A stretch of DNA of 63,215 bases from an uncultured virus (IMG/VR IMGVR_UViG_3300028797_000117) (lineage: Duplodnaviria > Heunggongvirae > Uroviricota > Caudoviricetes). Of the stretch, positions 1 to 63,215 are shown piece after piece. Location of the stretch: the IMG/VR virus record IMGVR_UViG_3300028797_000117. The stretch is one strand, 5' to 3'. Position 1 is the stretch's first letter. Every line of letters starts with the position of its first letter. The translations under genes and the position numbers were made by a program. Under the pieces are notes generated by a model. The model was not told the DNA's origin and did no database searches. It saw only the letters and a list, made by a program, of their open reading frames with translations.

Positions 1-44
1 ACTGGTTAACAGCCAGTTGCTCTACCGACTGAGCTAATTGAGCA
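1..44 (-). tRNA. tRNA-Asn(GTT), 3' part outside window
   Basis: Reverse complement TGCTCAATTAGCTCAGTCGGTAGAGCAACTGGCT-GTT-AACCAGT: D arm and anticodon arm; truncated by window edge. Confidence 0.9.
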
Positions 45-46
45 TA

Positions 47-122
47 TGGTGACGGGTACGGGATTTGAACCCGTAAATGCACGCGTGAAAGGCGTGTGTG
101 TTAACCGTTTCACCAACCCGCC
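47..122 (-). tRNA. tRNA-Glu(TTC)
   Basis: Cloverleaf, loop CT-TTC-AC, GGTTCAAATCC T arm, encoded CCA. Confidence 0.95.
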
Positions 123-141
123 ATATTTAATTTACATATAT

Positions 142-170
142 ATTATATAATTAATTATTTAAAAAATCAA
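142..170 (-). promoter_or_regulatory. sigma70/SigA-type promoter
   Basis: TTGATT-17 nt-TATAAT followed by ATATATGTAAA, a pattern repeated across the window. Confidence 0.7.
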
Positions 171-181
171 TTATAATCTAA

Positions 182-256
182 TGGTGTCCCTACTAGGAAT
201 CGAACCTAGATCGCAGACTTAGAAGGTCCGTGTTCTATCCATTGAACTACAGGGAC
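182..256 (-). tRNA. tRNA-Arg(TCT)
   Basis: Cloverleaf, loop CT-TCT-AA, CCA end. Confidence 0.95.
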
Positions 257-259
257 ATT

Positions 260-343
260 TGGTGCGGGATGTAGGACTTGAACCTACACGGATTGCTCCA
301 CCAGTTTCTAAGACTGGTGCGTCTACCATTCCGCCAATCCCGC
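260..343 (-). tRNA. tRNA-Leu(TAG)
   Basis: Class II cloverleaf with variable arm, CCAGT-CTTAGAA-ACTGG, CCA end. Confidence 0.95.
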
Positions 344-346
344 TTA

Positions 347-438
347 TGGCGCCCACTGGAGGATTCGAACCCCCGCGCCGCTCATCACGACCTTGCGGTT
401 TTCAAGACCGCCCCCTTCAGCCGCTTGGGTAAGTGGGC
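347..438 (-). tRNA. tRNA-Ser(TGA)
   Basis: Long variable arm, GCGGT-CTTGAAA-ACCGC, G73, CCA. Confidence 0.95.
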
Positions 439-561
439 ATAGGATCGGCGCCATTATTTCTATATTAAGGAAAGGAGCCTGAACCAAACCTTTGATACTA
501 GTATTTAAATATATATCTTCCCAAAACAAGTTGTACGGACTTATTTTGTTATTGTCTTATT

Positions 562-650
562 TGGTGGAGGTGGTGGGAGTCGAACCCACACGGGTTATTA
601 CACCCGAGGGATTTTAAGTCCCTTGCGTCTGCCTATTCCGCCACACCTCC
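562..650 (-). tRNA. tRNA-Leu(TAA)
   Basis: AGGGA-CTTAAAA-TCCCT, variable arm, CCA. Confidence 0.95.
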
Positions 651-654
651 ATAA

Positions 655-730
655 TGGTGGGCTGGGATGGGATCGAACCATCGACACCGGGATTTTCAGT
701 CCCGTGCTCTGCCAACTGAGCTACCAGCCC
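655..730 (-). tRNA. tRNA-Phe(GAA)
   Basis: CGGGA-CTGAAAA-TCCCG, CCA. Confidence 0.95.
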
Positions 731-735
731 ATATC

Positions 736-824
736 AAGGCGCATTATATTAAGGAATCGAACCTTATCTTTCTGTATTTGAAGCACAAAAATTTAACCAT
801 TTATTTATTTGCTGTGTACGCCTT
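736..824 (-). ncRNA. Y-RNA-like tRNA mimic with UCA anticodon arm (CACAGCAAA-family copy 1)
   Basis: AAGGCGTA/TGCGCCTT closing stem, CACAGCAAA motif, D-loop-like AATGGTTAA, TTGTG-CTTCAAA-TACAG arm, TAAGG-TTCGATT-CCTTA T arm; no canonical acceptor stem or CCA. Confidence 0.6.
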
Positions 825-1004
825 TATTTCTTTCTTTGCTAATCTATCTTTGCTTCTATTTTTATAAGTTCTATTTAGAAAACAATAGGGACAAGTACCA
901 TGATTTCTACAAGTTTTATCAACTGCTTTACAATATGGTTGCCCCTTAGTCCCGTATTCAACTCTATGTTCTTTGCTTGAAGCAATAGCTTTATGTAGAG
1001 CCAT
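801..1004 (-). CDS. small basic Cys/His protein (DKTCRNHGTCPYC)
   Basis: GGAGG RBS, 67 aa, TAA stop; last codons overlap the 5' end of the RNA at 736-824. Confidence 0.75.
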   Translation of the reverse strand: MALHKAIASSKEHRVEYGTKGQPYCKAVDKTCRNHGTCPYCFLNRTYKNRSKDRLAKKEIKAYTANK

Positions 1005-1018
1005 AAGCTCACCTCCTA

Positions 1019-1270
1019 TTATGAGGCTGCAGCTACTCTTTTCTCTACTTCTAATAATTTAGCTCTATGTCTACGACCACTACCTGCAGGATGTGCAGCA
1101 ACAAAAGCAGCTGCTGCTTCTTTTAATTCTTTTCCTCTAGGAGTTAAATATTTAGTAGCCATAGGATTTCTTTTTAATTTCTTATTAGTTTTACCTTTTT
1201 TATCTAAATTGTGTTGAGTAATGCTATATTGAGCTTCACCACTACCTGATTTTCCTTTTCTTCTTGCCAT
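1019..1270 (-). CDS. highly basic hypothetical protein
   Basis: AAAGGAAGG RBS before ATG 1270 (MARRKGK); promoter upstream. Confidence 0.75.
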   Translation of the reverse strand: MARRKGKSGSGEAQYSITQHNLDKKGKTNKKLKRNPMATKYLTPRGKELKEAAAAFVAAHPAGSGRRHRAKLLEVEKRVAAAS

Positions 1271-1303
1271 AACATTCAACCTTCCTTTCTTGTTTACATA
1301 TAT

Positions 1304-1332
1304 ATTATATTATAATTTATTATAAAAATCAA
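1304..1332 (-). promoter_or_regulatory. sigma70-type promoter
   Basis: TTGATT-17-TATAAT-ATATATGTAAA. Confidence 0.7.
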
Positions 1333-1411
1333 TAAAAATATGCGGCCGCCGATTATAAGAATCTTTGACCGCATTCAATATATATAAAACAGCTGCTGCT
1401 GTGTTATTGTC

Positions 1412-1507
1412 TGGCAGGGGTTGCAGGATTCGAACCCACACCCCGGGTTTTGGAGACCCGTCTCTATGGTTTTGAAGACCACTGTGCTACCGTTACACTA
1501 AACCCCT
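1412..1507 (-). tRNA. tRNA-Trp with two tandem anticodon arms (TCA then CCA); candidate opal-decoding tRNA
   Basis: AGGGGTT/AACCCCT acceptor, G73, CCA; D arm GTGT-AACGGTA-GCAC; arm 1 GTGGT-CTTCAAA-ACCAT; linker AGAGA; arm 2 CGGGT-CTCCAAA-ACCCG; T arm GTGGG-TTCGAAT-CCTGC. Confidence 0.9.
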
Positions 1508-1892
1508 ATTCAAACAAGTCAGTTTTATCGCTAAGCAAATATAAATCCCAATCCTTAAAAGCCATAAAATTACCATCTTCAGCAATCCACTCTTTGAATG
1601 TCATATAATCATTAAGTTCTATATAATCTCTAAAATCTATTTTAATATTATATTCTTTAATAAGATATTCATAATCCCTTTTAAAATAATCTAATAAAGA
1701 TTCTCCTTCTTCTGCGGGTTTTACAAAGAAACCTTTTTTCTCAGAAAGCTTATCCATTAAGTCAAAGAAAAATTCTTTCCAATTAGCATTTAATTCATAT
1801 AAATATTTTAAACTTAAATCATACTTATTAATAAGTAAAACACCTTTTTGTAATTCTTCATATTGATAATCATTTAATTTTTGAGATTTCAT
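1506..1892 (-). CDS. hypothetical protein
   Basis: AAGGAG RBS before ATG 1892 (MKSQKL); the longer track start overlaps tRNA-Trp(CCA). Confidence 0.75.
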   Translation of the reverse strand: MKSQKLNDYQYEELQKGVLLINKYDLSLKYLYELNANWKEFFFDLMDKLSEKKGFFVKPAEEGESLLDYFKRDYEYLIKEYNIKIDFRDYIELNDYMTFKEWIAEDGNFMAFKDWDLYLLSDKTDLFE

Positions 1893-1916
1893 TTTAACCG
1901 CTCCTTTTATTTTATT

Positions 1917-1991
1917 TGGCAGGGACACTAGGACTCGAACCCAGATAACTGGTTTTGGAGACCAGGGTCTTAGCCTTTAGACGATGTCCCT
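1917..1991 (-). tRNA. tRNA-Trp(CCA)
   Basis: CTGGT-CTCCAAA-ACCAG, A1-U72, G73, CCA. Confidence 0.95.
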
Positions 1992-2001
1992 ATTTAAAAA
2001 G

Positions 2002-2137
2002 AAGGCGAATATATTAAATAGATGTATATTTCTAGGCTCTATCTAATTTAATCTTCTTTCCTTCTATAAAAAGTATCATTTACTTTTTCCTAGCCTGACA
2101 CCCTAAACGGGCAACTATTTTTTGCTGTGTGAGCCTT
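2002..2137 (-). ncRNA. CACAGCAAA-family RNA copy 2
   Basis: AAGGCTCACACAGCAAA 5' end; AGGCTC can pair with GAGCCT (2034-2039); internal hairpins; own promoter at 2151-2179. 3' end uncertain. Confidence 0.5.
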
Positions 2138-2150
2138 TATTTATATTTAT

Positions 2151-2179
2151 ATTATAAAATAATTTTTATTATTATTCAA
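2151..2179 (-). promoter_or_regulatory. sigma70-type promoter directly upstream of RNA copy 2
   Basis: TTGAAT-17-TATAAT. Confidence 0.65.
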
Positions 2180-2180
2180 A

Positions 2181-2257
2181 TGGAGAGTAGAGGGGGATTT
2201 GAACCCTCGATCGCGGAGTTGCAGTCCGCTGCCTTGACCAAACTTGGCTACCTACTC
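2181..2257 (-). tRNA. tRNA-Cys(GCA)
   Basis: GCGGA-CTGCAAC-TCCGC, U73, CCA. Confidence 0.95.
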
Positions 2258-2258
2258 A

Positions 2259-2333
2259 TGGGGTGAAATAAGAGTTTCGATCTCCTGCCTCCAGGGCCAC
2301 AACCTAGCGTGCTCCCATTACACCAATCTCACC
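2259..2333 (-). tRNA. tRNA-His(GTG)
   Basis: G-1/C73, loop TT-GTG-GC, atypical T loop ATCGAAA. Confidence 0.9.
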
Positions 2334-2336
2334 ATA

Positions 2337-2427
2337 TGGCGCTTGGTACTAGATTCGAACTAGCGGACCGAGAACTCGATCGGCAGTTTAGCAAACTGCT
2401 GGTTTAAGCCATCTCACCCAACCAAGC
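2337..2427 (-). tRNA. tRNA-Ser(GCT)
   Basis: GCAGT-TTGCTAA-ACTGC, long variable arm, G73, CCA. Confidence 0.95.
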
Positions 2428-2430
2428 AAT

Positions 2431-2466
2431 AAAAAATAGAGATGTCTAGTTAATAAACATCTCTAT
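2431..2466 (-). terminator. intrinsic terminator after the protease gene
   Basis: ATAGAGATGT/ACATCTCTAT inverted repeat followed by a T run on the minus strand. Confidence 0.6.
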
Positions 2467-2473
2467 AAATATA

Positions 2474-3280
2474 TTATTTATGCAATAAATTTCCTATAAA
2501 ATTAATAATAGACATTATAAAATCTCTAATTATATAGGCAACGGGTTTTTTAATTAAATTAATTTCTTCTTCTGTTTGATTAAATTGAAGCATCCAAGCT
2601 TCTGTAATAGGGTATTCATAAGGTAATATAAATGTTCCTTTGTCCCCCCAATCTTCTCCTCAAGAATTTTGAATTAATAAACCGGTTTCATTTCAACCAT
2701 AACATACAAGCGCATGCCCTCCTCCAAATTCAAATTTAGGGATATAAGCAACATAATCTTCATTTAATTCAATATCTCCATTACCATTTACATCTATACA
2801 AATGATAACAGGCGTTTTATTTAAATAAAGAGCTTGTTTGATTTGTTGAATTCCTTTTAAATATGCATAAGCAGTAATTTTATGTTTTTCTGCTTTATTT
2901 TTATATTCTTCAAGATTTTCATCAACTATTTGTTTAGCTTCTTGCATTTCTACATTTTTATTTAAGTCTTTTGTTTCTAAATATCCTACTTTTCTTAAAG
3001 TTTTTAAGGCTTCACTTATATACATCCCTTCTCCTTGATAATAAGATAAAGGTCTATATCCATAAATTCATCCTGTAGAATAATCTATTGAATCATAAGC
3101 TTCTAATATTTCAGATAAACTATGAGCTACACAAGAACAAACTTGTTCTTGGTCTTTTATATGAGAATGTCATAATTCAAAAATATTTGGTAATTGGATA
3201 CTTGAACATATTTTTTTTGAAATTTTATAATTTCTTAAATCAAAAGGTGATTTTAATGCTCCTTTTCCTTTACTTTCCAT
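2474..3280 (-). CDS. papain-like (C1A) cysteine peptidase, TGA=Trp
   Basis: With TGA read as Trp: DLR..., QEQVCSCVAHS (oxyanion Gln, catalytic Cys), GGHALVCYGW (His), IQNSWGEDWG (Asn). Joins track ORFs 3170-3364 and 2693-3025. Confidence 0.9.
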
Positions 3281-3302
3281 AATCAACAACTCCTTAAATA
3301 AA

Positions 3303-3379
3303 TGGTGCGGGTAGAGAGACTCGAACTCCCGACCCCTTGCTTGTAAGGCAAGTGCTCTAACCAACTGAGCTAGACCCGC
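3303..3379 (-). tRNA. tRNA-Val(TAC)
   Basis: CTTGC-CTTACAA-GCAAG, CCA. Confidence 0.95.
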
Positions 3380-3384
3380 ATATA

Positions 3385-3460
3385 TGGTTGTCGGAGCAGG
3401 GTTCGAACCTACAAAATGCTAGAGTCAAAGTCTAGTGTGTTACCATTTCACCATCCGACA
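3385..3460 (-). tRNA. tRNA-Gln(TTG)
   Basis: CTAGA-CTTTGAC-TCTAG, U1-A72, CCA. Confidence 0.95.
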
Positions 3461-3544
3461 ATAGGTAGAATTGACAACAGCCAATTCTTAATGAGATTTG
3501 TGCGCGGCAGCCGGTTAATCTAAATACTAATCGCGTTATTGCCG

Positions 3545-3757
3545 CTAAATTTCTATACTGTTTAACCTTGTAATCCCATTCGCTTTTAACTCTCTTTTAG
3601 TAAGAGCTGCGGCAAGTTTTCTCATATTGGATAATTTTTTAAATCTTTTATACCAATATGAAGCACGAAGTTTTTTACCCTCAATATTTAAATGATAATA
3701 TTTCGAGTATGCCTCCTGTTCTTGCTTTAAAAGTTCTTGTTTTTCCATAAGTCTCAC
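3545..3757 (-). CDS. small basic hypothetical protein
   Basis: 70 aa ORF with TAG stop between tRNAs; start uncertain. Confidence 0.55.
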   Translation of the reverse strand: MRLMEKQELLKQEQEAYSKYYHLNIEGKKLRASYWYKRFKKLSNMRKLAAALTKRELKANGITRLNSIEI

Positions 3758-3840
3758 TTTCTTTGCACAACTATTGTGAAATTAGTCTAAATCAGTATCG
3801 CCACGAGAAGGCTTTCACATGATACCATATTCTTTTAAAA

Positions 3841-3917
3841 TGGTGGAGGATAAGGGATTCGAACCCTTGACCCTCTGCGTGCAGGGCAGATGCTCTAGCC
3901 AGCTGAGCTAATCCCCC
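3841..3917 (-). tRNA. tRNA-Ala(TGC)
   Basis: G3-U70 pair, TCTGC-CCTGCAC-GCAGA, CCA. Confidence 0.95.
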
Positions 3918-3924
3918 ATTTATA

Positions 3925-3998
3925 TGGTTGCTCTACTAAGAATTGAACTTAGAATCTGCGGATATGAGTCGCACGTTTTACCATTAAACTATAGAGCA
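3925..3998 (-). tRNA. tRNA with CAT anticodon (Met or Ile2)
   Basis: Loop CT-CAT-AT, U1-A72, lacks the initiator GGG/CCC anticodon stem; CCA. Confidence 0.85.
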
Positions 3999-4008
3999 AT
4001 ATATTATA

Positions 4009-4082
4009 TGGAGCAGGTGATGGGAATCGAACCCACGTGGTCAGCTTGGAAGGCTGAAGTTCTACCATTAAACTACACCTGC
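4009..4082 (-). tRNA. tRNA-Gly(TCC)
   Basis: TCAGC-CTTCCAA-GCTGA, U73, CCA. Confidence 0.95.
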
Positions 4083-4085
4083 ATA

Positions 4086-4237
4086 AGGTGACCACTGATA
4101 TCGGTCGAAGGTCCAGACCGTCGGAATTACACCGACTTCGCCATCAACTGAGTATAGGCTCCTTTTGGCTGAAGCTATTATATCTATAAATCATTTACTA
4201 ACTGCTCACCTATACCTATTTGCAGTATTCAACTTAT
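4086..4237 (-). ncRNA. putative structured RNA between tRNA-Thr and tRNA-Gly
   Basis: No credible ORF; GTATAGG/CCTATAC stem, GTCGG-TGTAATT-CCGAC hairpin, degenerate ATACTGCAAA motif. Confidence 0.35.
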
Positions 4238-4247
4238 TATATTCAAA

Positions 4248-4323
4248 TGGTGCCGTAGGTAAGAATCGAACTCACAACCTACTGATTACAAGTCAGTTGC
4301 TCTGCCAATTGAGCTACTACGGC
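4248..4323 (-). tRNA. tRNA-Thr(TGT)
   Basis: ACTGA-CTTGTAA-TCAGT, CCA. Confidence 0.95.
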
Positions 4324-4325
4324 AA

Positions 4326-4750
4326 TAGAGTGGTTTGTTTCTTTATAAGGAGAACAATCCGTAAGAACCTTAATGCGATCGCGCCGCCTTTTTGACAATT
4401 TGGTCAATAGGCAAATAAAAGTGGAGAACTTTCCTAATTTATATTGCGGTATTCAGCCTTCTCCATCCCTGGTCCCGCATGTTATAACATTGAGTTGTAG
4501 AGCCATACTCTCTACTCGGCTAAGTTTTTTTCTGCCTCTTATACTACTTAACTAGTGGGCTTCTTCAGGGTCACACTAGAAACCGAATGTTAATTCGTTA
4601 AAACCCCGATATATGTTAAGGTTATCATCTCTACAAGAGAGAAATCTTTATAATTGACTATCGGCGGCAGCCATTTACCTTCAATCAGCCTTGTGCACTT
4701 GGTCGTCTACCCCATCTACCGCTATTAACAGGGTCTATTGTTAAGTCAAT
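4326..4750 (-). ncRNA. putative large structured ncRNA (about 420 nt)
   Basis: GC-elevated, no credible ORF, multiple inverted repeats and a possible pseudoknot, inside the tRNA array. Confidence 0.45.
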
Positions 4751-4765
4751 TATTATTTTTATACC

Positions 4766-4875
4766 AAGACACTTTACTATTGCTTAACCTCTAAGCTATC
4801 TACGCTAAAATGGCGCGTGGAGCAGGATTCGAACCTGCGATCTATAGTTCCCTATAAGTTTGCTGTGCGTGTCTT
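4766..4875 (-). ncRNA. YrlA-like Y RNA with circularly permuted tRNA-like domain (CACAGCAAA-family copy 3)
   Basis: AAGACAC/GTGTCTT closing stem, GCACAGCAAA motif, then T arm GCAGG-TTCGAAT-CCTGC, 3' acceptor strand TCCACGC-GCCA, linker TTTTA, 5' acceptor strand GCGTAGA, D arm GCTT-AGAGGTT-AAGC. Confidence 0.75.
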
Positions 4876-4880
4876 ATATA

Positions 4881-5075
4881 CTATTCTTCTATATTTTCTT
4901 CTTCATCAATTACTTTTTTAACTTTGAATTTTACATCTGTAAAATCATTTTCATCTAAAATAATATCACATTTGTTATATGCTTGTTCTACTCTAGCTAA
5001 AGCATCTTCTTCACTATCTGCTTCAACCTCAACTCTTTTTTTCAAAGTTTCAATTACTGTTATATAATATTTCAT
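4881..5075 (-). CDS. DpnD/PcfM-like small protein
   Basis: KY.I.V.ETL.K.VEVEA.S.E.A...V...Y....I.L...DF pattern; AGGAG RBS. Confidence 0.7.
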   Translation of the reverse strand: MKYYITVIETLKKRVEVEADSEEDALARVEQAYNKCDIILDENDFTDVKFKVKKVIDEEENIEE

Positions 5076-5291
5076 AATTAACAACTCCTTTTTTATTTAC
5101 ATATATATTTTATAATATTTTTTATTAAAAATAAAGTAAATAAAATTAGTTTGGAGAAAGGGTAAATATACCCTCTCTCCCATAGAAAGAAGGCACATAT
5201 ATAGAAATATATATGTAAGATAAGTATTTTACTTATCTTAATATATTTTAAAATTCCCCTTATAAAATTAATCAAAAAATACCCTTTTTAT

Positions 5292-5366
5292 TGGCGCTTT
5301 TACTAGGATTTGAACCCAGATCATGTGGTTCGTAGCCACATATTCTATCCATTGAACTATAAAAGC
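5292..5366 (-). tRNA. tRNA-Arg(ACG)
   Basis: TGTGG-CTACGAA-CCACA, CCA. Confidence 0.95.
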
Positions 5367-5371
5367 ATATA

Positions 5372-5448
5372 TGGTAGAGGATCAGAGATTTGAACTCTGG
5401 ACCTTCCGCGTATCAGACGGACGCTCTGACCAACTGAGCTAATCCTCT
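5372..5448 (-). tRNA. tRNA-Ile(GAT)
   Basis: TCCGT-CTGATAC-GCGGA, CCA. Confidence 0.95.
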
Positions 5449-5454
5449 ATATTT

Positions 5455-5845
5455 AAGAACAGCGAGAACACCGACCCAAGAGCCTCAGGATAAATCCAAA
5501 GTATCCCAAATCGGCGCCCTCGCAATATATATACTCTAGGGAGCCTCCTATTTTCACTTTACAAATTGGTTTACTACATATTGAGGAATATTTTTCTAGT
5601 AGGAGCGACCTCTTTACTTATTTTTCCCTTTACAGGAGGAGTCCTCTCTGCAGTTCCGACTCATACCTCTAGCAATATTGTCCCGATAGACCATTAGCCA
5701 ATTCAACCCATTGTATATATTTTGGAAAGTTTCCTTAAAAAGACTTTGACAGGTTTACACCAAACTTACAAAGATAACCTAGCCCGATTAATTAATCTTG
5801 TAAATATTACTTTAAGATTAAAAAATCTTTTATTTTCATATTTAC
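5455..5845 (-). ncRNA. putative structured leader/ncRNA at the head of the tRNA array
   Basis: About 390 nt without a credible ORF, downstream of promoter 5852-5880; ends in a 20-bp hairpin (5462-5523) with 8 G-U pairs on the minus strand. Confidence 0.45.
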
Positions 5846-5851
5846 AAAAAT

Positions 5852-5880
5852 ATTATATTATATTTTTTATTTAATATCAA
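5852..5880 (-). promoter_or_regulatory. sigma70-type promoter
   Basis: TTGATA-17-TATAAT. Confidence 0.65.
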
Positions 5881-6782
5881 TGTTTCTTTTGAAAGAACGC
5901 TCATGCTTTACTTGGAGAACCATATCTATTTTTAATATATTTTAATCCCCATTTAATTTGAGTTTTATAATTAGTTTTTCAATCTGATCCAGCACTTGCC
6001 ATCTTACTACCTGGTAAAGCTTGCGGAATTCCATATGCTCCTGAATATTTATTTTTAGAATACGGATTTCATCCAGACTCTTTTTGCCATAATTTTACGA
6101 GACAATTAAAATCATATTCAGTCCAACCATATTTATTTATTACTAAATCATGAGCATAATCTTGATATATTTTTTTATTTCCTGATTTAGCTTTTTCAGT
6201 TGTAGTTTTTATTTTTGTTTTCTTTTTATTAGCTTCAGCTTTTTTTCTCGCAGCTTCCGCCAATGTTTTTTCATAAGCCTCTTTCTTTTGTTTAATTATA
6301 AGATTAATTTGTTTTTGTGGACTTTCTTTACCTACAATTAAAACTGAATTTTTTATTTTATAATCTTCTTTTGTGTATTTTTTAATTTCTTTTATAAAAT
6401 TTTCACTAAGTTGTTTATTTTTAAAAATATAATCTTTTTTATCTACTTTCACTATATAGAATTTTGCATAAAAAACATATTTGTTTATAATTGCTTTTTC
6501 AACAGTGCCATGTAAATCTACTCTATAATTATATTTTAACTCCACCTTATCTAACTGTTGAACTACCGGATTTAGTTCAAAATAAACATTTTCATACCCC
6601 TGTTCAGCAATCTCTTTCTTATGGACTTCCAATATATCATATTCGTAGTTTTGTAATATTATTTTTTCATCCTCGATATTAATCTGTTTTGGTTGAGAAA
6701 GTAATACAACGGCCCCAACAAAAATTACAAAAAATATATACAAAACTCAACTATACTTTAAAAATAAATCTTTTATATTCAT
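5871..6782 (-). CDS. membrane-anchored lytic transglycosylase-like (SLT/Apf C-terminal type) protein, TGA=Trp
   Basis: N-terminal TM segment; C-terminal CLVKLWQKESGWNPYSKN-SGAYGIPQALPGSKM...WGLKYIKNRYGSPSKAWAF-HWY, with several Trp encoded by TGA. Confidence 0.85.
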
Positions 6783-6787
6783 ATATA

Positions 6788-7120
6788 TTATAATCCAATT
6801 GCTCTTAATAAATCTTGAACATTTTGTTTTTCTTCAGCAGTTGGTTCAACTACTTTAGTTTCTGCGGCAGATACTTTATGAACAAATTCAATTTGACCAT
6901 TATCATTAACTCTAGTTGTATTTTCTCCAGGTAATAATTCATCATCTCCTGGATTAACATTTTCTTTTGCAGCTGTTAGAGCAACTTTAATTTGGATCTC
7001 TTCTCCATTCTCCATTATAGGTATTCTTATTTCTTTTCCATCATTATATGAAAATGCGCCTTCAAAACTATTCAATATTTTCTTCGCTACTTCTGCTTTC
7101 GCTATTTGACCTCTCGCCAT
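6788..7120 (-). CDS. hypothetical protein
   Basis: 110 aa ORF, purine-rich RBS, operonic. Confidence 0.8.
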   Translation of the reverse strand: MARGQIAKAEVAKKILNSFEGAFSYNDGKEIRIPIMENGEEIQIKVALTAAKENVNPGDDELLPGENTTRVNDNGQIEFVHKVSAAETKVVEPTAEEKQNVQDLLRAIGL

Positions 7121-7952
7121 TTTTCTCTTCCTCTCCTTCTTTTTCTAATGTTAAATTTTTTCCTTGTAATGTTGCAGCTAATTGAGCAATTATATTGCAC
7201 ATTTGGCATGTTCCACCTTTCATACATTTGCGGCCGCATCTAATTCTTTTTTCCGCAAATCTTGGTAATAAACAAGTGCTATCTAAAGAATCATGTAACC
7301 CAAAAATAATTTCTTTTAAATCACCAAACCATTTTTTATCATTGAAATAAATATCATAATAAATTTTTTGTTGGTCATATCTATCATATGCAAATTCATA
7401 TATATCTATATAATCTTCATATAATCCAGTATCTTCAGGTCTAATCCAAAATTTTTGTAAATCTGGAGTATCCTCCCAAGCTGATTGTGCTATATTTGGG
7501 AAAACTCTTACCATAGTTCCATATTGATGAACTATTGGAGCAATTTTATCTAATTCAAAGCCCATACCTTCAACAATATACACATCTGTTACACTAAGAT
7601 TTAATAACCCTAATAAAATATCTCAATTAGCACATCCCATTAAAAAATAAAATTTTGCTTTAGGATATTTTTCTTTTATTGTTCCAAAAATTTCTTTTTC
7701 AAAATATGGTAATCTAACTATTATATCATATTTATCTTTTTGCTCTACTTGAAAATCAAAAGCAAAAAATAATAATTGATTATTTTCTTCATAATTATTT
7801 ATACATAGATTAATTCTTTGGTCTTTATGAAGTTCACAAAACTTTGCTAATTCTGTTAAATCTTTAATTTTAGACAAATCTATATTAATTTCATCTGCAG
7901 TATTTAATAGCTCAATTGTTTTATCTCCATAAAAATCTATACAATATTTCAT
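7068..7952 (-). CDS. hypothetical protein with C-terminal Cys cluster (possibly U32-peptidase-like), TGA=Trp
   Basis: Track ORFs 7623-8000 and 7068-7583 are in one frame joined by a TGA at 7623-7625; AAGGAGG RBS; RIRCGRKCMKGGTCQMC. Function is a guess. Confidence 0.65.
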
Positions 7953-8010
7953 GGAATTCCTCCTTAATAAAAATAAGGGAATGCTCAACACATTCCCCAA
8001 TTAAATTATA

Positions 8011-8388
8011 TTAAATAAGTTTATATGCTTTACGAGTTTTACCTGATTCATTTTTAATGTCAGTTTTTTCAACTTCGCCAAGATTAACTAATTGAGTTAA
8101 ACGAGCAATAACTTTATTTTTAGTTACATCTTCTTCATCAACTAAAGCAGTAATAGTTTCAGCATCTTGGAATTCATTAGTTAAAACTGATTTAACAGCT
8201 TCTCTTAATGCATCTCCTTCAGCTTTCTTAGCAGCAGCTCTTTCTTTTGCTTTAGCAGCCTTTGTTTCGATAGATGCGATTTGTGATTCAATGAAATAAA
8301 TTAACTCTCCTTTGTTTTCACTATTTGACTCATTAACGATTTCTTTTAACATTTCAAAATATTCTTTTTTAGTTATCTTCTTTTCCAT
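8011..8388 (-). CDS. hypothetical protein, C-terminal winged-helix-like
   Basis: AAGGAGG RBS; coiled segment then VTKNKVIARLTQLVNLGEVEK. Confidence 0.75.
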   Translation of the reverse strand: MEKKITKKEYFEMLKEIVNESNSENKGELIYFIESQIASIETKAAKAKERAAAKKAEGDALREAVKSVLTNEFQDAETITALVDEEDVTKNKVIARLTQLVNLGEVEKTDIKNESGKTRKAYKLI

Positions 8389-8447
8389 TTTTAATTCCTC
8401 CTTCTTTATTTCATTTTACATTTATATTATACTATAAATTTTTAAAT

Positions 8448-8732
8448 TTATCCATTGATGTATGAATCGATCCAGTGTATTAATTCTTGCCTATCACTAT
8501 AATTTAATTCACTCTCATCATAATTTAATTGATTTAAAACATAATTTAAATAATTTTCAGGGTCTACATAATAAGACAAATCTAATTCATATTTATATGC
8601 TTTAGTATATCCTTTAACTTGGTCTACAATTTCAAGACTATTTCTTAAAAAATAACCTACCCCATCTTGAATTGGATTAATTCCATCTGAAGTCGGATCC
8701 ATAAAATTTTTTAAATGAAACATATTTATCAC
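8448..8732 (-). CDS. hypothetical protein
   Basis: 94 aa ORF with AAGGAAAGG RBS and promoter TTGATT-17-TATAAT at 8751-8779. Confidence 0.7.
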   Translation of the reverse strand: MINMFHLKNFMDPTSDGINPIQDGVGYFLRNSLEIVDQVKGYTKAYKYELDLSYYVDPENYLNYVLNQLNYDESELNYSDRQELIHWIDSYING

Positions 8733-8791
8733 CTTTCCTTTTCTAATATAATTATATAATATTTTTTATAAAAAATCAATAGCAAAATATA

Positions 8792-8820
8792 TTGACAAAA
8801 ATAAAAATTTTTAGTAAAAT
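8792..8820 (+). promoter_or_regulatory. near-consensus plus-strand promoter facing a GC-rich non-coding element
   Basis: TTGACA-17-TAAAAT, divergent from the minus-strand promoter at 8751-8779. Confidence 0.65.
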
Positions 8821-8900
8821 CGCGTGCGCACGCGCGTATATATAAATAAGGATGGGCGGCGGCACCCGTCTAATACTACTTGGATCGGGTCCTCCGCTTA

Positions 8901-8933
8901 TAAAAAAAAAGAGTAGAAACTCCTTCTACTCTT
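8901..8933. terminator. intrinsic terminator after the endolysin gene
   Basis: AAGAGTAGAA/TTCTACTCTT inverted repeat with an A9 run on the left (T run on the minus strand). Confidence 0.75.
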
Positions 8934-9681
8934 ATTTACCTTTATATAACCAACCTAATGCATGAGCAGTGTTTTTACCAACTGTTCCATCTGCAGTAAG
9001 TTTTTTAGCTTTTTGGAATTTTTTAACAGCAGCTTTAGTTAATTCACCATAACCGCCATCAATACCATCTTTATTTGCACCTGTTTTACCTAAATTATAG
9101 CCTCTTTTTTTAAGTTCTTTTTGTAATTCTTTTACATCTGAACCTGTGCATCCTCTTTTAAGTAATCTAGTTAAATTATATTTATCATCCCCAAAGTTTG
9201 TAGGATTATAAATAAATCCTTGAAAAGTATATTTAGCACCCATATAATAATTAGTAGATTTTTTATATAATTTAGTATAATATCTACTTCCACCATATGC
9301 GCTATTTGAAGTTAATACATCTCCATTGTCATATACTTTTTCTACAAATGCTACATGTCCTGCTCCATCTGAAGCGTTTCCTGCTTTACCTTTTCTCCAA
9401 CAAATGATAGCTCCTATTCTAGGTTCTTTTCCTCTTTTATAGCCATCTTTAGTATATGGATAATAATTTTCAGCATTTCCTGTTGGTAATTTATCATATT
9501 TACTATAATTAGTTTGGTTTTGGCTTTCTAACCATCTTCCATGTACCATACCAACGCAATTTGGAAGACAAGAATGAGTATTTTTATTAATTTCCATTGC
9601 TCTGTTATATCCACCTTTACCTGCTTTTAAATAGAACTTGTTTGTAGCAGAAGGTGCGCTTGTTCTTGGGACAAATTTCAT
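8932..9681 (-). CDS. endolysin: CHAP amidase/endopeptidase plus peptidoglycan-binding (PG_binding_1) domain
   Basis: LPNCVG (Cys), GNAENY, GAGHVAFVE (His); LKRGCTGSDVKELQKEL...DGGYGELTKAAVKKFQ...L.ADG.VG; start MKFVPR at 9681. Confidence 0.9.
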   Translation of the reverse strand: MKFVPRTSAPSATNKFYLKAGKGGYNRAMEINKNTHSCLPNCVGMVHGRWLESQNQTNYSKYDKLPTGNAENYYPYTKDGYKRGKEPRIGAIICWRKGKAGNASDGAGHVAFVEKVYDNGDVLTSNSAYGGSRYYTKLYKKSTNYYMGAKYTFQGFIYNPTNFGDDKYNLTRLLKRGCTGSDVKELQKELKKRGYNLGKTGANKDGIDGGYGELTKAAVKKFQKAKKLTADGTVGKNTAHALGWLYKGK

Positions 9682-9682
9682 A

Positions 9683-10117
9683 TTATTCTTCCCCCTCTGT
9701 AATTTCAGCTTCAGGGATATTATCTTCCCAGAACTCTTCATTTTCTTCGTCTTCTTCGTTTTCATCAGCTAAGATTTCGATTTCTTCTTCTTCGATTTCA
9801 CCAATAATATCTTCAGCTTCTGTATCGATAGATTCTAAATCATCTTCATTAAATGTATCTTGTTCTTCTTCTTTTGTTTCAACAAGTTTTTGTAAATTAT
9901 GAACAATGTCATATAACCCACCAGCTAAAGAACCTGTTAACATTAATGCAGCTTCAAAATCTTTAGAAATAATCCAATATATGATAGTTACTATAATTCC
10001 AATAATTAAGTTTTGAACTGGAATTAAATTATTGCTAATATATTTGCTTTTCTTAGCAAAATAACCCATAATCCAAGTAACAATTAATGTTACCGCATAT
10101 AAAATAAGATTTTCCAT
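9683..10117 (-). CDS. holin with long acidic C-terminal tail
   Basis: Two to three TM segments, NNLIP..LIIG and G.LAGGLYD motifs, immediately upstream of endolysin. Confidence 0.8.
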   Translation of the reverse strand: MENLILYAVTLIVTWIMGYFAKKSKYISNNLIPVQNLIIGIIVTIIYWIISKDFEAALMLTGSLAGGLYDIVHNLQKLVETKEEEQDTFNEDDLESIDTEAEDIIGEIEEEEIEILADENEEDEENEEFWEDNIPEAEITEGEE

Positions 10118-10194
10118 AATGTTTCCTCCTTTTTCTATTTTCTACTATTTTTTAAAAAAAAGGATAAAAATATTATATATATTAGTCCAAAGGC

Positions 10195-11292
10195 TTATTT
10201 TCTTGTATAAAAATCTGGTGCACAAACTCCACATTTTATATTATTTTGTTTAATTTCTTCTGGTATTTTATCTCAAATTCGATATATATCTTCTTCATCA
10301 TATGGAATATCATCTAACATTTCTAAAAATTGAATAATATTAGGTTGAGCCATAAAAATTCTATAATTATATTGGCTTTTTCCTAATTCTTGCATATTTT
10401 CTTCATAAGTATTTATAAATTCTGGAGTTGCATAATCTAAATTATATTTTTTTCACAATTTATTATAATATTTTTTTATATATTCAAAATTTTGTTCTTG
10501 AAAAAATTCTTCTCTAGAACTCACATCACAATAAGATATATAAAGAAAAACCATTGTAGATAAAATTTCATTTTTAATAAAGTTTTTATCTAATTTTTGT
10601 TTTTCAGCTCAATCAAATAATTCTATTGCTCCTTCTACAAAACCACAAACTCCCTGATCATAACTATATTGATGATGATTAATTGTTGTAATAGAATCTT
10701 TTGTAGGATATCAACCATAAGTAAAACCATCAACAAAAGGGATTTCTTTTTTTAATTTTGCATAAATAAACATTACTTTTTTATTAAAAAAAGTATCTTC
10801 ATTAGCTCTTTGGTCTGTAAATTTTATATTATATTTTTTTAAAAATTTTCTTTTGTATATTTTTCCAAAAACTCAAACATTATCATTTATATGATGCAAA
10901 TAAGTTTCTATAGGAGTATATTCAATAAAACTACTAAAAACAACATCTTCTTTTTTTCTTTCTATTTCACCTAACAAATCATTAAAAACAAACCCTCCAA
11001 ATAAAACATCATCTGCATCTGCAAACATAATATATGGACAGTTAGTATGATCTATCCCATATTGTCTTGCATACCCGGGGCCTTTATTAACAGGAAGAAT
11101 TATTTCTTGAATATCAAGAACTTCTTTAAAATTTTTAATAATTTCTTCATAAGAACCTTCAGGACAACAATCATTTATTAAAGTAACTTTTACTCATTCA
11201 TTATGAGCTTGCTGAGCTATTGAACATAATAATCTAAAAAGTGTTTTATGTGCTTTATATACAGGTATTATTAAATCAATTTTTTTATCCAT
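10195..11292 (-). CDS. glycosyltransferase family 2, TGA=Trp
   Basis: IDLIIPVYKA, INDC, NKGPGYARQYGI, YIMFADADD; open only if TGA is sense; absent from the ORF track. Confidence 0.85.
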
Positions 11293-11314
11293 TTTTCCTT
11301 TCCTTCTTTCTATA

Positions 11315-12085
11315 TTAATTTATTCCTGGTTTCCAAGTTCCTCCAGATTTTACATCTACTTCATTAGCTACTACTCAGCTACCATTTTTTTTCACATAAC
11401 AAGTCCCAAGTACTCAAGAACCATTAACTTTTACTCATACCTTAGCTCCTAAAGTTTTTCCTGTTACTGTAGTATAAACAAAATCACTTGAATCATCTGT
11501 ATATGAGGTTGCTCTCGATCTGATATAAAAGGTATATGTAGTATTAGGAGTTAATCCTGTAAAAGTTGGACTAGATTGAAAATTAGTATTATCCATACTA
11601 TAACCAATTGATTGAGAAGTAGCTAAATTTAAAGTGTTTTTAGTATTAAAATATTTTCCATTACAAGTGCTAGAATCACTTTTAGTAATTGCAATATTAA
11701 TATATTTACCAGTTCCTGTTGCAACCCCTGAATAAGTTGCACCAACATTTCCTCAAGCATGACGGTCTGCCATAGAAGTCCCTGATTTATTAAAATAAAC
11801 AGTACATTTTTCTCTCGTATGAGCAGTTCCATTAATATTTTGTTTTACATTATTAACAGCACTTGCAGATCAGCTATTATAACTATCAGTTCTTCCTCCT
11901 CTAATTTGACTTATTGTAAAACTTCCTGTAGTAGGCGCAGCAACTGTTGCATTTACAGTAATACTTGTTCTACTATTTGTTGTAGAAACACTAGAAAAAG
12001 AAGGTTTATCTGGAGTAAATTTTCAATTCAAATAAATAAAAAATCTACTATTATTTCCAGATACATTTGTACTTACTGCTGGCAT
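11315..12085 (-). CDS. virion/tail-associated protein with FN3-like domain, TGA=Trp
   Basis: AAAGGAG RBS; TFTGLTPNTTYTFYIRSR FN3-like strand; C-terminal VKVNGSW/VKKNGSW/VKSGGTW repeats. Confidence 0.7.
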
Positions 12086-12192
12086 TTCTATCTCTCCTTT
12101 TTTTTATCTTATAATATAAAATATCCCTTTCTATTTATTAAAAATATAAAAAATATATTAATTATATTAACCCAAAGGAAAAATATAGAAAA

Positions 12193-13326
12193 TTATTTTT
12201 CTCCATCTGTATATACATATCCCTCTTTACCTAATACGCCTGATTTTTCATCAAGTTCTTTAACTCAATCTGGAAGTCTAGTACGGATTTCATCAAATTC
12301 TTCTTTCCCTTTGTATTTATCAGTTTTTATTTTTTCTAAAAATTGGAAAAAAGTTAATTGAGGAATAATTCCTACCATATCCTGAGAATGTCCTGCAAAT
12401 TGCATTGTATACATTGTTTTTAAAACCTTTTCATCTATTTGATCTTCAATTTGTTTATAACAAGAGTGATAAAATCTTTTAGCATTAAAGAAATTTTCTT
12501 CTGCAAACATTGGTTTTTTCTCTAAACATTGAACATATGTAAAATATTGTCCTATCATCATTTCAACAGTAAATCTAGTTATACTACCATTAAAAGGATT
12601 TTTTTTCTTACAAAATTTAATTGCATTTATAGATGCGGCAGTCGCCCCAACTTGGCATAAATCTCAATTATATAACGGTTCTCCTTCATTTTCTTCTATC
12701 CCTATACGCGTTATAGAATGCTCTGAACCCTTACGCCATAAATAAGTTATTTTATCTACTTTATTTATTTTTATAGGAGTTCCTTCAATAGAAAGACGAA
12801 TTTTTCAATTTAATTCTCCATCTTCCATTGCACGTAAATTAGAAAATTTTATATCATTAGATTTTAAAAATTGTAAATTATATAATCTTCCAAAAACCCA
12901 AGGATGCCCTTCATCAGTTCTAGGCATCATACGAATCCCCATAGGGTTAGGATCTACTTCTTGACAAAAAATAGTTTGAACCTCAATACAATCTGGAGTA
13001 ATTCCTTCTTTCATATTTTCAAGAGCCATTGGATCATAAAATACATCGTCTGCATCTATCCAAGTAATCCATTCTGTTTTTGCGGCGTCCGCACATCTTT
13101 GGCGTGCTAAACCTGGTCCTGTGTTTTCTTTACAATCTAAAATTGTTATATCTAAATCAGGAAATCTTTTTTTAACAAAATCATAATTATCAGTTGGATT
13201 ATCTTTTGCTATAATAATTGCAACCTCATTTTTTATTGATTGAATCTGAATTGATGATAAACAATCGCAAATATGAGATTCTGCTTTATATGCAGGAATT
13301 CCTATTGTTATTAATTTTTTTACCAT
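12193..13326 (-). CDS. glycosyltransferase family 2, TGA=Trp
   Basis: ITIGIPAYKA, NTGPGLARQ, WITWIDADD, MEDGELN; joins track ORFs 12805-13326 and 12265-12561. Confidence 0.88.
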
Positions 13327-13380
13327 ATTAAATGCCTCCCTTATAAAATTAGTTTACTTTATTTTTTCTTTTATGTCAAA

Positions 13381-13404
13381 TAAAAAAGAGGCGGATTTCC
13401 GCCT
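13381..13404 (-). terminator. intrinsic terminator
   Basis: AGGCGG-ATTT-CCGCCT hairpin followed by a T run on the minus strand, just after the LRR gene stop. Confidence 0.7.
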
Positions 13405-15933
13405 TTATACAGTCCATCCTGCACTTTGTAATTGCGAAACTAAACTAGCTCCTACAGTTGCAGTGTTTATTATTTTATTACAATTATAAAAAGGACTATT
13501 TACATTTGTATTTTTTAAATTTTTGCTTGTTACATTTGTTGCTGTTAATAAAACTTTTGCAAAATTTGTTAAAGTTGCTGTTGTAAGATTATTACATCCT
13601 AATCAGAAATTATTAATTTGTGTACAGTTCACAAGATTTCAATTTGTTAAATCTACAGATTGTAATTGACGACATCAATAAAATAAGTTTTCCATAGAAG
13701 TAACTTTAGAAACATTTCAATCTGCAAGATTTACAGCTGTTATTTTTTGACATCCATAAAACATTCTTGACATACTTTCAACATTTTTTACTTTTCATCC
13801 TGTTAAATTTAAAGTCGTTAATCAAGTCATAGATTGAAACATATAATCTAATTTTGTAGCATTTATAAAATTCCAATTTTGAAGATTTAATGCTGTAAGA
13901 TTTCCTGACCCAAAAACTCTTTGAGCATAGTTTACGTTTGAAACATCAAAATCCGCTAAATTAAGACTCATTGATTGACGTAAAGAACCAAACATTGCAT
14001 CCATACGCTCTAAATTTTTAGTATTCCAACTTTTTACAAAATTAAAATCCGTTCAATTAGAATGTGCAAAAAGATAATCCATTCTTTTTACATTATTAAC
14101 TTTTCAATTAATAAGATTCATAGCAGGAAGTTCTAAATTATAAAAAATATATCCTAAATCTTCTGCATTACGAGTATCTCAATTTAGAAAATTTATATTA
14201 ATATTAGAAAAGTTTAAATTTTCACTAGATTTAAAAATACCATTAAAATTTTTAATTTTATATAAATTCCCTCATGTTGTTGGAATTATAAGAGTGCTTA
14301 AATTATGACAAGCAGCAAACATTTCACTAATATCAGTAGCATTATTTAAATTTCATTTTATTAAATTCAAAGATGTTAAATGATTACAAAATGCAAATAC
14401 TCCTGCAAGATTATTTACATTATTTAAATTTCAATTATTTACATTTAAAGATGTTAAGCTATAACAGCCATTAAATATACCTGCAAAATTACTTATATTA
14501 GAAGTGTCTCAATCATTTACATTTAACCTTAATAAATTACCACAAGCACGAAAAGCATGTGATGCATCAATAAGATTTTTTGTTCCTCATTTTATATTAT
14601 CAATTTGAGTTAAATTAGTACATTCATGAAACATATGAGAAATATTTGTTACATTATTAATATTTACACTAGAAGGCGCTTGAATATTATTTAATTGAAG
14701 ATCTCAATAAAATGCATAAGATAAATCTTTTACATTAATAAAATTTGCATTTACAATATTTAAAGTTTGTAAATGATTACAATAATTAAAACAACAAGAC
14801 ATATTTGTTACATTATGAGTATTCCAATTATATAAATTAATAGTAGATAAACCATAGCAATAATTGAAAGTTCCATACATATTTGTAACATTGCGAGTAT
14901 CTCAAGCTCCAATATTAAGAGTCGTTAAACCATTACATTTACCAAAAGTATTATATAGATTTTGCAATTGTTCAGTATTTCAAGTTGAAGCATTAAAATC
15001 TGTCATTCTATAACATCAGTAAAACATATTACTCATATTTTGTAATTTTTTTACATTCCAAGTAGAAACATTTATACCAGTAAGATTATAACAATTATAA
15101 AACATTTGACTCATATCATTTACATTAGATACATTTCAATTATTAAGATTAAAAGTTGGAACTTTATAACAATAATAAAAAGTCCCTTTCATATTATTTA
15201 CATTTGTTGTATTTCAATTATTAACATTTAAACTTGTTATATTATAAAGATAAGCAAAAGTATAAGCAAGATTATTTACATTATTTGTAACTCATTTATT
15301 AACATTTAAGCTTGTTAAACTATTACAAAAATAAAATAAATAACTCATATTAATCACTTTTTTAGTATCTCAATTATTTATATTTAAAATAGGGACTTCT
15401 CTACATCTATAAAAAGTCATCCCCAAATTATTTACATTACTTATATTTCAAAATTGAGTATCTATTTTTTTTAAATTATAACAATTATAAAAAAGTCCAT
15501 ATAAAGTTTGAACTTGATTTAAATTTCAACGTGCTGTATAAATATTGTTTAATCCAAAACAATTTGTAAAAGTTATAGAAAAATCTTTCACTTTCCCAGT
15601 ATTTCAACTAGAAGTATCTAAAGTGGTAATATTTGGGCAATCTGAAAATGTTTGTTTAAAATTGGTTACTTGAGAGACATCTCAATTAGAAACATCTATA
15701 TTATTCAAATTTGGGCAGTTATAAAAAGAAGCCCAAAAATTGTTTACTAATCTTAAATCTTTTCCATTTTTTATATTAAATTTTTGTAAATTTGATAAAT
15801 CCATTGCTATTCTATCTAAACTATGAGTAGAAGCAAAATAAGGTAATTTCATTGTAATATTATTTATTGAAGATGAAAAAGGATCAAAACTATCATTATT
15901 CACTCTAAATAAATGACCAAAACTTATCGCCAT
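13405..15933 (-). CDS. BspA/DUF285-type leucine-rich-repeat protein (842 aa), TGA=Trp
   Basis: About 26-aa repeats (L.SLN..NW.T.NV.N....F..C); more than 20 in-frame TGA, many exactly 78 nt apart at the repeat Trp; AGGAGG RBS. Confidence 0.9.
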
Positions 15934-15935
15934 AA

Positions 15936-16898
15936 TTAATTACCTCCTGTGTAAGCAATTTTTATATCTGGACTTTCAACTACTAAACTAGGAGCAAAAT
16001 CCTCGCTTGCATCTATATTTACTAATCGACCTTCAAGATATAAACCATCTGCAAAATTTATAGATTTAACTTGTGAAACATCTCAATCTGTTATTTCATA
16101 ATTGGCTTGAAAAACTTTACAATAACCAGAACCATAAGGGGATTCAAGAGTTCATTCGTCTCCAGAATAATCAACTCCTAATTTAAAATCATCTATATAC
16201 CAAGAAGCTATATTATTTATAAAAAGTTTAATATCTACTTCAACAAGCTCTCCAGGTTGGTAACCTATTGATGCATTTACTGGAGTACTAGTCTCTCTTA
16301 TTGAAATTTTTACTTGAGGAACTACTCTTTCAAAAAATATATTACTTGCATTTAATATACCAGAATCATATACTTCGCTTCCATTAAAATATAAATTATC
16401 AACAACAGTATTATCTGGAAGTATTTCATAACTTTCATCATATTCATCATAATTTAAAAAACTTTTTAAAACAATCTTTGGAGGAATTTGACCCACAATA
16501 TCTCATTGATATACTCCATCTTCATATCTACTTAATGCTAACATTGGATAATGATCTCCATTCCCTGGTATAATTCCAGCTGTACTAGTTGGTGCAGTTG
16601 TACTTCCATAATAAATTCTTAAATCTGTTGCATTTGTTAAAGCTCTTATCCCCGCTAATAATGCACTATAACTATTATATTCTACAGTTTGAAGAGTACT
16701 TTGAGATGTTGTCAAATATTTTAGTACATAATGATCTGGTATTATATAAGTTGCAGCAACTCATTGAGTTCCATCATGAATATAATAAACATCTGTATTT
16801 TTATTTCATAAACAATCTCCTTTTCAATAATAATTTAACATATTTTGTCAATCATAACCAAAAGGAACCGAAGCAAAAGGGATTACTTTTTCATTCAT
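15936..16898 (-). CDS. hypothetical virion-associated protein, TGA=Trp
   Basis: GGGGG RBS, MNEKVIPF start; single frame joining track ORFs 16503-16715 and 16152-16496. Confidence 0.7.
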
Positions 16899-16909
16899 AT
16901 TATTTCCCC

Positions 16910-17674
16910 CTAAGCATTTGTTCCATCATTAGTAATATATAATGTTGCAGTGTTTGAATCAAAACGCATTTTTATTCCACCTACAACATTATAATTAGCA
17001 TTTGGAATCATGTCAGGAAGTTTTCCATCTGTTCTTAAATAATAATTAGTTCCATTATAAAAAGCTATATAAGGTCCTGCAGGTAAAGTATAATTACTAG
17101 AACTGCTTGCAGAACCATTAATATAAATAGGTTTTGCTCCTTGTCCATTAATATTTAAAGTAATTGCACCTGCATATGTATTTGCATATCTAAAATTAAT
17201 ATGAACATAAGAATTAGCTGTTGCAGTATAATAATCCATATCTGCAGTCTTCGCTTGAGTTCCTGCAGCAGTTTTAGATAATGCACTTGTGTAAGTATTA
17301 AAATTTGTGTCTCAATTACATGCTATTCATTCTCAATAAGTTCCAGTATATTGGTAATAAATAATATTTTCTGCATATCCTGTTACTATATATGAACTTC
17401 CTGTATAAGGATGATTAGTATCATAACCTATTGATTTTGCCCCAGACCCATTTACATTTAATGTTACTGAACTTGCACTATTTGTATTAGTAAATTGTAC
17501 TCCAATAATATTACCAGCTTGTAAATTTCATGTAGGGTCAGCAACTACAACTTCTTTTGCCGCAGTTGCTGCTGCGGTTGAACAAGTTCCAAAAGCTATT
17601 TTAGGAGTATTATTATATGAATTTCCTACAACTCTTGAATCACCTGTAACTAAAAGATCTTTTAATTGTGCCAT
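16910..17674 (-). CDS. tail fibre-associated protein, TGA=Trp
   Basis: MAQLKDLLVTG, FGTCSTAAATAAKEV, TLNVNGSGAKSI and TLNINGQGAKPI repeated modules. Confidence 0.75.
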
Positions 17675-17690
17675 ATCCTTTTACCTCCTT

Positions 17691-18338
17691 TTACATTTCA
17701 ATGAAATTGTTTGCATAAACATAACTTTTTCCAATTTTAGAATTTCCTTCTGATTCTGAAAATCCTTGATGAGTTAAATTTGTAATTTTAAAATAATAAA
17801 CTTCAAAAGTCATTCCTGTATTTGCATTATATCCTGTTCTAATATTTGTTGTAGTATTATTTTCTCCTAATTGAATCATTTGAGTTGACCCTTCAGGAGC
17901 AGGAACTGCATCTGGATTGACATTTGAACCTATAATATATGATTTAACAGTTTTTAATGTTGTTGAATTATAATTTGATAACCAATAAGTATTTCATTGA
18001 GATTCCGCATTACTTTGTTTATCTCCTCATTTTTTTGTAGTTGTATTATAAGTATATCTATATGTATTAGTATCTGCTTTAGACCCTATAAAAACTCCTG
18101 AATTATCGCTCAAAACTGTGAAAGCTAAACTAAATTCAATTTGAATAATATCTTCAGGTCCAACAGTAAAAGTTTTTGAAGTTAGTTGAGGACTTTGTCC
18201 TGTTAAAGTAAGAATATTATTAATTATTGAACCACTAACTGTCCAATCTGTTGTAGTATGAGTATCTCCAAAATTATTTACTAAATATGAATTTTCACTA
18301 GGAATACTTGTTCAAACTCCATTTTTATATAAACTCAT
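17691..18338 (-). CDS. tail-associated hypothetical protein, TGA=Trp
   Basis: AAGGAGG RBS, MSLYKNGVW; C-terminal YANNFIEM. Confidence 0.7.
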
Positions 18339-18340
18339 AA

Positions 18341-20086
18341 TTATTCCTCCTTGAATTCATATGCATAAATATTGTTCTTATTATCTATTATACCACTATT
18401 TTTATACATTGTCAAAACATCATTTGCAGATAACGCAGTAGCATAAACGCGGAAATCACTTATTGAACCATTAAATTGATGTCCACTTTGGCGGCCTCCA
18501 ATATCTAAAGTACTATTAGCATATACAGTTCCATCTGTTGCTACTTGACTTTGATAAACTCCATTAACATATAAACTTAATGTTTTAGCAACACTATCAT
18601 GAACAAGAACAATATGTTGTCATGTGTTATCAGTACAACTTCAAGTCCCTACTGATGCACTTCCGCTAGCAGGATAAATAAAATATCTAGCATTTTCTAA
18701 ACATATCGAAGTATTATAACTTTCTTTACTTGCGTAATAAGTTGTCCCACTTTGTCTATTAAATCAACCGCTAATAGTAAAATCTTTAGATGCTGCTAAT
18801 ACAGCTCCTGCAGGTGAATCTAATAAAGCATTAGTCCCAAAAAGAATACTATTTTCATATCTAGGAGTGTCTTTATTAAGAGTTAAAGTCCCTATCTTAG
18901 TAGCTGAATAATTATTTCCACTAACATCTGTTGTTAAACTTTCATTTCAATTATAAGAATAAGGAACTCAATCAGTAGCTTCTTGTCCTAATTCAAATTT
19001 AAAATTACGTAAATATCAAGTTGTAGGTTCTGTATCTGACATAGTTCTTAATCCTATTTTTGAACTTTCATATAAATCTGTACTTGTAGTATTACTAGCA
19101 TTAGCATTTTTAGAACCAAAAACACATTTAGTTCAAACTCCAGCGGGAATAGTTTTAGTATTAGTTAAACGGACGCTTGTTAAATCATTATCATTTCCGC
19201 TTGGATTCCATTGAGAAATATCATTAGAATAATTATTATAATCTACTACTAATACATGTTCAGTAGGGACATATACTTCAAAAGAAAACCTATAAAAAGA
19301 ATTATAAGGAACTATACATTTTTGTGTAGACCCAATATTAACTCCATACCCTCAAGTACTATCTCCTACAGGGGAAACTATTGTATATGTATGAGTGTTT
19401 GAATTAAAAGTAATAGAAGATGCTCCTGCATTAACTAAAAGATTATCTATCGCTAAATTATTATTTATACTGTGTCCCCCTAATTTATAATGACAAATTA
19501 AGCCCTTACTAATTTCTTTAATTTGTTTTTGACTTAAACATTCATCATAAATTCTTAAATCATTCATGCCTCCAACCATATTATTAGTTTCTCCAATATG
19601 GAAATAATTATTAATATATCCACCTAAACCGACATCTGTATAAGTTAATACGCCATCTATATAAGTATAACAATATTCTCCATCATAACTAAAACCACAA
19701 TGATGTCATTCCCCTTTTTGTTCTTCTGTAATTAAAATTCTACTACCTTGAGTAATAGCATATGGGGTATTATTATGAAATGAACAGGCCCTTGTTGTTT
19801 TTGTTGCTTCAAATCTAAAAGGCGAGGCACTTGTACCATCTGCTTGAACAGATGTAAAACTTAATGAATCTGCTCAATCTGAAGAACAACTATCCACTTT
19901 TAATCAAAATAAAATTGTAAAATTATCCATTTTTGGAAGACCAGTAAAACTAACTCTTGGAGTTAAACTAATACATTTTCCAATTTTCCCATTATCTAAA
20001 AAAGTAGGCGTACCACTTGGAATAATTGTACTTAAACCTTTATTTTCTAAATTACCATTAAGAGGTAACCAAACACGTAAAGCCAT
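18341..20086 (-). CDS. LamG/concanavalin-A-like lectin tail protein, TGA=Trp
   Basis: MALRVWLPLNGNL, WHHCGF, YIDG, MNDLRIYD.CLS, second LamG domain FNGSISDFRVYATALS; joins track ORFs 19904-20167 and 19352-19579. Confidence 0.85.
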
Positions 20087-20099
20087 GTTTAATCGCCTC

Positions 20100-21839
20100 C
20101 TAACTAAATACAAACTCAATACATTTATCCGTTGAGTTATATTGCATTGTTGCTGAAGTCCCACCAACTTGAACTGATTTTGTAGTTAATACTCCACTAG
20201 TTGTATACACTTCATTATCAGAATATGTTTGTGGGTTTGCAGCTTGACTTGTTGCACCAATTAAATATATTTTACTTGATATATCAGTTGAACCTGCAGT
20301 ATTTTTAGTATCTGTATAGCATCCACTAGGAATTGTTCCACTTAATTTTGTAGCGTCAAGAGTTGAACTCGATGTTAATGGGGTAATTGTATTGCTTCCT
20401 AAAGTAATAATTCCACTTGCAATTTTTGCATCTGTAATTCCATAACCGCTTATTGTTGTTGGATTAGTCCCCTCTGTAACATGGCCTGTTGCATTAACTG
20501 TAACAGATCTATATGTTCCTGCGGTAACTCCAGAGTTTGCATGTGATAAAGTACGAGTACCACTACTTGTAATTGCTGTATTATCATCAATAGCAATAGG
20601 ACTAGTAGCATTTAAAGTAATACTTGTTACAGTTCCACTTGGTTCATCTCCTGATGGAATTAAAACCCAAGAACTACCATCACTAATAAAAGTATCCCCA
20701 ATTTTTGCAGTTTGAGAAGCATAAGTCCCAGCTGTAATAACTTTATATGTAAAACCTTCATTACTCGCGGCGGCTGTTGGTAAACTAGTTATAGTTCCTC
20801 CTGTACCTAAAGAACCTTTAAAAATCATTGGTTCTGGTAAAGCAGTAATAGCTCCATCTACATAAGCAGTAGTTGCAACTTTAGTAGAATTATCTCCACT
20901 TGATTGAGTTGTTGCAGTAACTCCATTTGCAATAGCTCCCGATAAAATTGAAGCTGGTACTGAAGTAATATTTGCTACTCCACTTGTTGCAACTGAAGTT
21001 CCATTTACAGATACTCCTGTAATAGTACCTGTTCCTTTCCCCGCAGCTAAATCATAAGCAACCTTTACAGCTTTTGGAGTTGCCGCTAATACTTCACTTG
21101 TGCTATCAGTAGCACTACTTAATTTAGTTACTCCATAGGCGCTTGTACTGGCGGCAGGTATGTTTGCTGTTCCACTACTTGCTACATCAGTTCCATTTGC
21201 TTGAACTTTTGTAATTGTTCCAACTGAAACATTCCCAGTCCCCGTTATAGTATTATTATTAATTGTCTTAATTGATTGATGAGAAGTCAAAACTGTTCCT
21301 AAATCTACAACTCCACTAGTTCCTTTACTCGCTCCGTTCATAGTAATTCCAGTTATAGTACCAGTATTTGTTGTGTATCCTTTTCCTTCTACAAAACTTG
21401 CAACAGCTTGAGAGGTTGGAAGTTTTGATGATGTACTTGCTGAAGAAATTGTTGTTGCTATATCATTTCCAATAAGAGAAATACCTTTATAAATTTCAGA
21501 AGAAATATCATCATGATAAGATATTCAATATTCATATTGAGATCCTACCATTTCTCTTTCAATTGTAAAATATCAATTATCATCTAATCTTAATATTTGT
21601 TTTTTATCATTATTTCAATCCCCAACAGAAAGGGTTCAAAAAGAATTTAATTCTCAAAGGTCTTCTCCAATGACTATATTTCCTTTTATTTTATAAAATC
21701 CTGCTGATAAAGTATTTAAATTTATAGCTTCTTGAGAAGTCCCTGTAAGTTCTGTAATTTGTTTTTGACCACTACCACCTAAAACACGCCATTCATCATC
21801 TTTATATATATATTGTGTATAATTTTTCATTTGTGTCAT
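20100..21839 (-). CDS. tail fibre protein, TGA=Trp in N-terminal part
   Basis: ASTSAYGVTKLSSATDSTSEVLAATPKAVK fibre repeat, DNSTKVATTAYV, HANSGVTAGTY; continuous frame through the TGAs between 21341 and 21654. Confidence 0.85.
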
Positions 21840-21854
21840 CCTTTTATCTCCTTT

Positions 21855-23507
21855 CTATGTTAAAGTATGTGTATTACTATAAACATCATTCATTATATGT
21901 TCTCATTGAGAAGCTGCTCCCCATCTTCCGCTAAGGTCTCCAGTTTTTGGAGTTCTATATACTTCAATTTTGTATTGATATCTTATATCAGTAGTAGCTT
22001 CTCAATAAGTTTGAGTATAATAAGTAGTGCTACCTCTTATATTTAAAACAGGAGTTTTTAAAGTTAAAGTAGTTCCAGAATAAGAAGGCGCAGTTACTGA
22101 TTGATAACAACCATAAGATGCACTAGTATAGGCAGATGCTGTAGTAGCAGTACTTCAATATGAACATCTATGAAAAGATCCTACTGCAATCAATGAAGCT
22201 GTACGAGAAGTATAATATTTAGTTGGATCTACTAAAGTATGAATTGTATTTGCTTCTAAATCAGCTAATTCATATAAACAAGATGAAGCCATCCACTCAA
22301 ATCTTCCCTTCGCAGTAGTTGTTGTATTATAAACAGGTATTGTAAGCATTCTTATTAAAACAAAATAATTATAAGTTGCTAAATCTAAAGAAACTGTATC
22401 AGTTAAAGTTTCACTTGCTTTTAATGGTGAAGCAGTAGTTGTATAAGCAGGGATTGATACTTTTTCGTCGTCAACTATATACTTATCATAACTAACTGTT
22501 TTTATTAATTCTGCATCTGGTCTTAAAACACCAAATTTTAATGGATTACTTCCTCCTCCAGAATATGTTCCAGTGACTCCAAAAATAGAAGTTCCAGATT
22601 TTATATTCCCTGCAACTAAATTAGCATCTCCGCTAATAGTTTGATTTCCTGTTAAATAAGTCCCTGAAGCAATAGTTTGATCTGTTGTTCCAGGAGTAAT
22701 TGTATCTGCAGCCTTAGTTGTTACTGAAGCTGTTAATGAAACATCACTATTTCCTGCGGTTCCTGAACTAATATATCCTGCAGTAACACTAGGTGTTACA
22801 CTAACAGTTTTAGATAACGTTAAAGTATTTGTTCCTGAGGTTACAGTAGCAGAAGATCCACTAATTGTAGCAGGCGCCGTTGCCGTTCCACTTGAAATAG
22901 TTTTTGTTGCATCAGAACTATAATATCCTGCTGGTGCTGTCACAGTAGCTCCAGAAGCAGATAAGCTTGAAGAATTTCTTGTATTAATAGAAGCTGTTAA
23001 ACTTACAGAACTATTACCGGCAGTACCTGAACTAATATACCCAGCTGTTGTTACATTTGGAGTAACAGATATTGTTTTTGATAAAGTTAATGTATTAGTT
23101 CCAGTGCTAACTGAAGCAGAAGTTCCTGAAATAGAGCTTGGTGCTGTTACAGAACCAGAACTAATAGATGTTGTAGCTTCATTTGCATAATATCCTGCAG
23201 GCGCCGTTACTGTAGCCCCGTTTATTGCTAAATCTGTACTAGATTTTCTAGCAACCCCGCTTCCAACATAAGAAGAACTAATTGCATTAACCGTTACTTT
23301 TGATAAGGCGTCATAAGTAGGTGAATCTGCAGTTACTTCAATAGAAGATTCACTTGGAGAAACTGTTTTACTTTGATAAGTTCCTCCTCCTGTTGGGATT
23401 GCTTGTATTGCACTAGGCATTTGCGCAGGAGTATAAACATCAGAACTTCCATTTTTACTCCTGATTGCATCTGCTATATTTGTAAAAGTTTCTGTTAATG
23501 TTGTCAT
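21855..23507 (-). CDS. tail fibre-like Ser/Thr/Gly-rich protein, TGA=Trp at C-terminus
   Basis: IADAIRSKNG, TITPGTTDQTIASGTYLTGNQTI.GDANL..GNIKSG.SIFGV.G; internal duplicated repeat. Confidence 0.8.
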
Positions 23508-23836
23508 TAATAACTACCTCCTAGCGCATCTCCAACCGCTGCATCTATCATCGCTTGGACTTGTTGAGAAGTCATTTCATTAACAGTAACTGAGCTTGTC
23601 GAACTATCGGATCCAGTAAGAGTTATTGTACTCCCACTTTTAGATAGGATATAGGTAACGGTGCTTCCACCGCCACCTCCGCCTTCTCCATTTTCAATAA
23701 GATAAATAGTGTCTTCATCAATATCAGTTCCACTAGGAAGGGAATTAACAATTTCAAAGCCTAGAAGGTCTAAAGCATCAATATATTCTTTATTAACTAT
23801 ATCTTTGCTTTCATCAATAGAACTTAATATTTTCAT
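23507..23836 (-). CDS. tail-associated hypothetical protein
   Basis: 109 aa; V.SLP.GT...TIYLI module; stop overlaps next start. Confidence 0.7.
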   Translation of the reverse strand: MKILSSIDESKDIVNKEYIDALDLLGFEIVNSLPSGTDIDEDTIYLIENGEGGGGGGSTVTYILSKSGSTITLTGSDSSTSSVTVNEMTSQQVQAMIDAAVGDALGGSY

Positions 23837-23851
23837 TTTAGATCACCTATC

Positions 23852-25387
23852 CTATCCAATTACAACAACTCTATAATTTGTTCCTGTTGCTGGTGCAACA
23901 TTAAAGTCAATTTTTACAGCTGAAGTTGTTGTTCTTGTTACATCAACCATTACTTCTTCATAAGTAGTTGCATCATAAATATTCACAATTACATCTCTTG
24001 TTCCTAAATTATGTGTTATTGTAAATGATTTTGTACTTGAATTTCCTGTAATATCTCCTGCATATTTCTTTAAAATTGTAACTGCAGAACCATATTCAGA
24101 AATATGTCCGTTTTTATCAATTTTAATTGGATATACCCCAGAAGTAGTTTGCGCATTTGTTAATACATTTGTATGTCCAACAGTAATAGACCCACTTGTT
24201 GTAACTGGGCTTCCACTAACTGTTAAACCACCATTTGTATCATTAGTTATACCTACACTAGTTACAGTACCTGTATTAGTAGTATAACCTTGATTAGTAG
24301 CTCCTGTTACACGTCCATATTTATCTACTGTAATACCTTGATATGTACCAGGTGTTACAGCAGTTTTAGTTAAATATAATGTACCTGTAGATGTGATTGA
24401 TCCACCATCAGTACTTGTATCATCGCTAGTTGTATTTAAACCTGCTCCAGCAGTAACTTGAGTTACATCTGTATCATCACCAGATGGAACATAAGCCCAT
24501 GTTGGTGTAGTTGCAGTAGCAATGAATAAATCTCCTACTTTTGCGGCTTGACTTGCATAAGTACCAGCTGTAACAATTTTATATGTGTCTCCAATTTTTA
24601 CATTACTTGTTGGTAATGCTGTACCTGCAGTTCCTCCTGTACCAATAGTACCCTTAAATACCATTGCTCCAGTGATTCCGCTAATAGCAGTTGTTACATA
24701 TGCAGTAGTTGCAATTTGTGTACTATTATCTCCAACTGCGGCAGTTGGTGCAGTAGGAGTTCCAGTTAATGCTGGACTTGCAATTGGAGCATATGTTGTA
24801 GTAATTGTATTTCCGCTTCCATCTTTAACAGCTTTTTCTACATAACCAGCAGTACCATCTGTATAAGTAGTATCACTAAATGCAGTACTAGGTAATTTTG
24901 CATATTTTCCTTGAGTTGCATCCCATACATAATTATTAGAGCCTACTGCTGTTGATGATTGATTTGCGCTTTTATTTGCTGGTAATAAACCATCAGCAGT
25001 TGTACTAACATTACCTAATGCTGTTCCGTATTCAGAAATATGCCCATTTTTATCAATTTTAATTGGATAAATTCCTGAAGTTGTTTGTGCGCTATTTAAA
25101 ACATTAGAATGTCCTACTGTAATTGTTCCAGAACTAGTAATAGGACTACCAGAAACTGTTAAACCACCATTAGTATCATTGCTAACAGCAACACTTGTAA
25201 CAGTTCCTCCTCCAGTTCCCATTTCATCCCAAGTTGTACCATTAAATACTCTAAATCTATTAGTTACAGTATTAAAATAAGTTTGACCTTTATAAGGATT
25301 AGTAGGGTCTGAAGCTAAGTTTTGAATAACAGCATTTTGTAATTCGTTTTTGTTTAAATTAATATCAACTAAAAAACTCTTAGCCAT
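23852..25387 (-). CDS. tail fibre/baseplate-associated protein
   Basis: SPALTGTPTAPTAA.GDNSTQIATTAYV, VTPGTY..ITVD.YGRVT, C-terminal ITHNLGT; duplicated ~58-aa module. Confidence 0.8.
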   Translation of the reverse strand: MAKSFLVDINLNKNELQNAVIQNLASDPTNPYKGQTYFNTVTNRFRVFNGTTWDEMGTGGGTVTSVAVSNDTNGGLTVSGSPITSSGTITVGHSNVLNSAQTTSGIYPIKIDKNGHISEYGTALGNVSTTADGLLPANKSANQSSTAVGSNNYVWDATQGKYAKLPSTAFSDTTYTDGTAGYVEKAVKDGSGNTITTTYAPIASPALTGTPTAPTAAVGDNSTQIATTAYVTTAISGITGAMVFKGTIGTGGTAGTALPTSNVKIGDTYKIVTAGTYASQAAKVGDLFIATATTPTWAYVPSGDDTDVTQVTAGAGLNTTSDDTSTDGGSITSTGTLYLTKTAVTPGTYQGITVDKYGRVTGATNQGYTTNTGTVTSVGITNDTNGGLTVSGSPVTTSGSITVGHTNVLTNAQTTSGVYPIKIDKNGHISEYGSAVTILKKYAGDITGNSSTKSFTITHNLGTRDVIVNIYDATTYEEVMVDVTRTTTSAVKIDFNVAPATGTNYRVVVIG

Positions 25388-25412
25388 TTTTCTTTTTCCT
25401 CCTTTTGAATGT

Positions 25413-25877
25413 TTAATTTAAAGTTGCATTTCCTTTAAAAGCACCTTTAAAAGTTATTGTAATTTGGTTAGCAGTATCATAAGTAACTTCCCCAATTACT
25501 TCTGAACCAGAACTATCAATAACAGAGACAGCAGGGTATTTATTTAAATTATGAACTATAACCCAAGTATCTAAAGATTCATTTTGAGTAAAGTAAAAAG
25601 TTTTATCATTTTCTATACCTAAATCATCTAAAGATTTGTCTCCAGTTAATTCAACCCCATTAATTTGAGGCTTGTTTCTTAACTTATTATAATCTCTCGT
25701 ACCAGAATAGTTAGAAAGATTAAGTTGCCCTTTTAAAGGAGCTTCTGAATCAATTTTTCCATTTAAATTTTCTTCTCCTACAATAGAACCTTGTAAATTT
25801 TCTCTTGCGGTGATATCACTATTTAAATCAGGAATAATTTCACCATTTCTATCTACCTCTATTTGCCCAGTTATCAT
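25413..25877 (-). CDS. tail-associated protein
   Basis: DYNKL.NKPQINGVEL.G and W.IVHNLNKYPAVSVIDS modules typical of phage tail appendages. Confidence 0.7.
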   Translation of the reverse strand: MITGQIEVDRNGEIIPDLNSDITARENLQGSIVGEENLNGKIDSEAPLKGQLNLSNYSGTRDYNKLRNKPQINGVELTGDKSLDDLGIENDKTFYFTQNESLDTWVIVHNLNKYPAVSVIDSSGSEVIGEVTYDTANQITITFKGAFKGNATLN

Positions 25878-26251
25878 TAGTTAAAGTCACTTCCTTCAGG
25901 GAAGAGAATAAACATCTTAGGCCCTTTATCATCAAAACCTAAAATAGTTTGTTCTTTATTTAATTGAATTTCATACCAATATTGAGCAGGCATATTTATA
26001 ACTGGTCCTACCTTAGTATCTTCAGGTTCCAACTCAATTGTAACAACAGTCTGCCCATCATTTTCTACAATGACCTCTTTATAAATAATTGGGTCTTTTT
26101 GATAAGAGTTTGTATTGTAAACAGCAAAAGTAATAACATCTCCTTGTTCAAATTCATAATCTTCTTCCTTTGAAATTGGAATAGTTAAATCAATAATACC
26201 GATGTCTCCACGATTTATTAAAATTTGATTTTTATTAATTATTTTAAACAT
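25877..26251 (-). CDS. BppU-like baseplate upper protein (putative)
   Basis: INRGD...Y.F...D.I.F.V...I.L.PEDT...Y.YEIQL pattern; first gene of the minus-strand tail block. Confidence 0.55.
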   Translation of the reverse strand: MFKIINKNQILINRGDIGIIDLTIPISKEEDYEFEQGDVITFAVYNTNSYQKDPIIYKEVIVENDGQTVVTIELEPEDTKVGPVINMPAQYWYEIQLNKEQTILGFDDKGPKMFILFPEGSDFN

Positions 26252-26447
26252 ATTATTCTTTCCTCCCTTCTATAAATATTAAATTTTAAAAATAAAGAAC
26301 AAATATTGGGAAAATATTTCTTTAATAGAAATAGTTTTTATCTCTAAAAAAGGGAATATTAAAACACTTTCCTTTTCTAAAAATATTTAAAAATAGAAGT
26401 AATATTGTTAATTTAATCTGACCTATTAACTTGCTTTCTCCCTAAAT

Positions 26448-26476
26448 TTGAATATATAAAAATTTTATTATATAAT
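26448..26476 (+). promoter_or_regulatory. sigma70-type promoter of the TROVE-like gene
   Basis: TTGAAT-17-TATAAT. Confidence 0.7.
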
Positions 26477-26531
26477 TATTATATAATTAAAAAGAAAGGG
26501 TTATCTTGAAAAAGATAAATAGGTGAAAATT

Positions 26532-28052
26532 ATGGACAATAGTAATAGTATACTAAAAACATTAACAGACATATACAATGTTAAACTAACTGAAAATGGC
26601 GGAAATGCCTATAAATCTACTCAATCTAAAATATATGATATGTTTGCTTTCGGTGGTGCTTATAGAACTCGTTCTATAGATGACACTATCTTATTATTTA
26701 AAAATGCCTATGAAGAAGATAGAGTGTTGGCTTTACAATGCCTATTTTATTTAAGGGATATCCGCGGTGGACAAGGAGAAAGAAGATTTTTTAGAATTTG
26801 TTTCCATTGGTTATGTAATAATCATCCAGAAGATGCTAGAAAATTATATTCTTTAATCCCAGAATATGGTAGATATGATGACTTATGGTATGCAACTGAA
26901 GGAACTTATTGTTGGAGAAATACTCTTGCATTAATTGAAGACCAATTAGCATTAGACTTAGACTCAAAAACTCCAAGTTTATTAGCAAAATGGTTACCAT
27001 CAGAAAATACTTCAAGTTATGAAACTAAACAAATGGCAAGAACAATCCGCAAAGGATTAGGATATACATCAAGACAATATAGAAAAATTTTATCAACTTT
27101 AAGAGAAAGAATTAAAGTTGTAGAAAGACTTATGTCTAAAAATTTATGGGATGAAATCGAATTTGATAAAGTTCCATCAAAAGCAGGTTTAATTTATAAA
27201 AATGCTTTCGCTGAAAGAGATATTACAGCAAAGAGATATGAACATTTTATTAAATCTGAAAAAACAAAAGTAAATGCAAAAACATTATATCCATATGATG
27301 TAGTTGCTAAGGCTTTAGATTGTAATATTATGAATGATGTAGATAGATTAGCTATTGAAAAATATTGGGAAAACTTACCTAATTATATCAATAATAATAA
27401 AAACATTCTAGCTGTTGTAGATACTTCTGCATCAATGAGAGGTTATAGCGCAGATGCACCAATTAATGTAGCTATCAGTTTAGGTATATATGCCGCTGAA
27501 AGATTAAATGGAGCATTTAAAAATCACTATATATCATTCTCAAGAAAACCAAATTTAATTGCTATTGAAGGAACAGATTTTGTTGATAAAGTAAGAAGAA
27601 TATATAAAACTAACTTATGTGAAAATACAAACTTAACAGGTGTATTTGACTTATTAAAAAATATCGCATGGACAGTTCCAGGAGCTAGATATGATTTACC
27701 TGATACAATAGTAGTTATATCAGATATGGAAATAGATTCTGCAACAGGAAGTTATTATTGGAAAGACCCATATGACAGCGTAAATAAATGGTCAATAGAT
27801 AATGCGGCTAGTGAAATGGAAAAAATAAGAGCTGATTGGGCAATGTATGGACTTAAATTACCTAAATTAGTATATTGGAATGTTCAAGCAAGACAAAATA
27901 CTATATTAGATAAAGGTCCAGATGTAACTTTTGTTTCAGGATGCAGCCCTATTATATTTGAACAAATATGTAAAGACGTTACCGGATATCAATTAATGCT
28001 AGATAAATTAAATTCAAAAAGATACGCGGAAATAATTAATAAACTACAATAA
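26532..28052 (+). CDS. Ro60/TROVE-related protein (DUF2828-type) with C-terminal vWA domain
   Basis: TENG, LFYLRDIRGGQGER, IPEYGRYDDL, SLLAKWLPSE, VVDTSASM (MIDAS DxSxS), VISDME, VYWNV, VSG.SP. Confidence 0.85.
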   Translation: MDNSNSILKTLTDIYNVKLTENGGNAYKSTQSKIYDMFAFGGAYRTRSIDDTILLFKNAYEEDRVLALQCLFYLRDIRGGQGERRFFRICFHWLCNNHPEDARKLYSLIPEYGRYDDLWYATEGTYCWRNTLALIEDQLALDLDSKTPSLLAKWLPSENTSSYETKQMARTIRKGLGYTSRQYRKILSTLRERIKVVERLMSKNLWDEIEFDKVPSKAGLIYKNAFAERDITAKRYEHFIKSEKTKVNAKTLYPYDVVAKALDCNIMNDVDRLAIEKYWENLPNYINNNKNILAVVDTSASMRGYSADAPINVAISLGIYAAERLNGAFKNHYISFSRKPNLIAIEGTDFVDKVRRIYKTNLCENTNLTGVFDLLKNIAWTVPGARYDLPDTIVVISDMEIDSATGSYYWKDPYDSVNKWSIDNAASEMEKIRADWAMYGLKLPKLVYWNVQARQNTILDKGPDVTFVSGCSPIIFEQICKDVTGYQLMLDKLNSKRYAEIINKLQ

Positions 28053-28140
28053 AAGATAATAATTGATTTTATTATCTTTTTTTTATATAATATTTATATA
28101 AATGAAAATTTATAAAAATTTTAGAAAGGAAAGTGATAAG

Positions 28141-28473
28141 ATGAATATGTCTCAGAGTCGCTTCTTTTGTACTGAATGCGGAAATGAAGGACTACCTATA
28201 ATGAGACCTAAAGGTCAAATGAGAGAGCCTGGACATTTAAAAAAATTATATTGTATTCATTGTAAAAAAGAAGTAAATCATGCAGAAATAAGAGAAATAG
28301 GTGGATACACAGAAGAAGATTTTAGAAGAGAATTTGAACTCGGTCGTTTTAAAGATGGACAAAGAGATGAAGTAGGGAAATTGTCTCAATGTACTTGTAG
28401 CTCATGTCCATATAATATAAACAAAAGATGTTGGAATTCAAATAGAGAATTCGATTGTAAACACAGAAGATAG
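28141..28473 (+). CDS. zinc-ribbon protein with bL33-like Cys/His spacing
   Basis: CTEC-x24-CIHC-x5-HAEIR plus extra C-terminal Cys cluster; promoter TTGATT-17-TATAAT at 28063-28091. Confidence 0.7.
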   Translation: MNMSQSRFFCTECGNEGLPIMRPKGQMREPGHLKKLYCIHCKKEVNHAEIREIGGYTEEDFRREFELGRFKDGQRDEVGKLSQCTCSSCPYNINKRCWNSNREFDCKHRR

Positions 28474-28486
28474 GAGTTGATGAAAT

Positions 28487-28939
28487 ATGTGTAAAATGTA
28501 TGTAATGATAGGCGCGCCAGGATGTGGTAAATCCTACTATATTAAACAACATTTAAAAGATAATGAAATAGTTATATCAAGAGATGCTATTAGATTTAGT
28601 TTGTTAAAAGATAATGATGCTTATTTTTCAAAAGAAAAACAAGTTTACACAGAGTTTATAAAACAAATTAATGCGGCAATAGCCGATGATAGAGACTTTT
28701 ATGTGGACCAAACCTCCCTAAACCGAGGCGCCCGCAGTAAGTTATTTAGTCATTTAGAGAAAAAACCTAATCAAATTATCGGCATATATTTCACAACTCC
28801 TCTTGAAACTATTTTAGAAAGAAATGCTCAAAGAACTGGTCGTGCATTAGTGCCTGAAGATGCGGTTATAAATATGTATGATTCAATTCAAGAGCCAACA
28901 ATAGCAGAAGGTTTTACAGAAATATGGGAGGTAGAATAA
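28487..28939 (+). CDS. P-loop kinase, polynucleotide-kinase-like (AAA_33)
   Basis: GAPGCGKS, SRDAIR, VDQTSL, RNAQRTGRALVPED, P...EGF. Confidence 0.85.
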   Translation: MCKMYVMIGAPGCGKSYYIKQHLKDNEIVISRDAIRFSLLKDNDAYFSKEKQVYTEFIKQINAAIADDRDFYVDQTSLNRGARSKLFSHLEKKPNQIIGIYFTTPLETILERNAQRTGRALVPEDAVINMYDSIQEPTIAEGFTEIWEVE

Positions 28940-28940
28940 T

Positions 28941-29105
28941 ATGTGGTTTTTTGAAGTGAAATATGGAAATAATTGCGCAGTAGGCGGACATTTTTATTCA
29001 CGAGAAGAAATGTTTGAATGGTTTGACTCTCATTTAGCCTACTATACTTTTGAAGATAATTTTTATGATTTACACATTTGGGAAACAAAAGAGGAGGAAG
29101 AATAA
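28941..29105 (+). CDS. small hypothetical protein (54 aa)
   Basis: GGAGG RBS, MWFFEVKYG..., fills the operon gap. Confidence 0.6.
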   Translation: MWFFEVKYGNNCAVGGHFYSREEMFEWFDSHLAYYTFEDNFYDLHIWETKEEEE

Positions 29106-29296
29106 TGAAAGAAAATAATATTCCTTTTATCTATATATCTAATGAATTAAATAAAGAAACTTATAAATCTAGTTTAATTCTTGGGAATATAACAATTAAT
29201 TTAACTCAAAGTTTTAATTGGTTTCAAAGATTATTAATAAAATTAATTTTTGGTTTTAAAATAGAAAGGATTAATATAAATGAAAAAAATATGTAG
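29105..29296 (+). CDS. hypothetical protein
   Basis: GGAGG RBS; FNWFQRLLIKLIFGFKI. Confidence 0.7.
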   Translation: MKENNIPFIYISNELNKETYKSSLILGNITINLTQSFNWFQRLLIKLIFGFKIERININEKNM

Positions 29297-29540
29297 AATA
29301 TTAAAATTAAGAAAGTTTAAAACAGAAATTACTAAAGAAATATGGGATTCACTAAGTCCTTCAGAAAAATCTTATTATATTTTATATGCGGATGGAACAT
29401 ATGAATTAGCTTGGGGTGAATATGATGTAATTAAAGCTCTTGAAAAAGATCATATCCGTGAAGTTAAATATATATTTGATGCTTCTGATAAAATTATGGT
29501 AGATAGGGATATAATTATAAATACAGATGAAATAAAATAA
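29280..29540 (+). CDS. hypothetical protein
   Basis: 86 aa ORF with AAAGGA RBS. Confidence 0.7.
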   Translation: MKKICRILKLRKFKTEITKEIWDSLSPSEKSYYILYADGTYELAWGEYDVIKALEKDHIREVKYIFDASDKIMVDRDIIINTDEIK

Positions 29541-29550
29541 GGAGGTTATT

Positions 29551-30114
29551 ATGGAAAACAAAATTTGGTTTACTAGTGACCCTCATTTTGGGCATCAAAA
29601 AGAATTTCTTTGGGGTCCAAGAGGATTTAATTCTAGCCTAGAACATGATGAAGTAATTATCCAAAATTGGAATTCAGTTGTGGATTATGAAGATGATGTA
29701 TATGTTCTTGGGGATTTTATGCTAGGCGATAATAAATATGGTATTAAATGTATTAACCGCCTTGCAGGAAAAATTCATCTTGTATTAGGAAACCATGATA
29801 CTGAATCAAGAGTGGAACTATATAAGAATTGCGGCAACATCGTAGAAATTATTTATGCAAAAGAAATTAAAATTGGTAAAAACTATTTTTTCATTTGTCA
29901 CTATCCTGTGATTACCGCAAACTATGATGACCAAAAAGCATGGGCTAAACATCTGATTAATCTCCATGGTCATACACACTCAAGAGAAAAGTTCTACAAT
30001 AATAATCCTTATATGTATAATGTAGGATTAGATTCTCATAATAATTTTCCTATTGAAATTAATGAAATTATTAATGATATTAGAGAGAAAAAGATACAAC
30101 TTGATAAAGAATAA
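29551..30114 (+). CDS. calcineurin-like metallophosphoesterase
   Basis: SDPHFGH, LGDF, GNHD, CHYP, LHGHTH, NVG.D. Confidence 0.9.
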   Translation: MENKIWFTSDPHFGHQKEFLWGPRGFNSSLEHDEVIIQNWNSVVDYEDDVYVLGDFMLGDNKYGIKCINRLAGKIHLVLGNHDTESRVELYKNCGNIVEIIYAKEIKIGKNYFFICHYPVITANYDDQKAWAKHLINLHGHTHSREKFYNNNPYMYNVGLDSHNNFPIEINEIINDIREKKIQLDKE

Positions 30115-30153
30115 TTTTTTATATATAATATAATTATAATAGGGAGGATAAAA

Positions 30154-30621
30154 ATGTCAAAATATAAATTTTTAGATGCAACTTTTAATAGTGATACAGG
30201 AATATCTACTGCTATTATTCAAACAGAATTAGGAGTTTTTGAAGGTAAAGCTCGTTTACATGATGAAGATAGAGATATTCTTTCTGCTTATGAAGGATGT
30301 AAATATGCGGAAGGTAGAGCTATTATTAAATATCATAAAGCAGTATTAAAACAAAAGAAAGCTATATATAATAATTTAAAAAATATGATTATTAATTTAG
30401 AAAGAATGAATGGTTATAATAAAGACTCAAAAGAAGCAAGATTTATTAGAAAACAATTTTATATGGTTCAAAAAGATTATAATGATTATAAAAACAAAAT
30501 TGCAGAAACAGAAGAATATCTTTATGATAGAATGAAAAGTTATAGAACTTTATATGAAAGTTATAAAAAAGCATTAGAAAAAACAAAAAATAAATCAGCC
30601 CAAGAAGAAAAGTCTGAATAG
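30154..30621 (+). CDS. hypothetical coiled-coil protein
   Basis: GGGAGG RBS, 155 aa. Confidence 0.75.
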   Translation: MSKYKFLDATFNSDTGISTAIIQTELGVFEGKARLHDEDRDILSAYEGCKYAEGRAIIKYHKAVLKQKKAIYNNLKNMIINLERMNGYNKDSKEARFIRKQFYMVQKDYNDYKNKIAETEEYLYDRMKSYRTLYESYKKALEKTKNKSAQEEKSE

Positions 30622-30650
30622 GGCTGATTTTTTCTAAGGAGTTGATATAT

Positions 30651-31163
30651 ATGAGAAAACGAATAAAATTATATACAGATGGAGCTTGTGCGGGAAACCC
30701 TGGTCCTGGAGCATGGAGTTGTGTAAACTATGATGCAGAAAATAATACAATCTGGGATGCTTTTATGGGGAAAGAAGAAGAAACTACCAATAACCGCATG
30801 GAAATAAAAGGATTACTTCAAGCTCTTGAATTGGCGGCAACCAAATATAAAGATTGTGATGTTATTATCTATTGTGATAGCTCATATGTAGTTAATGCCT
30901 TCAACGAATGGATCTTTAATTGGGCTCGCAATGATTGGATAAATAGTTCTAAAGAACAAGTAAAAAATTTAGATTTAATAAAACAACTTTATGTTTATGC
31001 TAATAAGGAGTTCCCAAATTATGGTGTATATAAAATTATAGGGCATAATAATGAGATAGGAAATGAATTAGCTGACGCTTACGCAGTTGCAGAACGAAGC
31101 GGAAATGCTACAAAATTAGCCAAAATTTTAAAGGAAAATAATATTACTCTTGCCATAGAGTAA
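30651..31163 (+). CDS. rnhA: ribonuclease HI
   Basis: YTDGAC.GNPGPG, TTNNRME, DS.YV, W..N.W, VKN.DL, GH...GNE.AD. Confidence 0.93.
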   Translation: MRKRIKLYTDGACAGNPGPGAWSCVNYDAENNTIWDAFMGKEEETTNNRMEIKGLLQALELAATKYKDCDVIIYCDSSYVVNAFNEWIFNWARNDWINSSKEQVKNLDLIKQLYVYANKEFPNYGVYKIIGHNNEIGNELADAYAVAERSGNATKLAKILKENNITLAIE

Positions 31164-31229
31164 TTTTTTTGATTTTAAAGGAAAATTTTGTTATAATTAT
31201 TATAGATAAATTTTAGAAAGGAGAAAACT

Positions 31230-33146
31230 ATGAAAGAAGATAAAAAATTATATACAAAGGATAGTATAGAATCTTTATCTCCTCTTGAATTTACTCGTCT
31301 AAAACCAGGAGTTTATGCCGGAGATACTACTTATTCGACACAGCTTTTAGTTGAGATAATTTCTAATGCTGTTGATGAATTTAGACTAGGTCACGGAAAT
31401 AAAATAGATATTACAATAGATAATAAAGAAAAAGATACTACTATTGAAGTTAGAGATTTTGGTCAAGGATTCTTGGTAAATGAAATGCGTGATGATGGAA
31501 AATCTGTTCTTGAAGCTGCATTTAGTGTCTTAAATACTTCAGGTAAATATCGTGAAGACGGGACTTATGAAGGAACTTCATTAGGTTCTTTTGGTATCGG
31601 TTCAAAAATCACAACTTTCTTATCTCATTGGCTACAAGTTATAACATATAGAGATGGAAAATATGAACAAGTAGATTTTAAAGAGGGGGTCTTTGAAAAT
31701 AGAAAAACTGGAATTCAAGCTGGACAAAGCGGAACTTTAGTAAGATGGCAACCTAGTGAACAATTCTTTACTCATACAACTATTGAAGAAAGTAAAATTA
31801 AATCTTTATTAAATACAATCAGTTGTTTATGTCCTGGATTAACAATAGTTTTAAAACTTGATGGCGTAGAAACTACTTACTACTCTGAACATGGACTTAA
31901 TGATTTAGTAGATGAAGCTGTTAAAGGTAAAGAAATTATTGTTAATAGATTTAATATGAAATATGCTGAAGGTAAAGAAAAGTTAGATATGGTATTAACA
32001 TATACATCTAATTATTCACTTATCCTTGTCCCATATGTAAATACAGGTTTAACTGAAAAAGGGCCTCATATAACTCAAGTTAAAACTATTATAACAAGAG
32101 AATTTAATAAATTCTTTAGAGATAAAAAATGGTTAAAAGATAAAGAAGAAAATTTAACTGGAGATGATATTCAAGAAGGAATGTATATTGTGTTTAATAT
32201 GACAGCTCCTAATGTTGCATATGATGCTCAAGTTAAATCAACAGTAACTAAACTTGATATGAGCAACTTCTCAAATGTTATTGCTACTAACTTACAATAT
32301 TGGCTAACTAATAATGAAAAAGAGGTAAAAGTAATATTTGATAAGGCGGCAGCCGCTAGAAAAGCTAGAGAGGCAGCTAAAAGTGCTCGTGAAAGAGTTA
32401 GAGAAAACAATAAGAAAAAAGAAAAAGCATTGAAATTTGATAGTAAACTTGCTGATTGTTATTCAAAAGATAGAAGTAAATGTGAAATCTATATCACAGA
32501 GGGAGATTCAGCCAGTGGAAACTTAAAGTCCGCTCGTAATAATGAATTTCAAGCAGTAATGCCTGTTCGTGGTAAGATATTAAATACACAAAAGGCTAGT
32601 TTAGATAAAATCCAAAAAAATGCGGAAATTATGACAATGATAGATGCTTTTGGATTATATATTGATACAAAAACAATGCAAGTTACTTATGATAAAAATA
32701 GTTTAAGATATGGTAAGATAATTATTGAGTCAGATGCAGATGTTGATGGCGCTCATATTAAAAACTTATTCTATACATTTATATGGAACTTCTGTCCTCA
32801 ATTAATTGAAGATGGATATATTTATGCAGGAGTTCCACCATTATATAAAGTCACAATAGGAAAAGAATATAAATATATTAAAAATGATGAAGAATTAGAA
32901 GAATTTAAAAAGACAATAGGCGACAAAAAAATAACTGTTAATCGTATGAAAGGTTTAGGTGAAATGTCAGTAGACGAAACTGAAGAAACTTTAACCGATC
33001 CTAATAATAGAATTATTAAACAAATAACAGTTGAAGACGCGGCGGCCGCAGATAAATTATTTAATGATTTAATGGGTACTGCAATTGTTGCTAGAAAAGA
33101 TTTTATAAAAGAACATAGTAAGGAGGCTACATATAATGCAGAATAA
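31230..33146 (+). CDS. gyrB: type IIA topoisomerase (gyrase) subunit B
   Basis: E..SNAVDE, D.GQG GHKL ATPase; EGDSA, PVRGKILN, DADVDG TOPRIM; RMKGLGEM. Confidence 0.93.
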   Translation: MKEDKKLYTKDSIESLSPLEFTRLKPGVYAGDTTYSTQLLVEIISNAVDEFRLGHGNKIDITIDNKEKDTTIEVRDFGQGFLVNEMRDDGKSVLEAAFSVLNTSGKYREDGTYEGTSLGSFGIGSKITTFLSHWLQVITYRDGKYEQVDFKEGVFENRKTGIQAGQSGTLVRWQPSEQFFTHTTIEESKIKSLLNTISCLCPGLTIVLKLDGVETTYYSEHGLNDLVDEAVKGKEIIVNRFNMKYAEGKEKLDMVLTYTSNYSLILVPYVNTGLTEKGPHITQVKTIITREFNKFFRDKKWLKDKEENLTGDDIQEGMYIVFNMTAPNVAYDAQVKSTVTKLDMSNFSNVIATNLQYWLTNNEKEVKVIFDKAAAARKAREAAKSARERVRENNKKKEKALKFDSKLADCYSKDRSKCEIYITEGDSASGNLKSARNNEFQAVMPVRGKILNTQKASLDKIQKNAEIMTMIDAFGLYIDTKTMQVTYDKNSLRYGKIIIESDADVDGAHIKNLFYTFIWNFCPQLIEDGYIYAGVPPLYKVTIGKEYKYIKNDEELEEFKKTIGDKKITVNRMKGLGEMSVDETEETLTDPNNRIIKQITVEDAAAADKLFNDLMGTAIVARKDFIKEHSKEATYNAE

Positions 33147-35463
33147 TGATATTTTAAATGAATTAAGCACAAACTTTATTGAATATGCTGTTGCAGTTAA
33201 TACTGATCGTGCTATTCCAGATTCAACTTGCGGTTTAAAACCTGTAGCCAGAAGAATATTATGGGGAGCTTATGAAAAAGGTTATACTTTCTCAAAGCCT
33301 CATGTAAAATCAGCTAAAATTGTCGGAGATGTAATGGGAACTTATCACCCACACGGAGATTCTTCAATATATGGAGCTCTTGTTAGATTATCTCAACCTT
33401 GGGTTATGAGATATCCGCTTATAGATTGGCATGGATCTAATGGAAATATTGATGGCGATGGCCCTGCGCATATGCGTTATACTGAAGCAAGATTATCAAA
33501 AATTGCTGAAGATGGTATGCTAAGAGGAATTAAGAAAGAAAATGTAGATTTTATTCCTAACTACTCTGAAGACGCAAAAGAACCAGTTACATTACCTGCT
33601 ATATTCCCTAACCTATTGTGTAATCCAAACACAGGTATTGGAGTAGCTATGGCTTGTAATTTTGCTCCACATAATTTATGTGAAGTAGCTACTGCTATAT
33701 ATGAATATATGGATGGTAAAGAACCTATGCTACCAGGTCCTGATTTCCCAACAGGCGGAATTATTATTAATAAAAATGATATTCCAAATATTATGAAAAC
33801 AGGACACGGAAGTGTAAAAATTAGAGCAAAATATAAAACAGAAGGACAAAATATTGTGTTTTATGAAATCCCTTATGGAACTTCTACTGAAAGCTTAATT
33901 GCGGAAATCGGTGAAGTTGCAGAGGCCGATATTCCAGAGATTGTAAATATTAGAAATGAAAGCAATAAAAAAGGTTTAAGAATTGTTGTTGAATGTGCAA
34001 AAAATGTTAATACAGATGCAATAGCAAATAAATTATTCTTAAAAACTGATTTACAAAGTAGTTTCTCTTACAATCAAGTTGCTTTAATTAATAAAACTCC
34101 TACTGAAGTTAATCTAAAAGATTGTATAAAAATATATTTAGACCATAATGTAAACTGTTTAATTAAAGAAACTGAATTTGATTTAAAGGCTGCGGAAGCT
34201 CGTTTAGAAGTAGTTGAAGGTTTATTGAGAGCATTAGAAGATATTGATAATATAATTACCTTCATTAAAAAGTCTGAATCAAGTGCTGCCGCAAAAGATG
34301 GTTTAATTAAAGAATATAAATTTACTGAAGCACAAGCTAAATCTATCGTTGCTATGAGATTAGGTTCTCTTGCAAAATTAGAAAAAGTTGAGTTAAATGA
34401 AGAAAAAGCTAAATTAGAACATGATATTGATGGATATAAATATTTATTAAATAATAAAGATGCTCAACTTTCTGCTGTTAGAGTTAGATTAAGTGATTTA
34501 GTTAAAAAATATGGAGATAAAAGGAGAACTGAATTAGCACAAATTGATGTTCCTAAAGAAGATAAAGAGGTTGCCGCAGTAATCCCTGAAGATGTCGTAG
34601 TAATGGTATCTCAAACAGGAGATGTAAAGCGTATTCCTAAATCAAGTTTTAGAACTCAAAGAAGAAATGGAAAAGGTGTTAAGTCAGAAGACGATGCTAT
34701 ATTAACTACTATTAAAACAAATACTATTGATAATTTATTAGTTTTTACTAATAAAGGAAAAATGTATAAAATATTAGTAGATAAACTACCTATTGGAACA
34801 AATGCTTCAAAAGGACAAAATATAGCTTCATTAATATCAATAGAACCTGATGAAAAAATAATGGCGGCGGCATCACTTGATAGAGATAATGACGCGGATT
34901 ATGTAGTATTCATCACAAAACAAGGTTTAGTTAAAAAATCATTAATGGAAGAATATACTTCAATTAAAAAATCTACAGGAACTCAAGCTATAAAACTTAA
35001 AGAAGATGACAGTATTGCTAATGTTCTATTTATGAAAGAAGAAGATTTAATTTTAATTACTAAAGAAGGTATGATGATTAGATTTAATACAACAGATATC
35101 GCTCCTATAGGAAGAGTAACCTCTGGAGTTAAAGGAATTAAATTAAATGAGGGAGATGAAATATTAACTGGATTAATGATTAAAGATCCAGAACATCAAG
35201 ACCTTGCATTGATAAATAAATCAGGAACAGGTAAAAAGTTTGCAGTATCTAAGTTAACTTCTCAAGGTAGAGGCGGTAAAGGAGTTAAGGGATGCGGAGA
35301 AGAACTAGCAGGTGCTGCGTTAATAACAGATGAAGATAATTTATTATTAATAGGTAAACCTAATAGTATATGCATTTCCGCAACAGAACTCCCAGTTCAA
35401 GATAGAACTACAATCGGAAATAAATTAATTCAAAACGAAGTTAAAAGTGTTGTTAGAATCTAA
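33136..35463 (+). CDS. gyrA: type IIA topoisomerase (gyrase) subunit A
   Basis: GLKPVARR, YHPHGDSS, MRYTEARL (catalytic Tyr), QRRNGKG GyrA-box-like motif, beta-pinwheel repeats. Confidence 0.93.
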   Translation: MQNNDILNELSTNFIEYAVAVNTDRAIPDSTCGLKPVARRILWGAYEKGYTFSKPHVKSAKIVGDVMGTYHPHGDSSIYGALVRLSQPWVMRYPLIDWHGSNGNIDGDGPAHMRYTEARLSKIAEDGMLRGIKKENVDFIPNYSEDAKEPVTLPAIFPNLLCNPNTGIGVAMACNFAPHNLCEVATAIYEYMDGKEPMLPGPDFPTGGIIINKNDIPNIMKTGHGSVKIRAKYKTEGQNIVFYEIPYGTSTESLIAEIGEVAEADIPEIVNIRNESNKKGLRIVVECAKNVNTDAIANKLFLKTDLQSSFSYNQVALINKTPTEVNLKDCIKIYLDHNVNCLIKETEFDLKAAEARLEVVEGLLRALEDIDNIITFIKKSESSAAAKDGLIKEYKFTEAQAKSIVAMRLGSLAKLEKVELNEEKAKLEHDIDGYKYLLNNKDAQLSAVRVRLSDLVKKYGDKRRTELAQIDVPKEDKEVAAVIPEDVVVMVSQTGDVKRIPKSSFRTQRRNGKGVKSEDDAILTTIKTNTIDNLLVFTNKGKMYKILVDKLPIGTNASKGQNIASLISIEPDEKIMAAASLDRDNDADYVVFITKQGLVKKSLMEEYTSIKKSTGTQAIKLKEDDSIANVLFMKEEDLILITKEGMMIRFNTTDIAPIGRVTSGVKGIKLNEGDEILTGLMIKDPEHQDLALINKSGTGKKFAVSKLTSQGRGGKGVKGCGEELAGAALITDEDNLLLIGKPNSICISATELPVQDRTTIGNKLIQNEVKSVVRI

Positions 35464-35532
35464 TAACACTTTTTTGCTTTTTATTAAAAAATATGATATA
35501 ATATAAATGTAAATAAAGAAAGGAGCAAAGGT

Positions 35533-37461
35533 ATGATAGATAAAGAATTAACTGAGATAAGAAATTTAATTGATAAGTTAAATTATTATACAAAGAAATA
35601 TGATGAAGGTAAACCTGAAATATCAGACCAAGAATGGGATGATATGTATTTTGCGTTACAGAATTTAGAAAACAAATATCATACTTATTGTGAAGATAGT
35701 CCTACTCAAAAAATAGATTATCAAGTTGTTAATAAACTTAATAAAGTAGAACATAATCACCCTATGCTTTCTCTTGACAAAACAAAAGAAATAGATACAA
35801 TTCAATCATTTATTGGTGGCCGCGATTATGTTGCTATGGCTAAAATGGATGGATTAACTTGCTCCCTTCGTTATTTAAACGGTAAACTTGTATCTGCGGA
35901 AACTCGCGGAAATGGAATAATAGGAGAAGATATTTTACATAATGCTTTACAAGTTAAAAATATTCCTAATAAAATTAGTTTTAAAAATGAATTAATTATA
36001 GATGGAGAAATAATTTGTACTTATGATGATTTTGAACCTTTTGAAGCTGAATATAAAAATCCTAGAAATTTCGCTTCTGGTAGTATAAGATTATTAGATA
36101 GTAAAGAAAGCGCTATGAGAAGATTAAGTTTTGTAGCGTGGGATGTTATTAAAGGTTTAGAAAATGAGCAAGATACTTTAATAGGAAAATTAGAAACTAT
36201 TGCTGAATTAGGTTTTACAGTAGTTCCTATGTATTTTGGTTCATCAGATATACAAAATGTTATAGAACAAATTCAATTAAAATCAAAAGCATTAAGTTAT
36301 CCTATTGATGGAGTGGTCTTTAAGTTGAATCAATGCGATGAATATAATGCTGCGGGAAGAACAGACCATCACTTTAAAGGCGGAATGGCTTATAAATTCT
36401 ATGATGAAGAATATGAAACTACTCTTCAAAATATAGAATGGACTATGGGTAGAACAGGAGTTTTAACTCCAGTTGCTATTTTTGATACAATTGATATTGA
36501 TGGTTCTGAAGTTTCAAGAGCAAGTTTACATAATGTCAGTGTTATGACTGAAGTATTAGGTCAGCCATATAAAGGACAAAAGATAAAAGTTTTTAAAGCA
36601 AATATGATTATACCTCAAGTTTCTTGGGGTGAGAAAAAACCTCTAACTATTTCAGATTTTAGATGTGAGGTTTGTCCTATATGCGGCGGAGCTACTCGTC
36701 TTAATGATAATGATGGAGTAGTTACCTTAATATGCGGCAATCCGCAATGTGAAGGTAAATTGATAAACCGCCTAGACCATTTTTGTGGTAATAAGGGACT
36801 TGATATTAAAGGGCTTTCAAAGGCAACTCTCGAAAAGCTGATAAACTGGGGCTGGATTTCTAATTATATAGATATATATAAATTAGAAACCAAGTCAAAC
36901 AAATGGAAAACAAAACCAGGTTTTGGTGAAAAATCTGTGGAGAGGATCTTGAAAGCCATTGAGGATAGCAAGCATCCATCATTAGACGCAGTTATTGCGG
37001 CAGCAGGCATTCCATTAATTGGTAGAACTGTTGCAAAAGAATTAGTAAAATATATAGATACTTATGAAGATTTTAGGTATAAAATTGAATCAGGTTTTGA
37101 CTTTACACAATATGATGGATTCGGTGAAACAATGGCCGCCGCATTATACGATTTTGACTACAAAGAAATTGATGATGTAGTTGATTATGCTCTTGATATA
37201 CAGAGTAAAAAGGTAGAAGAAAGTAATAATAAATTAGAAGGATTAACATTTTGCGTAACAGGTAAAGTTCATATTTATAAAAATAGAGATGAATTAAAAG
37301 CAGATATAGAAAGCAAGGGCGGAAAAGTAGTTAGCTCTATGAGTAGTAAAGTAAATTATTTAGTAAATAATGATATAACATCTACAAGTTCTAAAAACCT
37401 AGCTGCTAAACAAGCAAATATCCCAATTATTACTGAAGAAGAATTGCAATCAATGTTTTAA
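35533..37461 (+). CDS. ligA: NAD-dependent DNA ligase
   Basis: MLSLDK, KMDGL, TRGNG..GED, NPRNFASGS, DGVVFK, GRTG.LTP, Zn finger, HhH, BRCT. Confidence 0.95.
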   Translation: MIDKELTEIRNLIDKLNYYTKKYDEGKPEISDQEWDDMYFALQNLENKYHTYCEDSPTQKIDYQVVNKLNKVEHNHPMLSLDKTKEIDTIQSFIGGRDYVAMAKMDGLTCSLRYLNGKLVSAETRGNGIIGEDILHNALQVKNIPNKISFKNELIIDGEIICTYDDFEPFEAEYKNPRNFASGSIRLLDSKESAMRRLSFVAWDVIKGLENEQDTLIGKLETIAELGFTVVPMYFGSSDIQNVIEQIQLKSKALSYPIDGVVFKLNQCDEYNAAGRTDHHFKGGMAYKFYDEEYETTLQNIEWTMGRTGVLTPVAIFDTIDIDGSEVSRASLHNVSVMTEVLGQPYKGQKIKVFKANMIIPQVSWGEKKPLTISDFRCEVCPICGGATRLNDNDGVVTLICGNPQCEGKLINRLDHFCGNKGLDIKGLSKATLEKLINWGWISNYIDIYKLETKSNKWKTKPGFGEKSVERILKAIEDSKHPSLDAVIAAAGIPLIGRTVAKELVKYIDTYEDFRYKIESGFDFTQYDGFGETMAAALYDFDYKEIDDVVDYALDIQSKKVEESNNKLEGLTFCVTGKVHIYKNRDELKADIESKGGKVVSSMSSKVNYLVNNDITSTSSKNLAAKQANIPIITEEELQSMF

Positions 37462-37500
37462 TACATTGATATGTCTAAAAATTTTTAATATAATATAGGT

Positions 37501-37686
37501 ATGAAAGATAAAGAAAAAGAAAAAATTGCACAAGAAATTATTGAGTTAGAACTAAAATGCCAAGAGGATAAAGATAACTTAAATATATATCTTCAAAAAA
37601 TGACAGAACTAACAAAAAATCTTTCATTAGAAGAACTATTGGAAATTGATGAATATATCATGTGTAGTAAAAAGTTGAATAATTAA
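37501..37686 (+). CDS. hypothetical protein
   Basis: 61 aa ORF downstream of a TTGATA...TATAAT promoter. Confidence 0.6.
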   Translation: MKDKEKEKIAQEIIELELKCQEDKDNLNIYLQKMTELTKNLSLEELLEIDEYIMCSKKLNN

Positions 37687-37748
37687 AAAATTTTAACTAT
37701 AATATATTTATCAAAAATAAAATAATAAGAAAAAAGGAGAAGAGAATT

Positions 37749-38015
37749 ATGTTAAAACCAAATAGTAAATTAGTTTATGATTATGTAAAAGCAAACGGAG
37801 CTAACAATATTACAGCTGCAGATATCGCTGAAGGAACTGGACTTCCAGTAAGAAGCGTTAACGGAATCGTTACATCTGCATTCCAAAGAAAAGGCTTAAT
37901 GGAAAGAACTGAAGCAGAAGTAGAATTAGAAGATGGATCTCATAAAAAAGTTAAATTCATCACTTTAACTGCTGAAGGTGAAGCATTCGATCCAGAAGCT
38001 GAAGATGCTGAATAA
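37749..38015 (+). CDS. small winged-helix DNA-binding protein
   Basis: ITAADIAEGTGLPVRSVNGIVTSAFQRKGLMER...LT.EG. Confidence 0.7.
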   Translation: MLKPNSKLVYDYVKANGANNITAADIAEGTGLPVRSVNGIVTSAFQRKGLMERTEAEVELEDGSHKKVKFITLTAEGEAFDPEAEDAE

Positions 38016-38044
38016 TTATATAAATTAATATAGAAGAAGGTCGG

Positions 38045-38070
38045 AAGAGTTGGGTTACCAACTCTTTTTT
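38045..38070 (+). terminator. intrinsic terminator
   Basis: AAGAGTTGG-GTTA-CCAACTCTT followed by TTTT. Confidence 0.75.
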
Positions 38071-38088
38071 GATAAAGGAATTGATATT

Positions 38089-39018
38089 ATGCCGGAATTT
38101 ATAATGATATTATTATTTATTGCTAGTGTGATATTTTTTATTACTGCTTATACAAAAAAAGAAAAAACTAATAAAATAAATAAAGAAATTGAACAAGAAA
38201 ATGAAAAATTATTAAAAGATAAAGAAACTATTATAAATGAAATAAAATTTTTAAATGAAAAGAAACAAGAAAAAAATAATGATTTAAGAGAAATAGAAAA
38301 AATAACTAGTAATGTAAATGCGGCCGCTCATGATGCTTTTAGCCAGTACTGTGATGCATTAGACCAAGAGTATGCTAATATAGAAAGAGAACATGATGAT
38401 GCAATCGATGGATTAAGAATTGCTTATGATAATCTTCAGGATATATTAAAACTAAAACTTGAAATGGCTCAAAAAGATCTTGATAAAATCTCCGCAACTC
38501 GTGCTGCCGCATTAGAAGCTCAATTAAAAGAACAAGAAATAAAAAATAAACAATCTTTCTATTGTCCTCAAGTTCCTGAGGCAGATTTAAAAGATGCTAG
38601 AACACTTCGAGATATAGAATATAAATTAAATAATCCTAGAGTACTTCGTATGTTAATCTGAACAACTTTTTATCAAAAGCCAATGAATCAAGTTTGTGCC
38701 AATGTATTAGGTGCGGCAACCGCAGAAAAGTGCGGTATCTATAAAATAACAAATCAAAAAACAGATTTAGTCTATATAGGTCAAGCTGTTGATATCGCGA
38801 CTCGTTGGAAAAATCACGCGAAAGCCGGTCTAGGAATCGACACTCCCGCAAATAATAAACTATATAAAGCTATGGCGGAGGATGGGCTTGAATCATTCTC
38901 ATTCGAGGTCTTAGAAGAGTGCAGCCGCACTGACCTTAATGAAAAAGAAAAGTTTTATATAAATTTATACCAGTCCGATAAGTATGGGTACAACTCTAAC
39001 GCGGGAATAAGTAAGTAA
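38089..39018 (+). CDS. membrane-anchored coiled-coil protein with C-terminal GIY-YIG nuclease domain, TGA=Trp
   Basis: TM helix, coiled coil, single TGA at 38659-38661, then CGIYKITN...VYIGQA.DI..RW..H...F.FEVLEEC....LNEKE...I...GYN. Confidence 0.8.
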
Positions 39019-39098
39019 TTTGATAATTACTTATTTTTTGTTTATAATATAATTGTAAAATAAATCAATAAATTATTTCAGTATAGATACAGGAAGAC

Positions 39099-39127
39099 TT
39101 GACAGAAAGAGAATTTTTTAGTATAAT
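39099..39127 (+). promoter_or_regulatory. consensus sigma70 promoter
   Basis: TTGACA-17-TATAAT. Confidence 0.8.
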
Positions 39128-39213
39128 ATTAGAAGAAATAATTAAATCATAAGATAAATGTGAATTGAGTTATTTTAAAAGAAAAGAAAAATATTTATAG
39201 GAGGAAAATTAAA

Positions 39214-40158
39214 ATGAGAAAACCACAAAATAGTGAAAGAATTGAAGGAAGAATTTATCAACATGATTTAACAGTAAGACAAGTTCAAAATCAAGCATCT
39301 GATAATTTTGGAAAAGATTTTATTAGTGGAAATTTAGAAGTAGCAACTGATGATGAAGGATTAAATGTTATCAAAGTTCACTTCACATATGTAACTGAAA
39401 CTAATAAAAATGGAGCAAAGAATGCAACTTATGCTACATTAAAGAAAATTATAGATGAAAATAAAACTTGGACTTCTGTAGGAAAAGACGGAGCTACTAA
39501 AGTTAGAATCGATACTGCTTTAGCATTAAATGATTTTTATAATCAAAATGATGAATTAGTATCTGCTAAAACTAACGAAGGTGGATTTGTAACAATTGTT
39601 AATGAATTAAATGATCCAGCTGAAAGAAATAGATTCTCAGTTGATATGGTTATTACAGGAGTTACAGTTGTAGATAAGGATGCAAATGGTAATGATATAA
39701 CTCCATATGCAAGCGTAAAAGGAGCAATCTTCAATTTTAGAAATGATTTATTACCTATGGAATTTAAAGTTAAAAATGACAAAGGTATTGAATATTTTGA
39801 AAATTTAGGTGCATCAAATGCTGAACCTGTTTACACAAAAGTTTGGGGAAATATTATATCTGAAACTAGTACAACAACTCAAGAAGTTGAAAGTGCATTC
39901 GGAGAACCAGCTGTAAGAACTTATAGAAACACAAATAAAGAATGGGTTATCACAGGAACTGCAAAAGTACCTTATGATTTTGGTGATGAAAATATCTTAA
40001 CAGCAGATGAATTAATGAAAGCTAGTCAAAATAGACAAGTATATCTTGCAGATGTTAAGAAAAGAGCAGACGAATACAAAATGAATAAAGCTGCAGGAAC
40101 AACTACAACAAGCGCACCAGCAGCAACTGCTACTAAAAAAGCTGATTTCAATTTCTAA
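39214..40158 (+). CDS. putative single-stranded DNA-binding protein
   Basis: Beta-rich, flexible Ala/Thr tail ending DFNF; first gene of the replication operon beside a Sak4-like ATPase. Confidence 0.55.
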   Translation: MRKPQNSERIEGRIYQHDLTVRQVQNQASDNFGKDFISGNLEVATDDEGLNVIKVHFTYVTETNKNGAKNATYATLKKIIDENKTWTSVGKDGATKVRIDTALALNDFYNQNDELVSAKTNEGGFVTIVNELNDPAERNRFSVDMVITGVTVVDKDANGNDITPYASVKGAIFNFRNDLLPMEFKVKNDKGIEYFENLGASNAEPVYTKVWGNIISETSTTTQEVESAFGEPAVRTYRNTNKEWVITGTAKVPYDFGDENILTADELMKASQNRQVYLADVKKRADEYKMNKAAGTTTTSAPAATATKKADFNF

Positions 40159-40190
40159 TCAGCTTTCTTCAAATATTATAAGGAGGAATT

Positions 40191-41216
40191 ATGGCAATTG
40201 ATTTAATGAGTTTACAACCTCATAAAGTTAGCCGTGATTTACGTGGGTATTCAGTATTCTTTTATGGAGAACCAAAAAGTGGTAAGACAACAACTGCCGC
40301 ACATTTCCCAGAAGCTTTACTTTTAGCTTTTGAAAAAGGATATAATGCTATTCCTGGAATTATGGCTCAACCTATAAACTCATGGAGTGAGTTTAAACAA
40401 ACTTTAAGAGAGTTAAAGAAACAAGAAGTAAAAGATAAGTTTTCAACTATCATAATTGATACAGTTGATATTGCATATGACTATTGTACTAAATATATCT
40501 GCGACAATGCTAAAAGACCTGATGGCAGCTTTGGAGTGGACTCAATTAGCGACATCGGATATGGAAAAGGTTATGGAATGGTAAGTCAAGAATTTGATGA
40601 TAGCCTTAGAAGTATTGTTCAAATGGATTATGGTCTAGTATTAATTAGTCATGCTACTGATAAAACTTTTAAAAATGAAAGTGGAGAAGAATATAATCAA
40701 ATAGTTCCAACTTTAGATAAAAGAGGAACAAACATTGTATCTCGTATGGCTGATATCATTGGATACTCAAGAGTAGTATCTACTGATGAAGGAGATAAAA
40801 CAATGTTATTTATGAGAGGGACTAACAGATATATGGCTGGAAGTAGATTTAAATATACTCCAGATTATATAGAATTTTCTTATCAAAATTTAACAAATGC
40901 TATTGCTGATGCAATTGATGCACAAAGCAAAGAAGAAGGCGGAGAATATTTTACTGAGGAAAGAAGTAATTTATATCTACCAAAAGAAAATGAATTAGAT
41001 TTCGATCAACTAATGTTAGAATTCCAAGATATTATAAATAGATTAATCAAAAAAGCCGGAGATGACTTTGAATCTGTATATACCCCTCGTATAACTCAAA
41101 TTACTGAGAAATATCTTGGTAGAGGAAATAAAGTTAGTCAATGTTCAAGAGATCAAGTTGAAGTTTTATCTTTAATAGTAGATGAATTAAAAGACTTAGA
41201 AAAATTAAGTTTATAA
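40191..41216 (+). CDS. AAA_24/Sak4-like ATPase (recombinase)
   Basis: YGEPKSGKTT, IIIDT, G.G.GY, LISH, ADIIGY, AGSRF. Confidence 0.8.
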   Translation: MAIDLMSLQPHKVSRDLRGYSVFFYGEPKSGKTTTAAHFPEALLLAFEKGYNAIPGIMAQPINSWSEFKQTLRELKKQEVKDKFSTIIIDTVDIAYDYCTKYICDNAKRPDGSFGVDSISDIGYGKGYGMVSQEFDDSLRSIVQMDYGLVLISHATDKTFKNESGEEYNQIVPTLDKRGTNIVSRMADIIGYSRVVSTDEGDKTMLFMRGTNRYMAGSRFKYTPDYIEFSYQNLTNAIADAIDAQSKEEGGEYFTEERSNLYLPKENELDFDQLMLEFQDIINRLIKKAGDDFESVYTPRITQITEKYLGRGNKVSQCSRDQVEVLSLIVDELKDLEKLSL

Positions 41217-41310
41217 TAAAAAACGCCTTTTTAAAGGTGTTTTTTTGACTTTTTATTAAATAAATATTATAATATTAGTAAGAAGAAAAATAGTTTGGAG
41301 GTGCGCGGCG

Positions 41311-41820
41311 ATGGCAAAAGCTATGGTAAAATGTTTCTACTGTAATCAAATGTTTGACAGAAATGCTGAAGAATTTGTCTTAGTGAATTCCAGAAGATAC
41401 GCGCATAAAGAATGTCATGAGAAAGTGCAAGCGGGGAAATCACAAGATGAAAAAGATTATGAAGCATTAGTAAATTATGTTAAACAGGTTTTTAAATATT
41501 CAGTAGTTCCCGCAAAAATTACAAGACAAATCACAGACTATAAAAGACAATACTCTTTTACTTATAGCGGAATGTTAAAAGCATTAGTATGGTGGTTCGA
41601 GGTTAAAAAGAACTCAATTGATGCGGCAAATGGTGGAATAGGTATCTTGCCGTATATTTATAATGATGCAAAAACATATTATTATGGATTATATTTAGCG
41701 CAAATGGCTAACCAAAATAAAACTATTCAAAATAAGGTTGAAGAAATTGAAATCGCGCCACCGCGTATTTATGTGGCGCCACCAAGATTATTCAATATAG
41801 GGGAGGAAGAAAATGAGTAA
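41311..41820 (+). CDS. hypothetical protein with N-terminal Zn-binding motif (possible helicase loader)
   Basis: CFYC...RYAHKEC, GIGILPYIY; overlaps the DnaB start. Confidence 0.65.
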   Translation: MAKAMVKCFYCNQMFDRNAEEFVLVNSRRYAHKECHEKVQAGKSQDEKDYEALVNYVKQVFKYSVVPAKITRQITDYKRQYSFTYSGMLKALVWWFEVKKNSIDAANGGIGILPYIYNDAKTYYYGLYLAQMANQNKTIQNKVEEIEIAPPRIYVAPPRLFNIGEEENE

Positions 41821-43348
41821 ATATATAGATATACCATCAACAATTCAAGTAATTGGAAACATATATAATAATCCTGATTTATTAGATAATGAAAAATATA
41901 GTTTCCTAGAAGAAGACTTCCCTAATGAATTTCATAAAATTATTTTTGGAACAATTTTTAATCTTCACGCTATGGGAGCTAAAGAGATAACATTAAATGC
42001 TATTGAAGATTATTTATATAATAGACCAACTTCTTATGGAGTATATCAATCAAATAAAGGTTCAGAATATCTACAAAAATTAACAAGTGAGGTTCAACTT
42101 TCTACTTTTGATTATTATTATTATAGAATGAAGAAAATGACTTTATTAAGAGAATATGATAAAATAGGAATGGACTTAAAGTGGATATATGATCCAGATA
42201 ATATTTTAGATAACAAAAAGAAACAAGCACAAGAAGATTGGTTAGATAATACAAGTTTAGAAAGTATCGCTGATACAATCAATAGAAAAATAGAAGAAAT
42301 AAAATTAAAATACGTAGATGGAACAGATGAAGAATATGTTCAAGCTGGAGATAATATTGATGAACTTATAGATAGATTACAAAAGAATCCAGAAATAGGG
42401 TATCCATTATATGGGCCACTTGTAAACACAGTAACCCGTGGAGCAAGATTAAAGAAATTATATTTAAGGTCTGCGGCAACCGGTGTAGGAAAGACTAGGG
42501 CAATGATCGCTGATGCGTGCAATATAGCTTGTGATCAAATCTATAATTTAGAAACTCATCAATGGGAATTAAATGGAACTAAAGAACCTACATTATTTAT
42601 CACAACTGAGCAAGAAGTAGATGAAATCCAAACAATGATGTTAGCATTCTTAAGTGGAGTAAATGAAGCACATATTATTTATAACCATTATGAAGAAGGA
42701 GAGTTAGAGCGTGTAGTTCAAGCGGCGAAATTAATAAAATCATCTCCGCTTCATATAAAAAGATTACCAGACTTTAGTTTACAAGATATTGAAAATGCAA
42801 TTAAGTTTGGTATCCATGAATGGGGAGTTAGATATGTATTCTTCGATTACTTACATACTTCTTTAAAAATTCTTAGTGAAGTTTCATCTAAAGCGGGAAT
42901 TAAAGGATTAAGAGAAGATAATGTCTTATTTATGATAGCAATAAGACTTAAAGATATATGTAATGAATATGGAGTATTCATTATGACAGCAACACAGTTA
43001 AATGCTGAATACACAACAGCTCAACAATATGACCAAAACTTATTGCGTGGAGCAAAATCTATAGCAGATAAAATTGACTATGGTGCAATTATGTTACAAA
43101 CATCTCAAGAAGATAAGGACGCGTTAAAACCTATATTAGCGCAACAAAACTTACCTGTACCAGAAATAAAAATGTCAGTATATAAAAATAGACGTGGGCA
43201 ATATAAAGATATTCTACTTTGGTGTAAAGCTGATAGAGGAATCTGTAGAATCGAACCTATGTTTGCTACTGATTATAAATATGAAATAGTTGATTTACCT
43301 GACTTAAAAATTAAAATAAATCCAAATATAAGCGCCAGTGCGTTTTAG
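41813..43348 (+). CDS. replicative DnaB-like helicase
   Basis: SAATGVGKT, FITTE, VFFDY, TATQLN, LRGAKSIADKID, YKNRRG. Confidence 0.9.
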   Translation: MSKYIDIPSTIQVIGNIYNNPDLLDNEKYSFLEEDFPNEFHKIIFGTIFNLHAMGAKEITLNAIEDYLYNRPTSYGVYQSNKGSEYLQKLTSEVQLSTFDYYYYRMKKMTLLREYDKIGMDLKWIYDPDNILDNKKKQAQEDWLDNTSLESIADTINRKIEEIKLKYVDGTDEEYVQAGDNIDELIDRLQKNPEIGYPLYGPLVNTVTRGARLKKLYLRSAATGVGKTRAMIADACNIACDQIYNLETHQWELNGTKEPTLFITTEQEVDEIQTMMLAFLSGVNEAHIIYNHYEEGELERVVQAAKLIKSSPLHIKRLPDFSLQDIENAIKFGIHEWGVRYVFFDYLHTSLKILSEVSSKAGIKGLREDNVLFMIAIRLKDICNEYGVFIMTATQLNAEYTTAQQYDQNLLRGAKSIADKIDYGAIMLQTSQEDKDALKPILAQQNLPVPEIKMSVYKNRRGQYKDILLWCKADRGICRIEPMFATDYKYEIVDLPDLKIKINPNISASAF

Positions 43349-43365
43349 GAAAGGGGGATGCGGCA

Positions 43366-44463
43366 ATGGATGAAAATAAAGAAAGATTAGAAGAAATAAA
43401 AAATAGTTTAACTATAGAACAAGTGTTTGATTTACTTTTGTCTTATGGCGCAGATCCCGTCCTAAAGGATGATTTAATCATTTGCCGAACAATATGTCAT
43501 GGCGGAGATAGTCATAAATTATATTATTATGAAAACACACATCTATTCAGATGTTATACAGAATGTAGCGACACATTTGACATTTTTCAACTCGTGGTTA
43601 AAGTAGAATCAAGCGGCGGCCGCAATTATTCATTACCGCAAGCTATTAACTATGTTATTAATTTTTTCAATTTAAGCATAGAAAATAAAAATTTTCAAAA
43701 AAATGATGATGAGCTTATTGATTGGCAAATTTTTAATAGATATGATAAAATTTTAAATAATGAAAATAACAAAAGAACAATAGAAATGAAAATTTATGAT
43801 GATAAGATATTAACTTATTTACCACATCCTCGTATACTTCCATGGGAAGACGAGGGTATAAGTAAGGATGTAATTAAGTATCATAATATTTGTTATAACC
43901 CTTCCTCTCAAGCAATAGTTATTCCCCATTATAATATAGATGGAGAGCTAGTTGGTATTAGAGAAAGAACATTAATTAAAGAAAATGAAATATATGGTAA
44001 ATATAGACCAATGTATCTAAATAAACAAATGTATAATCACCCTTTAGGCTTTAACTTATATAATTTAAACTTTAGTAAAGAAAATATAAAAAGAACAAAA
44101 AAAGCAATTATATTTGAAGGAGAAAAGTCTCCGCTTCTATATGCATCATATTTTGGACAAGAAAATGATATAACAGTTGCGGTATGCGGTAGCTCGTTAT
44201 CATCATACCAAGTTCAATTATTATTAGATCTAGGTATAGAAGAAATGATAATTGCTTTCGATAAACAATTTCAAGAACTTGGAGATAAAGAACATATAGG
44301 CTGGGTTAAGAAATTAAAAGATATAAACAAAAAATATAGTAAATATGTAAGAATTTCTTATATGTTTGATAAATGGGGTATATTAGGTTATAAATCTAGC
44401 CCTATTGATGAAGGGAAAGAGAAATTTTTAAAGTTATTTGACAAAAGATTTAGTTTAGAGTAA
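43366..44463 (+). CDS. DNA primase (Zn finger plus TOPRIM)
   Basis: TICHGG...FRCYTEC, IVIPH, GIR.R, LYNL, IFEGEKS, IAFD. Confidence 0.85.
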   Translation: MDENKERLEEIKNSLTIEQVFDLLLSYGADPVLKDDLIICRTICHGGDSHKLYYYENTHLFRCYTECSDTFDIFQLVVKVESSGGRNYSLPQAINYVINFFNLSIENKNFQKNDDELIDWQIFNRYDKILNNENNKRTIEMKIYDDKILTYLPHPRILPWEDEGISKDVIKYHNICYNPSSQAIVIPHYNIDGELVGIRERTLIKENEIYGKYRPMYLNKQMYNHPLGFNLYNLNFSKENIKRTKKAIIFEGEKSPLLYASYFGQENDITVAVCGSSLSSYQVQLLLDLGIEEMIIAFDKQFQELGDKEHIGWVKKLKDINKKYSKYVRISYMFDKWGILGYKSSPIDEGKEKFLKLFDKRFSLE

Positions 44464-44488
44464 AATATAATAAGGAGAATGATTTAAA

Positions 44489-46240
44489 ATGAGATATAAA
44501 TTAATAAAAGATGTAGACCCACAGTTAAGCGCAATTCAACAAGTTCTCTTTAATCGTGGTATAAAGTTAAGTGATATTCATCATTATTTAAACACAACAG
44601 ATGATGATATTAGTAATGCGGAAATGTTCGGTGAAGACAGGATTAAGGCTGCGGTTACCGCATTAGTTACTGCAATTAATAATAACTGAAATACATTAAT
44701 CTTAGTAGATTGCGATTGCGATGGTTATACATCTGCGGCAATACTTATAAATTATTTATATGACTTATTTCCATCTTTTGTAGATAATCATTTAAAATAT
44801 TATTTACATGAAGATAAAACACATGGATTAAGTGATTGTATAGATTATATAGAAAAAAATGATTTTAAATTAATTATTATACCAGACGCTGCAAGTAATG
44901 ATTATGAATACCATAAAAAATTAAATGAAGAGGGTAGAAAGATTATCATCTTAGACCACCATGAAGCGCCATATGTTTCAGAAAACGCTATAACAATTAA
45001 TAATCAATTATCTGATTATCCAAATAAACAATTATCTGGTGCTGGAGTTGTATGGCAATTTTGTAGATATTTAGATAAACTTCGTGGTAGTCATAATGCG
45101 GATGAGTATATAGATTTAGCGGCGCTAGGAAATTGCGGAGACATGATGAGTCTTAAATCAATTGAGACTAAACATATCATAACCAAGGGTTTCCGCAACG
45201 AGAATATTAAAAATCCATTTATATATAATATGGCTGAAAAGAACTCTTATACATTAGGAAATAAAATAACCCCAATTGGAGCAGCATTTTATATTGTTCC
45301 TTTTGTAAATAGTATGGTTAGAAGTGGAACTTTAGAAGAAAAAGAATTATTATTCAAATCAATGTTAAAATCTGAAGCTTTTAAAGAAATATTATCTAAT
45401 AAGCGTGGACATAAATTAGGCGAGATGGAAAAACTTGTTGACCAAGCCTTAAGAACTGCTACTAATGTAAAAAATAGACAAACTAGAGCGCAAGACGCGG
45501 GAATGGAATTAGTAGAAAACCAAATAGAAGAAAAAGATATGATGAAACATAAAGTTCTTATATTCTTACTTCAGCCTGGTCAAATAGATCCAAATATTGC
45601 AGGATTAATAGCCAATAAAATAATGGCTAAATATCAAAGACCTGTATTAATGTTAACCGCTAGAGATGGTATGTATCAAGGATCAGCGCGTGGATATTCT
45701 AAATCAGGAATTGAAAATTTTAAAGATATATGTCAAGATACTGGATTAGTAGAATATGCTGAAGGACATCAAAATGCATTTGGGCTTGGAATCAAACCTG
45801 AAAATATTGATAGATTTATAAAATTAACAGATGAAGCCCTAAAAGATATGGAATCTGAACCTTTATATTATGTTGATTATATTTTTAAAGGTGTAGATGT
45901 TAAACCTGAAACAATATTAGATATTGCTAACTTATCAGATTTATGGGGGCAAGATATTGATGAAAGTTTAATTTGTGTAGAAAATTTAAAAGTTGCTAAA
46001 GAAATGCTTACATTAATGTCTCCTGATAAAAAACCTACTTTAAAAATAACTTTACCAAATAAAATAAGTTTTATTAAATTTGGGAGTTCACAAGAAGAAT
46101 ATGAAAAACTTTTAAGTGAAGGTTATGTAGAATTAAATATTATAGGTAGATGCAATGCTAATGAATGGATGGGAAGAATTACTCCTCAAATCTTAATAGA
46201 AGATTATGAAATAATAGGACAAAGTAAGTATAATTTTTAA
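44489..46240 (+). CDS. recJ: RecJ-like DHH single-stranded DNA exonuclease, TGA=Trp
   Basis: Single TGA at codon 67, then DCDCDG, HGL, PDA, LDHH, LSGAGV, GSARG, GHQNAFG; joins track ORFs 44489-44689 and 45143-46240. Confidence 0.9.
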
Positions 46241-46296
46241 TTGATAAATAGTAAAAAATATAATAAAATATAAATATATAGAAAGAGAGGCATAGT

Positions 46297-47499
46297 ATGA
46301 TCGAGCTTAATGACAAACAACTTCAGGGATTAGATTTAGCAGTAGCCAGATTTAGAGCAGGTTGTAAGACTACAATTATAGCCGGTTATGCTGGAACTGG
46401 AAAATCTACTCTAGTTAAATTTATTATTGCCGCTCTTGAAAAAGATGGAATAGATCCAGAGAAAGATGTAGTATATACTTCGTTCACTGGAAAAGCAACT
46501 CAGGTCTTACAAAAGAAAGGGAATAAAAATGTTAGTACTTTGCATAGATTACTATATGAACATTTCCCAAGACCAGATGGAACATTCTTTCGTAGACCTG
46601 TTACTTTCATTCCATTTAAAATTGTAGTAGTCGATGAATGTAGTATGGTACCTAAAGAATTATTAAAACAACTTTTGAAATATAGAGTTTATGTAATTTG
46701 TTTAGGTGACCCAGGACAACTTCCTCCTGTTAATAAGGATGAAGATAATCATTTATTAGATAATCCAGATATTTTCTTAGATGAAATAATGAGACAAGAA
46801 GAACAAAGTGAAATTATTAAATTAACAATGGATATTAGAGCTGGTAAACCATTAAATCATTTTGTTGGGAAAGAAGTTCAAATATTAGATAAAGAAGAAT
46901 TAACAACAGGAATGCTTCAATGGGCAGACCAAATAATTTGTTCAACTAATGCGACAAGAGTTGCACTTAATAAACAAATGAGAGATTTATTAGGACGCGG
47001 CGATAATCCAGAAGATGGAGATAAAGTTATTTGTTTAAGAAATTATTGGGATGTGTTCAGTGAGGACGGATCTCCGCTAGTTAATGGCACAATAGGTACT
47101 TTAAGTGAAAGTTTTAATTCTTTTATAAAAATACCTTATTATATTACAAGCGGAAGACTTAATCAAATCAATACAGTAATTTCTAATTTTAAATCTGATG
47201 ATGGAATAACTAATTTTAGTAATTTAAGTATGGATAAAAGAATGATTTTAGAAGGCGAGCCTACATTGAATTTTAAAGAAAGTTATAAATTAAGTAAAAA
47301 TAAAAATTATGCAAGTAGTATTCCATTAAGTTTTACTTATGGATATGCAATTACTTGTCATAAATCTCAAGGTAGCGAGTGGGATAATGTGCTTGTTATT
47401 GAAGAAGGTTTCCCTTTTGATAAAGAAGAACATATAAAATGGTTATATACTGCGTGCACTAGGGCAGCTAAAAAGCTAGTGATAATAAGGAGAGGATAA
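46297..47499 (+). CDS. RecD/Dda-like SF1B helicase
   Basis: GYAGTGKS, TGKA, VVDECSM, GDPGQLPPV, RQ, YAITCHKSQGSEW, LYTACTRA. Confidence 0.9.
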   Translation: MIELNDKQLQGLDLAVARFRAGCKTTIIAGYAGTGKSTLVKFIIAALEKDGIDPEKDVVYTSFTGKATQVLQKKGNKNVSTLHRLLYEHFPRPDGTFFRRPVTFIPFKIVVVDECSMVPKELLKQLLKYRVYVICLGDPGQLPPVNKDEDNHLLDNPDIFLDEIMRQEEQSEIIKLTMDIRAGKPLNHFVGKEVQILDKEELTTGMLQWADQIICSTNATRVALNKQMRDLLGRGDNPEDGDKVICLRNYWDVFSEDGSPLVNGTIGTLSESFNSFIKIPYYITSGRLNQINTVISNFKSDDGITNFSNLSMDKRMILEGEPTLNFKESYKLSKNKNYASSIPLSFTYGYAITCHKSQGSEWDNVLVIEEGFPFDKEEHIKWLYTACTRAAKKLVIIRRG

Positions 47500-47500
47500 A

Positions 47501-47779
47501 ATGAAATATAAATTTGACAAAGTATTTAATGACAGATGGAGTATTTGGTATAAAGAATTACCTAAAAGAGGCAGTAGAATAGGAGTTTATAAGATATTTG
47601 ATTTATATGCTAAAACAAGAACTTATAGATATGCTTTTAGATATAAACCAAGAGAAAATCAAACTCAAGAGGGTTCTGATACAAGCATCATTATGAATTG
47701 TATTCATAATTTCTACAAGAGAAAAGTTTACATGGGTACTAAAAATGAAGGCGGCAACCGTGGTTTAAAGAAAGCTTAA
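47501..47779 (+). CDS. hypothetical basic protein
   Basis: GGAGAGG RBS, 92 aa. Confidence 0.65.
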   Translation: MKYKFDKVFNDRWSIWYKELPKRGSRIGVYKIFDLYAKTRTYRYAFRYKPRENQTQEGSDTSIIMNCIHNFYKRKVYMGTKNEGGNRGLKKA

Positions 47780-47806
47780 TCGCGGTTCTTTTTGTATGGA
47801 GGGATT

Positions 47807-48292
47807 ATGCAAGTAAGAATTAGTTATTTTTATCAAATTAGAAACTTTAAAAAGAATATGATACCGATGTCTACAGCTATGTCTGATCCCGATTGGTACC
47901 ATGATTGGCAGGGGAATGATCACACTTTCATCGACCGCCGCGGGATTTTAAATGGTTTACGCTTGCGCCCAATTATAGTACAAGAACATAATGGCGGCGT
48001 CAGCTGTCCATGCGAACATAGGGACTGGACCCGCTGTCCGCTTGCTAAATCATATCAAGAACATTTAGAACAAATAGATTTTGATAAAATGATGAAAGGT
48101 ATATCTGACTTTTGTGAAATGTATGCAAAGCAAGAAAATCTCAAGGAAGAGCCTATTGCAGTATTAATTGTCTATGAAGCTCCTAATAACCCATGCAGTG
48201 AACGCGGGGCCTTGATTGATTATTTCCAGAGACACGGAGTCGACTGTAAAGAATTAGAATACCCGATTCAGAAACCTGACTTGAAATTTTAA
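47807..48292 (+). CDS. hypothetical protein (DUF488-like pattern)
   Basis: ISYFYQIR...STA..DPDW...LIVYE.P..PCSER; GGAGG RBS. Confidence 0.65.
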   Translation: MQVRISYFYQIRNFKKNMIPMSTAMSDPDWYHDWQGNDHTFIDRRGILNGLRLRPIIVQEHNGGVSCPCEHRDWTRCPLAKSYQEHLEQIDFDKMMKGISDFCEMYAKQENLKEEPIAVLIVYEAPNNPCSERGALIDYFQRHGVDCKELEYPIQKPDLKF

Positions 48293-48336
48293 TAAAATTA
48301 TTATATAATATAATTAGAAAGAAAGGATGATGAAAA

Positions 48337-51300
48337 ATGAATAAAAGATTTGAAGTACACTCTCATACACATTATAGTAATTTAAGACTATTAGACTGTA
48401 TCAATAGACCGAAAGATTTAATTGATAGAGCAATAGAACTAGGTTTATCAGGTATAGCAATTACAGATCATGAGTGTATTAGTTCTCATCCTGAGATAAA
48501 TTTTTATCAATCAGAAGTGCAAAAAGAACATCCTGATTTTAAGATAGCGCTTGGTAATGAAATTTATTTAACAGATACTAGAGATAGTGGTCAAAGATAT
48601 TACCACTTTATTTTGATTGCTAAAAATAAAGAAGGACATAGAGCATTAAGAGAATTATCTTCAAGAGCTTGGATGAATAGTTATTGGGATAGAGGTCTTG
48701 AAAGAGTTCCAACTTTAAAAAGTGATTTAGAAGAAATATTAAAAAAGTATCCAAACAGTGTTATAGGAACAACAGCTTGTTTAGGTGGAGAATTATCTGT
48801 TAATACATTAGAGTTAATTAGATGTGAAACAATAGGAGATATAAATGGTGCGGCAATCGCTCATAATAATATTGTAAACTTTTTGTTATGGGCTAAAGAA
48901 GTATTCGGTGAAGATAATTTTTATATAGAATGTGCGCCAGGTGCAAGTAAAGAACAAGTAATGGTTAATAAAAGATTTCCTTCTATTGCAAAGGCATTTG
49001 GTTTAAAAATGGTTATCGGTTCAGATGCTCACTATCTTAAAAAAGAAGATAGATATGTTCATAAAGCATATTTAAATAGTAAGTTTGGTGAAAGAGAAGT
49101 AGACGAATTTTATGAATTTGCTTATCTTCAAGATGATGATGATATTGTTAGAAATTTAAGTGCTTCTGATTTTAATATAGATTTTATTAATGAAATGTAT
49201 GATAATAGTATAAATATTTATAATAAAATTGAAAATTATAGTTTAGCACATGCACAAACAATTCCACATGTAGAAGTAAAAGATTATGATAAAAAAGAAT
49301 TTGATAAAGAAAAATATCCAATATTAAGTGATATGTTTGAATCAGATGATAAGATAGAAAGATATTGGGTTAATCAATGTGTAAATAGATTAAATAAATT
49401 AGATATATATAATGAAGAGTATTTAAATAGATTAGAAGAAGAAGCTGATATAAAAAGAACAATTAGTGAAAAGTTAGGCACAAATATGTTTGCATATCCT
49501 GTAACTTTACAACATTATGTTGATTTGTTTTGGGATTGTGGAAGTATAGTAGGTGCAGGGCGTGGTTCAAGTTGTTCAGGATTAAATCATTATTTATTAG
49601 GTATAACTCAATTAGATCCTATTCAATGGAATCTTCCATTCTGGAGATATTTAAATAAAGAAAGAGTTGAATTAGGAGATATTGATTTAGATTTATGTCC
49701 AAGTAAAAGACCAAAGATTTTAAATGAAATAAAAAAAGAAAGAGGACAAAACTTTAATAAAGATATAGATGATTTAAGTAGAAAGAATTTAGGATGTACA
49801 TTAATTGCAACTTTTGGAACAGAAGGAACAAGATCAACTATATTAACTGCATGTCGTGGTTATAGAAGTGAAGATTTTCCAGATGGAATAGATGTAGATA
49901 CAGCACAATATTTAAGTTCACTTATTCCTAGTGAGCGTGGTTTCTTATGGCCTCTAGAAGATGTAATGAATGGAAATGAAGATAAGGGTAGAAAGCCAAT
50001 TAAAACATTTATTAATGAAGTTAATCAATTCCCAGGATTATTAGATATTATGAGCGGAATTGAAGGATTAGTTAATAAAAGAAGTAGTCATGCTTCAGGA
50101 GTTATCTTATTTGATGAAGATCCATATGAATTTGGTTCATTTATGAGAACTCCAAAAGGAGAAGTAATCACAGCTTATGATTTACATATGTGTGAAGCAT
50201 GTGGTATGACAAAATATGATTTCTTAGTAACAGAAGTTCAAGATAAATTAGCAGAAGCAATTAGAATGTTACAAGATTATGGTGAAATAGAAAGTGATTT
50301 AACTTTAAGAGAAGTTTATGATAAATATTTTCATCCAAATGTATTGCCTATTGAAGATGATAGATATTGGAAAGTATTGCAAGACAATAGTGTATTAAAT
50401 ATCTTTCAATTTGATAGTGATGTTGGAGGTCAAGCAGCTAAAAAGATTAAACCAACAAACATTATGGAAATGGCAGATGCAAATGGATTAATGAGATTAA
50501 TGACAGCAGAAAAAGGTCAAGAATCTCCAATGGATAAATATATTAGATTTAAAAATAATATAGATTTATGGTATAAAGAAATGGATAAATATGGTCTAAC
50601 AAAAGAAGAACAAAAAGTATTAGAGCCATATTTTAGAAGTTCACATGGTGTTCCTCCTAGTCAAGAACAATTAATGAGAATGTTAATGGATGAAAAGATA
50701 TGTCATTTTACATTAGCAGAAGCAAATGCAGCAAGAAAAATAGTAGGAAAGAAACAAATGAGTAAAATCCCAGGATTAAGAAAACAAGTATTGGATCAAG
50801 CATCTAGTCCATGTATGGGTAATTATGTATGGACATGTGGTGTCGGTCCTCAAATGGGTTATTCATTTAGTATCATTCACGCATTAGCATATTCATTTAT
50901 AGGTTTTCAAACTATGTATATAGCGACAAGATGGAATCCGATATATTGGAATACAGCTTGTTTAGTTGTTAATAGCGGAAGTCTTGAAGAAGAAAGTGAT
51001 TTTGAAGAGGATGAAGATGGATTTGTAGTAGAGAAAAAAGAAAAATCTACTGATTATAGTAAAATTGCAAAAGCATTAGGAGATATAATTAATAGAGGAA
51101 TTAAAGTAAGTTTAGTAGATATAAATAAGTCTGATTATAGTTTTGAACCAGATGTAGATAATAATGAAATATTATTTGGTATGAAAGCATTAAGTAATAT
51201 TAGTGGAGCAACAATAGAACAAATAAAAGCAAGTCGTCCATATGTAGGAATTGCTGATTTTATGGCAAAATGTCCATTAAATAAAAGTGCAATGATTAGT

Positions 51301-52284
51301 TTAATTAAGGCAGGTGCATTTGATAAATTAGATAAAGAGAATGCGGCGGCCGCAGGTGTAGAAACTAGAATGTGGACAATGGCATATTATTTAAGTAAAG
51401 TATGTGAAGCAAAAAAAAGATTGACTTTACAAAACTTTAATGGATTGTTACAACATAATTTAATTCCTGAAGAATTAAATCTTCAAAAAAGAACATTTAT
51501 ATTTAATAAATATTTAAAAGCAAATCAAAAAGTTGGAAAATATTATGTATTTAATAGTTCATGTGAAGAATTTTATAATCAATTTTTTGATATAGACCAG
51601 TTAGAAATAATTAATGGTGTAACTTGTATATTGCAGGCAAGATGGGATAATATTTATCAAAGTATAATGGCGGATGCAAGAACTTGGTTACAAAATAATC
51701 AAGAAAAAATGTTAAAAGAATTTAATACAATGTTATTTAAAGAATGTTGGGATAAATATGCTCAAGGAAATGTATCTGCATGGGAAATGGAAGCATTATG
51801 TTTCTATTATCATGAACATGAATTAGCACATATTAATACAATAAAATATGGAATAGATGATTTCTTTGAACTTCCTGTTGAGCCAGAAGTTGAAACAATG
51901 TTTAAAAGAAATGGTAAAGATATTCCAATATTTAAAACATATAAAATTATAGGAACTGTTATTAGTAAAAATGATAATAAAAATAGTATAACAATATTAA
52001 CAACAAGTGGAGTTGTCCCTGTTAAGTTTACAAAAGAATATTTTGCAATGTTTAATAGACAATTAAGTGAAGTTCAAGAAGATGGAACTAAACATGTAGT
52101 TGAAAAAGGTTGGTTCACTAGAGGAACAAAAGTAATGGTAACAGGATTTAGAAGAGATGACACATTTGTTGCAAAAACTTATACAAGAACACAAACTCAT
52201 CAATTATATAAAATAGAAGAAGTAAATAATGGTGATATGAAATTAACTCATGAAAGGGGAAACCAAGATGAAACGAATAATTAA
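48337..52284 (+). CDS. dnaE: DNA polymerase III alpha subunit (family C)
   Basis: PHP domain HSHTHYS/AITDH, GAGRGSS, DIDLD, HASGV, KYDFL, GYSF...HA.AY; uninterrupted 1315 aa. Confidence 0.95.
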   Translation: MNKRFEVHSHTHYSNLRLLDCINRPKDLIDRAIELGLSGIAITDHECISSHPEINFYQSEVQKEHPDFKIALGNEIYLTDTRDSGQRYYHFILIAKNKEGHRALRELSSRAWMNSYWDRGLERVPTLKSDLEEILKKYPNSVIGTTACLGGELSVNTLELIRCETIGDINGAAIAHNNIVNFLLWAKEVFGEDNFYIECAPGASKEQVMVNKRFPSIAKAFGLKMVIGSDAHYLKKEDRYVHKAYLNSKFGEREVDEFYEFAYLQDDDDIVRNLSASDFNIDFINEMYDNSINIYNKIENYSLAHAQTIPHVEVKDYDKKEFDKEKYPILSDMFESDDKIERYWVNQCVNRLNKLDIYNEEYLNRLEEEADIKRTISEKLGTNMFAYPVTLQHYVDLFWDCGSIVGAGRGSSCSGLNHYLLGITQLDPIQWNLPFWRYLNKERVELGDIDLDLCPSKRPKILNEIKKERGQNFNKDIDDLSRKNLGCTLIATFGTEGTRSTILTACRGYRSEDFPDGIDVDTAQYLSSLIPSERGFLWPLEDVMNGNEDKGRKPIKTFINEVNQFPGLLDIMSGIEGLVNKRSSHASGVILFDEDPYEFGSFMRTPKGEVITAYDLHMCEACGMTKYDFLVTEVQDKLAEAIRMLQDYGEIESDLTLREVYDKYFHPNVLPIEDDRYWKVLQDNSVLNIFQFDSDVGGQAAKKIKPTNIMEMADANGLMRLMTAEKGQESPMDKYIRFKNNIDLWYKEMDKYGLTKEEQKVLEPYFRSSHGVPPSQEQLMRMLMDEKICHFTLAEANAARKIVGKKQMSKIPGLRKQVLDQASSPCMGNYVWTCGVGPQMGYSFSIIHALAYSFIGFQTMYIATRWNPIYWNTACLVVNSGSLEEESDFEEDEDGFVVEKKEKSTDYSKIAKALGDIINRGIKVSLVDINKSDYSFEPDVDNNEILFGMKALSNISGATIEQIKASRPYVGIADFMAKCPLNKSAMISLIKAGAFDKLDKENAAAAGVETRMWTMAYYLSKVCEAKKRLTLQNFNGLLQHNLIPEELNLQKRTFIFNKYLKANQKVGKYYVFNSSCEEFYNQFFDIDQLEIINGVTCILQARWDNIYQSIMADARTWLQNNQEKMLKEFNTMLFKECWDKYAQGNVSAWEMEALCFYYHEHELAHINTIKYGIDDFFELPVEPEVETMFKRNGKDIPIFKTYKIIGTVISKNDNKNSITILTTSGVVPVKFTKEYFAMFNRQLSEVQEDGTKHVVEKGWFTRGTKVMVTGFRRDDTFVAKTYTRTQTHQLYKIEEVNNGDMKLTHERGNQDETNN

Positions 52285-52585
52285 ACATGGATATAGAAAA
52301 GATATGAGAACTACCTGCCCTATATGCGGTTGTGAGTTCTCATATGAATGGGACGATGTAATTATAAGTACACAAACTGGATATCCGTATGTAACTTGGA
52401 CTTATTATGGATATGGAGATTATTCTTATACAACTCCTAGATATGATATTATATGTCCAGACTGCGGAAAGAAATTCCAAATTCTTAATTGGACTATAAG
52501 TTATCCATCTGACAGTACTCAAAGAACAACAATAACATACTATAAAACAGGAGATAAACATGACACAACTTACAAAAAAGATTAA
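52268..52585 (+). CDS. zinc-ribbon hypothetical protein
   Basis: CPICGCEF and CPDCG. Confidence 0.7.
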   Translation: MKRIIKHGYRKDMRTTCPICGCEFSYEWDDVIISTQTGYPYVTWTYYGYGDYSYTTPRYDIICPDCGKKFQILNWTISYPSDSTQRTTITYYKTGDKHDTTYKKD

Positions 52586-53138
52586 ATTAGTAGCTCTTTG
52601 AGGAGGTGGCGGCTGCGGAAAAGATACTTTATTAAATTATGCAGTTAATAATTTACCTGAACTTCATAAAGTAGTTAGTTATACAACTAGAACTAAAAGA
52701 GATTATGAAAAAGAAGGAGAAGATTATTATTTTATAGATAAAGCAGAGTTTGGAGAAAAAGTTCTAAATGGAGAAATTTTAGAAGCTTCAACTTGAGATG
52801 GAGAATTTTATGGAACGGGGATTTCTGCATTAGATCCAGATAAAGTTAATATTCAAATTTTGAATACCGAGGGTATAGAAATATTAAGCGAGGATTCTCG
52901 CCTAGACATCATTCCTATATATATTGCTGTTGAAGAAAAAACAAGATTATTAAGAATGATTAACAGAGAAGAACATCCAGATTGTGCAAAGATTTGTCGC
53001 AGAATTTTACAAGATGAAGAAATGTTTAGTAAAGAACAGTCTTTTGAATCCATTACCTACTATAATGGAGATGGGATCTCGCTAGATACTTTTCTTGCCT
53101 TCCTTCGCAATCGCGGAATCTTAAGCAAAAATGATTAA
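52560..53138 (+). CDS. gmk: guanylate kinase-like protein, TGA=Trp
   Basis: [13 protein letters not shown]-loop, [24 protein letters not shown]; two TGA. Confidence 0.85.
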
Positions 53139-53214
53139 TTTATATAGAATAAATTTGATAATACTAGAGAGGTTTAAATCCTTGAAATAATTTATATACT
53201 AAGGAGGTAGACTT

Positions 53215-55428
53215 ATGAAAGTCATTAAAAGAGACGGTCGTATTGTAGATTTTGATGCGACAAAAATTGAAAGAGCTATTCTTGCGGCTTTTGAAGATGT
53301 AGATGGTGAAATTACTGATTATGCAAAAGAAAAAGCTGCTAATATAGCAAGTTATATTGAAGGGTATTATCTAGATGTAGATGAAACACCTGGAATTGAA
53401 GATATTCAAGATTTAGTTGAAAAAGGTTTAATGGCAACTAAAAGAAAGGATGTAGCTAAAAATTATATTCTTTATAGAGAAAATAGAACAAAAATTAGAA
53501 ATGCAAACTCTAATTTAATGAAAAACATTAAAGAAAAAATTGAAGCTTCAGATGTTCAAAATCAAAATGCAAATATTGATGAACGTTCTTTCGGTGGTCG
53601 TATGGGAGAAGCTAGAAGCGAATTGATGAAAGATTACGCTTTAAATTATCTAGTTTCAGATATGGCAAGAGAAAATCATTTAAATAATGAAATTTATATC
53701 CATGATTTAGATGCTTATGCTGTTGGTATGCATAACTGCCTAACAGTTCCATTTGATAAACTATTGGCGGAAGGATTTAACACAAGACAAACAGATGTTC
53801 GTCCTGCTCGTTCAATCAATACAGCTTTTCAACTAGTAGCGGTATTATTCCAATTACAAAGTTTACAACAATTTGGGGGCGTTAGTGCTAGTCATTTAGA
53901 TTGAACTATGGTTCCATATGTAAGATTAAGTTTTTATAAACATTTTAAAGATGGAATTAAATATCTTCATAATGATGAATACTTCGTAACAGAAGAATTT
54001 GTTCCAGAAGAAACATCAATAGACTCTCAATATTATACTTATTATGCCGGCGCATATAAATATGCAATGGATATGACAGAAAGAGAATTAAAACAAGCTG
54101 TAGAAGGAATGTATCATAATTTAAATACATTACAATCTAGAAGCGGGAATCAATTACCTTTTACTTCTATAAACTATGGAACTTGTACTTTACCTGAAGG
54201 TAGAATGGTTACAAAAGCATTATTAGAAGGTTCAATTAAAGGTGTTGGTAAAGTAAGAAAAACTCCAATCTTCCCATGTGGAATATTCCAATGTATGAAA
54301 GGAGTTAACCGCAAACCAGGAGATCCAAACTATGATTTATTCCAATTAGCTTTAAAATCAACAGCTCAAAGATTATATCCTAATTATGTTAATGTAGATT
54401 GGTCAGTTAATGCGGGATATGATATAAACGATCCTAAAACATATGTATCAACTATGGGATGTAGAACATATAATGGTAGCGATATAAATGCTGACCCTGG
54501 AACTAATCCTCAAACAAAGGATGGCCGCGGAAACATTTGTCCTGTTACTATTGTAATGCCTACTTTAGCTATGAAAGCAAATGGCGATGTTGAAGCCTTC
54601 ATGGAATTACTTGATAAGAAAATTTATGAAGCTAGAGATATGTTAGTTGAAAGATATAATTGGATTATTAGTCAATCACCTGAATCTGCTAAATTTATGT
54701 ATGAAAACAATATTATGTTAGGTTATGATGGAAAAACTGTTGAATCCGCTATGAAACATGGAACTCTTGTTATAGGACAAATTGGGTTAGCGGAAACACT
54801 ACAAATATTAATTGGTAAAGACCATACAACACCTGAAGGTATGGAACTTGCTAAAAGAATTGAGCAATTATTTAAAGATAGATGTGCGCAATTCAAAAAA
54901 GATTTACACTTAAATATTGGAGTATATTATACACCTGCTGAAAATATGTGTTATACTTCAATGAAAAAATTCAAAAAAGCATATGGAATTATTCCTAATG
55001 TAAGCGATAGAGATTATTTCACTAATAGTATACATGTTCCAGTATGGAAAGAAATGAGTCCATTTGAAAAAATTGATATTGAAAGTCAATTAACTGGATA
55101 TAGTAATGCCGGATGTATTACTTATGTTGAATTAGAAGGTGGCGTTAAACATAACCTTGAAGCTCTTGAACAAATAGTAAATTATGCTATGGATAAGGAT
55201 ATTCCATATTTCGCAATAAATGTACCAAATGATACTTGCTTAGACTGTGGATACACAGATGAATTTAATGACAAATGCCCTATGTGTGGAAGTACTCATA
55301 TCCAACAACTTAGACGTGTTACAGGGTATTTAACAGGGGACTACAAAACAGCATTTAATAAGGGTAAGCAACAAGAAACTGAACAAAGATTCAAACATAG
55401 TAAAAAATTGGAGAATTGAAATGATTAG
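53215..55428 (+). CDS. nrdD: anaerobic ribonucleoside-triphosphate reductase with ATP cone, TGA=Trp
   Basis: VIKRDG ATP cone, IYIHDLD, HNC, HLDW(TGA)TMVPY, MGCRT, TPAE, YFTNS, CxxC...CPMC, RRVTGYL; true stop TAG after a second TGA. Confidence 0.95.
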
Positions 55429-55936
55429 AGTTGCGGGAATAAATGAAAATGATGTTGTAAATGGTGAAGGAGTAAGCGTAAGTTTATTCCTTCAAGGTTG
55501 CCCTTTACATTGTAAAGGTTGTCATAATCCAGAAACTTGGAATCCAGATGGAGGAGAAGAATGGGATGAACAACATTTAATGTTAAAAATATTAAATGCA
55601 TTAGGCGCAAATGATATTCATCGTAATTTAAGTATCTTAGGCGGAGAACCTTTAGATACTGATAAAAAAATAAACTTTATTGAATGATTAATCAATATGG
55701 TTAAAAATTTATATCCACAAACAAAAATTATTATTTGAACAGGTTATCAATATGAAGATTTAAAAAATAATCCAAAATTAAATTATATTTTTCAAAATAT
55801 AGATTATTTAATTGAAGGGCCTTTCATATTGGAAGAACGCGATATAACTTTGAAATGGCGCGGTAGCCGCAATCAAAGAATAATAGATATGAAACAAACA
55901 CTACTAGATAAGGAGGTTAAGTTATACACTGAATAG
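55421..55936 (+). CDS. nrdG: anaerobic RNR activating radical-SAM protein, TGA=Trp
   Basis: NGEG, QGCPLHCKGCHN, LGGEP, W(TGA)TGY, WRGSRNQR. Confidence 0.93.
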
Positions 55937-55974
55937 TAACTTAATCTCCTCTTTTTTATTAGGGGGAACTACTT

Positions 55975-56907
55975 ATGGACAGAAAAGCAATATGTGATAA
56001 AATTTACTATATGGCTAAAAAGAAAAAATCTTTTTTAGAAATATGTAAAGATTTAGAATTACAAGATTATGAAGTTATTGGTTTAGTAACTTTAATGGCA
56101 GAAGAAGGATATAACATTGATTTTGTTGATGGAGAAATTGTTATTAGAAAAGTTCCAAAACAAAATCAAGATATTTATGAAATTCCTTACAATTTAGAAC
56201 ATTTAAGATTATTATTAATAAGTGATACTCATTTATGTTCTAAATATGATAGATTAGATATTTTAAGATATTTATATGCAAAAGCTGAAGATGAAGGTGT
56301 ACAACATGTTCTACACTCTGGAGATTTTACTGACGGTAAATCTACTAGACCTGAGCATATATATGAATTAAGAGAACCTTCTTATGAAGGACAAGTTGAC
56401 TATTGCGTAAATAAATATCCTCAATTTAGTGGGAAAACCTATGCTATCCAAGGTAATCATGATGATTGGTGGTATAAATCAACAGGAAGCGAAATAGTAA
56501 AAGCAATAGCTAAACAAAGAGATGATATAGTATACTTAGGTCCAGATGTCGCAGACTTAAAAATTGGAAAATTAAAAATTAGATTATTCCATGGTCAAGG
56601 CGGTGGCGCGTATGCTAAATCATATAAATTACAAAAATATTTAGATACAATCCCTCTTGAAGAGAGACCAGATATATTACAAACAGGACATATTCATCAA
56701 AGCTTCTATATGAAACAAGATAAAACTCATTGTTTTCAAACTAGTTGTTTAGAAGACCAAACACCATACTGCAGAGGCATGGGGTTAGCAAATGATAAAT
56801 CTTGTTGGTGGGTAGATGTAGAATTTGATGACAAAGGAAATATACATAAAATAACTCCTGAATTAGAAACATTTGGAGAAAAGAAATTAACATTAAGAAA
56901 GAAGTAG
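55975..56907 (+). CDS. metallophosphoesterase with N-terminal HTH-like segment
   Basis: SDTH, SGDFTDG, GNHD, FHG, GHIH. Confidence 0.85.
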   Translation: MDRKAICDKIYYMAKKKKSFLEICKDLELQDYEVIGLVTLMAEEGYNIDFVDGEIVIRKVPKQNQDIYEIPYNLEHLRLLLISDTHLCSKYDRLDILRYLYAKAEDEGVQHVLHSGDFTDGKSTRPEHIYELREPSYEGQVDYCVNKYPQFSGKTYAIQGNHDDWWYKSTGSEIVKAIAKQRDDIVYLGPDVADLKIGKLKIRLFHGQGGGAYAKSYKLQKYLDTIPLEERPDILQTGHIHQSFYMKQDKTHCFQTSCLEDQTPYCRGMGLANDKSCWWVDVEFDDKGNIHKITPELETFGEKKLTLRKK

Positions 56908-56911
56908 GATA

Positions 56912-57076
56912 ATGTACAAGATAAGAATAACAACTACACAAGGTATAATAGAAACAGAAATTGAAGATATAAATGAATTGGAACAATTATTAATTCCTTA
57001 TTATGAAATTTATATTGGATTAGAAGCAAAATATTATGAAAAACAACAAACTCAACAACTTGTTTTGAAAAAATAA
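56912..57076 (+). CDS. small hypothetical protein (54 aa)
   Basis: ATG right after the upstream stop, MYKIRITT...QQLVLKK. Confidence 0.55.
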   Translation: MYKIRITTTQGIIETEIEDINELEQLLIPYYEIYIGLEAKYYEKQQTQQLVLKK

Positions 57077-57122
57077 AAAAAATATATTATAATATTTATA
57101 TAAAATGAAAGGGAGTGTAAAT

Positions 57123-57593
57123 ATGGTAAAAACAGTTTTAACCTATCCAAAAGATAAAGATATATTAACTCAAAAAAGTGAAGAAGTAACTGAATTTACA
57201 AATGATGTAAAAGAAACAATTCAAGATTTAATAGATACAGTTAAGTTTATGGGCGGAGCTGGCATTTCCGCAATTCAAATTGGTAAACCATATAAAATAT
57301 GTGTTATAAATTGGGGCGGTATCTATGTTTTAGTGAACCCAAAAGTAACTCGTAGTCGTGGAACTCATACTATGAGAGAAGGATGTTTATCAGTACCTGG
57401 TCTTTATGTAGAGACAACTAGACCACAAAAGGTATGGATTACAGCCTTAAATGAAAATGGAGAAGAATATGAATATGCTGAAGGCGGAAATGGTAGTTAT
57501 ATTGCTCTTCATGAATTAGATCACTTTGAAGGTAAATGTACTTTATTTGAAGCTTATGAAGAAGCAGTAAAGAGAATGGGTAAAAATGAATAA
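57123..57593 (+). CDS. def: peptide deformylase
   Basis: GAGISAIQIG, EGCLSVPG, HELDHFEG motifs. Confidence 0.93.
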   Translation: MVKTVLTYPKDKDILTQKSEEVTEFTNDVKETIQDLIDTVKFMGGAGISAIQIGKPYKICVINWGGIYVLVNPKVTRSRGTHTMREGCLSVPGLYVETTRPQKVWITALNENGEEYEYAEGGNGSYIALHELDHFEGKCTLFEAYEEAVKRMGKNE

Positions 57594-58101
57594 GATAAAA
57601 AGATATTTTTTAAAAAGAAAAAAGAAGAAACAATTCTTAAAATATTTAGATGACCAAAAAACAACATTAATGGAAGTTTTTTATAAACTTATAATGGTTA
57701 GAAATATAGACTTCCAAAAAATGCTTTATAAAGAGCAAATGTTGTTGCCACTTTGGTATAGAGTATTAGACCATGATGACGATTTATGTTATAAACCATA
57801 TTTTGAAATTTATAGAAAACATTTTTATCCTGTTGATTTAGAAGAAAAGATATTTAATCTTCCTTATTATGCTATTGCTGAATTTAATCGTATGCAAGAA
57901 AATGATTATAAATGGCAATTTCGTATGCATTATGATGAAGACCAATTAGATAAAGAAACTAAATTAGCTTGTTTAGAAAATATTCTTGATTGGATTGCTA
58001 AAAAAGAAACTGTATATAATATGAGCAAAGCAATTCATTCATTACCTAAGGCTCAAAAAGAGTTTATGATGGATATTGTTCATCAATTATCAGTAAAATA
58101 A
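57586..58101 (+). CDS. hypothetical protein
   Basis: 171 aa, overlaps the def stop. Confidence 0.7.
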   Translation: MNKIKRYFLKRKKKKQFLKYLDDQKTTLMEVFYKLIMVRNIDFQKMLYKEQMLLPLWYRVLDHDDDLCYKPYFEIYRKHFYPVDLEEKIFNLPYYAIAEFNRMQENDYKWQFRMHYDEDQLDKETKLACLENILDWIAKKETVYNMSKAIHSLPKAQKEFMMDIVHQLSVK

Positions 58102-58125
58102 TTTAAAAGAAAGAAGGCATGGGAA

Positions 58126-58263
58126 ATGTATGGCTATATGGTTGTATATTTCATAATGGGATTCTTATTTGGGCTTATATTTGATATTGATATCGATGAT
58201 ATAGATGACGAGGAGGATGATGATTATGAAATTTTTAAACAAGACAAAACTACCAAAAAATAA
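58126..58263 (+). CDS. small membrane protein with acidic tail (45 aa)
   Basis: MYGYMVVYFIMGFLFGLIF hydrophobic segment followed by a D/E run. Confidence 0.45.
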   Translation: MYGYMVVYFIMGFLFGLIFDIDIDDIDDEEDDDYEIFKQDKTTKK

Positions 58264-58675
58264 AAAAACTCATAATGTTGAATTAGGAACTTTATATGAT
58301 GTAAATAAAAGTTTAATTGAACAAAATGTTGAAGCTCTTGATGAACAACAATTACAAGATAAAAAGAATTTAATTATAGATTTTGTAAATAATTCAAATA
58401 ATGCATATTATATGCTATTATGTAATGAAAAAAAAGACTATACTATCTTCCATAGAAGATGGGATGGCACAATAGAACAATTCTTAGATAATGCCGGCAC
58501 AATAGAAGATACATTAGAAAAGATTTTAATCGATGAATGCCTTCCTAACCGCGGCCGCACAAAATCTATAGAATTAACTGAAAATAAAGATGCTGTTGAA
58601 ATATGGATTTCAATAGATGGAGAAAGTTATTGTTATTATTTCTTCCCTTATGATGCAGCTCTTATTGAATGTTAG
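58226..58675 (+). CDS. hypothetical protein
   Basis: GAGGAGG RBS; YYMLLCNE..DYTIF...EIW...YY.FPYD. Confidence 0.75.
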   Translation: MKFLNKTKLPKNKKTHNVELGTLYDVNKSLIEQNVEALDEQQLQDKKNLIIDFVNNSNNAYYMLLCNEKKDYTIFHRRWDGTIEQFLDNAGTIEDTLEKILIDECLPNRGRTKSIELTENKDAVEIWISIDGESYCYYFFPYDAALIEC

Positions 58676-58687
58676 GAGGTTATTACT

Positions 58688-58948
58688 ATGATGATTTTAG
58701 GAAGTATTAAACCTTTTACATTTGCTCAAAAAATATTAGTGTTAAATGATGAAGGAGCTATTGAGGCAACTATAACAACTTCTATGAAAGATTTTGCTGA
58801 AAATCTTTGTGAAGTAGCCAATAAATATAATTGTAAAAATGTAAAAATAGCAGGTTATAAAACTTATGCTAAAGGTTTAGAAAATAAAATTAAAGATTGC
58901 TATTTAGCAAAATATGAAAAAAATGATTTAGAGATAGAATATATTTAA
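58688..58948 (+). CDS. hypothetical protein
   Basis: AGGAGG RBS, 86 aa. Confidence 0.75.
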   Translation: MMILGSIKPFTFAQKILVLNDEGAIEATITTSMKDFAENLCEVANKYNCKNVKIAGYKTYAKGLENKIKDCYLAKYEKNDLEIEYI

Positions 58949-59020
58949 TAACTATCTCTCTTTTTTTGTTGAAAAAAATAAAAATAAAAAGTATAATATT
59001 TATATAAGGAGGATTTTAAT

Positions 59021-59272
59021 ATGAAATATTTATTAGAAACAACAGAAGTATACAGAGTAGATAAAGAAGCAGAAGCAAAAGAATTAATTGAAAATGCAAA
59101 AAGTGGAAATGCTTATTTATTAAAAAAATATAGTTCTCAATATAAAGAAAGAAAACAAAAAGGCGAAGTAGTAGATGCCTGGTATAAAGTTACTTTAGTA
59201 AAATCTTTTAATGATGAAAAAGAACCTATAACTTCAGTTGAGGTTAATTATGGAGATGGGAGTGCTTTTTAA
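59021..59272 (+). CDS. hypothetical protein
   Basis: AAGGAGG RBS, 83 aa. Confidence 0.75.
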   Translation: MKYLLETTEVYRVDKEAEAKELIENAKSGNAYLLKKYSSQYKERKQKGEVVDAWYKVTLVKSFNDEKEPITSVEVNYGDGSAF

Positions 59273-59715
59273 TGTTAGAACATATAATTAATTATATTAA
59301 ATTAAATGAATTAGCAAAAGAACCAACTCGTGGAAGTAACGCGGCTGCAGGATATGATTTATATGCAGCAATTGATAATGATATAATTATAGCGCCTCAT
59401 ACAACTGTTAAAGTTGGGACTGGACTAGCATTTGAGTTACCTCAAAATACGTTCGCAGCAATCTTTGCTAGAAGCGGTTTAGCTACTAAACAAGGTTTAA
59501 GACCTGCCAACTGCGTTGGAGTTTGTGATAGCGATTACCGTGGTGAATATATAGTTGCAATTCACAATGATACAGATATTGAACAAACTATTGCCGCAGG
59601 TGATAGAATTGCTCAAATGATTTTATTGCCATATATTCCTATGGTATTTGAAGAAGTAGAAGAATTAAGTGATACAGAAAGAGGATCTGGAGGATTCGGA
59701 TCTACAGGTAAGTAA
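59272..59715 (+). CDS. dut: dUTPase (trimeric)
   Basis: AAGYDL, RSGL, GVCDSDYRGE, GDRIAQ, RGSGGFGSTG. Confidence 0.95.
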   Translation: MLEHIINYIKLNELAKEPTRGSNAAAGYDLYAAIDNDIIIAPHTTVKVGTGLAFELPQNTFAAIFARSGLATKQGLRPANCVGVCDSDYRGEYIVAIHNDTDIEQTIAAGDRIAQMILLPYIPMVFEEVEELSDTERGSGGFGSTGK

Positions 59716-59716
59716 T

Positions 59717-59806
59717 ATGTGAGGATATATTGGAACATTTATATTAGGAGGGCTATTTGGGGTAGCATTAATGGCTTGCCTTGTCGCAGGGAAAGACGAT
59801 AAATAG
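59717..59806 (+). CDS. tiny membrane protein, TGA at codon 2
   Basis: M-W(TGA)-GYIGTFILGGLFGVALMACLVAGKDDK fills the operon gap. Confidence 0.5.
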
Positions 59807-59817
59807 GAGGAATAAAA

Positions 59818-61728
59818 ATGGATAATGCAACAAGTTATACAATATATAAACAAGAAATTAAAAAATATATTCTTAATCATTTCCAACCTACCGATACAGT
59901 TTTAGATGTAGGAGCTGGAAGTGGAACTTATTCAGATTTATTAGAGGGATATTTTTATCATATTGATGCTGTAGAAGCTTACTCTCCAAATATCAAAGAC
60001 CATAAATTAAAAACAAAATATACAAATATTTATAATGTAGATATTCAAGACTTTGAATTTGAATATTATGATTTAGTTATAATGGGAGACATTCTAGAAC
60101 ATTTAACAGTTGAACAAGCTCAAAAAGTTTTAAAATATATTATTCCTCGTTGTAGACAAGTTATTGTTGCTATTCCATATTTATTAGAACAAGAAGCTGT
60201 TAATGGAAATGATTTTGAAATTCATAAACAACCTGATTTGACTAGACAAAATATGCAAACAAGATATCCTGATTTAGAATTATTATATGGAAATAGAGTT
60301 TATGGATATTATATCAAAAAAAATAGTGAATTATCATCTGAAGAACAAAAATTCCATGAAAAAACTCTTCATCCTACTTTAGATATTATTATTCCTTGCC
60401 ATGATTTAGAGAAATATATTAAAAATTGTTTAAGGTCTTTAAAGATTCAAAAAAATGAAACTGAAGCAAAAAGAAAAATATATTTTATCTGTGATAATTG
60501 TACTGATAATACTGAAACAATTATTAAAAAAGAAATGAATAATAGCGGATGGGACTATGAAATTATCGAGGCTCACGAAGGTTCAGCCGGCGGCGCCCGC
60601 AATAAAGGGTTAGAAAAATCAACAGCTGATTATATATGGTTTATAGACGGAGATGATTGGCTTGCAGTTGATGATGCTATTGATATAGTTTTAGATTGTA
60701 TGGTCACAGATGATATGGATATTATTCAATTTAAAATTAGAAGTAATGCAAATCCGCTAGGAGAATTTGGTGGCGGGACTGTATGGCAAGCAATGTTCTC
60801 TAAAAGATTAATTGGTGATTACCGCTTTAATGATAGACAAGTTGGAGAAGATAATGATTTTTGTGCAGAAATGTGAGATAACCGCAACCCAAAATTAGGT
60901 AAAATAGATTTTGCACCATATTTTTATAACTTCCCTAGAGAAAATAGTTTATCTGATATTGCTTATGGTTGATGGTCAAATAAAAAACAAGTATTAGCGT
61001 TATCTTGTACTAGAAATTATTATCAATATTTATATACTTGATTATTTGCTTATACTAGAAATAATTATTATCGTAAAATATATTTATTTATAGAAGATGA
61101 TGAATTAAATTTACCTTTTATAAATTTAGAATATATAAATATAAATAAATTAAATTGTTTAAATCCTGAAGGATTAAATTATAATACAGGCTATTCAAAA
61201 GCCTCAATGATAAGATTATATTTAGCCTCTTTAACAACTGAAGATAAAATTTTATATTTAGATACAGATTTAATTGTAATTGATAATATAGATGAATTAT
61301 GAGATATAGATATAGATAATTATTATGCCGCAGGAGTTATTGATCAAGGAGCAAAAACAAATTTAATGACACCTAATATTCCTGTAGACAGATTTAATTA
61401 TATAAACAGCGGAGTTGTATTATTTAATTTAAAGAAAATAAGAGAAGATAATAAAGAACAAGAATTAGATAAATTTGTGAATGAGAATAAATTATATTAT
61501 CCAGACCAAGATGCTATTAATGCCATATTTAAAAATCATATATTATTTTTAGATAATAAATATAATTCTTCTATGTTTACAGAAACCGCAAAGAATTTTA
61601 AAATTTATCATTGAGCAGGAGACAAAAAAAATTGAATATATCATAGAGAACACGCAGATTTATGGACTAAAACAGAAGCTCAACAAGACCCTAATTTCAA
61701 ATTAGAAATATATAATGAGGAGGAATAA
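59818..61728 (+). CDS. tri-domain class I SAM methyltransferase-GT2-GT8 fusion, TGA=Trp
   Basis: VLDVGAGSG, GDILEH; IIIPCH, GGARNKG, FIDGDD; KILYLDTDLIV...ELW(TGA), YINSGV, YPDQDAIN. Confidence 0.85.
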
Positions 61729-61730
61729 AA

Positions 61731-62867
61731 ATGACACAAGTTTATTCAAACATATATTATTTTTATTATCTTAATGTAGTTGGTGGAACTGAAACATTTT
61801 TATACCAACTTGCAAAAAAATTTAAAGATTATGATTTAACAGTTATATATACAAAAGCTAATCCAGAACAGGTGGCTCGTTTAAGACAATATGTTAGATG
61901 TATTAAATATGAAGGACAAGAAATATATTGTAAAAAAGCTTTCTTTAACTATGGAATAGATATTATTAATCATGTTCATGCAGATGAATACAATTTAGTT
62001 ATTCATGCAGATTATGAAGCTTTAATGAAAAAAATCCCAGATTTCAAACCTCAAGTACATCCAAAAATTAATAGATATATTGGAGTTAGCAAAAGAGCCT
62101 GCGCAGGATTCAAAGCAGTAACAGGAAAAGATTGTGAATTATGTTATAATCCTTTTACTCCTGAAGCCCCTAGAAAAGTTCTAAATTTAATTAGCGCTAC
62201 TAGATTAACAAAAGAAAAAGGCAAAGATAGAATGATTCAATTAGGAGATGCTTTAGATAAGGCGGGAATCCCTTATATATGAACTGTATTTACTAATGAT
62301 ACTAAAGAAATAAATAATCCTAATATAATTTATATGAAACCTCGTTTAGATATAACAAATTTTATTGCTAATGCAGATTATTTAGTTCAACTATCTGATA
62401 ATGAAGGATATTGTTATTCTGTGGTTGAGGCTTTAACTCAAGGAGTTCCAGTTATAGTTACTCATTGTCCAGTATTTGATGAATTGGGTTTAAAAAATGG
62501 AGAAAATTGTTATTTATTAGATTTTGATATGGAAAATATCCCTATTAATGATATTTATAATCATATTCCTAAAGACTTCCATTATGAAGTTTTAAAAGAT
62601 GATTGAGAAAATCATTTATTATTAGAGCCTACTACCTATGATAAAGAACAATCAACTATATATTTAATGGAAGCTACTAATACATATCAAGAAAGAGGAT
62701 TATTAGATGCTGAACTTGGAAGAGTACCTGTCAAAGGAGAAAGATGAGAAACAGATTATAATAGAATGTATGCTCTTATTGGAAATAATAGATATCATGC
62801 TCAATTTGCAAAAGTGGTTGATTCGTATACACAAAAAGAAAAAGAAGCAAGACAACAATCAATGTAA
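61731..62867 (+). CDS. GT-B (family 4-like) glycosyltransferase, TGA=Trp
   Basis: GGTET, IGVS, ATRLTKEKG, ADYLVQLSDNEGYCYSVVEAL..GVPVI. Confidence 0.85.
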
Positions 62868-62940
62868 TTAATTGATTGTTTTTTATTGCGCGTTTTTAAA
62901 ATTTTTAGTATAATGTAGATAGAAGAAGGAGATGTTTAGT

Positions 62941-63215
62941 ATGAAAATATTATCTTTAGATTTATCTACTAAGAGCAGCGGTTGAGCTATTTTTAAAGAT
63001 GGTTTACTAATTGACTATGGATGTATTTCATCTACATCAACTGATTTACTAAAAAGAATTAACATAATGTTAGACGGATTAAAAGAAATTTTAAAAAAAC
63101 ATAGTGATATAGAAAAAGTATATGCGGAAGAAGTTAGACCTGAAAATGGACTTCAAAATATAAAAACTCACCGTGCATTAATGTGGCTTCAAGGAGTTGC
63201 CGCACTTGAAATATA
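62941..63215 (+). CDS. RuvC-like Holliday junction resolvase (partial), TGA=Trp
   Basis: MKILSLDLSTKSSGW(TGA)AIF...YG.I, VYAEE, L..LQG; runs off the window. Confidence 0.8.

Follow-up and report, generated by a model that had tools for sequence, protein, structure and literature searches.

How does a tRNA that reads a stop codon receive its amino acid, when the anticodon is itself among the elements by which its synthetase recognises it? This question is raised by a 96-nt tRNA gene at positions 1412–1507 on the minus strand of a 63,215-nucleotide stretch of rumen phage DNA (the window), in which a Trp-type body with an encoded CCA end carries two arms of anticodon type, UCA at the decoding position and CCA in a second arm. 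An earlier sequence-only reading had described a 96-nt tRNA with exactly these two arms, and the letters on the minus strand match that description throughout. The identity elements of tRNA-Trp, as given in PMC9976931, are the anticodon, G73 and the 1–72 pair. For phages, the survey of Borges et al. (bioRxiv 10.1101/2021.08.26.457843) treats charging of suppressor tRNAs by standard-code host enzymes as an open question, leaving it at the level of a hypothesis. Excerpts of that survey report TGA suppressors in just 35% of code 4 phages, with non-canonical tRNAs suspected, give TAG to Gln and TGA to Trp as the only changes observed, and cite work in which opal suppressors were tryptophanylated in E. 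coli.

Read in the direction of the RNA, the gene begins with the acceptor strand AGGGGUU (1501–1507), which forms 7 bp with AACCCCU (1416–1422), including A1-U72, G2-C71, G3-C70, G4-C69 and G5-C68. The D arm, GUGU-AACGGUA-GCAC (1484–1498), is nearly invariant in the family; A26 comes next, at 1483. The decoding arm (arm 1) occupies the canonical anticodon position (GUGGU-CUUCAAA-ACCAU, 1466–1482, with UCA at 1473–1475). A purine-rich linker, AGAGA (1461–1465), 3–7 nt long in aligned homologues, separates it from arm 2, the spare arm, which lies where class II tRNAs have their variable arm (CGGGU-CUCCAAA-ACCCG, 1444–1460, with CCA at 1451–1453). Alignment with homologues identifies the following GGGU (1440–1443) as the usual variable-loop nucleotides ahead of the T stem (N-G-G-U). 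The T arm, GUGGG-UUCGAAU-CCUGC (1423–1439), is 100% paired in homologues, and the gene ends with discriminator G73 and the encoded CCA (1412–1415). By eye, the sequence forms five helices. The canonical 5′ junction (A26) is kept by arm 1 and the canonical 3′ junction (N-G-G-U) by arm 2, and two cloverleaf readings are possible: a tRNA(UCA) with a long variable arm, or a tRNA-Trp(CCA) that has gained a 22-nt hairpin after position 26.

Standard tools recognise the gene as a tRNA. The Rfam tRNA model (RF00005) matches over its full length (1–71) at 58.3 bits, above the gathering score of 29, and its alignment places the arm-2 region as a 23-nt insertion between the anticodon arm and the T arm; ARAGORN labels the locus tRNA-SeC(tca), 96 nt. 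The five-helix cloverleaf has a predicted energy of -28.8 kcal/mol, to which arm 2 contributes about -7.9 kcal/mol, compared with -30.9 kcal/mol for the minimum free energy structure, which is another fold; folding of this single sequence is not distinctive relative to shuffles (z -0.62). ARAGORN finds no other tca tRNA within the window, in agreement with the earlier claim that this is its only intact UCA tRNA. At 750–807 there is a tRNA-like element, weak and degenerate, whose loop reads CUUCAAA.

The two-arm gene is not a misassembly. In Logan contigs from independent sequencing runs, exact contigs of runs X1 and X3 cover 1000–1459 and 1434–2400, overlapping across the tRNA gene, and a single 347-nt contig of run X5, from another study, spans 1167–1513 with 4 differences. 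Contig cover over 1376–1516 was nil in metatranscriptome run X24. A first pattern scan, with both loops and the T loop specified, matched 30 viral contigs, 24 of them with genuine two-arm tRNAs. An unbiased scan fixed the D arm and the UCA loop and left the variable region unconstrained; it returned 52 loci, comprising 35 with a variable region of 25–28 nt, 16 with a loop of 4–7 nt and one chance match. All 35 long variable regions form a hairpin with a 7-nt loop, N-U-C-C-A-A/U-A, while 16 of the 51 family members have the ordinary short variable loop.

Public viral contigs hold 34 distinct versions of the two-arm tRNA, which align well. Pairing holds in 98.6% of the pair cells of this alignment, with changes on both sides at 21 of 26 pairs; none of 500 shuffles reaches the observed values, and slid controls pair at 38–49%. 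The acceptor helix is 99.6% paired, with double changes in all seven pairs, and arm 1 is 98.8% paired, with double changes in four of five; arm 2 likewise shows double changes in four of its five stem pairs. In the arm-2 loop, U33′, C34′, C35′ and A36′ are each present in 34/34 sequences, and position 32′ is C in 23/34 and G in 11/34. The 3′ linker N-G-G-U is conserved at G 31/34, G 33/34 and U 33/34. The sequence-only reading had held that the two arms are maintained and do not stem from an assembly slip, and had proposed looking in related phages for two arms with covarying stems; the bridging contigs and the 34 homologues, each arm with its four double-changing pairs, bear it out on both counts.

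Where the second arm came from can be traced in its two halves. In ordinary phage tRNA-Trp(CCA) genes, the 3′ halves align in a single block with nucleotides 50–96 (arm 2, GGGU, T arm and acceptor) at 81–88% identity, and the 5′ halves of ordinary phage tRNA-Trp genes align with nucleotides 6–39 (D arm and arm 1) at about 91%. Because both portions align to tRNA-Trp halves, the gene looks like a tRNA-Trp with a tandemly duplicated anticodon stem-loop. The phage also carries an ordinary tRNA-Trp(CCA) at 1917–1991 on the minus strand, found by ARAGORN and Rfam, with the anticodon arm CUGGU-CUCCAAA-ACCAG. Its anticodon loop is identical to the arm-2 loop CUCCAAA, and it is no recent copy of the two-arm gene. 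Among 50,697 GenBank phage records, none covers at least 80% of the two-arm tRNA.

A duplication of this kind could have left the spare arm as a functionless, neutral relic, and the match of both halves to ordinary tRNA-Trp genes is what such a history predicts. Against this, the stems have diverged with compensatory changes while U-CCA has stayed invariant in 34 distinct sequences, and the same design recurs with Gln loops (below). Owing to this pattern of conservation, we regard a neutral relic as highly improbable. The sequence-only reading had also proposed that the RNA is a precursor from which either of two tRNAs is processed, and that it thereby times the code switch. Beyond the presence of two arms, nothing was found in favour of this proposal. 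The arms always come in one order, none of nine matches to the reverse order (CCA arm first) being a real tRNA, and both linkers are conserved, including the N-G-G-U core. We know of no bacterial activity that splices a 22-nt hairpin out of a five-way junction, and the probability we give to a processed precursor is very slight.

The phage around the gene has 29.8% G+C and 19 tRNA genes in the window, together with a replication module of DNA polymerase III alpha, gyrase/topoisomerase, NAD ligase, DnaB, RecJ and anaerobic NrdD; the family scan of the window covered 34 ORFs. A block of late and tail-fibre genes at 10195–23507 on the minus strand, delineated by ORF cover and the family scan, is open only if TGA is sense, with cover in the 10–15 kb bin rising from 0.44 to 0.99 once it is read so. 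One example of a client gene, a DUF285/BspA-like repeat protein at 13405–15933 on the minus strand, contains 26 in-frame TGA and 6 TGG codons, and alignment of its 26-residue repeats places about 19 TGA and 4 TGG in one conserved Trp column. In a papain-like peptidase, the residue of 3ois and 2bdz that aligns with TGA is the W of their NSWG motif. In NrdD, TGA stands opposite TGG of G001, a related genome described below, and in a GIY-YIG gene opposite a G001 TAG, these comparisons resting on two or three usable positions, as antisense ORFs swamp the tally. Taken together, these alignments show that the phage reads TGA as Trp, and confirm the earlier claim that it needs UGA = Trp. The marks of a code 4 opal suppressor, namely a UCA anticodon, in-frame TGA and TGA = Trp, are all found in the window tRNA and its phage.

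Codon tallies in relatives give the same assignment. The reference comprised 79 related loci from the vicinity of the portal gene, each cell of a tally being a relative's codon opposite a recoded codon. For two UCA + CCA relatives, L188 and L183, this set was extended by G001 and five late-region stretches of genomes G002–G006; TGA faced TGG in 569 of 1546 and 636 of 1666 cells, and TGA in 215 and 212. L184 gave too little usable signal and was left out of the tallies.

These results bear on the label returned by ARAGORN. A selenocysteine tRNA, or a class II tRNA-Ser charged by SerRS via the long arm, would account for the UCA anticodon, the long extra arm and G73. The tRNA-Sec geometry is a 13-bp acceptor/T helix (8/5 in bacteria) with a 6-bp D stem and a 4-nt loop, whereas the window tRNA has 7/5 bp in acceptor and T arm and a 4-bp D stem with a 7-nt loop; its TGA codons fall in Trp columns, not in Sec or Cys columns. 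The long arm of a tRNA-Ser is present, yet TGA aligns to TGG or Trp and not to Ser codons. Because the tallies give Trp at TGA, we consider both identities refuted and leave them next to no probability.

Of the bacterial tRNA-Trp identity set, G73 and A1-U72 are both present, the latter in 31/34 homologues, and so are the B. subtilis acceptor determinants G2-C71, G3-C70, G4-C69 and G5-C68, which vary in some homologues. C34-C35-A36 is absent from the decoding loop, which reads U34-C35-A36; CCA is found in the spare arm only. A search for the TrpRS/TyrRS family (PF00579) found no match in 11 phage genomes with two-arm UCA or CUA/CCA tRNAs, 7 of them at least 90% complete and G001 among them; in a control search the same family matched in 14 of 14 reference genomes. 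The window phage itself could carry a TrpRS gene beyond the 34 ORFs scanned.

A scan in which the arm-1 anticodon was left free returned 35 UCA tRNAs and a single further tRNA, whose arm 1 has CUA and whose arm-2 loop is GUCCAAA. This last tRNA lies on G001, a 146-kb contig that is 93% complete and related to the window phage at 65% amino-acid identity in DNA polymerase, 68% in NrdD and 59–71% in topoisomerase subunits. G001 is TAG-recoded: its ORF cover rises from 0.83 to 0.94 when TAG is sense, and its TAG-rich late genes are nearly devoid of TGG. The two-arm CUA + CCA gene, which adjoins an ordinary tRNA-Trp, is the sole cta tRNA of the contig. Opposite G001 TAG positions (1001 cells), relatives have TGG in 643 cells, TGA in 64, TAG in 24, and Tyr or Phe codons in about 140. 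Gln codons do not appear among the 12 commonest codons listed, and TGG holds the majority at 19 of 26 positions. In the controls, TGG positions of G001 itself face TGG in 898 of 1413 cells and its Gln positions face CAA or CAG in 5523 of 10552. Since its TAG positions align to TGG much as its own TGG codons do, the tallies indicate that G001 reads TAG as Trp, an assignment that draws on this single near-complete genome and on three fragments from other samples. These fragments share about 68% identity with G001 and are not linked to any tRNA; in them TAG faces TGG in 661 of 978, 616 of 995 and 387 of 731 cells. Among 29 matches to a scan for further CUA + CCA tRNAs in viral contigs, only the G001 gene qualified; a second, divergent one lies on L344, a 144.6-kb metagenome contig.

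Such a code would not be expected of a plain tRNA-Trp(CUA), because giving E. coli tRNA-Trp a CUA anticodon leads to charging with Gln (PMC9976931). The su+7-type amber suppressor of E. coli resembles the G001 tRNA in joining a tRNA-Trp body to a stop anticodon, with the anticodon deciding between Trp and Gln (as described in PMC9976931). It differs in having a single arm, whereas the G001 tRNA combines its CUA decoder with a CCA spare arm and is accompanied by TAG = Trp.

The same decoding anticodon also occurs with another spare loop. Scanning for an arm 1 with CUA followed by an arm 2 with a Gln-type loop yielded 24 matches, 14 of them real tRNAs. A second scan, in which only the amber decoding arm was fixed, found 34 loci: 23 with a long arm and a YUG loop (N-Y-YUG-A-N), one with CCA (G001) and 10 with a short loop, none of the long arms carrying an unrelated loop. 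The Gln-type spare stems have only 3–4 bp. Five genomes with such Gln-type two-arm tRNAs belong to the same phage family and have 3–10 in-frame TAG codons in the portal gene; one of them, G003, is complete, with the two-arm gene as its single cta tRNA. Against the same 79 loci, TAG codons of the CUA + CUG phages G002, G003 and G006 face CAA or CAG in 35%, 28% and 36% of cells. The remainder are mostly Lys, Glu, Asn and other polar codons, a profile that matches the Gln positions of the same genomes, and TGG is not among the ten commonest codons opposite TAG in these three. G004 and G005, with too few usable alignments, were left out.

By these alignments, then, the spare loop, and not the decoding anticodon, is what the inserted amino acid follows across three tRNA classes of one phage family: UCA + CCA goes with TGA = Trp, CUA + CCA with TAG = Trp, and CUA + CUG with TAG = Gln. 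The explanation that we favour is that the window tRNA is a phage opal suppressor derived from a tRNA-Trp body by tandem duplication of the anticodon stem-loop. Copy 1, in the canonical position, would have mutated to UCA and would read UGA, and probably UGG too, on the ribosome; copy 2, in the variable-arm position, would have kept the tRNA-Trp loop U33-C-C-A-A37 and would serve as an identity element for the host TrpRS, jointly with G73, A1-U72 and the G2–G5 acceptor pairs. On this view the spare arm would specify the amino acid, while the decoding arm would read the codon. We think it probable, if by no means certain, that the spare arm supplies the anticodon identity element to a host synthetase, because the amino acid follows the spare loop, the anticodon is an identity element for TrpRS, and the 11 genomes searched encode no TrpRS of their own.

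Contact between TrpRS and the spare loop, which we infer from comparison, could come about in two ways. Alternative stacking at the five-way junction may put the spare arm in the position of the anticodon arm; or else the spare arm may sit next to the synthetase's anticodon-binding domain. The latter placement would suit dimeric class Ic enzymes, which bind tRNA from the variable-arm side. Counting against recognition of the spare arm, the loop of the variable arm is far from the anticodon in the canonical class II fold, and GlnRS and GluRS are monomers, which weighs together with the short spare stems of the Gln-type tRNAs.

The single-arm relatives help to define how much the spare arm would contribute. 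We had predicted that single-arm UCA tRNAs would accompany a phage TrpRS, and this was not borne out: none of five such records, one of them at least 90% complete, encodes one. G014, a complete 213-kb phage that is TGA-recoded, has a single-arm tRNA(UCA) as its sole suppressor. Because single-arm UCA tRNAs occur in a recoded phage without TrpRS, the spare arm is probably an enhancer rather than a necessity. The suggestion, already made from the sequence, that a CCA arm lets the host TrpRS charge a UCA tRNA is the best-supported reading, given the invariant loop, the covarying stem, the lack of a TrpRS in the phage genomes searched and an amino acid that follows the spare loop; the single-arm tRNAs speak against the arm being indispensable.

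The same single-arm tRNAs, functioning in recoded phage without TrpRS, would also fit a spare arm selected for some other function, such as binding of a phage or host factor, protection, tuning of ribosome or EF-Tu interactions, or stability of the fold, with identity coming from the acceptor end and discriminator alone. The energy that arm 2 adds to the fold is in keeping with this, and acceptor ends do differ between the classes: Gln-type tRNAs mostly have a weak or mismatched 1–72 pair, and Trp types have A-U or G-U at 1–72 with G2-C71 and G3-C70. As the three-class comparison is not isogenic in this respect, the acceptor end could carry part or all of the identity. What another function leaves unexplained is why the spare loop is the cognate one, CCA with Trp in 35 of 35 cases and YUG with Gln in 23 of 24 long arms, and why a CUA decoder with a CCA spare loop should yield Trp. 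We judge such an explanation unlikely, while keeping it in serious consideration.

Both arms have a 5-bp stem and a 7-nt loop with U33 and A37, and a five-way junction that permits two cloverleaf readings might allow either arm to be offered to the ribosome, arm 1 reading UGA and arm 2 reading UGG. The phage already has a separate tRNA-Trp(CCA), however, and a UCA anticodon can wobble to UGG in code 4 systems. Position 32′ is G in 11 of the 34 versions, and G at position 32 is unusual in a decoding loop. The spare stems of 3–4 bp in the Gln-type tRNAs also tell against decoding by both arms, which would in addition leave the charging problem unsolved. Such dual decoding seems to us very unlikely.

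With recognition through the spare arm as the preferred reading, the three classes can be placed in one scheme, towards which we lean only slightly: recoding phages would have evolved modular tRNAs in which identity (CCA for Trp, CUG or UUG for Gln) and codon reading sit on separate hairpins. Identity held on the spare loop would leave the decoding loop free to change, and its move from UCA to CUA in relatives of the window phage would have given the TAG = Trp code.

Full-text searches of the literature found no natural tRNA with the two-arm design, and the earlier statement that the architecture is undescribed holds for natural tRNAs in the literature searched; the only analogue found is engineered (Mukai 2020, PMC7590224). 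There, placing a GUG pseudo-anticodon hairpin in the V-arm is reported to have raised the histidylation of amber suppressors by HisRS variants with an extra anticodon-binding domain. These allo-tRNAs combine a suppressor anticodon in the anticodon arm with a cognate anticodon hairpin in the variable arm, a design that the window tRNA shares. They differ in being synthetic and of His/GUG type, in depending on a HisRS fused to a second anticodon-binding domain, and in their modest effect (PMC7590224, as excerpted); the phage tRNAs are natural, have Trp or Gln loops and would need unmodified host enzymes.

Other known systems share single features with the phage tRNAs. The suppressor tRNA(UCA) of code 4 gut and rumen phages in Borges et al. 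(10.1101/2021.08.26.457843) is likewise phage-borne, with a UCA anticodon, TGA-recoded late genes and presumed charging by host TrpRS, and excerpts of that survey describe no two-arm architecture. Class II tRNAs (Ser, Leu, bacterial Tyr and Sec) also have an extra helix between the anticodon arm and the T arm; in the phage tRNAs this arm has a 5-bp stem, a 7-nt anticodon-like loop and 4–7 unpaired nucleotides 5′ of it, on a Trp-type body, and the amino acid is Trp in the case of the window tRNA. In the thrS operator and the BMV TLS-Tyr, a synthetase recognises anticodon-like nucleotides on a non-canonical scaffold (according to PMC9976931). Those are regulatory or replicative RNAs, whereas the phage RNA is an elongator tRNA that decodes with another loop. 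UAG = Trp, as in G001, is also reported for the plastid code of Balanophoraceae, the plastid of a parasitic plant and not a phage; in the literature searched, phage reports give TAG only as Gln.

If identity does lie on the spare loop, a spare cognate anticodon arm would be a simple and general answer to the charging question left open by the survey. It would also be a natural uncoupling of tRNA identity from decoding, a goal of synthetic biologists (as set out in PMC7590224), and the two-arm design could yield compact, host-charged suppressor scaffolds for genetic code expansion. The arrangement would explain why tRNA finders label such genes tRNA-SeC or tRNA-Pyl, or miss them, and this is relevant to the low rate at which suppressors have been reported. 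It would further provide a rule for predicting the code of a phage, the spare loop giving the amino acid; this rule led to the TAG = Trp lineage.

Two smaller observations concern the surroundings of the gene. The two-arm tRNA is also present on five short contigs binned in bacterial MAGs, from which we draw no inference about a host. In the window, 10 nt past the two-arm tRNA on the same strand, a consensus scan picks out a terminator-like hairpin, ACAGC-AGCA-GCUGU (1389–1402), which is followed by UUUAUAUAUA.

In G001, a 146-kb relative of the window phage, TAG is read as tryptophan. The sole CUA tRNA of this genome is a two-arm gene, in which a CUA decoding arm is joined to a spare arm with a CCA loop (10262-10354; locus L129/L252, with the contig covered by loci L136-L143). 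TAG also occupies Trp positions in three more fragments (L147, L166 and L167). Our search of the phage literature found TAG given only as Gln. A family of amber suppressor tRNAs in the collected loci (L254-L274 and L282-L314) carries a small variable-arm hairpin displaying a tRNA-Gln loop, CUCUGAA or CUUUGAA, as exemplified by a Gln-type two-arm gene at 37355-37447 of the phage genome G003. TAG is aligned with Gln codons in three genomes carrying these Gln-loop amber suppressors.

At the window's own two-arm UCA tRNA, a second variant, with C>T at 1464 and T>C at 1467, co-occurs in sequencing runs X1 and X3. This variant corresponds to the arm-1/linker form of other contigs, ACCGU-AAAGA, and this match indicates that the same samples also contain related phages, each carrying a two-arm tRNA of its own. 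In the two-arm tRNA of a MAG contig (L133), a C-C mismatch closes the spare loop, giving a 9-nt loop, C-UUCCAAA-C, that retains U-CCA. At a contig end (L240), the 3' part of a tRNA combines a spare arm, GUGGA-UUCCAAA-UCCAC, with a CUCUAAA loop; no tRNA-like 5' half was found upstream, and this tRNA may be split or contain an intron.

The complete, 213-kb TGA-recoded phage G014 (loci L324-L334) has its UCA tRNA in single-arm form only, and no TrpRS was found in its genome. Its tRNA features (30014-30087 and 82956-83123) comprise this single-arm tRNA(UCA) and an 82-nt tRNA-Trp(cca) that adjoins another 82-nt tRNA of undetermined anticodon. In the cultured Lactococcus garvieae phages PLgW-1, PLgY-16 and PLgY-30 (L045, H27-H29), an unannotated segment matches the UCA tRNA family in its single-arm form, over the D arm and the arm with the UCA loop.

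Within the window, a degenerate, very AT-rich tRNA-like element at 750-807 (-) combines a well-formed T arm with a CUUCAAA loop (UCA), and scores 30.5 bits over part of the Rfam model; it received no ARAGORN call, and its D arm and acceptor are not convincing. A tRNA gene truncated at the window edge (1-43, -) scores 34.6 bits in Rfam over model positions 1-42. The gap between the two-arm tRNA and tRNA-Trp(CCA) is occupied by a candidate 140-aa open frame (1506-1928, -), for which PHROG and Pfam searches returned no match. Further along, the upstream end of a papain-like peptidase open frame (2474-3364, -) overlaps tRNA-Val (3303-3379); the true start is probably an internal Met, so that the long ORF would be an artefact of mechanical ORF listing.
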